Shown: positions 1 through 38,607 of the stretch, one piece after another
How the letters are laid out: each line of letters starts with the position of its first letter
Position numbering within the stretch: the first letter of the stretch is position 1
DNA from: Thermoproteota archaeon
GTDB taxonomy: Archaea; Asgardarchaeota; Jordiarchaeia; Jordiarchaeales; Freyrarchaeaceae
NCBI GenBank assembly: GCA_029258835.1
Contig: JAPDJY010000018.1
Span: 1-38,607, forward strand
Direction of reading: 5' to 3'
Length of the DNA: 38,607 bases
Position numbers and translations under genes: made by a program
The notes under the pieces: model-generated
Database searches by the model: none
What the model saw: the letters and a program-made list of their open reading frames with translations, nothing else
What the model was told of the DNA's origin: nothing

Positions 1-819
1 GGAGGAAGGGTCAGGTTTTATAGTGGCGTAAGCTACAGGAACATTTTAGTTGTGCAGGGTGACATGAGTGGTGTGGAGTGTACTCCTCCACACGACATTA
101 CGGGGAGGAGGGTGGACGACTACCTTCCAAGGGGGGCGGGGGCAGGGTTCCTGCTGGAGCTTATGGAGGAGGCCCGGAAGGTGCTGGAGAGGCACCCCGT
201 CAACCTGGACAGGGCTCGGAAGGGGCTGAAACCTGCGAACTACATATGGCCATGGGGGCAGGGGGGTAAGCCGAGGCTGGAGGGGTTCAGGGAGAGGTTT
301 GGGGTGCGTGGAGCGGTGATATCCGCCGTCGACCTGGTGAGGGGGCTGGGGGTGCTGACAGGCTTGACGGTCATAAATGTTCCGGGGGCTACGGGGTACT
401 ATGACACGAACTATTCCGGGAAGGCTGAGTACGCGTTGAAGGCTTTAGAGGAGGGGTTAGACCTCGTCTTCATCCATGTGGAGGCTCCGGACGAGGCGGG
501 GCACGCGGGGGACGTGGAGGCGAAGATAAAGGCTATAGAGATGATAGACGGGGAGGTAGTTGGGAGGATACTGGATCGCATAGGAAGCTTGGACGAGAAG
601 TATAGGGTAGCCGTCTTAGCCGACCATCCGACGCCTATAGAGGTAAGGACGCACACGCGTGACCCGGTGCCGGTGGCGGTGATGTCGAGCGGCGAGGAGG
701 GGGATGAAGTCTCCGAGTTCGACGAGTTCTCGGCGAGGAAGGGAGCCCTAGGACTCCTCAAAGGGGAAAGGTTCATGGAGTTGTTCATAAGGAGGCCGCT
801 TAAAGCCTGTCCACGTTGA
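1..819 (+). CDS. apgM: Cofactor-independent phosphoglycerate mutase (archaeal type), 5'-truncated by the window edge
   Basis: Frame is open from base 1 (GGRVRFYSGVSYRNILV). Motifs TPPHDI, ANYIWPWGQG, VPGATGYYDTNY, HVEAPDEAGHAGD, ADHPTP..RTHTRDPVP. Confidence 0.92.
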   Translation, partial: GGRVRFYSGVSYRNILVVQGDMSGVECTPPHDITGRRVDDYLPRGAGAGFLLELMEEARKVLERHPVNLDRARKGLKPANYIWPWGQGGKPRLEGFRERFGVRGAVISAVDLVRGLGVLTGLTVINVPGATGYYDTNYSGKAEYALKALEEGLDLVFIHVEAPDEAGHAGDVEAKIKAIEMIDGEVVGRILDRIGSLDEKYRVAVLADHPTPIEVRTHTRDPVPVAVMSSGEEGDEVSEFDEFSARKGALGLLKGERFMELFIRRPLKACPR

Positions 820-951
820 CTTGTCCACGCAGAGGAGCGTGGAGGCGCCTATCCTCCTTCCAGCTGGCTTGGAGAGAATGCACGTGTAATGCAAAAGTCT
901 TAAATTTGTGTTCTGTTTAGGCGGTAAGTAAAGGGGCAAGGGGATTCTTGC

Positions 952-2469
952 ATGTTTGCGGAGAAGCTTGGGATCGACTACGAGTGCGAGCTGAACGAGT
1001 ATTTGGCATTCGACGACGTGTCCCTCCTGCCGTCTGAGAGCAGGGTGGAGCCCTTCGAGGTCGACCTTTCCACTTGGCTGACCCCCGAACACCTCCTTGC
1101 AGTCCCCATCCTGTCGTCTCCCATGGATAGGGTTACCGAGGCCGAGATGTGCATTGCCCTCGCCAGGGAGGGCGGGCTCGGGGTGCTTCACAGGAACTGC
1201 TCCATCGAGGAAGAAGTTGAGATGGTTAAGAGGGTTAAGAGGGAGGAGATTTCAGGCATCATCCGTGACCCTGTCACGATAACGCCTGAGACGCCGCTGC
1301 CCGAAGTTGTCAAGCTGATGCAAGAGAAGCACATATCCGGGCTGCCCGTGGTTGACAGGTCAGGGGAGCTCGTGGGGATAATAACCAAGAGGGATGTCCT
1401 AGCAGCCAAGCCGGGGTCCCTGGTCAGGGACGAGATGACCCCTCGGGAGAGGCTTGTAACCTGCTATGAGAGGGAGATACTCTCGGATGGAGAGCTCAGG
1501 ACGGACAAGGTGAAGGAGATCCTCCACGAGAACAGAATAGAGAAGCTGCTGGTGCTGAACGATGAGGGACGCCTCTCCGGGCTGGTCACCTTCAAGGATA
1601 TTTTAAGGCTTGAGGAAAACCCCTATGTGTCCAGGGACGCTGAGGGGCGCCTCATGGTCGGAGCAGCCATAAGCCCCTTCGACAGGGAGAGAGCGTTAGC
1701 CCTCGACAAGGTCGGCGTCGACGTCCTAGTGGTTGACGTGGCACACGGGTTAAACATGAAGGCTGTAAGGTCCATGGAGAAGATATCGAAGGATGTTAAC
1801 GCGTGGATAATCTATGGTAACATAGCCACCCGCGAGGCGGCAGAGGAAATCATATCCAGCGACATAAGCAACCTTGCAGGGCTCAGGGTTGGGCTTGGGG
1901 GAGGGAGCATATGCCTCACAACCCACGTTACAGGGGTGGGGGTTCCAACCCTTACAGCCGCAGCCCTGGTGGCGGACGCGGTTCGTGAGCAAAGGGCCAA
2001 GCTGAGCGTTATAGCTGACGGCGGGATAAGGAACAGCGGCGACATTGTTAAGGCTTTAGGGGCTGGGGCAAGCGCCGTAATGTGCGGCTACCTCTTCGCC
2101 GGAACCGACGAGGCTCCAAGCGAGAAGGTGTACATAAGAGGGGTCCCCATGAAGAGGTACAGGGGGATGGCTTCCCCCTCGGCCATGAAGGACAGGTACG
2201 CGGCTGACAGGTACGCTAGGAAGGTTAAAGAGGTTCCTGAGGGGGTTGAGGGAGTGGTCCCCTACAGGGGATCGGTGAGGTCTGTCGTGAGGGACTTAGT
2301 GGCGGCCATGCAGGCAGGATTCGGCTACGTGGGGGCAAGGAACATAGAGGAGCTCTGGAGGAAGGCTAGGTTCAGCAAGAGGACCATGATTGGAATGCGT
2401 GAAGCGCTCCCCCATGACGTGCTCCCCGAACCTCAGTTCCCAGAAAAATACGAGAAATTATGGTTTTAG
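952..2469 (+). CDS. guaB: Inosine-5'-monophosphate dehydrogenase with CBS pair
   Basis: FDDVSLLP, SSPMDRVTE, GGLGVLHRN, CBS domains, catalytic GGGSICLT, IADGGIRNSGDIVKAL, YRGMAS, PEGVEGVVPYRG. Confidence 0.95.
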   Translation: MFAEKLGIDYECELNEYLAFDDVSLLPSESRVEPFEVDLSTWLTPEHLLAVPILSSPMDRVTEAEMCIALAREGGLGVLHRNCSIEEEVEMVKRVKREEISGIIRDPVTITPETPLPEVVKLMQEKHISGLPVVDRSGELVGIITKRDVLAAKPGSLVRDEMTPRERLVTCYEREILSDGELRTDKVKEILHENRIEKLLVLNDEGRLSGLVTFKDILRLEENPYVSRDAEGRLMVGAAISPFDRERALALDKVGVDVLVVDVAHGLNMKAVRSMEKISKDVNAWIIYGNIATREAAEEIISSDISNLAGLRVGLGGGSICLTTHVTGVGVPTLTAAALVADAVREQRAKLSVIADGGIRNSGDIVKALGAGASAVMCGYLFAGTDEAPSEKVYIRGVPMKRYRGMASPSAMKDRYAADRYARKVKEVPEGVEGVVPYRGSVRSVVRDLVAAMQAGFGYVGARNIEELWRKARFSKRTMIGMREALPHDVLPEPQFPEKYEKLWF

Positions 2470-3350
2470 GTTCCAGCCTCCCGGTGGAGGGTTTGAAGCT
2501 CCGGCAAATACTTAGGCCGGTTCTGCCTCCAGACGTCCTGAAGCATGCCCCAAACCGGTTTGAGGTGGTAGGGGACATATGCGTGCTGAGGCTGAGAAGG
2601 GAGGTTCTCCCTTACGCCCAAAGGATAGGGGAGGCATTGATTAGGACAGTCTCCGGAGTGAGGGTGGTGGCGGTAAGAACGGGAGCTACCTCAGGTGAGG
2701 AGAGAGTTGCCCCCTTAATGGTTGTCGCCGGCGAGGAGAGGACGGAAACAGTTCACAGGGAGCATGGCTGCCTCTTCAGGGTTGACCTCTCCAAGGTTTA
2801 CTTTACGCCGAAGCTGTCCTTCGAACATCAACGTGTAGCCCTCCAGGTGAAGCCCGGCGAGACGGTTTTCAACATGTTCTCGGGTGTTGGAGGCTTCTCC
2901 ATACCCATAGCTAGGAGGGTGGAGTGCAGAGTTTACTCGGTTGACGTTAACCCTTACGCCATCCGCTACCTGAAGGAGAATATCGCCCTCAACCGTGTTG
3001 AGGGGAGGGTTATCCCCGTGCTCGGGGACGCAGCCGAGTTCACCCCTCCAGCCCCGGTCGACAGGGTTCTCATGCCCCTCCCGGCTAAGGCGTACGATTA
3101 CCTGGGGCACGCCGTGGGAACCGTTAAAAACGGCGGAGTCATACATTATTATGACGTGGTTGTTGAGAAGGGTGGAAGCCCGCTGAGGGAGCTGGAGTGG
3201 AAGGTTGTGGATAAGCTGGAGAAGTTGGGGTTTAACGCTGAGGTGGTTTACGGTAGATGCATGAGGAGCATAGCCCCAAGGCGGAGGCTCGCGGTCCTAG
3301 ACGTCAAGGTCAGGAAGGACTCCGGAGGAAGGAGGAGCGTTGCCGGGTAG
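2460..3350 (+). CDS. trm5: Trm5/Taw2-family class I SAM-dependent tRNA methyltransferase
   Basis: EVVGDI, ETVHREHGCLFRVDLSKVYF, NMFSGVGGF SAM motif, DVNPYA, DRVLMPLP. Confidence 0.85.
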   Translation: MVLGSSLPVEGLKLRQILRPVLPPDVLKHAPNRFEVVGDICVLRLRREVLPYAQRIGEALIRTVSGVRVVAVRTGATSGEERVAPLMVVAGEERTETVHREHGCLFRVDLSKVYFTPKLSFEHQRVALQVKPGETVFNMFSGVGGFSIPIARRVECRVYSVDVNPYAIRYLKENIALNRVEGRVIPVLGDAAEFTPPAPVDRVLMPLPAKAYDYLGHAVGTVKNGGVIHYYDVVVEKGGSPLRELEWKVVDKLEKLGFNAEVVYGRCMRSIAPRRRLAVLDVKVRKDSGGRRSVAG

Positions 3351-5001
3351 GAAAGGCCTAGAGGAGCTGCTTACGCTCCTAAGGAAAGGTGAGGGGGTAA
3401 ACGTCGAGTTTAAGAGGAAGCTGTCCCCGGACATGGATGAAGGTAAGAGGCAGAAGCTCCTAGCTAGGCTTAAGTTCATGACGAGCGAGGGGGAGGGCAT
3501 CCTAGTCGTCGGAGTAGACGACATAAAAGGGAGGAGGTGGGAGGTCTACGGGTTGAGGAGGGGGGAGGTTAGAAGCAGCGATGAAAGCGTAAGGGAGCTC
3601 TGCGGGGAGGCGGGAATTAAGGTTAAGGAAAGGAAGGTTTTCAGGACTGAGAAGGGCTTCGTCGTGGAGTACGTCCTGGAAAGGGAGGAGGTAGAGGTTA
3701 ACGAGGTCATATCGCTAAGCTTCGCCGGGAGAGTTAACGCTGGGAAGAGCACCCTCATAGGGGTTCTGCTGGGGGGTAGGCTGGACGACGGGAGGGGAGG
3801 GGCTAGAGCGTACCTTCTAAAGCACCCACAAGAACTGAAGAGGGGGCAGACAGCGGACCTGCACTACGCCTTCATAGGGTTTAACGGTAGGGGGGAAATG
3901 ATAGGGTATGAGAACCCCCTCAGCAAGGAGGAGCGCGCGAGAGTACTAGACCAAGCTAAGAGGATAGTGACCTTGGTTGACGCTCCCGGCCACTCGGAGT
4001 ACCTTAAAAGCATGATAAGGTCTATTCTTGGCTCCGACTCGCAATACGGCGCGGTGCTGATCCCTGCAGGCGACGAGTACAAGCTCCTAGTGGCGGAGGA
4101 GGGCAGAAGAGGGATAGCTAGGCTTGACGACATAACACGTGAGCACATGCTCCTGATGGCAAGCAGGGACGTACCCTTCATGGTTGTCCTCTCCAAGGTG
4201 GACTCGGTGGCACCGGAGGCGCTCGAGAAGGTTAGAAGCGTGGTTAGGAGGACGATAAAGGAGATCGGGCGTGTGCCATTCTGGGTGAGGGAGAGAGAGG
4301 ACATTGAGGTCGTCAGGAAGGAGATCACCCATAGGATACTGGTCCCGGTCGTCGAGGTGAGCTGCGTCACAGGCGAAGGCTTGGACGTCTTCAAGAAGCT
4401 TCTATCAGCGCTCCCGGTTAGGATCTCTGACGAGTTAGCTTACAAGCCAGCCTTAGCCTACATAGACAAGGTGTACAGGAGGATAAGGGGGACGAACGTG
4501 GTGGTCACTGGAACCGTTAAGCAGGGTATCTTCAAGCCCGAGCAGAACGTTAAGGTGGGGCCGGACGGGGACGGGGTGTTCCGCAAGGGATGGATCGCCT
4601 CGGTTGAGGTGTTCTGCGAACGGGTTCCACGCGTTAGGCCAGGTGAAATGTTCGGCTTCGACATTAAAAGGGTAGACCCCGGGGTCGTCAGGAGGGGTCA
4701 GGTCGTGGCCGACGTGGACATGGAGCTGGCTGCTTGCAGGGAGTTCGAGGCGAAAATAGTCGTCACACGCCACCCGACAAGGATAACGCCCGGGTACTCC
4801 CCCGTCCTCCACTGCAACACGGTAAGCCAAACGGTGGTTTTCGAAGAAATAAAGGGTAAAGACTACCTTGTCGTAGGGGACTACGCGGAGGTGAGGTTAA
4901 GGTTGAAGTACCGCCCCGAATACATCACGGTGGGAGACAGGATAGTGACGCGTGAAGGCACCACGAGAACCATAGGCAGGGTGACGAGGATCATAGAGTA
5001 A
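3340..5001 (+). CDS. GTPBP1/2-family translational GTPase (EF-1alpha-like) with N-terminal AlbA_2-like domain
   Basis: N-terminal GEGVNVEFKRKL..EGEGILVVGVDD; G1 GRVNAGKST; G2 HPQELKRGQT; G3 DAPGH; G4 SKVD; EF-Tu domain II/III-like C-terminus. Confidence 0.88.
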   Translation: MPGRKGLEELLTLLRKGEGVNVEFKRKLSPDMDEGKRQKLLARLKFMTSEGEGILVVGVDDIKGRRWEVYGLRRGEVRSSDESVRELCGEAGIKVKERKVFRTEKGFVVEYVLEREEVEVNEVISLSFAGRVNAGKSTLIGVLLGGRLDDGRGGARAYLLKHPQELKRGQTADLHYAFIGFNGRGEMIGYENPLSKEERARVLDQAKRIVTLVDAPGHSEYLKSMIRSILGSDSQYGAVLIPAGDEYKLLVAEEGRRGIARLDDITREHMLLMASRDVPFMVVLSKVDSVAPEALEKVRSVVRRTIKEIGRVPFWVREREDIEVVRKEITHRILVPVVEVSCVTGEGLDVFKKLLSALPVRISDELAYKPALAYIDKVYRRIRGTNVVVTGTVKQGIFKPEQNVKVGPDGDGVFRKGWIASVEVFCERVPRVRPGEMFGFDIKRVDPGVVRRGQVVADVDMELAACREFEAKIVVTRHPTRITPGYSPVLHCNTVSQTVVFEEIKGKDYLVVGDYAEVRLRLKYRPEYITVGDRIVTREGTTRTIGRVTRIIE

Positions 5002-5166
5002 CATTAAAATTTAGTTGTTGCTCTGCGGCTCAGGTTGACGCGGGTTTACCCGGGGGGACGGCGGAGACGCGAGGTAGCCGAGCCAGCAGTTTTCCATTTA
5101 AAATTTGCCTTCAACCCTGAGCGGGGGCCTTTCCATGTTTGGGCGGCTACCCGAGTTACTGGGCTG

Positions 5167-5819
5167 CTATGGGATCTGGGAGACGTGGATTACGGTTTCC
5201 GGTATTTCCCTTCGAGTTTTTCTATGAGCTTCCTGTCCGCCGTGTAGAGCTTCGTGTTCAGGGTTGCCGCGAGGGCTACGTGGAAGGAGTCGTAGACCGT
5301 CACGTCCACGGCCGTCTCCACAGTTTTCTCGGTTAGCTCCCCTCGAAGGGTGGAGCTCTATGCCGTAGCTTGAAGGTGAGAGGGCGGCGGCCCCGAGCTC
5401 CTCCACCCTAAACAGGTTACTGTGCTTTAGAGCGTTCAAGACTTCGAAGGGGAGCAGCTCTGAAGCAGCTATGGTAGCTCCCCGTTCACGCGCGTGTCCC
5501 TCAACTTCAAGGCCTTATCGGAGTCCTCCTCGATGAACCACTTAACCATCACGCTGGCGTCGCCCACCACCCTCCCATAGCGATGCTCCTTCCAGTACCT
5601 TATGGCGGCGACGCTGCTCCACCCCTCAGGCGCCCTCTTCCCCACTTTCTTGTTCAGCAGGACAGCCATCGCAAGGCTCCTTCCCTCCTCCGCCTCTAAC
5701 ACCCCCATTATCGCCTTCCCAACGACCCCACTCCGGTTGACATGCCCCAACCTCTCCATGCGCCTCTTAACGTCGCCGCTCACCCTAACGCTGACAGCGG
5801 GCGACGGCAAACCCCGCAA
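5167..5819 (-). pseudogene. Decayed VapBC module: RHH antitoxin fused into a frameshifted PIN toxin
   Basis: Antitoxin-like VSVRVSGDVKRRMERL runs into the PIN start VVGDASVMVKWFIEE. The PIN continues in shifted frames (ELLPFEVLNALK; TVYDSFHVALAATLNTKLYTADRKL). At least two frameshifts. Confidence 0.8.
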
Positions 5820-5826
5820 GCAACCC

Positions 5827-5866
5827 GTAATACAAGTATTACAAAATACAAGTTACAAGTATTACA
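5827..5866. promoter_or_regulatory. Putative antitoxin operator
   Basis: Palindrome GTAATAC-AA-GTATTAC (5827-5842) and a second TACAAGTATTACA (5854-5866), immediately upstream of the RHH antitoxin. Confidence 0.55.
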
Positions 5867-6318
5867 GGTTAGACGTGTAAGATAAACGTTACGTACGCCA
5901 CGCATGGTACACCTTAAAGGGTGGGAAAAACCTCACGACGTTCCCAGCAAGAACAGCAAGCAACACCGGTATGAAGTGGGGGAGGAACGGGCGCAAAACG
6001 GCCGTAACTAGGAGGTTGAGGCTACCCGGGCAGATCGTCCTAGACGGGAAGGGGAGGGTGGGTCTGTTGCGAGGCGGAGCGTTCGTAAAAGGGGTTGTAG
6101 GTGGAGTGAGTGGACTCGTTTTCCGGGGAGGTAGGCTGTTTGTAGGGTCTCTGATGGACCGTTTAGGTTCGGCTTTACAGGCCCCATCTCCTCTGGCACC
6201 TCCTTGCATTGAACTTGGCAGCGCGAGTTGAGCTGCAAATGTGGGTGGGTAAAGAAAAGAGATATAAGAGGAAGGGTGGATTGATGGTTTTTAGTGTTTC
6301 ACTCTGTGGGGTGTTGGC

Positions 6319-7479
6319 GTGGAGAAATGGGACGTCGTGGTTGTCGGGTCTGGCCCCGCTGGGAGCATGACTGCCATGAAGGCTGCTGAGGGTGGGGCTA
6401 AAACCCTCGTCTTGGAGAGGCAGAAGCTTCCAAGGTTTAAGCTTTGCGGAGGAGGGGTTGCAGCGTGGGTCATAAAGAAGCTTAGGGTTCCGGAGAGCGT
6501 CATCGACAGGGAATACAAGGTTTTAGAGTACTACGCTCCGCCAGACTATAAGGCGTTAAGGCTTCCCATTCCAGCAAGCTACTACGGTGTCTACAGGGAT
6601 AGGTTTGACCGTTTCCTGTTGAGCCTCGCTGAGGAGGCGGGGGCAACGGTTAGGGAGAAAGTGAAAGTTGTCGATGTTGTTATGGAGGAAGGGTGGGTTA
6701 AGGGGGTTGTGACAGGCAATGGTGAAAAGATAATGAGTGACGTTGTCGTAGCGTGCGATGGCGCCCTTTCAACCGTCGCTAGGAAAAGCGGTTTCTGGGA
6801 TGTCTGGTTCACTTCTAAGGGGGAAAACTGGAGGGAGCACATGTCCTTCTGCGTTGGCGTCGAGGTTGAGATGGACGATGAGGTCATAGATGAAAGGTTT
6901 GGGGACTCATACCTTTTCTTCACGGGGGAGGACGTTGCCCCCATAGGTTACGCTTGGATCTTCCCGAAGAAGGGGAGGCTCAGCGTCGGCTTGGGAAGCC
7001 TCGTTGAAACGTTTAAGGAGAAGCCTAAAGAGTACATTACGAGGTTTATTAGGGAGCACCCCGTGGCCTCCAAGCTTTTAGAGGGGGGGAGGCCTAGCCC
7101 GGTTAAGGGAGCATACATCCCCACCAGCCACCCTTACAAGCCCTCGTACGGGGCAGGAGTGCTCTTCGCAGGAGACTCGGCGGGCATGGTTAGCCCGATC
7201 ACCGGTGAAGGGATATTCTACGCTGTGAGGGCTGGGATGGATGCGGGGGTGACCGCCGCCGAAGCCGTAAGCGAAGGGGATTTTTCAGCCGAGTTCCTCT
7301 CAAGGTACGAGGAGAGGTGGGAGGAGCACATAGGAAAACACTTAGACTTTCAGGCTGAACTCTTCCGGGAGGCGGTGGGGAAAATAAGGGAGGGAGGAGA
7401 CTTTGGCGCGGAGCTCATTAACGCGTTCGCGAGGCTCATCCAGTACCTTTCAGAGTACGCCAGTAAGAAAAGAAAGTAG
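6319..7479 (+). CDS. Geranylgeranyl-reductase-family FAD/NAD(P) oxidoreductase
   Basis: DVVVVGSGPAG, PRFKLCGGG, ACDGALS, GYAWIFPK, AGDSAGMVSPITGEGIFYA. Confidence 0.9.
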   Translation: MEKWDVVVVGSGPAGSMTAMKAAEGGAKTLVLERQKLPRFKLCGGGVAAWVIKKLRVPESVIDREYKVLEYYAPPDYKALRLPIPASYYGVYRDRFDRFLLSLAEEAGATVREKVKVVDVVMEEGWVKGVVTGNGEKIMSDVVVACDGALSTVARKSGFWDVWFTSKGENWREHMSFCVGVEVEMDDEVIDERFGDSYLFFTGEDVAPIGYAWIFPKKGRLSVGLGSLVETFKEKPKEYITRFIREHPVASKLLEGGRPSPVKGAYIPTSHPYKPSYGAGVLFAGDSAGMVSPITGEGIFYAVRAGMDAGVTAAEAVSEGDFSAEFLSRYEERWEEHIGKHLDFQAELFREAVGKIREGGDFGAELINAFARLIQYLSEYASKKRK

Positions 7480-7491
7480 CTTGCTTTCATT

Positions 7492-8064
7492 CTACTCTGT
7501 TAGGGTGACGCCGGCGTCCTCGAGCATTTCAGCTTGGAAGCCGTACCACCAGTCTGGAACGTAAACCAAGTCGCTTCTCCTAATCTCCTTGAAGGCCCTC
7601 ACTTCCTGCACCTCCCGACCGGCACGCAGCTTTCCACCGACAGCCCTGGTTGAGAAGGCGACCAGTACGGCGTCGGCGGCCTGCCCCCCACATTTAAACC
7701 TGAAAACGTACACTCCTAGGAGGCGCTCGACTTCAACGTCTAACCCCGTCTCCTCCTTCACCTCTCTAACAGCGGTCTCCTCGTACTCCTCTCCCTCCTC
7801 CGGCTTTCCACCTGCAAGCATCCATTCCCCCCCAACGTGTTCACGCAATTTCCCCTCGTTATCCCTCACCGTTACAGGCTTCCTTATCATGACCACTCCA
7901 TCATCGGATTTGACGACGGCTACAACCCTAATCCACCTCTCAGAGTTAAAGTAGTCGAAGATCTCCCTTACCACAGGGATCTCTACAATCCTGAAGCGGG
8001 CGTTCTCATACCTTGAAAGTAGCCTGCTTAAGGATTCGGGAATTTCACGTTCCACCGGGATCAC
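7492..8064 (-). CDS. NUDIX hydrolase
   Basis: Nudix box GGKPEEGEEYEETAVREVKEETGL. Confidence 0.9.
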   Translation of the reverse strand: MIPVEREIPESLSRLLSRYENARFRIVEIPVVREIFDYFNSERWIRVVAVVKSDDGVVMIRKPVTVRDNEGKLREHVGGEWMLAGGKPEEGEEYEETAVREVKEETGLDVEVERLLGVYVFRFKCGGQAADAVLVAFSTRAVGGKLRAGREVQEVRAFKEIRRSDLVYVPDWWYGFQAEMLEDAGVTLTE

Positions 8065-8199
8065 CCGCTTAAGACTCGTCGCCGTGATCCTACTGGGCAG
8101 CCACGCATTTAACCTTATTTACACGTTTTACGCGTTTTCGACGGATCCTGTTGCCTGCGAGGCGGGTTAACGCTATGTTTATTTGGTTTTGCCAACAAC

Positions 8200-9147
8200 A
8201 TGAAAACAGGATGCGTGGAGGTGGAGGAGTTTAGGGCGATAGACTTCCACGTGCACCCCTTCCCCCACGTCCCCCCTGAGGAGATCCTGAAGGCTATGGA
8301 TGAAGCCGACGTTGAGAAGGCGGTTTTGCTGGCCCTAGACATAGACCCTTCAGACCTGAACATTAGGAGGGTTAGGGCCAGGGTTGAAGATACGCTCTTA
8401 AACCTTACCATGGGCTTTGTTTTCATATCATTCGGGGAGCTTGAAAAGCAGGCTTACGAGCTCATGCCCCAGTTCAGGACGGAGAACGAGTACGTGGCGA
8501 AGCTCGCTAGGCTTTGGCCGGACAGGTTCGTAGGATTCGGATCCGTTGACGTATGTAAGGGGGAGAGGTACGTCGCCAAGACCCTCAAGAAGATTAAGAG
8601 GCTGAAGCTTAAAGGGGTTAAGGTGCTGCCGACAGCACAGTTTTTTAACCCGTCTCTGGACAGGGAAATTGTAGACGCGGTGTTCAGGTTCTGTGAAAGG
8701 GAAAACCTGATTGTAATATACCATACTGGCTGCGACGTCGGAGCCTTCGAGCTCCCACACCTTGCAGGAGACGCAAACCCCATATTCCTTAACGGGGTTC
8801 TGGACGACTACCCCAACCTTAAGATCGTACTCTCCCACTTTGGAAGCTACTCTGCAAGGTACCCGAGGATATGGTTTAAGGAGTGCGTTGATATAATGAA
8901 GAAGTACGATAACACCTACGCCGACATAGCAGCGGTCCCATACCTCCTATCCGAGAGGAAAAGCGTCGAGAAGATAAGGAGGGAGGTGGGGTTCGAAAGG
9001 GTTCTCTTCGGGTCAGACTACCCTGCAGTCATCCTCGTAAACATAAAGGACGAGAAGGATGTTGTGGAAGGCTCGGAGCACCTCACCGAGCACGAAAAGG
9101 AGCTGGTGCTCTACGAGAACGCCAAGCAGCTTCTGGGAAGCCTATAA
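8200..9147 (+). CDS. Amidohydrolase_2-family metal-dependent hydrolase (start could be a downstream GTG)
   Basis: IDFHVH, YHTG, LKIVLSHFG, RVLFGSDYP, YENAKQLL. Confidence 0.88.
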   Translation: MKTGCVEVEEFRAIDFHVHPFPHVPPEEILKAMDEADVEKAVLLALDIDPSDLNIRRVRARVEDTLLNLTMGFVFISFGELEKQAYELMPQFRTENEYVAKLARLWPDRFVGFGSVDVCKGERYVAKTLKKIKRLKLKGVKVLPTAQFFNPSLDREIVDAVFRFCERENLIVIYHTGCDVGAFELPHLAGDANPIFLNGVLDDYPNLKIVLSHFGSYSARYPRIWFKECVDIMKKYDNTYADIAAVPYLLSERKSVEKIRREVGFERVLFGSDYPAVILVNIKDEKDVVEGSEHLTEHEKELVLYENAKQLLGSL

Positions 9148-9155
9148 TGCTTTAG

Positions 9156-10034
9156 GTGGTGGGACACTTGGAGGTGACGCCTCTAGCCTTTGAAAGCCTT
9201 GGAACGAGGAGCATGGCAACCCTCGTGAAGGCTAAAAAGCTAAAGATCCTTCTGGATCCGGGTGTGGCGCTAGCCCCTAGAAGGTATGGTCTGCCACCCC
9301 ACCCCGTCGAGTTGAACAGGATGAGGGAGCACTGGGAAAGGATTAAGGCTGAGGCTTCGTCGTCGCAGGTGCTGGTGGTCACCCACTACCACTACGACCA
9401 CCACAATCCCAGGGAGCCAGAGGTCTACAGGGGGAAAACGGTCTTTGTGAAGCATCCCAAAAGGAAGATCAACTTTAGCCAGAGGAAGAGGGCTGCCCTG
9501 TTCCTAAAGGAGATAGGCCCTTTAGTGGGGGAGCTAGACTACTCCGACGGTAAAGAGTTTAGCGTGGACGATGTGACCATCAGGTTTTCGGAGCCCGTGC
9601 TCCACGGGACGAGTGAGAGGCTGGGGTACGTGACGGAGGTCTCCATCTCCCATAAGGACTTCACCCTAGTCTTCACGTCCGACGTTGAGGGGCCGAGCAT
9701 CAGCGAGCAGGCGGAGTTCATCATAGATGAAGACCCAAGCTTGGTGATCTGCGACGGGCCCATGACGTACATGCTAGGCTACAGGTATGGCTACGAAAGC
9801 CTGGAGAAAACCGTTGAGAACGTGACGAAAATATTCAGTGAAACGAGGGTTAAAGACTTCATCTTCGAGCACCACCTCCTAAGAGACCTTGAGTGGAGTG
9901 AAAAGCTGGCTGAGCTCTTAAGAAGGGCTGAGGAGCTCGGAGTAACTGTTCAAACAGCCGCAGAGTACATAGGGGTAGAAAACGACTTCCTAGAGGCGAA
10001 CAGGAGGAAGCTGTGGGGGCAAGTGAGGGCTTAG
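9156..10034 (+). CDS. Metallo-beta-lactamase-fold hydrolase (UPF0282-like)
   Basis: ESLGTRSMAT, DPGVALAPRRYGLPPHP, THYHYDHH, FTSDVEGP, HHLLRD. Confidence 0.88.
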   Translation: MVGHLEVTPLAFESLGTRSMATLVKAKKLKILLDPGVALAPRRYGLPPHPVELNRMREHWERIKAEASSSQVLVVTHYHYDHHNPREPEVYRGKTVFVKHPKRKINFSQRKRAALFLKEIGPLVGELDYSDGKEFSVDDVTIRFSEPVLHGTSERLGYVTEVSISHKDFTLVFTSDVEGPSISEQAEFIIDEDPSLVICDGPMTYMLGYRYGYESLEKTVENVTKIFSETRVKDFIFEHHLLRDLEWSEKLAELLRRAEELGVTVQTAAEYIGVENDFLEANRRKLWGQVRA

Positions 10035-10109
10035 CCGGAGGGCGGAAAGCGAAAGAGCGGAAAGCAAACGGGTAAGGTGAGCAACCGGAATGAGCCGCCC
10101 CCAGCACTC

Positions 10110-10545
10110 TTCCCAGTTACAAGTAGCCCTATAACCCTAGAAGCCCCCGGCGTTCACCGGAGGGCCTCGAACACGTCCTCCATCGACTTCGATGCCCCGT
10201 TTTTCCACGCTTCTCCGGGGGCGTTCCACCATCGCGCTCAAGGCGGACGCCATCCTAGTGCCGCCTCACCCGCGCATCCTTAAGGCTCAGCCCGGCTTCC
10301 TCCAGACGGAGGAGCCGTAGAACCCTGAGCTCCGGGTTAGCATAGCTTCCTACGCCCACGCCAAGTTTTGAACCGCTTCTCCATCGTCCTCGGCAAGGCC
10401 ACGTGAAAGTCCTCCCATACCGAGCTGGGTTCAATGTGGCACCTGGCGGTGTGGGAGCCAGCTGGACGGGCATTTGCTTTTTAAGCAGCATGCTTTCCCG
10501 GGAAGCTTGTGCAGCACCGCCCACGTCCCAGTTGACCTGGTTAAC
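10110..10545 (-). pseudogene. Possible remnant of a SsuA/THI5-like ABC substrate-binding protein
   Basis: Fragments WDVGGAAQAS..MLLKKQMPVQL, KLGVGVGSYAN..LEEAGLSLKDARV and MASALSA (last in another frame) resemble the family by eye. Boundaries approximate. Confidence 0.35.
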
Positions 10546-10646
10546 AGGGTAGCTTTAGCCTTCCGGAAGGTGAGACGCACAGCGAACCAATAGCTATACC
10601 AGCATCATCCATCAGCACCCAGCCGAGGGGATGAGCCGCTTACGGG

Positions 10647-11396
10647 TTAGGCGTCAAACGGACGGTAGGAAGCTGGCTGCCCATCGCTGCTAAGCGTGCT
10701 TCCACGCGGTGCATTGCGGAGGGATGAAGCGTGCCTCCTCGAGGCGATGTGAGCCATCCTTATCGGCTCTGGTACGCGGTGCCTTGAAAGCTTAAATGTG
10801 AGGTTTATGGCTGTTTCCAAGGAAACCTTGTGGCCGACGCTCACGTAGACCGGCCTTGCCGAGTTAAATTGGACTGACGCCCCCACAGTCCTTCCCTTAA
10901 AGGAGATCGGCGTGTACGGGACTCCGAGGGATGTTCTCCTCGGCTTTAGGGGCTTCCCGCATAGTAGCTTTTTGGCTACGCCTACAGTTGGCTTGTCGAT
11001 AAGCACTCCGAGGTGGGATGCTGCTCCTAGGAAGTATGGGTGGAGGACGCCGTTGGCGTCAACCATGAAAACGTCGACGTCCCCCTTGAGGAGCCTGATC
11101 GCCTTTAGGAGAGGGGGGAGCTCCCTGAAGGAGAGGAACGTCGGTATGTACGGGAAGTAGACTGGGGAGACGACGCACGCCTGCTCCACCACGCTTAAAC
11201 CGTCCAGTCCTAGGGTTACTGCGCATGCTACAGCTAGGCTTCCACTGTAGGACACGTCGAGGCCGCAGACGTTTTCAAGCTTGCTGAAGCAGTCCTCTTC
11301 GACCACTCTCTCTGCGAGTTTAACCTGGATGGCCCTAAGCTTTTCAAGGTTGACCCTTCGAGGTTTAACAGTCGATTTCAAGGGGGACACCTTCAC
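10647..11396 (-). CDS. nfi: Endonuclease V
   Basis: CGLDVSY, FPYIPTFLSFRE, VDANGVLHP, GAASHLG, GVAK, PVYVSVGH, RVPEPIRMAH. Confidence 0.93.
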   Translation of the reverse strand: MKVSPLKSTVKPRRVNLEKLRAIQVKLAERVVEEDCFSKLENVCGLDVSYSGSLAVACAVTLGLDGLSVVEQACVVSPVYFPYIPTFLSFRELPPLLKAIRLLKGDVDVFMVDANGVLHPYFLGAASHLGVLIDKPTVGVAKKLLCGKPLKPRRTSLGVPYTPISFKGRTVGASVQFNSARPVYVSVGHKVSLETAINLTFKLSRHRVPEPIRMAHIASRRHASSLRNAPRGSTLSSDGQPASYRPFDA

Positions 11397-12199
11397 GGTA
11401 GGTCGTAGCTTTCAGGGGGAAACTCCTTCACCACGGGGCACCCTGCTAAGGCCTGCTCCAGGCTTGCCACCATCCTGTTGAACAGGAGTTCGAAGAGTCC
11501 TCTGGCGCCCTCACCCATGACAGCCCTCACGAAGACGAAGAAGGAGCTGTCCCCTATCCTTTTGAGGCGCCACTCCTCCACGCCACCCCTAACCCTGCTT
11601 GAAAGGGTTAGCTCCACTCCCGGGGTATTAGGGAGGCTTCTCAGCATGCTGAAGCACGACTGCCTTATCTTTAGGTCCGGGCGTTTACCCGGCTCCCAGC
11701 TTGCGACAACCCCCCTCTCCATGGAGAGGAGGTAGGCGTTCCGTATGGAGAGGTTTATCTGCTTCCCCGAGATCCACCGCAGCTTCTGGTCGAGCAGCCT
11801 TGTGATGCCCTTAGGAACCCCCTCAGGGCTTAGAAGCTTAACAAGCTTCTCCTTCGTCTCCTCGCTCATGGGGAGGTACGAGGTCGGGAGGGGGGATGAG
11901 AAGTCGCACTCCTTCTCAAGCATCCTAACAGCCTTACTCACCTTGTAGTATATTAGCTCCGAGTTGTCGGTTGAGTCATGGATGCAAACCCATATGCCCC
12001 TGAGGGTTTCGGCCATGGTTAAAGCGTAGGGGGGGATCTCGACCTCCCGGTACCACTGCTTCTTGCCGAATATCTCCGTGAAGAACTTGTTTAGGGCGAG
12101 TATCATGCCCGAGAAGAGGGTGTACTCTATCCCCAGCCCGTCGTCGTACGCCAGCCTCCCTACACCGTCCTCTCCAATCAGCAGGAAAGCGTGGATCAT
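11393..12199 (-). CDS. Hypothetical protein with N-terminal longin-like domain and a second longin/roadblock-like domain
   Basis: MIHAFLLIGEDG..TLFSGMILALNKFFTEIFG matches the beta-beta-alpha longin pattern by eye. 4-nt overlap with nfi. Confidence 0.6.
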   Translation of the reverse strand: MIHAFLLIGEDGVGRLAYDDGLGIEYTLFSGMILALNKFFTEIFGKKQWYREVEIPPYALTMAETLRGIWVCIHDSTDNSELIYYKVSKAVRMLEKECDFSSPLPTSYLPMSEETKEKLVKLLSPEGVPKGITRLLDQKLRWISGKQINLSIRNAYLLSMERGVVASWEPGKRPDLKIRQSCFSMLRSLPNTPGVELTLSSRVRGGVEEWRLKRIGDSSFFVFVRAVMGEGARGLFELLFNRMVASLEQALAGCPVVKEFPPESYDLP

Positions 12200-12317
12200 C
12201 GCTAACCCCCCTTCCTATCCAAGAACTTAAAAAGGGGGAACCAGACATAAAACCCTAACGGGAACCTTTAAAAGGAAAAAAGAGGGAGCCATGGAATGAA
12301 GGAGGAGGTGAGCTCTC

Positions 12318-13454
12318 ATGGATTTCGAACTCGCAGAGGAGCAGAAGATTGTTAGGAGAACGGTTAGGGAGTTCGCCGAGAGGGAGATAGCTCCGAAAGC
12401 CAGGGAGTATGATGAAAGGGAGGAGTTCCCATGGGAAATCGTTGAAAAGCTTTTCGAGCAGGGGATCATGGGGGCGCTCATACCGCCAGAGTATGGAGGG
12501 TCGGGGATGGACAGCGTATCCCAGACCATAGCCATAGAGGAGGTTGCCCGCGCCTGCGCCGGAACAGCCATGACGCTTGCAATCCACAGCTCCCTGTGCA
12601 CCTACGCAATCCTGAAGTATGGGTCGGACGAGCAGAAGGAGAAGTTCCTTCCCAAGCTCGCAAAGGACACCGTAGGGGCGTTCTCCCTCACCGAGCCGGA
12701 GGCGGGATCGGACCCGTCGGGAATGAGAACCACAGCCACCTTGGACGGGGACGAATACGTGTTGAACGGGACGAAGATATTCGTAACCAACGGGGGGGTT
12801 GCGGGGCTGGTAATAGTCTTCGCCAGAACGCCCGCTGAGGAGGCTAAGAGGTCTATAACAGCCTTCCTAGTGGAGAAGGGTACGCCCGGGCTTAAGGTCG
12901 GGAAGAAGGAGAGTAAGCTTGGGATAAGGTCTTCCAACACGACGGAGCTGATCCTCGAGGACTGCAGGGTGCCCAAGGAGAACGTCCTCGGCGGGGTGGG
13001 TGAAGGATACAGGATAGCCCTAGCGTCCCTGGACTCGGGGAGGGTTGGCATAGCGGCCCAGTCCCTGGGCATAGCTCAGGCGGCGCTTGACGCATCCATA
13101 AGGTATTCGAAGGAGAGGGTGCAGTTTGGCTCGCCAATAGCGAGGTTCCAGGCAATCCAGTGGATGATAGCGGACATGGCGACGGAGATAGAGGCAGCCA
13201 GGCTTCTAACCTACAAGGCGGCTTACCTGAGAGGTAAGGGGGAAAGGTTCACCAAGGAGGCGGCAATGGCGAAGCTCTACGCATCGGAGGTTGCCATGAG
13301 GGCTGCGAGGAACGCCGTCCAGATCCATGGAGGCTACGGCTTCACTAGGGAGTACGAGGTGGAGCGCCTGTTCAGGGATGCGAAGGGAACCGAGATCTAC
13401 GAGGGAACCAGCGAAATCCAGCGTATGGTGATAGCCGGCCAGCTTCTGAGGTAG
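12318..13454 (+). CDS. Acyl-CoA dehydrogenase (short-chain/butyryl-CoA type)
   Basis: FSLTEPEAGSD, LNGTKIFVTNG, KLGIRSS, ERVQFG, QIHGGYG, EIYEGTSEIQ; RBS GGAGGTG. Confidence 0.95.
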   Translation: MDFELAEEQKIVRRTVREFAEREIAPKAREYDEREEFPWEIVEKLFEQGIMGALIPPEYGGSGMDSVSQTIAIEEVARACAGTAMTLAIHSSLCTYAILKYGSDEQKEKFLPKLAKDTVGAFSLTEPEAGSDPSGMRTTATLDGDEYVLNGTKIFVTNGGVAGLVIVFARTPAEEAKRSITAFLVEKGTPGLKVGKKESKLGIRSSNTTELILEDCRVPKENVLGGVGEGYRIALASLDSGRVGIAAQSLGIAQAALDASIRYSKERVQFGSPIARFQAIQWMIADMATEIEAARLLTYKAAYLRGKGERFTKEAAMAKLYASEVAMRAARNAVQIHGGYGFTREYEVERLFRDAKGTEIYEGTSEIQRMVIAGQLLR

Positions 13455-13459
13455 GCAAG

Positions 13460-14248
13460 ATGCACGTTATAGTGTGCGTGAAGCAGGTTCCCAGCGTTGA
13501 GAAGGTGAGGGTTGACCCGGAAACCGGCAGGATAGCGAGGGAAGAAGCCCCAACCATGATCAACCCTGAGGACAGGAACGCTCTGGAGGAGGCGTTGAGG
13601 GTTAAGGAGAAGCTCGGGTGGAGGGTGACGGCTCTAAGCATGGGTCCACCCCAGGCTGAGGAGGCCCTGAGGGAAGCCCTAGCCATGGGGGCAGACCGCG
13701 CCGTCCTGGTCTCGGATCCCGCGCTGGCAGGGTCGGACGCGTTCGTAACGTCAAGGGTCCTCGCGGAGGCCGCCAAGAGGCTGCAGCCCTTCAAGCTGAT
13801 ACTGTGCGGGAGCAGGTCTGTCGACGGGGAGACGGGGATGGTTGGAATACAACTCGCCGAGGAGCTCGGGCTCCCCCAGGTCACGTGGGCTGTGAACCTG
13901 ACGGTTGAAGGGGACACCGTCACCGCTGGACGATGGGTTGACGGGTGGTATGAGGTGGTTGAGGCCAGGCTCCCGGCCGTCGTAACCGTGGTCGGAGAGA
14001 TAAACAAGCCCCGATACCCTACCATGAGGGGGATAATGGAGGCTTGCAGGAGGAAGACCGTTGAGGTTGTGACGCTGAAAGACCTTGGAATCCTCCCAAG
14101 CTCTGTTGGGTTGAATGGCTCCCCCACCGTGGTTGAAAGGGTTTTCCAGCCTGAAAGGAGGCGGGGAGGCATAGTGCTAAGGGGGAGCGTAGATGAGCTG
14201 GCGAGGAAGGTTGCAGAGGTTATAGTGAGGGAGCTGGCGAGGGGGTAG
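13460..14248 (+). CDS. etfB: Electron transfer flavoprotein beta subunit
   Basis: VCVKQVP, INPEDRNALEEA, SMGPPQA, AMGADRA, SVDGETG, INKPRYP. Confidence 0.95.
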   Translation: MHVIVCVKQVPSVEKVRVDPETGRIAREEAPTMINPEDRNALEEALRVKEKLGWRVTALSMGPPQAEEALREALAMGADRAVLVSDPALAGSDAFVTSRVLAEAAKRLQPFKLILCGSRSVDGETGMVGIQLAEELGLPQVTWAVNLTVEGDTVTAGRWVDGWYEVVEARLPAVVTVVGEINKPRYPTMRGIMEACRRKTVEVVTLKDLGILPSSVGLNGSPTVVERVFQPERRRGGIVLRGSVDELARKVAEVIVRELARG

Positions 14249-14250
14249 GG

Positions 14251-15237
14251 TTGGGGGAGGAGGGTGAGTGCTGGGTTTTCGCCGAGCATGAGGGAGGCGA
14301 GGTGAGGAGGGCCTCCTTGGAGCTGCTCGCCAAGGGGAGGGAGCTGGCCGACGAGCTCTCGGAGAAGCTTTCAGCGGTAATTCTCGGCTGGAGGGTTGAG
14401 GGCGCCGCAAGGTCCCTGACACGCCACGGCGCAGACAAGGTTTACATGGTGGAGCACCCCCTCCTGGGGGAGTACCAGGTAGACCTTTACTGCAAGGCGG
14501 TCTCGGACCTGGCTTCGGAGTGGAGGCCTGACGCCATCCTGTTCAGCTCCACCTTCACAGGTCGAGACCTTGCTCCAAGGGTTGCCAAGAGGCTTGGGAC
14601 GGGTATGACGGCTGACTGCGTGGAGCTGAGGGTTGACAGGGAGAGGAGGCTGATTAAGCAGGTTAAGCCGAGTTTCGGAGGGAACATAATGGCTGAAATA
14701 GTCATACGCCGGAAGCCGCAGATAGCGACGGTTAAGCCGGGGGTTGCCGAGGTGAGGGAGGAGGATAGGGGTGGGGTGATCGTAAGGGTTCACCCAGACC
14801 TTTCCGAAGGCGAGGTTAAAACCCGGAGGCTGAAGATTACCCCTTCTGGTCGAACGGTGGACTTGGAGGAGGCTAAGGTGGTCGTTGCCGGGGGGAGGGG
14901 GGCAGGCAGGGAGGGGTTCAAGCTGTTAGGGGAGCTGGCATCGATGCTCGGGGGGGAGGTTGGGGGGACGAGGCCCGCCGTGGATGAGGGGTGGCTACCG
15001 AGGGAGAGGCAGATAGGGCAGTCTGGAAGGTCGGTTTCCCCAAGGTTATACTTGGCCTTCGGCGTCTCCGGAGCCATCCAGCACGTGGTCGGGTTTAGGA
15101 GGGCTGGCTTCGTGGTGGCTGTGAACAGGGATCCTGAAGCGCCCATATTCGGTGAGGCTGACGTTGGGGTGGTGGCAGACCTACACGAGTTCCTGCCGGC
15201 TCTCATAAGGGAGCTGGAGGATGCGTTGAAGAAGTAG
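14251..15237 (+). CDS. etfA: Electron transfer flavoprotein alpha subunit
   Basis: GRDLAPRVA, TADC, PSFGGN, VAGGRG, QIGQSG, GVSGAIQH, AVNRDPEAPIF. Confidence 0.95.
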   Translation: MGEEGECWVFAEHEGGEVRRASLELLAKGRELADELSEKLSAVILGWRVEGAARSLTRHGADKVYMVEHPLLGEYQVDLYCKAVSDLASEWRPDAILFSSTFTGRDLAPRVAKRLGTGMTADCVELRVDRERRLIKQVKPSFGGNIMAEIVIRRKPQIATVKPGVAEVREEDRGGVIVRVHPDLSEGEVKTRRLKITPSGRTVDLEEAKVVVAGGRGAGREGFKLLGELASMLGGEVGGTRPAVDEGWLPRERQIGQSGRSVSPRLYLAFGVSGAIQHVVGFRRAGFVVAVNRDPEAPIFGEADVGVVADLHEFLPALIRELEDALKK

Positions 15238-16062
15238 TCACCACTCTTCGCAGATGCTGTTTAGGAGCTTCCTGTGGAGTCTCTCGTAGAAATTCCACCT
15301 CGTGTAGATGAGCTTAAAGCTCTTCTCTGACGACTTAACCGTTAACGTCTGGTCGTTGTCAACTCGTTTTTCCTCGTCCACGAGCTGCCCATCCGTTATG
15401 ACGTATGCCGGGTGCCCCCCAGTGTTCTTGAGGGAAACGGTGGTTTCCACTGGTAGGACCATTGGGGGGACACGTGAGCCGTAAAACTGGGCGACGAACG
15501 AGAGGGAGATCGCCTTCAAGCGGGGGTGAACTATCGAGCCGCCGGCTGAAAGGTTGTATGCTGTGGAGCCGAGGGGGGATGCAACTATAACCTTGTCAGA
15601 CCTCACGTTCGCTATGCACACGCCGTCAAGGCTCAGCATGCAGTTCATAAGCTTCCCCTGCTCGCCGCTCAGGACTACCTCGTTTACTGCGAAGCCGACT
15701 AGCTCCCCATCAACGAAGGCGTCGAGCACGTTAAACGACTCGGCGTAGAAGTATCCTTCCAGTATCTTCTTCACCTCTGGAACCGCCTCCGAGGCGTCGA
15801 CCGACGTGAGGAAGCCTAGCCTGCCAGAGTTGACGGGGAAGATGGGTACGTCCACCCCCCGGCTGACGACCATCCTGGCAGTGCTGATGACGGTTCCATC
15901 TCCACCGTTGGAGACAATGAAGCTCATCCCCTCAACTATGTCGGAGGGGGACTTTATGACCACTGCTTCATGCCCCTCAGACCTCAAGAAGTCCATGATC
16001 CTCTGGGTGGTGGAGGCGGCTCCCTCAGAACCCCATCTAACCACGAACCCCACTAGAACCAT
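15238..16062 (-). CDS. ppnK: NAD(+) kinase
   Basis: GGDGT, VNSGRLGFL, NE motif, SPLGSTAYNLSAGG, TDGQ. Confidence 0.92.
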   Translation of the reverse strand: MVLVGFVVRWGSEGAASTTQRIMDFLRSEGHEAVVIKSPSDIVEGMSFIVSNGGDGTVISTARMVVSRGVDVPIFPVNSGRLGFLTSVDASEAVPEVKKILEGYFYAESFNVLDAFVDGELVGFAVNEVVLSGEQGKLMNCMLSLDGVCIANVRSDKVIVASPLGSTAYNLSAGGSIVHPRLKAISLSFVAQFYGSRVPPMVLPVETTVSLKNTGGHPAYVITDGQLVDEEKRVDNDQTLTVKSSEKSFKLIYTRWNFYERLHRKLLNSICEEW

Positions 16063-16503
16063 TAGAACCCTCCCCTTTTTAACTAAAAGAGAAGGAGAAA
16101 GGGAAAATAAACGTTACCTTCACCAACGCTCAAACCGGCGACGTGAATGGAAGGGTGCAGGAAGCCAAGCGAGGGTGAGTGAGGAATGAACCATCGTTCT
16201 AATTGAATGCATGTGGCGCGGGTCCCTGCGGGTGTTGTGGCTCCGCCGGAGCGGAACGTAGGTGTTCGACGGTTAGCCTGCGAGGGTTGAAGGGTTAAGC
16301 CTTAAGGTGCGTCCATGAACCGGGTGCCATGAGGGAATGCTTAGCGCTTCTCTTAACACGTTTGAAGATTGTGAAAAATGGGTGAGGGGACGGGCATACC
16401 CGCCTGCACGTGTCACCGTCCGTGTCCCTGTGTGGAGGATGGGTTGGCCATTTGGCAGCATCTCGGAGGTTGAAAAGGGTGGAAGGGAGGCGGGTGAAGC
16501 AGG

Positions 16504-17709
16504 CTATTTCTTTAGTCGTTCGTTAAGGAGGCTGACCACGTCCTTCACTTGCATCTGGAGTGATGGGTCTGCTGCCCCGGCATCTGACAGGTTCCTCTCG
16601 CAGAACGGGCAGGCTGAGAGCAGGAGCTGGGCTCCCGTCTCCTTAGCGTGGCTAAGCCGCTCCTTAGCTATCGAGACCGCCAGCTCGGGGAATGCGCTCT
16701 TAACCCCTCCACCAGCCCCGCAACATAGGGCCCCATCCCTGTTCCTCCTCATCTCGACAAGCTTGACACCCGGTATCGACTCTATGAGCTTTCTTGGTTC
16801 CTCGTACACTCCGCAGTGTCTTCCCAGGTGGCATGGGTCATGGTAAGTTACGGTTAGCTCGCCCTCGACCAGCTCAAGCCTTCCCTCCTCAACTAGCCTG
16901 GCCAGAAACTCTGTTACGTGCAAAACCTCGAAGGGTAGTTCGCCTAGAAGCTCAGGGTAGTCCTTTTTAAGCGTCCTGTAGCATCCGGCGCAGTGTGTTA
17001 CGATGGTCTTCGCCCCAGCCCTCTTGAAAACGTCAAGGTTGTGCTTCGCCAGCTTCGCCGTGAGCTCCCTGTCTCCCACCCTCAACGCAACGGAGCCGCA
17101 GCACCACTCTTCAGGGGAAACGGCGAGGTTCACTCCCGCCGCGGACGCGACGTCGTAAACGTCCTGGCATATGTTCGGTATCCTGTACGGCCCGGTGCAC
17201 CCTATAAAGAAGAAGACTTCTCCCTTGGACTTGAGCTCGCGTCCACCCGCCCATTTGAGCTTGTCAGCATGCTTCTCCATGTAGGGGTTGTGCTCCTTCC
17301 TGGTCCAGTCGAGGATCACCCTGTGCCTCGGCATGGGTCCTAAGCCGAGCTCAACCAGGTCTGCCCTAAGAGCTTCGAAGAGGCGTGTATGATCCAGATA
17401 CTGGCTCGTGGGCCAAGTTATCGATTCTACACCTGACACGTGGCAGACGGCCTTGCACGCCCCGCAGGTTGTACACTGGTACATGACGCGGGCGAACTCC
17501 TCGTTGGGCTCAAACTTGCCTTCCAGAAGGCCCTTGATAGCCCTTATCTTCCCCCTAGCATAGTACGGTTCAAAGCCGGGGGTGTGATCCACCATCGGGC
17601 AGACACCGTACCAGTTAAGAAACTGCCTGTAGGCAGCTCTACAGTCGCCTATACCAGAACAGGAGTACGCCATGCTAGATAACTCTTTAATATGTTTGAA
17701 TTCAACCAT
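16504..17709 (-). CDS. HdrD/GlpC-like Fe-S protein with two CCG domains
   Basis: CTTCGACKAVC, WCCG, HCAGC, YHDPCHLGR, CCGAGGG, ACPFC. Confidence 0.92.
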   Translation of the reverse strand: MVEFKHIKELSSMAYSCSGIGDCRAAYRQFLNWYGVCPMVDHTPGFEPYYARGKIRAIKGLLEGKFEPNEEFARVMYQCTTCGACKAVCHVSGVESITWPTSQYLDHTRLFEALRADLVELGLGPMPRHRVILDWTRKEHNPYMEKHADKLKWAGGRELKSKGEVFFFIGCTGPYRIPNICQDVYDVASAAGVNLAVSPEEWCCGSVALRVGDRELTAKLAKHNLDVFKRAGAKTIVTHCAGCYRTLKKDYPELLGELPFEVLHVTEFLARLVEEGRLELVEGELTVTYHDPCHLGRHCGVYEEPRKLIESIPGVKLVEMRRNRDGALCCGAGGGVKSAFPELAVSIAKERLSHAKETGAQLLLSACPFCERNLSDAGAADPSLQMQVKDVVSLLNERLKK

Positions 17710-17722
17710 TCCTTCATTCCTC

Positions 17723-19210
17723 CTACAGCCTGTATTTTCCAGGGCTTAGGATCCTGTTAGGGTCAAGTGCGTTCTTCAACGTCCTGAGGAATTCAAAGTA
17801 TGGCCCTGAGAAGGCTCCCGTGTCCACTAGTGCCTGACTGTAGACTTCTCCCGTCATGTAGGGCATTCCTCCCGCTTTTATGACCATTTGGAGCTGGCTT
17901 ATCCAGAGCTTCCTGTTGAGCTCCCTCAGCTCAGGCTTATCCCACACGAGGAGGCCGCTGTCTACTTCAACCGTGGTATGGCCGCAGAGGATTGCCGTTG
18001 AGACCCCTGAGAAGGCGCCGGCCTTCTCCAAGAGGGGGCGATTCTCCTCCTCCCACTTCTCGAATGCCTTGAATATGTCTGGCACCCTGTGGATCGGGGC
18101 GTGGTGCTCCGTCGTGCATGGTATGCTGCCGGGCCCTATGCCATTCCATAACCCGTGCCAGTTCTGCCAGAACCCGTGCATTTCATAGTGCCACCTTGCT
18201 ATGTTCCCGTCCTCCACTTTCTCCCCCAGCTCTTCTCCTCCATGCTTCTTCACTATCTCATCCGCTATCTTAACCTTCTCCTCCAGCTCCTTCTCGGTGT
18301 AGGCCTCCAACGTGTACCAGAAGATCCCCTTGTCTATCCCTTTCCAGGCGGGGATGAAGGGGAACTCTGTGAGGAGCCCGGCGTACGCTATGACGGTTAA
18401 GGGCGGCAAGTACTGGGAGTCGTAGATCCCAAGATCCCCCTTCTTCCTCCATTCAAGCCATATCTTAGCGGCGTTAACCTCCCCCGGGTTCTCCAGCACG
18501 AAGGTCTTGCACTCGTGGTACTCTGGCCGGGGGAATATTTCTAGGGTTGCCTTCGTCTTTATTCCGAAGATCCCGTTGTCCCCCAAGAATATGCTCAGGA
18601 GGTCTGGTCCGAAGCCGAACCTGCAGAACGGCTCCTTAACGTAGATGCTGGCGTTCGACCCCGTCTGTATAATGTCCCCTTGGGGGAGGACGACTTCTAG
18701 GGCTACGCAGTGCTCGCTGCACGTCCCGTACTTGGCTCCTCCTCCGCCCCCAACCGAGTGATGGCTGAGGCCTCCCCCGACGACCGCGCTCATGCCGCTT
18801 CCCGGTCCAAGGGTTCCCGTGTAGTATCCTTTCTCGAAGAGTATGGTGTTCAGCTTAGCCCAAGTTATGCCGCACTCAGCCGTTACGGTCATGGCGTCGA
18901 AGTCTATGTTTAGGATCCTGTTCATCCTCGTCAGGTCCATCACTATTCCGCCTTCCTCAATCGGCTTGGAGCCCCCTGTCAGGCAGCATCCTCCACCCCT
19001 AGGGACTATGGGGATCTTATACCTGTTAGCTATCCTAACAACCCTTGAAACTTCCTCGGTTGAGCCGGGGCGGACGACGTACTCCGGCATCCTCTCCGGC
19101 AGCGCACCATCTATACCTCTAGAGTAGGTGTAGAGAATGAACTCTTCGTCGGAGACGTACTCAGACCCCACAGCGTCCTCGAGGGCACGTAAAACCCTAT
19201 CCAAAATCAA
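17723..19210 (-). CDS. GlcD/D-lactate-dehydrogenase-like FAD-binding oxidoreductase
   Basis: VVRPGSTEEVS, PRGGG, DLTRMNRI, LEVVLPQG, GDNGIFGI, LDPNRILSPGK. Confidence 0.9.
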   Translation of the reverse strand: MILDRVLRALEDAVGSEYVSDEEFILYTYSRGIDGALPERMPEYVVRPGSTEEVSRVVRIANRYKIPIVPRGGGCCLTGGSKPIEEGGIVMDLTRMNRILNIDFDAMTVTAECGITWAKLNTILFEKGYYTGTLGPGSGMSAVVGGGLSHHSVGGGGGAKYGTCSEHCVALEVVLPQGDIIQTGSNASIYVKEPFCRFGFGPDLLSIFLGDNGIFGIKTKATLEIFPRPEYHECKTFVLENPGEVNAAKIWLEWRKKGDLGIYDSQYLPPLTVIAYAGLLTEFPFIPAWKGIDKGIFWYTLEAYTEKELEEKVKIADEIVKKHGGEELGEKVEDGNIARWHYEMHGFWQNWHGLWNGIGPGSIPCTTEHHAPIHRVPDIFKAFEKWEEENRPLLEKAGAFSGVSTAILCGHTTVEVDSGLLVWDKPELRELNRKLWISQLQMVIKAGGMPYMTGEVYSQALVDTGAFSGPYFEFLRTLKNALDPNRILSPGKYRL

Positions 19211-20037
19211 AGCCTCCCAAAATAAACTGTTAAGTTCCCTTTACGTCACGCTGAAAAATAAAGCTTACCATGAACGCTCACGGCTGAGCGAAGGAGGGAT
19301 GAAATGGATTACCGTTAAGGTGTGCTGGGGGCAGCGTTAAACCCTGATGCCTTCGCCATCCCATGCTGCATCCTCAGCGTTTCGCCATGAAGGTTCCAAG
19401 TGATTGGAAACCATTTAACAGGAATCCTTCAGCTTGGTGGAGCCTTCCATAGCTTGCTTAGGGCCCGACTTCTTTAGGCGCCGTCAACCTTCAAAGCGGA
19501 TTCCCATGGAGCCGCCGGAGGACCTTCCCTCGTCTGGTTTAGAGCCGTGTGCAGCCGGCTGCCTCGGCGTCTCGCCCGCCGTGGATTCCCATATTTCGCC
19601 GATGCCTCCTCTGCGGGTGCTTCCAGCCCGCTGCCTAGATCGTGGCAGCCCGGCATTTGAGAATGATGCAACCGGGTTTAGTGCGCACCCTATGAAACCT
19701 GCAAGTTTGGAATACTACACCTTCTCCGAAGGGTTCCCCATCCCTCTAAGGATCCGGACACCCTACCAGTATGCTTCACACTTAAGTTCAAGGCTTCCCC
19801 CCAGCCGCCCCCCTTTTGGGTTTCGAAGGGGGCTTCAGCCCTCCACCCCCTCATCGCCTAGCGATGCATGTGTGAAGCTGGGGAAGCTATTTAACTTGTA
19901 AGCTATTTAACTGTCCCCGGGAGACCTTTAATGGGCGGTGTCCCTGCTTTCGAGATGCTTTGTTCCGTGGTGGGAGAGGCGTATCGTTTAAAAAGTTTGG
20001 ATGCCAGTTTTTCATAGTGTGGAGGCAGGCATGCGAG

Positions 20038-20625
20038 GTGGCGGAGGTGCCGCTCCTCCCGTGGCGCCTGTTCCACTCTTGGGGCTGCCTCATGTGCGGT
20101 GAATGCTGTGAAAAGTTTGAGGTTAGCCTCACACCTTCAGAGGCTGCTTTCCTAGTGAGAGAGTATGGGAGAGGGGTTGTCGAGAGGAGAGGTGGGAAGG
20201 TTTACTTGAGGCGCGTCGGCGGACGCTGCATCTTCCAGGATGGGAGGGCATGTGGCATACAGGACCACAAGCCATCAGCCTGCAAGGTCTGGCCGTTCAA
20301 GGTGTTAGACTACCCTTTAAGGGTTGATGACAGGTGGATGGCTGAGTACGTCTTCGCAGGGAGGACGTTTTACGTTTACGTTAACACCTTCTGTAGGGGG
20401 CTGAACAGGGGGGTTCCAATGTGGATGGTTATACCCGAAGCCGTGGCACTCCACTTGGGGTTGACAGGGAAGCAAACATTCACCACGTCGCTTCAGCCCT
20501 TCGGAGCGCTAAGCGAGGCGGAGTTATCCGTAGCCAAGAGAGTGGCCGTTCAGAGGCCTAGGAGGGGGAAAACGCTGCTGCAGGGGAGGGTAAGCACCCA
20601 CGGTTTACGTGCCTCCCCGAAGTAG
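20038..20625 (+). CDS. YkgJ-family cysteine-cluster protein (CxxCxxCC)
   Basis: CLMCGECC, CIF, CGIQDHKPSACKVWPF. Start placed at GTG 20038 (or 20047), downstream of TTTAAAAA at ~19987, rather than TTG 19960. Confidence 0.82.
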   Translation: MAEVPLLPWRLFHSWGCLMCGECCEKFEVSLTPSEAAFLVREYGRGVVERRGGKVYLRRVGGRCIFQDGRACGIQDHKPSACKVWPFKVLDYPLRVDDRWMAEYVFAGRTFYVYVNTFCRGLNRGVPMWMVIPEAVALHLGLTGKQTFTTSLQPFGALSEAELSVAKRVAVQRPRRGKTLLQGRVSTHGLRASPK

Positions 20626-21148
20626 GAGGCCGCCCTTAGCCATCCAGACCCTCCGGCGGCTCGCGCCTTAACACCATTCCACCATTCCTGCACAGGGCTG
20701 ACCTTAAAGCCCTCCAGCCTGCTGGGGTGAAGCGTGAAGCCGCAAAGTGGACGTTTCCGCCGGGTCCTCGGCGACAGCTAGCTTCTTCAGGCGTCTCAAT
20801 TCCTCTAACCTCAGCATCCACCAAGCAACGGCACCATTACTGCCGACGGAAATTTAGGCGGAGGTGGACGCCCATAACCATAATCACCCGTGTTCACGCT
20901 ACTTACGTTGCCGCGCTCATCTTAAGAGCTGAGGGTTGTGCACGTGAATTGTTCGAAGAGGGCTTTAGTCTGGGGGTTGTGGGGGATAGTTAAAGCCGAG
21001 GGGCTGCCAGCCCAGCTGCCGGGCATCAGAGGCTGCTTCACTTTGAAGTTTAAAAAAGGAAGGGTTATCTATGGCAGCTGGAAGTGCTTTAGCTTCTCGC
21101 TGGCTGGCTCCCCGCCCACACCCCAGTTCTCCTTCGGAACCTCATGGA

Positions 21149-21640
21149 TTACACTTCGACGGCTATCTTTGAAAGCTTGCCGTAATCCTTAAACTCTGAA
21201 ACGTCAAAGTACACGTTTCCGTCAGCCTCGTAAGCGAGCCCTTTATCTGAAAGCTTAGCTACAGCGTCGATGATGTCGTCTATGTGCTCTGTAACTTTCG
21301 GGTAAACGTCTGTCCTTCTAACACCCAAAGCATCCACTTCCCTAAAGTAGGTTTCAGTATAGTATACTTTCCAGCTACTTCGCTAGCCGTTACGCCATCC
21401 CTCTCAGCCCTGTTAATTATCTTGTCGTCGATGCCCGTTATGTTCTGAACGTAGAAGGCCTCGTACCCTAATAACTCGAGTGCCCTCCTCACCGCGTCGA
21501 ACGCGACGTACGTCCTGGCGTGTCCAATATGCGCCTCATCGTAAACCGTCGGGCCGCAGACGTACATTTTAACAGGTGGTGGCTCGAACGGCTCGAACCT
21601 CCGTCGCGCCTGAAGGGGTATTGTACACCCGTAGCACCAT
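21149..21640 (-). pseudogene. cysS: Cysteinyl-tRNA synthetase N-terminal fragment, frameshifted and truncated
   Basis: MVLRVYNT / [34 protein letters not shown] / MDALGV..PKVTEHI..GNVYFDV..YGKLS, broken by two frameshifts. No KMSKS half seen. Confidence 0.9.
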
Positions 21641-21740
21641 AAGCACCGCCGGTTAAAAGTAGCATTTCCTCCCTTTAAAGGTTCTACGGTTACCGCGAGG
21701 AAAGTTATAACTTTCCGCTCCCCTTTAAAGGGAGTCGGAG

Positions 21741-22658
21741 GTGTACGCTGTGTTTCGCTTTAACACGCGGCAGAAGGTTTTCAACATTTCCGGTGTTATG
21801 GTTGGAGGGCAGCTTGGAGAATACCCGACCGTCATGATCGGAAGCATATTCTATCAGGGCGAGAAGATAGTTGAAGACGAGAAGAACGGGGTTTTTAACA
21901 GGGAGAAAGCTGAGGAGTACCTGAAGAGGGAAGAGGAGATTTCAGAGGTAACAGGTAACCCTCGAATAGTCGACGTGTGCATAGGCTGGCCTCAAGCCAT
22001 AGAAAAATACGTAGACTTCGTCGCTGACGCTGTTAGCGGGCCATTCGCGATAGACGGGGCAACGGAGCAAGTCAGAGTTGACGCGGTAAGGTATGCAGGT
22101 GAAGTGGGGCTTTCAGAGAGAGTCGTATACAACTCTTTAACTCCGCAAGCCAAGAAGGAAGAGGTGGAAGCACTCAAAGCCTCCGGGGTAAAGTCCGCCA
22201 TTCTGCTAGCTGTGAACCCGAGAAACCTCACGGTGGCTGGCCGCCTCGAAGTAATGGATAATCTTCTCTCAGTTGCCTCCCAAGCAGGCATAGAGAATAC
22301 TCTCATAGACGTAGCTGTCTTCGACGTTCCAGACCCAGGCGCTGTAGGGAAAACCATATATTACGTTAAGGAAAGGTACGGGTTGCCCGCAGGAGCAGGA
22401 CTCCACAATGCTGTTGAAAGACTAAGATCACGGAGAAAGCTGACGAGGGACGAACGCATCGTAGCGCTAACAGCCGCCAACGTCATCCCAATAAGCCTAG
22501 GAGCAAACTTCATCCTCTACGGGCCAGTAGAGTCCGCCCCAGTAGCATACTATGGCTGCGCCCTAGCCGACGCCTACGTAGCATTCAACATGAGGCTGGA
22601 GTACAGGATGAGACCTGCAACACAAAACCATCCCCTTTTCAAGGTCTTCAGAACGTGA
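21741..22658 (+). CDS. mtrH: Stand-alone MtrH-family methyltransferase (methyl-corrinoid:H4MPT/THF)
   Basis: [50 protein letters not shown]. No other mtr genes adjacent. Confidence 0.9.
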
Positions 22659-23282
22659 ATTGTTCCCACCCTAAACCATGCAACCATCCAACGGCTTATT
22701 CCGGGGGTTAAGCACGATAATCATTAAAGTGAAGGAAAAATGGGCACTCAATGCTAGGTAGGGTAGCTGGGAATGAACACCGATGAGAGACATCCATGTA
22801 GGATGTTTCATCAGATGGGCAACCGGATGAAGCAAGGAAAAGGAAAGGCTGGAAATGCGCTGCCTTCCTTCGTTCCATGCGGTTAACAGTTCTCCCGACC
22901 GTAGGTTCCCGTTCCGTTAATAGAACACAGCATCTTCTGTAAACTCCACCCCGGATAGTCCCCTCGAACGCTTATACTGACCCCTCCCACCCCTAATAAC
23001 CCGCTAACAGAGCATACCTTTCACACATGCTGACCGGTCGGGTTATACAATGCCTCACCGCCTCCAGCTGAAACATTTCTTTAGTAGTTCAGCAGCTTTA
23101 GACAGGTTGACTGGGAGCGTGACGGGGAATCAACCTCTATTGAAGCAACAACCGCGTCGAATCGTAAACGTCTTAGGCGAACGCTAAGTGTCTGCCCCAG
23201 TCCACTTTGCCTCCTCTTTAAGAACTAGCTTCCTGAAAGCCCACTATCCTGTTTACTTCTCTCCCACCCTGCAACCCTTAGT

Positions 23283-23303
23283 AAAAATAAGCGTCTTATT
23301 TTT
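23283..23303. terminator. AT-rich hairpin, possible terminator
   Basis: AAAAATAAG-CGT-CTTATTTTT, 40 bp downstream of the minus-strand coiled-coil gene. Confidence 0.4.
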
Positions 23304-23342
23304 TAAAGGGTTTAATTTAAAGGGTTTAAGGGGGTTACGGTT

Positions 23343-23744
23343 TTAACTTAGAAGTGCTATCAAGCTCACCACTATGGTAAACATCGATATCAGCACTCCT
23401 AGAATAGTGAAGTAAAGCCGCAAGTTCCTGTAAAGCTCTTCAAACCGTTTATCCACGGCCTCAAACCGCTTATCCACGGCCTCAAACCGCTTATTTATGT
23501 CCTCGAACCTCCTGTTTATGTCCTCAAACCTTCTGTTCACGTCCTCAAATCTTTTGTTCACATCATCGAACCTTTTGTTCATGTCCTCGAACCGCTTGTT
23601 TACGTCGTCAAACCTTTTGTTTACGAGTTCAACCAGTATTTTTATGTCTTCTTTTGTGGCAACGTTCCTTAGAGGGAGTAGCCTTTCAAGCTCCCTCCTG
23701 ACTATCTCAACAACTTCAAGCTTTGCGGCGTCGGATAAACCCAT
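23343..23744 (-). CDS. Tail-anchored coiled-coil heptad-repeat protein
   Basis: ATKEDI followed by nine [VMI][ND][KR]RF[DE]x heptads and a C-terminal hydrophobic helix. Confidence 0.85.
   Translation of the reverse strand: MGLSDAAKLEVVEIVRRELERLLPLRNVATKEDIKILVELVNKRFDDVNKRFEDMNKRFDDVNKRFEDVNRRFEDINRRFEDINKRFEAVDKRFEAVDKRFEELYRNLRLYFTILGVLISMFTIVVSLIALLS
23436..23624 (-). repeat. Nine imperfect 21-bp coding tandem repeats
   Basis: Units such as CTCAAACCGCTTATCCACGGC on the + strand encode VDKRFEA/VNKRFED heptads on the - strand. Confidence 0.9.
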
Positions 23745-24092
23745 AAGGACACCTAGGTAGAACGTGGTGAAATCTTAGAAATAAAGGTTACGTCGTTTGG
23801 TGGTGGCTATCACCTTCTTTTTAATGCTCTTTTGACGGAGCCTTCAGAGAGTTCCCAGCAAGTTAGATCGGTTTGCATTATTGGTGGCGCCTATCCTTGC
23901 GCCTCTTCACGTGTTCAGACTTCTCAATTCACGAGAACGCCTTCTCCTAGCGAAGTCATAACCGCCTCAGAGGAACTTTTAAGTTGGCTTGGGTTGCCTT
24001 GAAAAGAAAGGGAAGGTGGCTGTGCGGCGTGGCAGGTGTATGTAATAACACTTAAATGTGTGAAATTACGTGTTTTACGTGTAGGTGGTTGG

Positions 24093-24371
24093 ATGCCGAA
24101 TATTACGCTTTCGGTTCCAAAGGAGCTGTATGAGAGGATGAAGAAGCATAGGGAGATCAGGTGGAGTGAAGTTGTTAGAAGGGCTATAGTGGAGTATCTG
24201 GAGAGGCTGGAGGGGGGTGGTCTTGAGGCTTCGAGCAAGGAGCTTCTCGGCATGGTTAAGGGGCTTGAGGAGAGAATAAAGAAGACGCCCCTAGAGAAGT
24301 ATGAGGCGTTCTTTGAGGATGCGAGGAGTGCGGAATGGAAACGCCTAGAGAGCTCTACGACACAAACGTAA
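24093..24371 (+). CDS. VapB-type RHH antitoxin
   Basis: [32 protein letters not shown]; overlaps the PIN gene; direct repeat TTACGTGT x2 at 24066-24082. Confidence 0.85.
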
Positions 24372-24667
24372 TCATAGAGGCGTTGAAGGAAGGAAGAAAG
24401 ATAAATGGGTACACGACGATCCTGAACCTAGTAGAGTTCCCGAAAGGACTTGAAGTCGAACTAGGAGTGTTGACTCCGTCGATCAAGGACTACCTTCTCG
24501 CCATCGAAATCTCGCAGACAATGGTGGAGCAGGGGACGCCAATCCCAGCAGTAGACACCGTAATATCTGCAGTCGCAATAAACAGAAAGCTTACCCTAGT
24601 AACCAAAGACAAACACTTCACCCTCGTACAGAGAGCATACCCAGAGCTAAAAATCAAGAGAGAATAA
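24335..24667 (+). CDS. vapC: VapC PIN-domain toxin (intact)
   Basis: [30 protein letters not shown]. Confidence 0.9.
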
Positions 24668-25413
24668 ACCCTAAACTTAATATAATTTCCGTTTCTGGGG
24701 TGTTGCAGCACGTGATAAAAATGGAAATCGCCTTACGATAACAGCTAGAATAGCTGAGAAACCTAGTGAAAAGCTGGAATGTGTGAAGGGGGTACGATGA
24801 TGAAGAATGGGTGGGGAGGAGAGGTGAGGAGGGTGGACGAGGGGAAGAGGAGACTAGGTTTTCAGGGACTTTAATCTTCATTTCGTCGGTGCAAAGAGAA
24901 GTTTTGGTTTTAGGTTTATGGAGCTCAAAATGGAAAGTTGAGATGAACTCTAGAAAGGCTACCACGTTTCTTTATCGTAGTGTTGTTGCGATTACTTGGA
25001 AGATGGGTTGCTCCGTGTACGTATCCAACTATGGGGCTGCCACGCGCTCCCTTAGCTCCCACACCTACGCTAAGGGTGCTATCACACCCAAGACTTTGGA
25101 TGCCGATCCCGCGGCCAGAATTCCCCCTTCTTCTCGGATCCATGGGGGATCCCCGGTGTCCCGCATTGCATCGTAGGGCTGTGGCCATAAGCCGCTTTTG
25201 TGATGCTACGTCAACGCGTATGGAGTCGAGAGGATCATGGAGTAGAGCACGGGTGCGTTGTGGACGGGTTCAGATGCACATGCAAATAGGCCACGTCAGC
25301 TTATTTCGGTGCTCGAAAGGCTTCATCTCTTGTCTCGGTGAAGGTTCAAGGCATCCTTCTAGGTATTTACCGAAATCATTTTATGAGTAAATCTGCTAGG
25401 TAATGGTGGTGTT

Positions 25414-25692
25414 TTGATGAAGGCTAAAACTAGCGTGTACGTGGACAGGGATCTTTGGGAGAAGTTTAAGGTTCTGTCAGCTAGCAGGAAAACTGATGTA
25501 AGCAGTCTTTTAAAGGAGTTAATAAGGGAGGAGACGATGGAACAGCTTGACGAGGCTCTCTCAGAGCTCGGCTTGGAGAGCGGCGAGCTAGACTTTGAAC
25601 CTGTAAAGGTTTCTAAGCCTGTAAGTGGGCTGGTTAGGGTGATGAGAGACGAGAGGAGAGACGGTATATCTGGACTCCAGTGCGATTATTAA
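25414..25692 (+). CDS. VapB-type RHH antitoxin (intact)
   Basis: KTSVYVDRDLWEKFK..VSSLLKELIREE; C-terminal LVRVMRDERR overlaps the PIN gene. Confidence 0.8.
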   Translation: MMKAKTSVYVDRDLWEKFKVLSASRKTDVSSLLKELIREETMEQLDEALSELGLESGELDFEPVKVSKPVSGLVRVMRDERRDGISGLQCDY

Positions 25693-26298
25693 GAGATATT
25701 TTTCCGAGAAGGGAAGCAGTAGAGTGAGAGAGACATACTTGGAAGCTTACTCCGGTAAACTAACAGTATCCTACAGCATATGGAACATAGGCGAGGTTCC
25801 CGGCGTCATGGATAGAGCTAAAAGGCTTGGAATGATAAATGGCGAAGCTTACAGCACTGCTAGAAGCAGGTTTCTATCCGAGACGAGGCGGATGATCAGG
25901 CTTGGAATCGCCTTGCGAAACAGTTAAATATTTTGTATGTGTTTGTGAGTGCTGGTCTGGCCACAGGGTGGCCTAATGGGGTGGAGTCTTCGGATGTGGG
26001 GCTCCGGGGTTACCCCGAAAGCCCCATCAGAGGCCCATGCCTCGATGACGGGGAAACGCCTGACAGACCAACCACATTTACCCATAAAAACCTATCAAGC
26101 GTGAACCCCGTCCCCATACCCCTCAAAGTGAAGGTGCTGAGGGATGGCTGGAGGATCTTAGAGAAACACCACATATACGTAGCCGATGCTATACAGGTTT
26201 CCTCCGCTAAGCATGTACAAGCAGACATACTCCTCACAGGGGACAAGAAGCTGCATGATGTAGCCTTGAAGGAAGGAGTTAGAAGCGAGTTACTGTGA
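25649..26298 (+). pseudogene. vapC: VapC PIN toxin interrupted by the ~197-bp element; start codon reads ACG
   Basis: TVYLDSSAIIKRY..WNIGEV..RLGIA | insertion | VPIPLK..HIYVADAIQV..LLTGDKKL. Removing 25913-26109 restores one frame. Confidence 0.88.
25913..26109 (+). mobile_element. Non-autonomous mini-element copy 1, probable IS607- or IS200/IS605-derived (TnpB 3' end/omega-RNA)
   Basis: Aligns end to end with 37354-37552; disrupts vapC; no TIRs; CC at both junctions; remnant LRMWGSGVTPKAP..YQA-stop. Confidence 0.8.
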
Positions 26299-26393
26299 CC
26301 TCCTCAACTCGTGTGAAGAAAGGGTAGTCAAATTAAATATCCCATGGAGAGGGGGAAAACACCGCCAGCTGCGCAACACGGCACTATCCTCCT

Positions 26394-26942
26394 TTACTTG
26401 AATGGTAACCCCGTTGCCCGTGGAACATTAATTGAGGTTGTTGCGGATACGTCGAGACGTTGGGAGGAGCGTGCCGCGTCACCGTCTTCTTCCCGCCTCC
26501 CTCGGAATAGGAAGTTTCCCTTTTCAGTCACGTGTTCTCTCTCGACGGTTTGGTTAAACTTGCTTTTAACCTTGTTCAGGTAGGCTTCGTCTGCGTGTAT
26601 GATTACTCCCTCGTTGAAAAGGTCGTATGCCAGCATTCTTGCCTCTTCACATAGGATTTCAAACTCTTCCGGCGATAGCACATGGAACTCCGCGTGGTGC
26701 ACCTGAACGATTACTGGCGGCAGGCCGATCCTTTTCCACCGTGGCCCCACCCCCTATACGATCAGCACATCCACGTCGCTTCCAGCATGCTAGTTCCCCC
26801 GAGCGGAGCTACCGAAAACCCCTACAAGCTTGACCTTACTCCCTGAAGGATCTGTGACCCTCCTCACCTCTTCCATGCGGCTCCCTAGCTCTTCGATAAC
26901 CTTTCTACGAAACTCATCACGTTCCTCGCTGCTTCCAAGCAT
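26394..26942 (-). pseudogene. Minimal nucleotidyltransferase (MNT) pseudogene
   Basis: VGVFGSSARGN*HAGSDVDVLIV* with in-frame TAGs at 26790-26792 and 26754-26756. Confidence 0.8.
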
Positions 26943-27060
26943 CTTTCAGCATCCTCCCTCCCATAAAGCTCGTGGACAACGCTCCCCCACGGATTTTTAG
27001 TGTAATGTGCTCATCAGCTTTCTTTCATGCTTCGCCTGCTCCGCGCCTCATTGGCTGGAA
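26885..27060 (-). pseudogene. HEPN C-terminal remnant
   Basis: NPWGSVVHELYGREDAERCLEAARNVMSFVERL, overlapping the MNT start; the N-terminal part is lost. Confidence 0.6.
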
Positions 27061-27222
27061 ATGGCACCCTTGGCCCCTCAGACATCCTCAACCCCATGCT
27101 GAATGACCTGGTAAGCGTGTGCCAGCGATTGAAACACTACATTCGCATTCTACGCTAGTTTTACCTTACGCGGCTGGATAAAAGTAATTAGGGTCTGACG
27201 CGTAAATCAAACTAGAGGTGGT

Positions 27223-27984
27223 ATGTGGCCAGCATGAATTGTCGGTCGAGAAATCTTGGGTGTGCCACTTATGGTCGACATTGACTGGAACCTGGAGCGG
27301 GGCTTGATGGAGAACCTCAGTGTGCACTTGGGTGTAGACCTTAGAGAGTTGATAGATGTGCCTCGTGAAGGGCTTCTGGAGGGTGACAGGGTTATCTACG
27401 TGGGTCACGGGGAAGGGTTTAAACGCAGGGACCCGAAGCCTGAGGGGGTCGGGGGGTTTCTGAGGGAGCTGGCGGCCGCCATGGACGAAGCTGTGGGAAA
27501 AGGAAGGTACAAGATTAGTTTTGAGATGCCGACTCCCCCGCAGCCGGGAGGAGAACCCAAGCCTAGGATGATCGACGTGATACCCGACTTTGTCTGGTGG
27601 CGTGAGCACGTAGAGTACGCTAGATCCCCCAAGCTTCTGCCTCGTGGGGATTGGCGGGTGGACTGGCTCCTAGGCGTGCTTTTCAAGTCGGAGGAAGCCG
27701 ACATGGTTTACCTAGACTTCAGAGACCCTAAAGTTAAGGTGGTTGTTTCGGGGTGCTTCTACTCCATGCATGACAGCTGCGAGCTGGAGGCTAGGAGAAG
27801 GAACGTGCTAGTTAGCTCGCTTAGAAAGGCGAAAAAGCTGAAGGAAAGGTATCAGTCTAACCCCCACGTTAAGTGGGTGAAAATAGTGTTCGCTCCAGAC
27901 CAGGAAGAAGTCCAAAAAATGATAATCACCGTGATGGACCCCGCCGGAATGCTGACCACGTCGGAGAGCCAAATACCCGGGTAA
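27223..27984 (+). CDS. Hypothetical protein; in-frame TGA at codon 5 after the best start
   Basis: GAGGTGGT precedes ATG TGG CCA GCA TGA ATT..., in frame with the 242-aa ORF 27256-27984. No family recognised. Confidence 0.6.
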
Positions 27985-28682
27985 CCATCAAAAGAGGAAG
28001 CCAGCAGCTCGAAGTACCCGCAACCCCTCTTCTTGTAGTTGGCTTTTGCTGTTTGACCTTCTGGGTGAAGGCGGCGAAGAGATTGCATGATTTGGCTTTC
28101 GGGCTTGAAACCCATACCTCGTGGGGCCTGTTGGCTCTGCCGACGTGAACACTACTCTTTCCATAGATTTCTGCGAAGGCGAGGATGATCATGGCTCTCC
28201 TTTTAACGTTGATGACCGCCTTTTCTTTGTTAAACCATTCCATGTTTTCTCCTTGCAGGGATCCACTTGCATTGCTTCCTTTGACCTGTATGTACCCTAT
28301 TCTTGGGGTTTTGATGATGGATGCCACGCTTTCCGTAGCTGTTTTATCTGCTGCAATGTAGGCTTTCGTCGAAGACGTACTAGTAAATTACGGCTGCAGT
28401 ATGGCGTTTATGATGGGTGTTCTCCGCCTCCTCTAAGAACCCCCTGCCCTCTCAAACCAGTCCTCAACCATACAAACACCTTACCTAACGGTTAAGTTAA
28501 AATCATTAGTTTTTTGAGGTTCTATGCTACATAACCCATTCCTTTCACGTTTTCCTCTGCCATTTAACGTTTCAGACAGGGAGTGGCAGCTTCAGATTGA
28601 CAGGAAATCATGTAACTTTAATATAACTTTAATAAATAGTAAACCTTAACTATTTATAAAGGTTGTAGAGGGTGATAGGTGG

Positions 28683-29420
28683 ATGTGGGTTCCCAAGTGG
28701 CTTGGGGAGGCGTATTCTAAGCTGTATGTAACGTTCGGAACGGAGACGTTTACCTTCAAGGAGGCGCTGGGGGCGCTTAGGGTTCCTGAGGGTAGAATGG
28801 CTTTAATAATGAGTAAGCTTCACTCCTATGGGATCTTAATGGCCTTTAGGAAAAGGCCGAGGGTTTACAGGCTATTAGATCCTGAAAACTTCATCCTGCT
28901 GGCATCAGGGAGGGTTAAGAAGCCTGAAGTAAAGCAGGAGATGTACCTAAAGCTGATTCTTGACGTCTTCAGGGAGGTCTCGAAGCGTTACAAGCTCGTG
29001 TCACTTGCCATTTATGGCTCCGTTGCCAGAGGGGATGCAAAGCCGACAAGCGACCTCGACGTTTTACTCGTATCAGATGATTTTAAGGGGAGCATAGCGT
29101 CTCGCATCGAGGAGATAGCAGACATCGAAGATGCTGAGGCGGTGAGGAGGGAGCGCCTCTGGCTCATGAAGCACGGCGTATACGCTGTGCTTAGCTACTA
29201 CCCGTTGAATAAACGGGAAATACTGCAACTCCCGGTCATCCTCCTAGACCTAACCGAGGACGCGAGGATCCTGTACGACGAGGGCGATTTTCTGCAGAAC
29301 GCCCTGAACGGGCTAAAGGTGAAACTGCAGTTGATGGGTGCTAGGCGTGTTAAACTGAAAGACGGCTGGTACTGGGACCTGAAACCGAACTATAAACCCT
29401 TAGAGGTCATTGAGCTTTGA
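28683..29420 (+). CDS. MNT-family nucleotidyltransferase antitoxin with N-terminal winged-HTH-like extension
   Basis: IYGSVARGDAKPTSDLDVLLV; C-terminal WYWDLKP; TAACTTTAATA x2 upstream (28613-28634). Confidence 0.88.
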   Translation: MWVPKWLGEAYSKLYVTFGTETFTFKEALGALRVPEGRMALIMSKLHSYGILMAFRKRPRVYRLLDPENFILLASGRVKKPEVKQEMYLKLILDVFREVSKRYKLVSLAIYGSVARGDAKPTSDLDVLLVSDDFKGSIASRIEEIADIEDAEAVRRERLWLMKHGVYAVLSYYPLNKREILQLPVILLDLTEDARILYDEGDFLQNALNGLKVKLQLMGARRVKLKDGWYWDLKPNYKPLEVIEL

Positions 29421-29848
29421 AGCTGGTTAAGCTTGCAGGGTCGTACATGAGGCAGGCGGAGGCAAGGGTTGAAGACGCAGAGGACGCCTACAACAAAGAA
29501 AACTACCCTTACGCGGTCAGGTTAAGCCAGGAGGCCGTTGAGTTGAGCCTTAAGGCATCGCTGCGCCTCGTCGGCATAGAGTACCCGAAAATCCACGACG
29601 TGTCCGACATCTTGGAAATCTCAGAGAACAGATTCCCTGAATGGTTCAGGGCGGAGATACCCTTCCTGGCAGAAACCTCTAGGAAACTGGCGAAGAAGAG
29701 AGATGTGAGCTTTTATGGTGGAGAGGAGGAACTGCTATCCCCCGAGGACCTGGTAAGCAGGGAGGACGCCGAGGATTCCGTGGAAAGAGCCAGAAAGACC
29801 GTCGAAACATGCAAGAAACTACTAGAACAGTACAAACAAATTTTATAG
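29417..29848 (+). CDS. HEPN-domain protein
   Basis: LSQEAVELSLKA, YPKIHDV, RDVSFYG, EDAEDSVERA; 4-nt overlap with the MNT gene. Confidence 0.9.
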   Translation: MKLVKLAGSYMRQAEARVEDAEDAYNKENYPYAVRLSQEAVELSLKASLRLVGIEYPKIHDVSDILEISENRFPEWFRAEIPFLAETSRKLAKKRDVSFYGGEEELLSPEDLVSREDAEDSVERARKTVETCKKLLEQYKQIL

Positions 29849-30222
29849 GTTTATCCTCCTGACACGTGGCTGTAAGTGTTCCCTTCCGTTCTCGCCGAAT
29901 TCCCTGTTGAGAGGGGAGCACGCATCCGAAACGTCTTTCAGCTGAAGGTGGAAAATTTAAACCGGTTTACGTTCAAGCTCAACCGGCACGGCGTTGCATA
30001 CCTGCCTGCCCCTCACCGAAGTGCATGTGCATAGGGGCCGCCAAGCCTGTTCCTGTCGATGTGCTGATTCACTCCTGAGTGTTGAGGGGTGGTGGAGGGT
30101 GGGTGGAAGAAGGCTGCCGTATGGCTAACTGGTGGACGAGCCGGCGGAGTGGGGTTTCACGAAAAGTCGGATGAAAATCATAGTCAGAAAACATATTAAT
30201 TCTAACATAGAGTGTTATTCTG

Positions 30223-30480
30223 GTGATAACGTTGAGTCTGACGGTCAAGGCGAGGATAGGGAGGAAGCGGGTGCTTGTTATCCCTAAAAAAATAGCCGAG
30301 TACCTTAACCTTGACGAGGGCTCCGCCGTCAGGGTTACCGCTTCAAAGGACAAGATCATCATTGAGCCGTTACGCGACGCCGTATGGCTGTCACTGCACG
30401 GCGAGAAGGTTGCCCGGGTCACCCTTAAGGAGCTTGAGGAGGAGAGCCTTGAGCGGCAGAGGAGGTACATCGAGGAGTAA
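30223..30480 (+). CDS. AbrB/MazE/SpoVT-family antitoxin
   Basis: RIGRKRVLVIPKKIAEYLNLDEGSAV..KIIIEP. Confidence 0.88.
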   Translation: MITLSLTVKARIGRKRVLVIPKKIAEYLNLDEGSAVRVTASKDKIIIEPLRDAVWLSLHGEKVARVTLKELEEESLERQRRYIEE

Positions 30481-30919
30481 ACTAAGGCTTCTAGTCGATA
30501 CGAGCTTTCTCCTACCAGCAATGGGGGTAGAGACCGAGAGGGAAGTCATGGAAGCCATAAAGCACTTTCACACAGCCGAAGTGCACTATTTAGAGGTGAG
30601 CATTCTAGAAGCCATGTGGAAGATCATCAAGGTGGTTCCAGCCGGCAAGATTGGCAGGGTTAGGGAGGGGGTAGAGGCGATAATGGAGACGTACAGGCGG
30701 GTTACCCCCCACCCAGAAGCCTACATAGAAGCTTACAAGCTATACCGTGAAGGACACAGAGACTACATCGACAACCTGCTGTACGCTACCTCCCGGAAGA
30801 CGGGCCTCCTCCTTCTAACAGCGGACAGGGAGCTCATCGGATTCCTCGAGGAAAAAGGCTATCCCATAGACAATGTAGTGACGCCTAAGGAGGTGAAACG
30901 CGTAAGAGCAGCTACTTAA
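30449..30919 (+). CDS. vapC: VapC PIN-domain toxin (intact)
   Basis: LLVDTSFLLP, SILEA, HRDYIDNLLYAT, LLTADREL. TTG start at 30449 behind GAGGAGG. Confidence 0.88.
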   Translation: MSGRGGTSRSKLRLLVDTSFLLPAMGVETEREVMEAIKHFHTAEVHYLEVSILEAMWKIIKVVPAGKIGRVREGVEAIMETYRRVTPHPEAYIEAYKLYREGHRDYIDNLLYATSRKTGLLLLTADRELIGFLEEKGYPIDNVVTPKEVKRVRAAT

Positions 30920-32159
30920 CCTACCGGGAGAAGGACTCTTTGCAGCCTTCACGGCAGGGGCGATAATTGCATCCTACTACTGAAGCACACAAGTTGCCAT
31001 ACAGACAGTCTGCAAAACCGCTCAGGACAACAGTCAGCATGAAAACTCTATAACTGATGCTTGAAGGCATCCCCTCCCCCCACCCTCTTCAAACTCCATT
31101 TTGCTCTGGCTCCACCAGCCTCCTCCTCAACCATGTGCCAGACGCCTTCGCGGTCCACCATGGAACCTTGCAGGCTGGAGGCTGTCGGATCCGCGGTGGA
31201 ATACCCTGTAAAGGATTCAATGAGGCTCCCTAGGCGGGTGGACTCGCCTCCAGTTCCCGACGGAAACCTGCCTTACGTAGAGTGAGGGGGCGTAGGGGCT
31301 GATGGACGAGACCGCTTGTTAACGTGGGCGTCGATGGTGACGCCGCGAAGGGCAAACCATGAAGTAGCTGGGAAATCGGTTATGCTGGAATTCTGCTGCC
31401 TCACGAATACATAGGGCTCTGCTAGGGTAGGTTTAGAGATAGAGCCGTTAGGGCTGATGAACACGCGGCTTCCATGTGCAATCTGTTTCTCGTCGGGTGG
31501 TGGAGGCGCCGCTAACCATCCTTTAAGCACCTTAAGCCCCCATCAAACCAAGAAAGACTCGAGGCGCTGTGGCTGAAGGAGTGGTTCACTGCCCGTTACC
31601 TTCTTGAGGAGACCCAAAGAGAAGAATGTCCGCCACGAAAACTCCATTACCATTTCCGATTATTTTTTGACTAACAATTTTAGGGTTACGCTCAGCTAGC
31701 CGCCCAGCACCCGAAGCAAGCCATGAAAGGCAGCCGACGCTAAAGCGAATAGGAAACGTCTCAGTCAAGGAGCAACGTCAAGAAGGACAACAGGGCCACT
31801 GCATCCTTACAAACACTAAGGGGCGGCGCCCTCTAGGAGCATTGGAGCCCAACCAGCCCCTCCGCGATTCCATCCGCCTTACACGTCAACCGGGAACCAT
31901 ACCATTTTCAAAGGGAGAGTTAAGGCGAGAATCGATGGTTTAAGGTGTCAACCCTTTGAGAAGGGAAGTGCAGGGGCTTAAGCAGCGAGGACACGATAAC
32001 TGAGGAGTCGATGTACAGCGAGATAAACCCTAGAGCAGAGAAAGCAAGCCTCAACTCGATTAACCTTTTAAATAAAAACAAAATAATAAATAATAATAAG
32101 AAACAACTTACTTATTATGTATCAGGAAGATATTGCGGAATCTACAAGGAGGATATGTA

Positions 32160-35036
32160 TTGAAAAGAGAAAAACTAAAAGTAATAGTAATTATGTTTGC
32201 CGCGTTAACGCTAATCCTAGCCCCGCTCGTACTCGCACCAAGCCCAAGCATACTCCTTCCAATGGCAACCAGCCAAGCCGTTAAGGCGAAGAACACCGCT
32301 GTAACGGGGCAGGGAGCAAATACCACGGCAACACTAATAATAACAGGAAACATCACGCATCCAGGGCAGGCAAACACCTCGTATGGATTCGACGTACCCT
32401 GCCCCCAAAACTGGGGAATACTAAACACAACGTTAACACTAAATAACGTAACGGCTCCAAACGCAACGGTAAAGCTTGGGGAAAGGCTGAGCAATGAAAC
32501 AGGATCAAGAGTAATATTTGCAACGAGCTTTGTTAGAGCTATGTCGTTTGAAATCTCAACGGATAGTGCAACACTATATAATGTTTCCTTCTATCTTGAC
32601 GTGGAACGTGTAGGTGACGGGCAGCTGCGCGTAGAAATTATGAATGCCACGTGGGATCCCTCGGAGGGAAAACCTCAACCAAACGCAACAATAAGTATCA
32701 CTGGTTTGAACATTAATGAGGTAGGGGTTAAATGGAGGACGTGCACTTATTCTCCTCCATTAGTTTTAAACTCAGATGATACACATAATAGAACATTTTT
32801 CGTTAAGCTTGGTGGGGAAGAGTTTGGCACTGCAATCGCTTATTGGGGGTACGTGAGTGACAATGCTACTTACGATGACGGTTACGCTTACACTAAAGAG
32901 GACTCCGCGTGGTCGCTTGAAAACATAGATTTCAAGATGAGAGTGTTCCTTGACCCTGGCCCAGTTTACCCCAGTGAGGTTGAACTCTCCATAGAAGAGT
33001 TCAAAGTCGATGATGTGCCTGGAAAGAGAGGGGTGGGTGATTGCACCGTGATTGGCCTATTTGAGCCGCAGGGAGAAGATGTACATTTTAACGCATCCGC
33101 CGTCTGTGAAGTTTACTTTAACGTTACGGACGCTAACTCTACATTGTGCAGGAATGTAAATGCTACCACAAGCTACGAGGCAACTCTTAATAGTGTAAAC
33201 TGGACCGTGACAATTGGCATTGGGGGAGACCATGGATTCCCTGAAGTTGGAGCTGGCAGATTTGTTAGTGTAGCCATCCCCTTCGACTGGTGGAACTCGA
33301 CGCCGAACGCATTGAACATTACCGGAGGAGAAGCTACGTACTTAAGTAATGCTTCGGGTAGCCTGCTATTTGAGGCTACTAATGGAACATGGATTATCAA
33401 GTGTGGAGCGCCAAATGTGCTGTCATCGATTAGTGTTTACGCCTTATATGAGGGGAAGGAGCCTGTAGAGGTTATTGGGGGAGTAGTAGGGGATCTTATC
33501 AGTGTTAAGGCGTTTTTTTCTAAGCAGCTTCAGGCTGGCGTGTTAAACCTCACAGTGCTCAGCGATGGGGCTGCAATGTTTTCAAATCAAACAACCTTTG
33601 GAGACGGGAGCCGTACGGCTGAGGTCGAGTGGAACATTAGTGAAGGCGTCGCTCCCGGAAGCTATACGCTACGTGTCTTCGCCTTCTGCGGCTTAGAAGT
33701 GGGTATTATAGAGAAAGAGTTCACGGTAAGCGGTCAAGCACCCTGTGTGGTGCGTATCGAGTCGTTTGAGGGAGTTGTGAAGCCGCCTAGCCCAGTCAAG
33801 GTCTCCTTGTCAATTTTCAGGGAGGATACCGGTTTCCCTGTTACTGGTGCTCAGGTGAGTGTTTACGCTGATGGCGTGGCATTGGAAGCTGACGTAACCG
33901 ACTACGGTAATGGAACTTACCTAGTTATGGTTACGCCTCCAAGGGAGGGAGCATACACCCTCAACATTACAGTGTCAGGGAGCAGAATTACCACGGTCTC
34001 CCAGCAAATTAAGGTTCAGTATGGTGAGGCGGCACCAGGCGGAGTGATGGAGGCTGCTTTATTCATGATGGCGCAGTCCCTGCAGGCTGAGCAAAGCTCG
34101 CGCCTTCTTTCCTTACTTGGCATCATCTTAGGCTTAATCGGAGTTAGCGGGGGGGTTGCCGCTCAGACTTACAGGAAGCTGAGGGCGCCCATTAGAGCCA
34201 TGAGTGCCATCGAGAACATCCTTGTTACCCACAAGGAGTCTGGACTCCCCTTATGGAGCTTTGATGTCTTCTCGATGGACATTGACGTCACGCTTGTTTC
34301 AGGGTTTGTCTCGGCTGTGAGGAACTTCGCTGAGGAGATGAAGGTTGGAGGGTTTAACGTCCTAGAAACTAGGCTGGGCACCTTCGTAAGGGCTGAGAGT
34401 GAGCTTTTGGAGGCGACGTGCATCACAGGGAAGGTTGGCAGGTTTGAGGTGGAGTGGCTTCAGGGTAGGCTCGACGAGTTCCTCAGGCTTGTAGAGGAGG
34501 AGATAGGCGACGCGCTGAGAAAGTGGAAGGGAGGAGAAACGGGAGAGTTCAGGGAGGTTTTCAGGCAGGCCTTCAGCAGGGTGCTTGACGTTTCAAGGCT
34601 CATCAAGATACACGAGAGGAAGATGAGCAAGCTCGTCTCTGAAAGGAACAAGCTTAGCAGCATGCTAAGAGCAGTCGAGGAGGAAGCCAGACAGGCAGGC
34701 CGCCTCTTCGAGGAGGGGAGGCTGACTCCTGAAGAGTACGAGGAGAGAGTAGCCAAGTTAAGCCGTGAGAAGGACGTGCTTGAGCAGAGGATCTCAAGCA
34801 TAGACGAGACTCTCTCGAGAGCCAAGGTCAGGGAGCTGGTCATAAGCGGTAAAATGGAGGAGATAAGCAGAAGGTTCACCGACATAAGGAGCGAGATAGA
34901 CAGGCTGAAGGAGAAGGAGGATAAGGGTGAACTGACGGAAAAGGAGAAAAGGAGACTGCGCAAGCTGGAGAAGGAGCTGAAGAAACTCGTAGACGAACTG
35001 GGCAGGATCGAAGCGGATGAGAGTGGAAGGGGTTAA
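32160..35036 (+). CDS. Large single-pass membrane glycoprotein: signal peptide, Ig-like ectodomain, TM helix, cytoplasmic longin-like domain, SHOCT-like/coiled-coil tail
   Basis: Basic-then-hydrophobic N-terminus; more than 20 N-x-S/T sequons; DYGNGTYLV; TM LLSLLGIILGLIGVSGGVAA; ILVTHKESGLPL..LVSGFVSAVRNFAEE. GGAGG precedes TTG 32160. Confidence 0.8.
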   Translation: MKREKLKVIVIMFAALTLILAPLVLAPSPSILLPMATSQAVKAKNTAVTGQGANTTATLIITGNITHPGQANTSYGFDVPCPQNWGILNTTLTLNNVTAPNATVKLGERLSNETGSRVIFATSFVRAMSFEISTDSATLYNVSFYLDVERVGDGQLRVEIMNATWDPSEGKPQPNATISITGLNINEVGVKWRTCTYSPPLVLNSDDTHNRTFFVKLGGEEFGTAIAYWGYVSDNATYDDGYAYTKEDSAWSLENIDFKMRVFLDPGPVYPSEVELSIEEFKVDDVPGKRGVGDCTVIGLFEPQGEDVHFNASAVCEVYFNVTDANSTLCRNVNATTSYEATLNSVNWTVTIGIGGDHGFPEVGAGRFVSVAIPFDWWNSTPNALNITGGEATYLSNASGSLLFEATNGTWIIKCGAPNVLSSISVYALYEGKEPVEVIGGVVGDLISVKAFFSKQLQAGVLNLTVLSDGAAMFSNQTTFGDGSRTAEVEWNISEGVAPGSYTLRVFAFCGLEVGIIEKEFTVSGQAPCVVRIESFEGVVKPPSPVKVSLSIFREDTGFPVTGAQVSVYADGVALEADVTDYGNGTYLVMVTPPREGAYTLNITVSGSRITTVSQQIKVQYGEAAPGGVMEAALFMMAQSLQAEQSSRLLSLLGIILGLIGVSGGVAAQTYRKLRAPIRAMSAIENILVTHKESGLPLWSFDVFSMDIDVTLVSGFVSAVRNFAEEMKVGGFNVLETRLGTFVRAESELLEATCITGKVGRFEVEWLQGRLDEFLRLVEEEIGDALRKWKGGETGEFREVFRQAFSRVLDVSRLIKIHERKMSKLVSERNKLSSMLRAVEEEARQAGRLFEEGRLTPEEYEERVAKLSREKDVLEQRISSIDETLSRAKVRELVISGKMEEISRRFTDIRSEIDRLKEKEDKGELTEKEKRRLRKLEKELKKLVDELGRIEADESGRG

Positions 35037-35427
35037 GAAGGCTACGCCAGGCGTACGCATACCCTTAGCGTCCCCTTGGCAGAGGTGATACACGCGTACT
35101 TAACCCCTTCCCTTTGGATACGCCCACCCCGGGATAGGAGGCGTCACCCGGGTATCCTAGTGTCCTCGAAGAGCTTCCGGCGGCTCCCCTCTAAGATGGA
35201 GGGCGGCGTCACCCTTCAGCCAGTATCCCCTCCATATGGGGAAGGACGAGGTGCCAAGCGTTTCCGGGCGTTTATTCCTTCAGCCTTTCAGCCCCCTCCA
35301 GGCTTGGAGGGGAGGCATCCTGCGTGCTTCGTGCGGCTGCCCTTCGGCTCGTGGAAAAGGATTTATTAGCACCGCCGGTTTTATAGGTTGGAATGGTAGG
35401 AGTTGCTAGGATGCTGGTTGAAGGAGG

Positions 35428-36459
35428 ATGCGAACCTTGCAGTACGAGATAACTGAGGCGTCCGAGCTGTTGGATGACGAGGGGAAGCTGGTTCAGCGTG
35501 GCTGGGCGCGCAAGCCCCTCCTCGCATACGATAGGTCTAGGGTTCGTGCGCCATGGTATAGGATTAAGGAGTGGGATTACTACGCTGTGCTGAGGCCGGA
35601 GTATGGTGTGGCGTTAACCTATGCGGATCTAGGCTACTTGGGTTTAATCTCCGCTGTCTGGCTCGACTTCGCTGAGGCAACGTTTCACCAGGAGGATAAA
35701 ATACTGCTGCTCCCACGGGGTAAAATGGGTCTTCCAAGTAGCTCGGAGGAGGGCGACATAGTTTACGAGTCTAAAAGTGTCCAGTTAAAATTCCTTAAGA
35801 AAGGAGGGGAGCGGAGGATCATAGTATCATGGCCAAAGTTCGATAAGGGTAGGGGGTTAAGCGTTGACTTAACGCTCCGCCAGGACCCCGACATGGACAG
35901 TATGGTGATTGTGATACCATTCAAGAAGCCAGGGTACTTCTATTATAACAGGAAGATCAACTGTATGCCGGCGGAGGGCGTAGTGGTAGTCGGTGGCGAG
36001 GAGAAAAGGTTTGACGAAAGGGACAGCTTCGGGGTTCTTGACTGGGGGAGGGGTGTGTGGCCTTACGAGAGCGAATGGTATTGGGGTTCGCTTTCGACGC
36101 GCCTCAGCGACGGAAGGCTCTTCGGGTTCAACATAGGGTACGGGTTCGGCGATACATCCGCCGCCACGGAAAACATCGTCTTCCTCGACGGACGGGGACA
36201 TAAACTCGACCAAGTCACATTTCACTTTGACCCCAAAAACTACATGAAGCCCTGGCGCTTCACGAGCAACGATGACAGGTTTGAAATGACCATGCAGCCA
36301 ATCCTAGACAGGCACAGTAAGGCGAACCTAGGCATAGTTAAGAGTGTTCAACACCAAGTTTTCGGTAAATTCACTGGACGAGCCGTGCTGGATGACGGAT
36401 CAGAAGTAAAAGTAAGGGACGCGGTAGGGTTCGCCGAACACGTCTTCAACAGATGGTGA
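35428..36459 (+). CDS. DUF2804-family protein
   Basis: GWARKP, RIKEWDYY, YNRKINCMPAEG, LDWGRGVWPY, SAATEN, QHQVFGKFTG. Confidence 0.82.
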   Translation: MRTLQYEITEASELLDDEGKLVQRGWARKPLLAYDRSRVRAPWYRIKEWDYYAVLRPEYGVALTYADLGYLGLISAVWLDFAEATFHQEDKILLLPRGKMGLPSSSEEGDIVYESKSVQLKFLKKGGERRIIVSWPKFDKGRGLSVDLTLRQDPDMDSMVIVIPFKKPGYFYYNRKINCMPAEGVVVVGGEEKRFDERDSFGVLDWGRGVWPYESEWYWGSLSTRLSDGRLFGFNIGYGFGDTSAATENIVFLDGRGHKLDQVTFHFDPKNYMKPWRFTSNDDRFEMTMQPILDRHSKANLGIVKSVQHQVFGKFTGRAVLDDGSEVKVRDAVGFAEHVFNRW

Positions 36460-36846
36460 AAAAGGGAAGGGATAAAGGTTCAGGGAAGCCTTCACAGCAC
36501 CTCACAAATTTAAACCCTTCTTTTCCTACGGCTGAGAGGCGTATGGAGCGGTAAAGGAAAGCTGGAGAGGAAGTTAAAGGGGGGAGAGGTTACTGAGGGT
36601 TCAATAAGCCTTTAAAGCCACTGGAGGGGAGGATGGCTGAACGCGACAGGAGGTTTAATGGGAAGACAGCTAATGAGGGGCGATCATGAAAGTTGCCAGA
36701 AGAACTTGATGACTGGGCGGCTCCTTAATGTGAATAGGTTTATCTAAGCGTGGTTAACGTTTTCCCGGAGCATGGCGTGTTCTGGAGGGACCTCTCGAGT
36801 TGATAGGTGATGGTTTGTGCGGCTATGTTTCGGTGAGGAGAAGCGG

Positions 36847-37199
36847 TTATAATGGGATGCCCTCCTTTAACGCTTGTTTTATCAGGGTATTACCTTTCCT
36901 CTTCATTTCTTCTATTTCATTTAGGGTGTAGGCGGAGACGTCTACTGGGATGGGTGTTTCCATCTGGTATTCAGGTATTCTGTCGAAGAATCTCTCATGC
37001 GAGCTTTCCCTTAGGATTAAGAGGACGTCGGTGTCGCTTTTCAACCCGTAATCCCCCTGGCGATAGAGCCGAAAAGGATCACACCGAGCACCTCCGGGTG
37101 TTTCTCCTTAAGCTTCTCAGCAGCCTTCTTCAACTCCCTAAGAAGAGCCCTCCTGCTCCTGTACAAGTGCCTTGCATAAATCGAGGATTTTTCGGGCAT
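36847..37199 (-). pseudogene. MNT antitoxin with a 1-nt frameshift in a G homopolymer
   Basis: ILFGSIARG | DYGLKSDTDVLLIL. One extra G in the G5 run (37053-37057) restores GSxARGD..SDxD. Confidence 0.82.
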
Positions 37200-37739
37200 A
37201 ATCCACCGCCTCCTCAGCGTCCTTTCTAGTGTAATAGTCCACGGGGCCCCGCTCTCAAACCCGTTAGGATACCTTGTCGGAATGTAATACCTATCAAGGA
37301 TCTTGGCTAAATCCATAACCTCCTCCACCCCGTAATTGGCTTAAAGAAACGCCTTGCGAAGCAGTTAAATGTTTGGTAGGTGTTTGGGGTGCTGGTTTGG
37401 CCACGGGGTGGCCTGTGGGTGGAGTCTTCGGATGTGGGGCTCTGGGGTTACCCCGAATGCTCCATTAGAGGCGTATGCCTCGATGACAGGGAAACGCTTG
37501 ACAGACCAAAATCTCCACATTTACCTATAAAAGCCTATCAAGCGTGAACCCCAATATTTTACTTACACTATGCCCCCAGCATTCAACCCTTAACCGCTCA
37601 CATAAAGCCTTAACAGCCTTCTCGGCGCATTGCTGGCTTAAAAAGCAACCCACTCGTAAATTCCCCCATTAAAAGACAGCTTTGCTGCCTCCAAATCCCT
37701 CTCCGCCTGCCTAAGCCAGTCTCTACTACGGTCCAACAC
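37138..37739 (-). pseudogene. HEPN gene disrupted by the mini-element, two frameshifts and a stop
   Basis: DRSRDWLRQAERDL / CFLSQQCAEKAVKAL..WGHSV | insertion | LDRYYIPTRYPNG / DYYTRKDAEEAV. Confidence 0.88.
37354..37552 (+). mobile_element. Non-autonomous mini-element copy 2, antisense inside the HEPN gene
   Basis: Same ends (TTGCGAA ... TATCAAGCGTGAACCCC), hairpins and CGCC left flank as copy 1. Confidence 0.8.
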
Positions 37740-38149
37740 CAACCCCTAGAAACATAATGCTCCAATACGAAAATAAAAGCTTGCATAACCCGCCGGAAAC
37801 CACGCGGAGACGGGGGAGCGCTTAAAGCCGGAAAGCTAGTAACACGCAATCCTTACCCAACGAACTGCTGTTCTTTTATTTTTTATTTTTTATCAACTTT
37901 CATTAACATCCCTCACTATGGGTGGTTGGAAGTAGCTGCATCCTTCCAAAGTGGAAAAGCAACTTCAAATACACCTTAGCATTAAGAGAAGCGGGAGACG
38001 TGAAGCAACATATCCAGTTAGAGAGCGTGGTGGATGAGGCAAGTAAATAAGTTTATGTGGCTTTCATGAAAAATATGACAACCCTGGGTGACGTGTGGCG
38101 ACGTAGGTGGAGTATTCCGTAGCAGAATGACCCTTAGAGGGGTGTGGAC

Positions 38150-38607
38150 ATGACTAGCGAGAGAATGGTTTTAGTTTTTGTTGACTACTTAAAGTGTAGC
38201 GGGTGTAGGAGGTGCGAAGTCGCCTGCTCGATTTCACACGAGGGTAAGATCTGGCCTGAAGCATCCAGAATAAGAGTATTCATGCCCTATCCAGGAGTTG
38301 AAATCCCACACCTGTGCGTTCAATGCGAAGACTACCCTTGCGTTGCATCCTGCCCCGTGAACGCTTTAAGCATTGACGGCGAAACCGGAGCGGTTCTGGT
38401 GGACGAGGAAAAGTGTACAGGGTGCGGCTCATGCATTGAGGCATGCCCGGGGTCAATCCCCCACCTTCACCCGTCCAGCAAGGTGGCGGTGATATGCGAC
38501 CTCTGCGGCGGAGACCCAAAATGCGTTAAAGCCTGCAGTGAAGGGGGATGGAACGCCTTAAAGCTCATACCGAGGGAAGAGAGAGGCAGGTACGGGGTCT
38601 ACCCTCG
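38150..38607 (+). CDS. 4Fe-4S polyferredoxin-type electron-transfer subunit, 3'-truncated; absent from the ORF track
   Basis: MTSERMVLVFVDYLKCSGCRRCEVAC..CVQCEDYPCVASCP..CTGCGSCIEACP..CDLCGGDPKCVKAC. Confidence 0.92.
   Translation, partial: MTSERMVLVFVDYLKCSGCRRCEVACSISHEGKIWPEASRIRVFMPYPGVEIPHLCVQCEDYPCVASCPVNALSIDGETGAVLVDEEKCTGCGSCIEACPGSIPHLHPSSKVAVICDLCGGDPKCVKACSEGGWNALKLIPREERGRYGVYP

Follow-up and report, generated by a model that had tools for sequence, protein, structure and literature searches.

The window, a 38,607-nucleotide stretch of archaeal DNA, contains two copies of a short, protein-less mobile unit (hereafter the MITE). The MITE is a non-autonomous internal-deletion derivative of an element that encodes an HTH protein and TnpB and looks IS607-like, and it probably acts as an omega-RNA cassette. 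Copy A lies on the plus strand at 25913-26109 (197 nt; 25910-26109 if a preceding GCC is counted), within a PIN/VapC gene that is restored by its excision. Copy B, also on the plus strand, lies at 37354-37552 (199 nt; 37351-37552 if GCC is counted) in intergenic DNA; a nucleotidyltransferase-like ORF encoded on the minus strand (37041-37328) has copy B approximately 25 nt upstream of its start. The initial annotation of this DNA had placed the insert and its second copy at these same positions, and its estimate by eye of roughly 85% identity was near the computed value of 87%. It had also suggested a BLASTN search for further copies, and these are indeed present in the window's own assembly (91 contigs, 2.72 Mb). 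The MITE family there comprises 23 copies of approximately 200 bp with 83-92% identity, one of them clipped by a contig end, while seven further loci match MITE positions 79-200 only, every one of which is the 3' end of a tnpB gene. Alignment of the copies with their flanks revealed sharp edges: the left one reads GCCTTGCGAA... and the right one ...GTGAACCCC, and the flanking DNA is unrelated. The MITE is a genuine dispersed repeat, far above what chance would produce. No gene for an effector or transposase is found inside the 197-200-nt unit, the sole frame of which is a 38-codon remnant of the TnpB tail. Terminal inverted repeats are lacking, as first reported; the best end-to-end match is an imperfect 11-nt subterminal similarity.

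The MITE descends from a tnpB-bearing element. A full-length element with the same ends, which the initial annotation had named as a point to check, is present in the genome: it is 1420 bp long, and its best-preserved copy (G000:C9:45666-47085; L024:203-1622) carries a small HTH gene and tnpB. There are five full-length copies of this element with 79-82% mutual identity, plus two partial copies at contig ends. Among the five, only the C9 copy retains an intact tnpB frame. The C9 TnpB is a 394-aa protein with Pfam domains PF07282 and PF01385, and aligns to ISDra2 TnpB (8BF8) across the regions holding the D-E-D residues. Reading of this alignment places an Asp, a Glu and an Asp of C9 TnpB at the ISDra2 D-E-D positions. 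The C9 protein ends in ...LRMWGSGVTPKVPSEAYASMTGKRLTDQNHLPIKTYQA, and the MITE peptide that the initial annotation had likened to archaeal TnpB C-termini proves to be the actual end of this protein. Upstream of tnpB, every well-preserved parent copy contains a 58-aa ORF (L024:291-467 in the C9 element; 71-87% identical in copies C29, C37 and C2) that constitutes an HTH_17/MerR domain and shares 56% identity with the N-terminal part of serine recombinases encoded by the same genome. The ORF is similar to the DNA-binding domain of an IS607 serine recombinase and has no catalytic domain. Because of this resemblance to recombinase N-termini, the parent looks like an IS607-type element whose transposase has been cut down to its DNA-binding domain.

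The right 122 nt of the MITE are the 3' end of tnpB and occur in seven tnpB elements. In a gapped global alignment, the parts of the parent with a counterpart in the MITE consensus are positions 1-14, 1211-1234 and 1295-1420; smaller blocks of 6-7 nt in this alignment were dismissed as chance. Over the last 126 nt of the parent, 122 positions agree with the MITE consensus. In the window, the corresponding block of copy A (25988..26109, plus strand), which comprises an omega-RNA-like scaffold and the right end with its 3' tail GAACCCC, is 94% identical to C9 tnpB positions 1299-1420. Overall, MITE scaffolds are 78-94% identical to tnpB 3' ends. The left terminus agrees with that of the parent at 11 of its outermost 14 nt, after which comes a TATA-like box, TTAAAT in the MITE and TTATATA at the matching place in the parent. 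The kinship of the left ends is visible only in the multiple alignment and the gapped global alignment; direct BLAST of the left 80 nt of the MITE against the full-length elements returned nothing significant. The box was located at 25924..25929 (plus strand), near the left end as first annotated, with a BRE-like CGAAAC before it. It is found in all 23 copies, some with a one-base change, approximately 30 nt upstream of the first hairpin (H1), and is a putative promoter.

H1 (GGCCAC-AGG-GTGGCC, 25959..25973, plus strand) derives from the zinc-finger codons of tnpB, being homologous to a hairpin at parent positions 1211-1234. Its source lies approximately 85 nt further upstream in tnpB than the right-end block. 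The MITE lacks the approximately 57 nt that separate H1 from the CTTCGG block in the parent, a stretch containing the third RuvC motif. The deletion junctions are identical in all 23 copies. Because the copies have these junctions in common, a single deletion was followed by multiplication of the short form, which was therefore mobilised in trans. The earlier suggestion of an internal-deletion derivative that had kept its ends, promoter and RNA scaffold thus holds for the ends and the scaffold, while the promoter role of the box stands as a prediction.

The main rival to a guide-RNA function is that the MITE is an inert hitch-hiker, its ends being kept for the transposase, its inherited scaffold just carried along in the right end, and its RNA having no role. 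Excision of an IS607-type mini-element is known to need approximately 40 bp at the left end and 60 bp at the right (10.1101/2023.11.20.567912), so that part of the right end of the MITE may persist solely for the transposase. Such a history would also suit copies that, at 83-92% identity, are not recent, and a genome with a single intact tnpB. However, the MITE has kept approximately 122 nt of right end together with H1 from 85 nt upstream, while the intervening 57 nt were lost, and this selective retention is repeated in other genomes and MITE families. We therefore regard an inert hitch-hiker as rather unlikely.

The right-end block also preserves the end of the TnpB reading frame. In copy A, the frame from 25988 reads LRMWGSGVTPKAPSEAHASMTGKRLTDQPHLPIKTYQA and then reaches a TGA 5 nt before the right end, exactly as originally described. 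The parental stop is reached in frame by 10 of 20 copies, four of which read an unrelated peptide in part. In copy B and the majority of the others, the former TnpB tail carries a frameshift, and the synonymous differences between copies that had been pointed out earlier are no sign of coding. As its frame is disrupted so widely, the peptide of the TnpB tail is a fossil, and a coding role was rejected.

The same frameshifts bear on the suggestion that the MITE is a small protein gene or, alternatively, a host RNA of another class, such as a C/D-box or K-turn sRNA. Copy A does contain the 38-codon frame, and GATGA and CTGA motifs lie approximately 12 nt apart (26044-26063). The frame, however, is not maintained across the family, the CTGA sits in a covarying helix and becomes CTGG in relatives, and homology to tnpB 3' ends fully accounts for the sequence. 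Further, no Rfam release 15 family reaches its gathering threshold in the window, and over the parent scaffold none is matched even at E<=10, a search that covers HgcC and RAGATH-18 if these are in the release. Either assignment is scarcely credible.

The hairpins described in the initial annotation are all present in the window: besides H1, these are a nested GGGGC/GGGG..CCCC/GCCCC hairpin (25998-26025) and a CATC-A-GAGGC..GCCTC-GATG hairpin (26025-26047), both on the plus strand. RNAalifold, applied to 22 diverse sequences consisting of MITEs, full elements and relatives from two other genomes, predicted 26 pairs, 11 of them with compensatory changes. A long-range pairing, UAUGGGU/ACCCAUA, appears in single-sequence folds; it was not kept by RNAalifold on the diverse set and was discarded. 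A covariance model of the last 127 positions (R1) matches 30 family members and nine sister-family members in the genome, scoring 147.7 bits for the copy A block and 145.3 bits for copy B; when 151 genomes sampled from the phylum were searched, 7 contained matches. Among the 31 distinct matched sequences, in an alignment fitted to R1 and so favouring the structure, standard pairs occupy 94.8% of cells compared with 75.7% after shuffling, and both partners vary in 15 of 20 pairs, compared with 4-8 when the partners are slid by 1-3 columns. Covariation across copies and relatives, which had been named as a point to check, is strong, and shows the MITE scaffold to have a conserved fold.

Three helices have the best support. 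One is the CCCC/GGGG pairing (26022-26025/26050-26053) around the GAGGC hairpin (26030-26034/26039-26043). Another is this hairpin itself, which is swapped for GGGC/GCCC or AGCT-type stems in some members. The third is the terminal helix ACGC-UGA/UCA-GCGU (26056-26063/26095-26102, like the others on the plus strand), which leaves GAACCCC single-stranded beside the flank. H1 occurs in five compensatory versions: GGCCG/CGGCC, GGCCA/TGGCC, GGCTA/TAGCC, GGCTG/CAGCC and GGTCG/CGACC. A serine recombinase, working on double-stranded DNA, should need no covarying hairpins, which again speaks against an inert hitch-hiker. More in keeping with that alternative is the pattern within the 22 MITE copies alone, where double changes are found in only 3 of 38 pairs.

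The question of which strand is folded bears on a further alternative, in which the MITE encodes a regulatory RNA: a sense or antisense decoy that titrates TnpB or pairs with tnpB mRNA, similar to the sotRNAs of IS1341-type genes. The genome has approximately 29 scaffold copies per one intact nuclease gene, the scaffolds have 78-94% identity to tnpB 3' ends, and the minus strand is the more stably folded. In single-sequence folding, z-scores relative to shuffled sequences were modest, at -1.6 and -1.7 for the plus strand and -2.2 and -3.5 for the minus strand; it is the minus strand of 25960-26109 and of 37403-37552 that folds more stably than the plus strand by this measure. This leaves room for an antisense transcript of the MITE copies. 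Against a regulatory RNA, G-U pairs outnumber A-C pairs by 39 to 21 on the tnpB-sense strand, an excess that favours this strand only moderately, and the TATA-like box is positioned for sense transcription. Although nothing in the sequence distinguishes a decoy from a guide, we consider a regulatory RNA very unlikely.

At least two genes have been inactivated by insertion of the MITE; one encodes a VapC, the other a P-type ATPase. Copy A separates the N-terminal half (25655..25909, plus strand) from the C-terminal half (26110..26298, plus strand; Pfam PF01850) of the PIN/VapC gene, both halves being collinear with intact homologs, and its excision restores the ORF. Intact PIN homologs from five related genomes span the junction, and each of the five is longer there by one residue than the product of a 200-nt excision. 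The second gene, encoding the P-type ATPase, is split by the copy at C40:1630-1828. Its paralog on contig C3 aligns without gaps, and with a conserved Ala, only if GCC is retained. In the split ATPase gene (L004:1201-1999; G000:C40:1330-2128), the GCC restores the Ala in ...GVDEYY-A-DLLPHEK.... Both restored genes fit a GCC left behind, so the 197-nt unit is favoured. On the basis of these two reconstructed genes, the GCC fits best as part of the empty site, in agreement with the 197-bp boundaries first drawn for copy A.

The empty site would accordingly be read as ...A-Y-G-CC-flank, with CC at both junctions. At 52 insertion sites of the MITE family and its sister families, taken from two genomes, GCC is preceded by Y in 46 cases and by G in none, and A occupies position -2 in 28. 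The left-flank target of copy A is ATC-GCC (25907..25912, plus strand), a candidate TAM, the family consensus being A-Y-G-CC, with the CC repeated at the right end; the left-flank target of copy B is AAC-GCC (37348..37353, plus strand). The empty allele of the PIN site had no exact match in metagenome or genome contigs and that of the ATPase site none in metagenome contigs, and the genome contains no paralog of the PIN gene. A further MITE copy lies directly behind the ATG of a small membrane-protein gene (G000:C46:14183-14830), which has a 1-nt deletion relative to a paralog 5.5 kb away (C46:8371-8830). This copy was dropped as boundary evidence because the N-terminus of the paralog is too diverged and the gene is also frameshifted.

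The region of the window around the insertions is rich in toxin-antitoxin genes. An RHH antitoxin-like ORF (25414-25692) lies upstream of the PIN/VapC gene, the two forming a VapBC-like pair (25414-26298) in which the toxin is split by copy A. Other ORFs of toxin-antitoxin type are a PIN ORF at 24335-24667 and the nucleotidyltransferase-like ORF at 37041-37328.

The MITE displays several features of IS607-type elements: it has no terminal inverted repeat, no target duplication and CC at both junctions, the target GCC being taken from the two restored genes. None of six serine-recombinase elements inspected as a possible autonomous partner has these ends, and the intact IS607 copies of the assembly have other ends and a GG core. 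Of what was found, the locus most like an autonomous relative of the MITE families is a degenerate element (G000:C56:4390-6640), in which pieces of a serine recombinase, a disrupted tnpB and the right end ...GCTGAACCCC occur together. A strict IS200/IS605 PATE was rejected as a description of the MITE. Folds of the whole element place no hairpin within the first ~45 nt, and the two Y1 tnpA loci in the genome both have internal stops, neither being linked to MITE ends. With its HTH remnant and CC core, the parent looks IS607-like rather than IS200/IS605-like.

We propose that the MITE functions as an omega-RNA cassette in the following manner. The left-end box would drive a transcript of approximately 150 nt plus flank, which would serve as an omega RNA with the 16-20 nt to the right of GAACCCC as its guide. 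For copy A, the TnpB/omega-RNA rule predicts a guide at 26110..26129 (plus strand), the start of the PIN C-terminal half. The sole intact TnpB of the lineage, encoded on contig C9, would load the MITE RNA in trans, and the complex would cut a vacated site, recognised as A-Y-G-CC followed by a match to the guide. Recombination with an occupied copy would then restore the MITE, which would in this way share the retention benefit of the nuclease. Movement of the MITE is proposed to depend on a serine recombinase of IS607 type supplied in trans. The 16-mer guide of copy A is unique in the genome, all other matches having two mismatches, and the right flank of each MITE is likewise unique. Second-site guide targets were rejected, as only two-mismatch chance matches with no common flank were found.

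The same genome harbours more protein-less families of 265-330 nt that have the same termini and other TnpB-type scaffolds. Members with termini GCCTTGCG... and ...GCTGAACCCC are located at G000:C6:2925-3189, C33:16489-16753, C9:55301-55570 and C81:1759-2024, and at G000:C66:4879-5204, C20:22201-22528, C86:770-1083 and C5:35010-35290. Several of these sister families also keep a zinc-finger hairpin joined to a CTTCGG block. One pair of ends seems to serve several guide-RNA families. The design, a deletion that leaves a hairpin and the right end, recurs in other genomes and MITE families: another genome of the phylum, G014, contains a 238-nt derivative of this kind. G014 also has a 245-nt MITE family (L106-L117, several contigs) whose left 41 nt are 83-88% identical to the MITE left end and whose scaffold is unrelated, which suggests that left-end and scaffold parts are exchanged as modules.

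A tree of the right-end block shows MITEs and full elements interleaved. Within it (alignment A4), the full element IS_C22 (G000:C22:5958-7377) groups with two MITEs (C38:10920-11118 and C2:17727-17923) at 99/98 support, and the re-designed GGGC/GCCC hairpin is common to all three. Together, the interleaving and the common hairpin point to recombination between modules, or gene conversion, between MITEs and full elements. Further afield, the scaffold core has exact matches in Undinarchaeota and Archaeoglobaceae MAGs, two of the loci being protein-less. In an Undinarchaeota MAG, protein-less elements at L144:4439-4590 and L147:3750-3990 have the same scaffold core and a ...GAACCCC end. At L144, a second left-end-like sequence, CCTTGCGA, starts 2 nt past the right end, and may reflect a tandem or nested insertion.

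A bolder interpretation is that the MITE families together form a distributed guide library across the genome, with shared termini GCCTTGCG... and ...GAACCCC, different TnpB scaffolds that are each joined to a promoter-like left end of their own, exchange of left-end and scaffold modules by recombination, and an excess of approximately 30:1 over intact nucleases. We consider this unlikely and put it forward tentatively. If it were true, with the RNAs expressed and loaded, it would constitute a natural system in which single nucleases work with many guides carried by transposons, and a plausible stepping stone from one-guide TnpB elements to array-based CRISPR systems. The combination of one intact TnpB, approximately 29 scaffolds with different flanks, and a predicted TAM of A-Y-G-CC with a CC core makes archaeal trans-loading of omega RNA and IS607-type homing testable. 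The repeated loss of the 57 nt between H1 and the CTTCGG block suggests that this segment is dispensable, which would help the trimming of guide RNAs. For annotation, the orphan structured RNAs in the genome are copies of one transposon-derived family.

Earlier work has described stand-alone omega RNAs, PATEs that encode omega RNAs, and the formation of PATEs when the core is deleted. The stand-alone RNAs are known to function in trans (Altae-Tran et al. 2021, summarised in PMC10691335). Like the MITE, they consist of a scaffold without effector or transposase, coexist with effector elements that have matching ends, and take their guide from the flank. Unlike them, the MITE is archaeal, derives from an IS607-like HTH and TnpB element, and has a TATA-like box of the left end fused approximately 30 nt upstream of the scaffold; its activity in trans is predicted, by analogy with theirs. 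The PATE-like minimal IS200/IS605 elements of Geobacillus stearothermophilus often encode an omega RNA (PMC10055086), and archaeal PATEs, such as those of Haloquadratum walsbyi, arise through core deletion (PMC3119063). These elements resemble the MITE in their internal deletion, the retention of both ends, the lack of inverted repeats and target duplication, and in outnumbering their parents. They are of the Y1-transposase (IS605) type, with subterminal DNA hairpins and a TAM that lies wholly outside the element, whereas the MITE has no left-end hairpin, has CC at both junctions, and has a parent with the remnant of a serine-recombinase DNA-binding domain.

The closest parallels are found in the IS607 family (10.1101/2023.11.20.567912, PMC6188088), whose members, like the MITE, lack inverted repeats and target duplications and have their core dinucleotide in the junctions and in the target. 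In this family, including the CboIStron of Clostridium botulinum, tnpB is at the right and the omega RNA ends in the core dinucleotide, and a laboratory mini-IS lacking both genes has been mobilised in trans. The CboIStron has the target/TAM TGGG, the right end TCGG and a GG core at both ends, and position -3 was demonstrated experimentally to separate the empty from the occupied site (10.1101/2023.11.20.567912). By analogy, the counterpart pair in the MITE would be YGCC in the target and CCCC at the right end. The MITE and its parent differ from IS607 elements in having a CC core rather than GG, and in having the HTH as a separate small ORF rather than as part of a full serine recombinase. 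In contrast to the CboIStron, the MITE has no intron, is naturally amplified and has a promoter-like box. Particular to the present case are the IS607-like target logic with a CC core, a parent left with the HTH alone, the repeated loss of a single segment of the scaffold, and the ratio of 29 scaffolds to each intact nuclease gene.

Follow-up and report, generated by a model that had tools for sequence, protein, structure and literature searches.

Two interrupted toxin genes in the window

The window analysed here, a stretch of 38,607 nucleotides of archaeal DNA, contains two toxin genes of different families, vapC and a HEPN gene, each of them split by a copy of the same short repeat, hereafter called the mini-element, and each accompanied by an antitoxin gene. 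The features at both loci are as follows.

25414..25692, plus strand: vapB-like ribbon-helix-helix antitoxin gene; intact ORF with a weak RHH_1 match, the orthologous gene matching RHH_12
25649..25912, plus strand: vapC (PIN), N-terminal half; ACG at 25649-25651 where homologues start with ATG
25909..25912, plus strand: TAM-like CGCC of copy 1; host-gene DNA, codons ATC GCC
25913..26109, plus strand: 197-nt mini-element (copy 1), whose nt 76-197 correspond to the right end of a 1417-bp tnpB element
26110..26129, plus strand: predicted guide-encoding flank of copy 1, within the C-terminal half of vapC; judged from its position directly after the right end
26110..26298, plus strand: vapC (PIN), C-terminal half; PF01850 match, 3e-5
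36847..37199, minus strand: MNT-type nucleotidyltransferase (antitoxin) gene, NTP_transf_2; boundaries read from the sequence; frameshift in a G-run near 37052
37248..37353, minus strand: HEPN gene, C-terminal part; in-frame TAA at 37341-37343 and second frameshift near 37245-37255
37350..37353, plus strand: TAM-like CGCC of copy 2
37354..37552, plus strand: mini-element copy 2, 199 nt
37553..37572, plus strand: flank of copy 2 predicted to encode its guide, in antisense orientation to the HEPN gene; likewise judged from its position
37553..37736, minus strand: HEPN gene, N-terminal part, in two frames; 1-nt frameshift in a T-run near 37640

An initial annotation of this DNA had recognised the two repeat copies at 25913-26109 and 37354-37552, both on the plus strand, and had proposed that copy 1 splits vapC in sense and copy 2 a HEPN gene in antisense. 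Our analyses agree with it on all these points. The copies share 87% identity (E 2e-63), the C-terminal half of the first gene matches the Pfam PIN family and both halves are colinear with VapC homologues that are intact and 150 aa long, no gap being needed at RLGIA|VPIPLK, and the second gene matches PF05168 on the minus strand. In-silico excision restored the frame at both junctions exactly as had been written, the minus-strand HEPN junction reading ...HSVSKIL|AFL*ANYGVEEVMDLAKILDRYYIPTRYPN, and the right flanks are the very 20-mers that had been quoted. The additional lesions that had been reported in both genes were found as well, namely the ACG in place of the start ATG in vapC, and the TAA and two frameshifts in the HEPN gene. 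Owing to these defects, both alleles would stay dead after excision of the element. Some frameshifts coincide with homopolymer runs, where they may have arisen during assembly. In a contig of metagenome run X1, attributed to a related strain, one extra base after 37052 restores the frame of the MNT antitoxin gene, whose frameshift would thus reflect polymorphism between strains or else a mistake in the assembly.

Other TA-type genes in the window comprise a PIN fragment at 24488-24628, an intact-looking HEPN gene at 29444-29818 and an intact-looking PIN gene at 30491-30835. The presence of these further PIN and HEPN genes identifies the contig as a TA-rich island. Elsewhere in the window, positions 23405-23656 hold at least nine head-to-tail 21-nt units inside a minus-strand ORF (23343-23744, 133 aa), where they would encode a 7-residue protein repeat.

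The mini-element derives from a TnpB-only insertion sequence

Both copies on which the initial annotation relied are real, but its sample of two grows to about 30 when the whole genome is mapped. The genome (2.72 Mb in 91 contigs) harbours 23 full-length mini copies on 19 contigs, as well as seven further copies that match nt 76-197 only, each of them at the 3' end of a tnpB gene. Mini copies measure 193-204 nt and contain no ORF of their own of at least 20 aa, and the host frames stop inside the element. Their structure is that of a left end of about 75 nt followed by the terminal 122 nt of a 1417-bp parent element. Over nt 76-197 the identity with the 3' ends of seven tnpB elements amounts to 78-94%, and the left ends of mini-element and parent have the terminal GCC|TTGYG.A.C.GTT in common, with about 65% identity over roughly 35 nt, the likeness between mini-element and parent being weaker at the left end than at the right end. 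Copy 1 shows a GGCCAC/GTGGCC hairpin and a right-end scaffold terminating in GAACCCC, and the sequence TTAAATAT in the left end of the mini-element is a putative archaeal TATA-like box. The dispersed copies, the exact boundaries and the constant target motif are those of MITE/PATE-like elements, and the repeat is a MITE/PATE-like, protein-less derivative of a TnpB-only insertion sequence of the IS607 branch. The full mini-element was absent from 40 relative genomes, all of them from outside the genus of the window, where the only matches were right-end-like and came from two genomes of the same phylum.

The best-kept parent (1417 bp, C9:45669-47085) encodes a 394-aa protein with Pfam matches to Cas12f1-like_TNB (PF07282, 2.6e-17) and OrfB_IS605 (PF01385), and its alignment with the TnpB of ISDra2 shows that the D, E and D positions of the RuvC domain are kept. 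This is the one intact tnpB among seven parent copies, the others being frameshifted, truncated or cut by contig ends. Upstream of tnpB the parent carries a 64-aa HTH_17/MerR ORF (L024:273-464), which exhibits 40-56% identity to the N-termini of Resolvase-domain ORFs located beside other tnpB genes of the genome. ORFs homologous to it occur on C37, C29, C20, C2 and C65, with 63-87% identity in several copies. The 64-aa product corresponds to the DNA-binding head of an IS607 serine recombinase minus the catalytic domain, and may function as an end-binding or regulatory protein. A serine recombinase TnpA would combine the MerR-type HTH with a Resolvase catalytic domain, and only the HTH is left within the parent; since the catalytic domain is missing, the parent is non-autonomous and no full IS607 member.

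When the cognate recombinase was sought, neither the autonomous IS607-type loci nor the Y1 loci of this genome had right ends that fitted the covariance model described below, bar one weak match, and motif scans for the element ends were negative. The element contains no Y1 transposase gene; the two Y1 matches in the genome both have internal stops and lie in loci that lack this right end. The TnpB load of the genome is heavy, with about 25 tnpB-type genes of several families, and twelve Resolvase-domain matches were recorded, six of which are full-length IS607-type TnpA.

The right end as a predicted omega-RNA scaffold

The 122-nt right end overlaps the 3' end of tnpB and stops exactly where the similarity between copies stops. 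A covariance model built from the copies of this genome, and used to search other archaeal MAGs, detected this architecture immediately downstream of tnpB at 24 loci outside the present genome, which belong to MAGs of Desulfurococcaceae, Baldrarchaeota, Archaeoglobi, Brockarchaeota, Jordarchaeia, Bathyarchaeia and Nitrososphaeria. Compensatory changes were detected in 14 of the 23 base pairs, against 8.1 in shuffled alignments (0 of 500 shuffles reached 14) and 1-7 pairs in slid controls. The long stem just 5' of the terminal GAACCC(C) was especially well conserved as a structure, with all seven of its pairs covarying and 95% of the cells paired. On the basis of these patterns, the 122-nt right end is the predicted omega-RNA scaffold of the TnpB element. 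In metatranscriptome contigs of low depth, the right end continues into the flanks of two other copies, a weak hint of expression that may also reflect DNA carry-over, and only six low-depth contigs of one metatranscriptome fall on the stretch of the window.

Boundaries, target motif and family assignment

An NGCC motif, mostly YGCC, lies 5' of 33 of the 35 left ends, and the right ends terminate in CCCC. Among the 22 fully flanked mini copies the motif appeared as CGCC in 13 cases, TGCC in seven, and AGCC and CACC in one each. Exact excision restores not only vapC but also a P-type ATPase (...GVDEYYA|DLLPHEKV...), and from the seamless junctions in these two genes, which show no target duplication, it follows that the GCC is host DNA. 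The target motif and the terminus of the right end have the last two bases, CC, in common and differ at position -3 (G vs C). In the IS607 family, a comparable arrangement has been described, where the TAM is TGGG and the right end UCGG, position -3 protecting the occupied site, and where integration requires little beyond the core dinucleotide (PMC10690162). With its HTH ORF and a common core dinucleotide combined with a difference at -3, the parent looks like an IS607-branch element within the IS200/IS605/IS607 group.

The vapC insertion is preceded by TGCC instead of CGCC in three further assemblies (L075-L077, position ~3186, the orthologue of window position 25909). This is a synonymous change in the Ile codon, and position -4 of the motif is thus variable between assemblies at one and the same insertion site. 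At insertion sites of unclear context, a search for tRNA or other ncRNA targets gave just a neighbouring tRNA-Met about 70 nt from the copy at C2:74804, and no tRNA was restored by excision.

Genomic distribution of the insertions

Both flanks could be mapped at 27 sites, corresponding to 22 mini copies and five parents. Toxin genes are split at two of them, vapC and the HEPN gene, both in the window. Other clear gene disruptions affect a P-type ATPase (C40), which has a separate frameshift besides the insertion, a PLP-enzyme (PALP) fragment (C20) and a start codon (C46). The remaining copies are intergenic, and their neighbours include genes for M42 and A24 peptidases, ribosomal protein L10e, UbiA, AcnX, an HdrA/MvhD-like protein, AMP-binding enzymes, HerA and an ABC ATPase. 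The C46 copy (C46:14186-14385) sits within the start codon of a 145-aa membrane-protein ORF, whose ATG re-forms only upon excision. One parent (C29:9739-11153) terminates 2 nt beyond the point where a seemingly complete PIN gene of the other strand has its stop codon, and its predicted guide would be antisense to the 3' end of that gene.

About 30 PIN and about 22 HEPN genes account for 0.74% of the genome and 0.80% of its GCC sites. Under a uniform null, two toxin sites out of 27 have a probability of P = 0.02, which rises to P = 0.14-0.60 if just 10-30% of the genome tolerates insertions. The nominal enrichment therefore vanishes once lethal sites are excluded from the null, and with tolerated DNA as the reference, toxin genes show no excess of insertions. 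Concerning related elements in ten other archaeal MAGs, none of the ten annotated right flanks is a toxin gene; these flanks lie in or next to ASCH, alpha/beta-hydrolase, URO-D, radical-SAM, Rieske, luciferase-like, SIMPL, pyridine-nucleotide oxidoreductase and epimerase genes, with one MazE-type antitoxin among them. A search for second genomic targets of 29 guides, allowing up to four mismatches in 18 nt, yielded chance-level matches only, none of them after GCC. Apart from its own flank, no guide is closely matched anywhere in the genome, and hence no paralogous toxin is targeted.

Age of the insertions and search for empty sites

The mini copies are 83-92% identical to copy 1, the closest being the C12 copy with 92%. 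This degree of divergence between copies, together with the single intact tnpB, indicates that the element family is old. The vapC insertion and the ACG lesion recur in three further assemblies that share about 98% identity with the window, and three independent metagenomes yielded contigs spanning the border between flank and element at both window sites. The locus is represented in roughly 16 metagenomes.

Empty-site alleles, for which the initial annotation had proposed a search in reads or related genomes, were found neither in metagenome contigs nor in related genomes. The empty joints, 25912 to 26110 and 37353 to 37553, were absent from the contigs of three DNA metagenomes, in which rare variants would be hidden, and exact empty-junction patterns gave 0 matches in JGI metagenome contigs. 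The closest intact VapC homologue is just 66% identical, and the best match to the N-terminal half of VapC among the 40 relative genomes reaches 50%. Since contigs hide rare variants and the genus of the window is absent from the 40 relatives, these negatives are weak. In contigs of runs X1 and X5, position 26109 is joined to 37351, which gives a right end followed by GCC and a left end; such contigs could stem from two mini-elements in tandem or from a junction resembling that of an excision circle, and the same junction is absent from the assembly of this genome.

Origin of the mini-element and its proposed mobility and retention

TnpB reportedly works with an RNA whose guide is the transposon flank, on targets made up of the TAM and that flank, according to the work of Karvelis (2021) and Altae-Tran (2021). 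Applied to the elements described here, such a mechanism would start from the mini-element, which derives from the 1417-bp TnpB-only insertion sequence by retention of a short left end and the terminal 122 nt. It would be inserted and excised precisely at the CC core, 3' of NGCC, by a serine recombinase provided in trans. Read-through transcription, predicted to start about 25 nt past the TATA-like box and to stop 16-20 nt outside the right end, would append the right flank to the scaffold as a guide, and the resulting RNA could be loaded in trans onto the intact TnpB encoded on C9, which would then cut an excised or incoming allele reading NGCC plus the flank. The occupied site would be spared, as it reads CCCC plus the flank. 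Cleavage of the donor joint by TnpB is known to drive transposon retention, and protein-less PATE-like elements "often encode omega-RNAs" that are used in trans by TnpB (Meers 2023, PMC10055086).

It had been proposed in the initial annotation that the restored toxin alleles are the targets of the predicted guides. Under published TnpB biology this is a fair inference; what it does not support is a role specific to toxins, because the right flank as guide and the restored allele as target apply equally to every one of the about 30 copies.

Why two copies reside in toxin genes

The two repeats in the window are most probably old, fixed copies of a non-autonomous mini-transposon, and their presence in toxin genes most likely reflects neutral persistence in dispensable, decaying TA genes and not a policing of toxins. 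Insertions persist where they are harmless, which would account for the two copies in dispensable, decayed TA genes of a TA-rich island. The initial annotation had itself allowed that insertions may simply survive in dispensable genes, and this more cautious reading turns out to be the better one, with the copies elsewhere mostly intergenic and both interrupted genes otherwise broken. The insertions may have preceded or followed the other lesions.

The proposal that such insertions are favoured or maintained since their guides, carried by TnpB in trans, destroy or repress a restored or incoming toxin and thereby keep it permanently off seems quite improbable to us. It draws on the fact that both window copies split toxins and have guides within toxin coding sequence, on the third copy adjoining a PIN gene on C29, on the nominal P value under the uniform null, where PIN and HEPN genes make up 0.8% of the GCC sites, on the presence of TAM, scaffold and intact TnpB, and on the stability of the insertion across strains. 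However, an identical guide logic operates in all of the about 30 copies, 25 of the 27 fully flanked sites lie outside toxins, and no toxin was found at the ten annotated right flanks elsewhere. Moreover, the enrichment is lost under a null restricted to permissive space, the restored alleles would still be dead through the ACG, TAA and frameshifts, no guide matches a paralogous toxin gene, and the family is old, with one of seven tnpB genes intact. The toxin-specific lock advanced in the initial annotation is thus not supported by the distribution of the insertions, with no empty allele found in the contigs and genomes searched; other copies in intergenic or accessory DNA had been named there as the observation that would speak against it, and this is what the genome-wide map revealed. 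As to the stronger formulation in which the mini-elements in toxin genes serve as heritable TnpB guides that eliminate revertant or incoming intact toxin alleles, we consider it highly improbable. If it were true, the elements would constitute a transposon-based safeguard against re-acquired toxins or TA-bearing mobile DNA.

A preference of the element for accessory or TA-rich islands, or for highly transcribed or accessible DNA, could also have produced the toxin hits as a by-product. The two toxin sites are only 11 kb apart on one contig, which also holds the additional PIN gene, PIN fragment and HEPN gene described above. This regional bias is nonetheless unlikely, considering that the window copies are not nearest relatives (87% identity between them, 92% between copy 1 and the C12 copy), which leaves no room for local hopping, that other copies lie beside housekeeping genes, such as those for ribosomal protein L10e, an ABC ATPase, an HdrA-like protein and AMP-binding enzymes, and that published IS607 integration demands little more than the core dinucleotide (PMC10690162). 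Finally, hardly any credence can be given to the idea that the repeat is another structured RNA, intron-like or regulatory, which resembles a tnpB end by chance. In its favour, no Rfam family matched the element, either at gathering thresholds or at permissive E-values. Nevertheless, the 78-94% identity of nt 76-197 to seven tnpB 3' ends, the occurrence of the left-end terminal TTGYG.A.C.GTT also in the parent, and the exact boundaries, the constant motif and the seamless way in which unrelated genes are interrupted, whatever the strand, effectively refute a non-transposon origin. Neutral persistence of an old mini-transposon is therefore the reading that we retain for both window copies. The retention mechanism has already been published, and the window copies, as a special case of it, open no new question. 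What they add is an archaeal example of a mini-transposon that would combine a promoter with a guide RNA, derived from an IS607-like TnpB element and represented by about 30 datable insertions with a YGCC motif and a 122-nt scaffold, which could be of use in cataloguing TnpB/omega-RNA diversity and in the search for thermophilic compact editors.

Relationship to known systems

The closest counterparts of the mini-element are the PATE-like minimal elements of the IS605 family (PMC10055086), which are likewise protein-less, about 200 bp long, composed of the two ends and an omega-RNA scaffold, and present in many copies per genome. As is predicted for the mini-element, they need TnpB and a transposase in trans, have the guide after the right end and present the donor joint as target. 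In contrast, the element described here belongs to an uncultured hydrothermal archaeon, its parent looks to be of the IS607 type (serine recombinase) and not of the Y1-TnpA type, and its left end bears the putative archaeal TATA-like box.

With the IS607 IStron of Clostridium botulinum (Zedaveinyte et al., PMC10690162), the present family shares a TAM and right end with common last two bases (TGGG/UCGG there, YGCC/CCCC here), a mismatch at -3 that would spare the occupied site, precise excision and a MerR-type HTH upstream of tnpB. Unlike the IStron, the parent retains only the 64-aa HTH, has no catalytic serine-recombinase domain and is non-autonomous; there is no group I intron, and the core is CC on the guide strand.

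The ISDra2 TnpB/omega-RNA complex (PDB 8EXA, 8H1J) resembles the system in the D-E-D triad of RuvC, in the zinc-ribbon TNB, and in a guide RNA whose sequence extends across the 3' end of tnpB as far as the right end. The proteins are nevertheless only distantly related, with E 2e-8 across the RuvC half, the TAM is TTGAT there and YGCC here, and the scaffold described here corresponds to no Rfam model. The nuclease-dead TldR repressors (Wiegand et al., PMC10705468), as RNA-guided TnpB relatives able to switch a gene off, offer the closest precedent for a lock in which the restored allele would be bound and not cut. In contrast to TldR, the TnpB of the parent keeps all three RuvC residues and resides in a mobile element, and the predicted guides match their own flanks only, which are without a TAM while the site is occupied.
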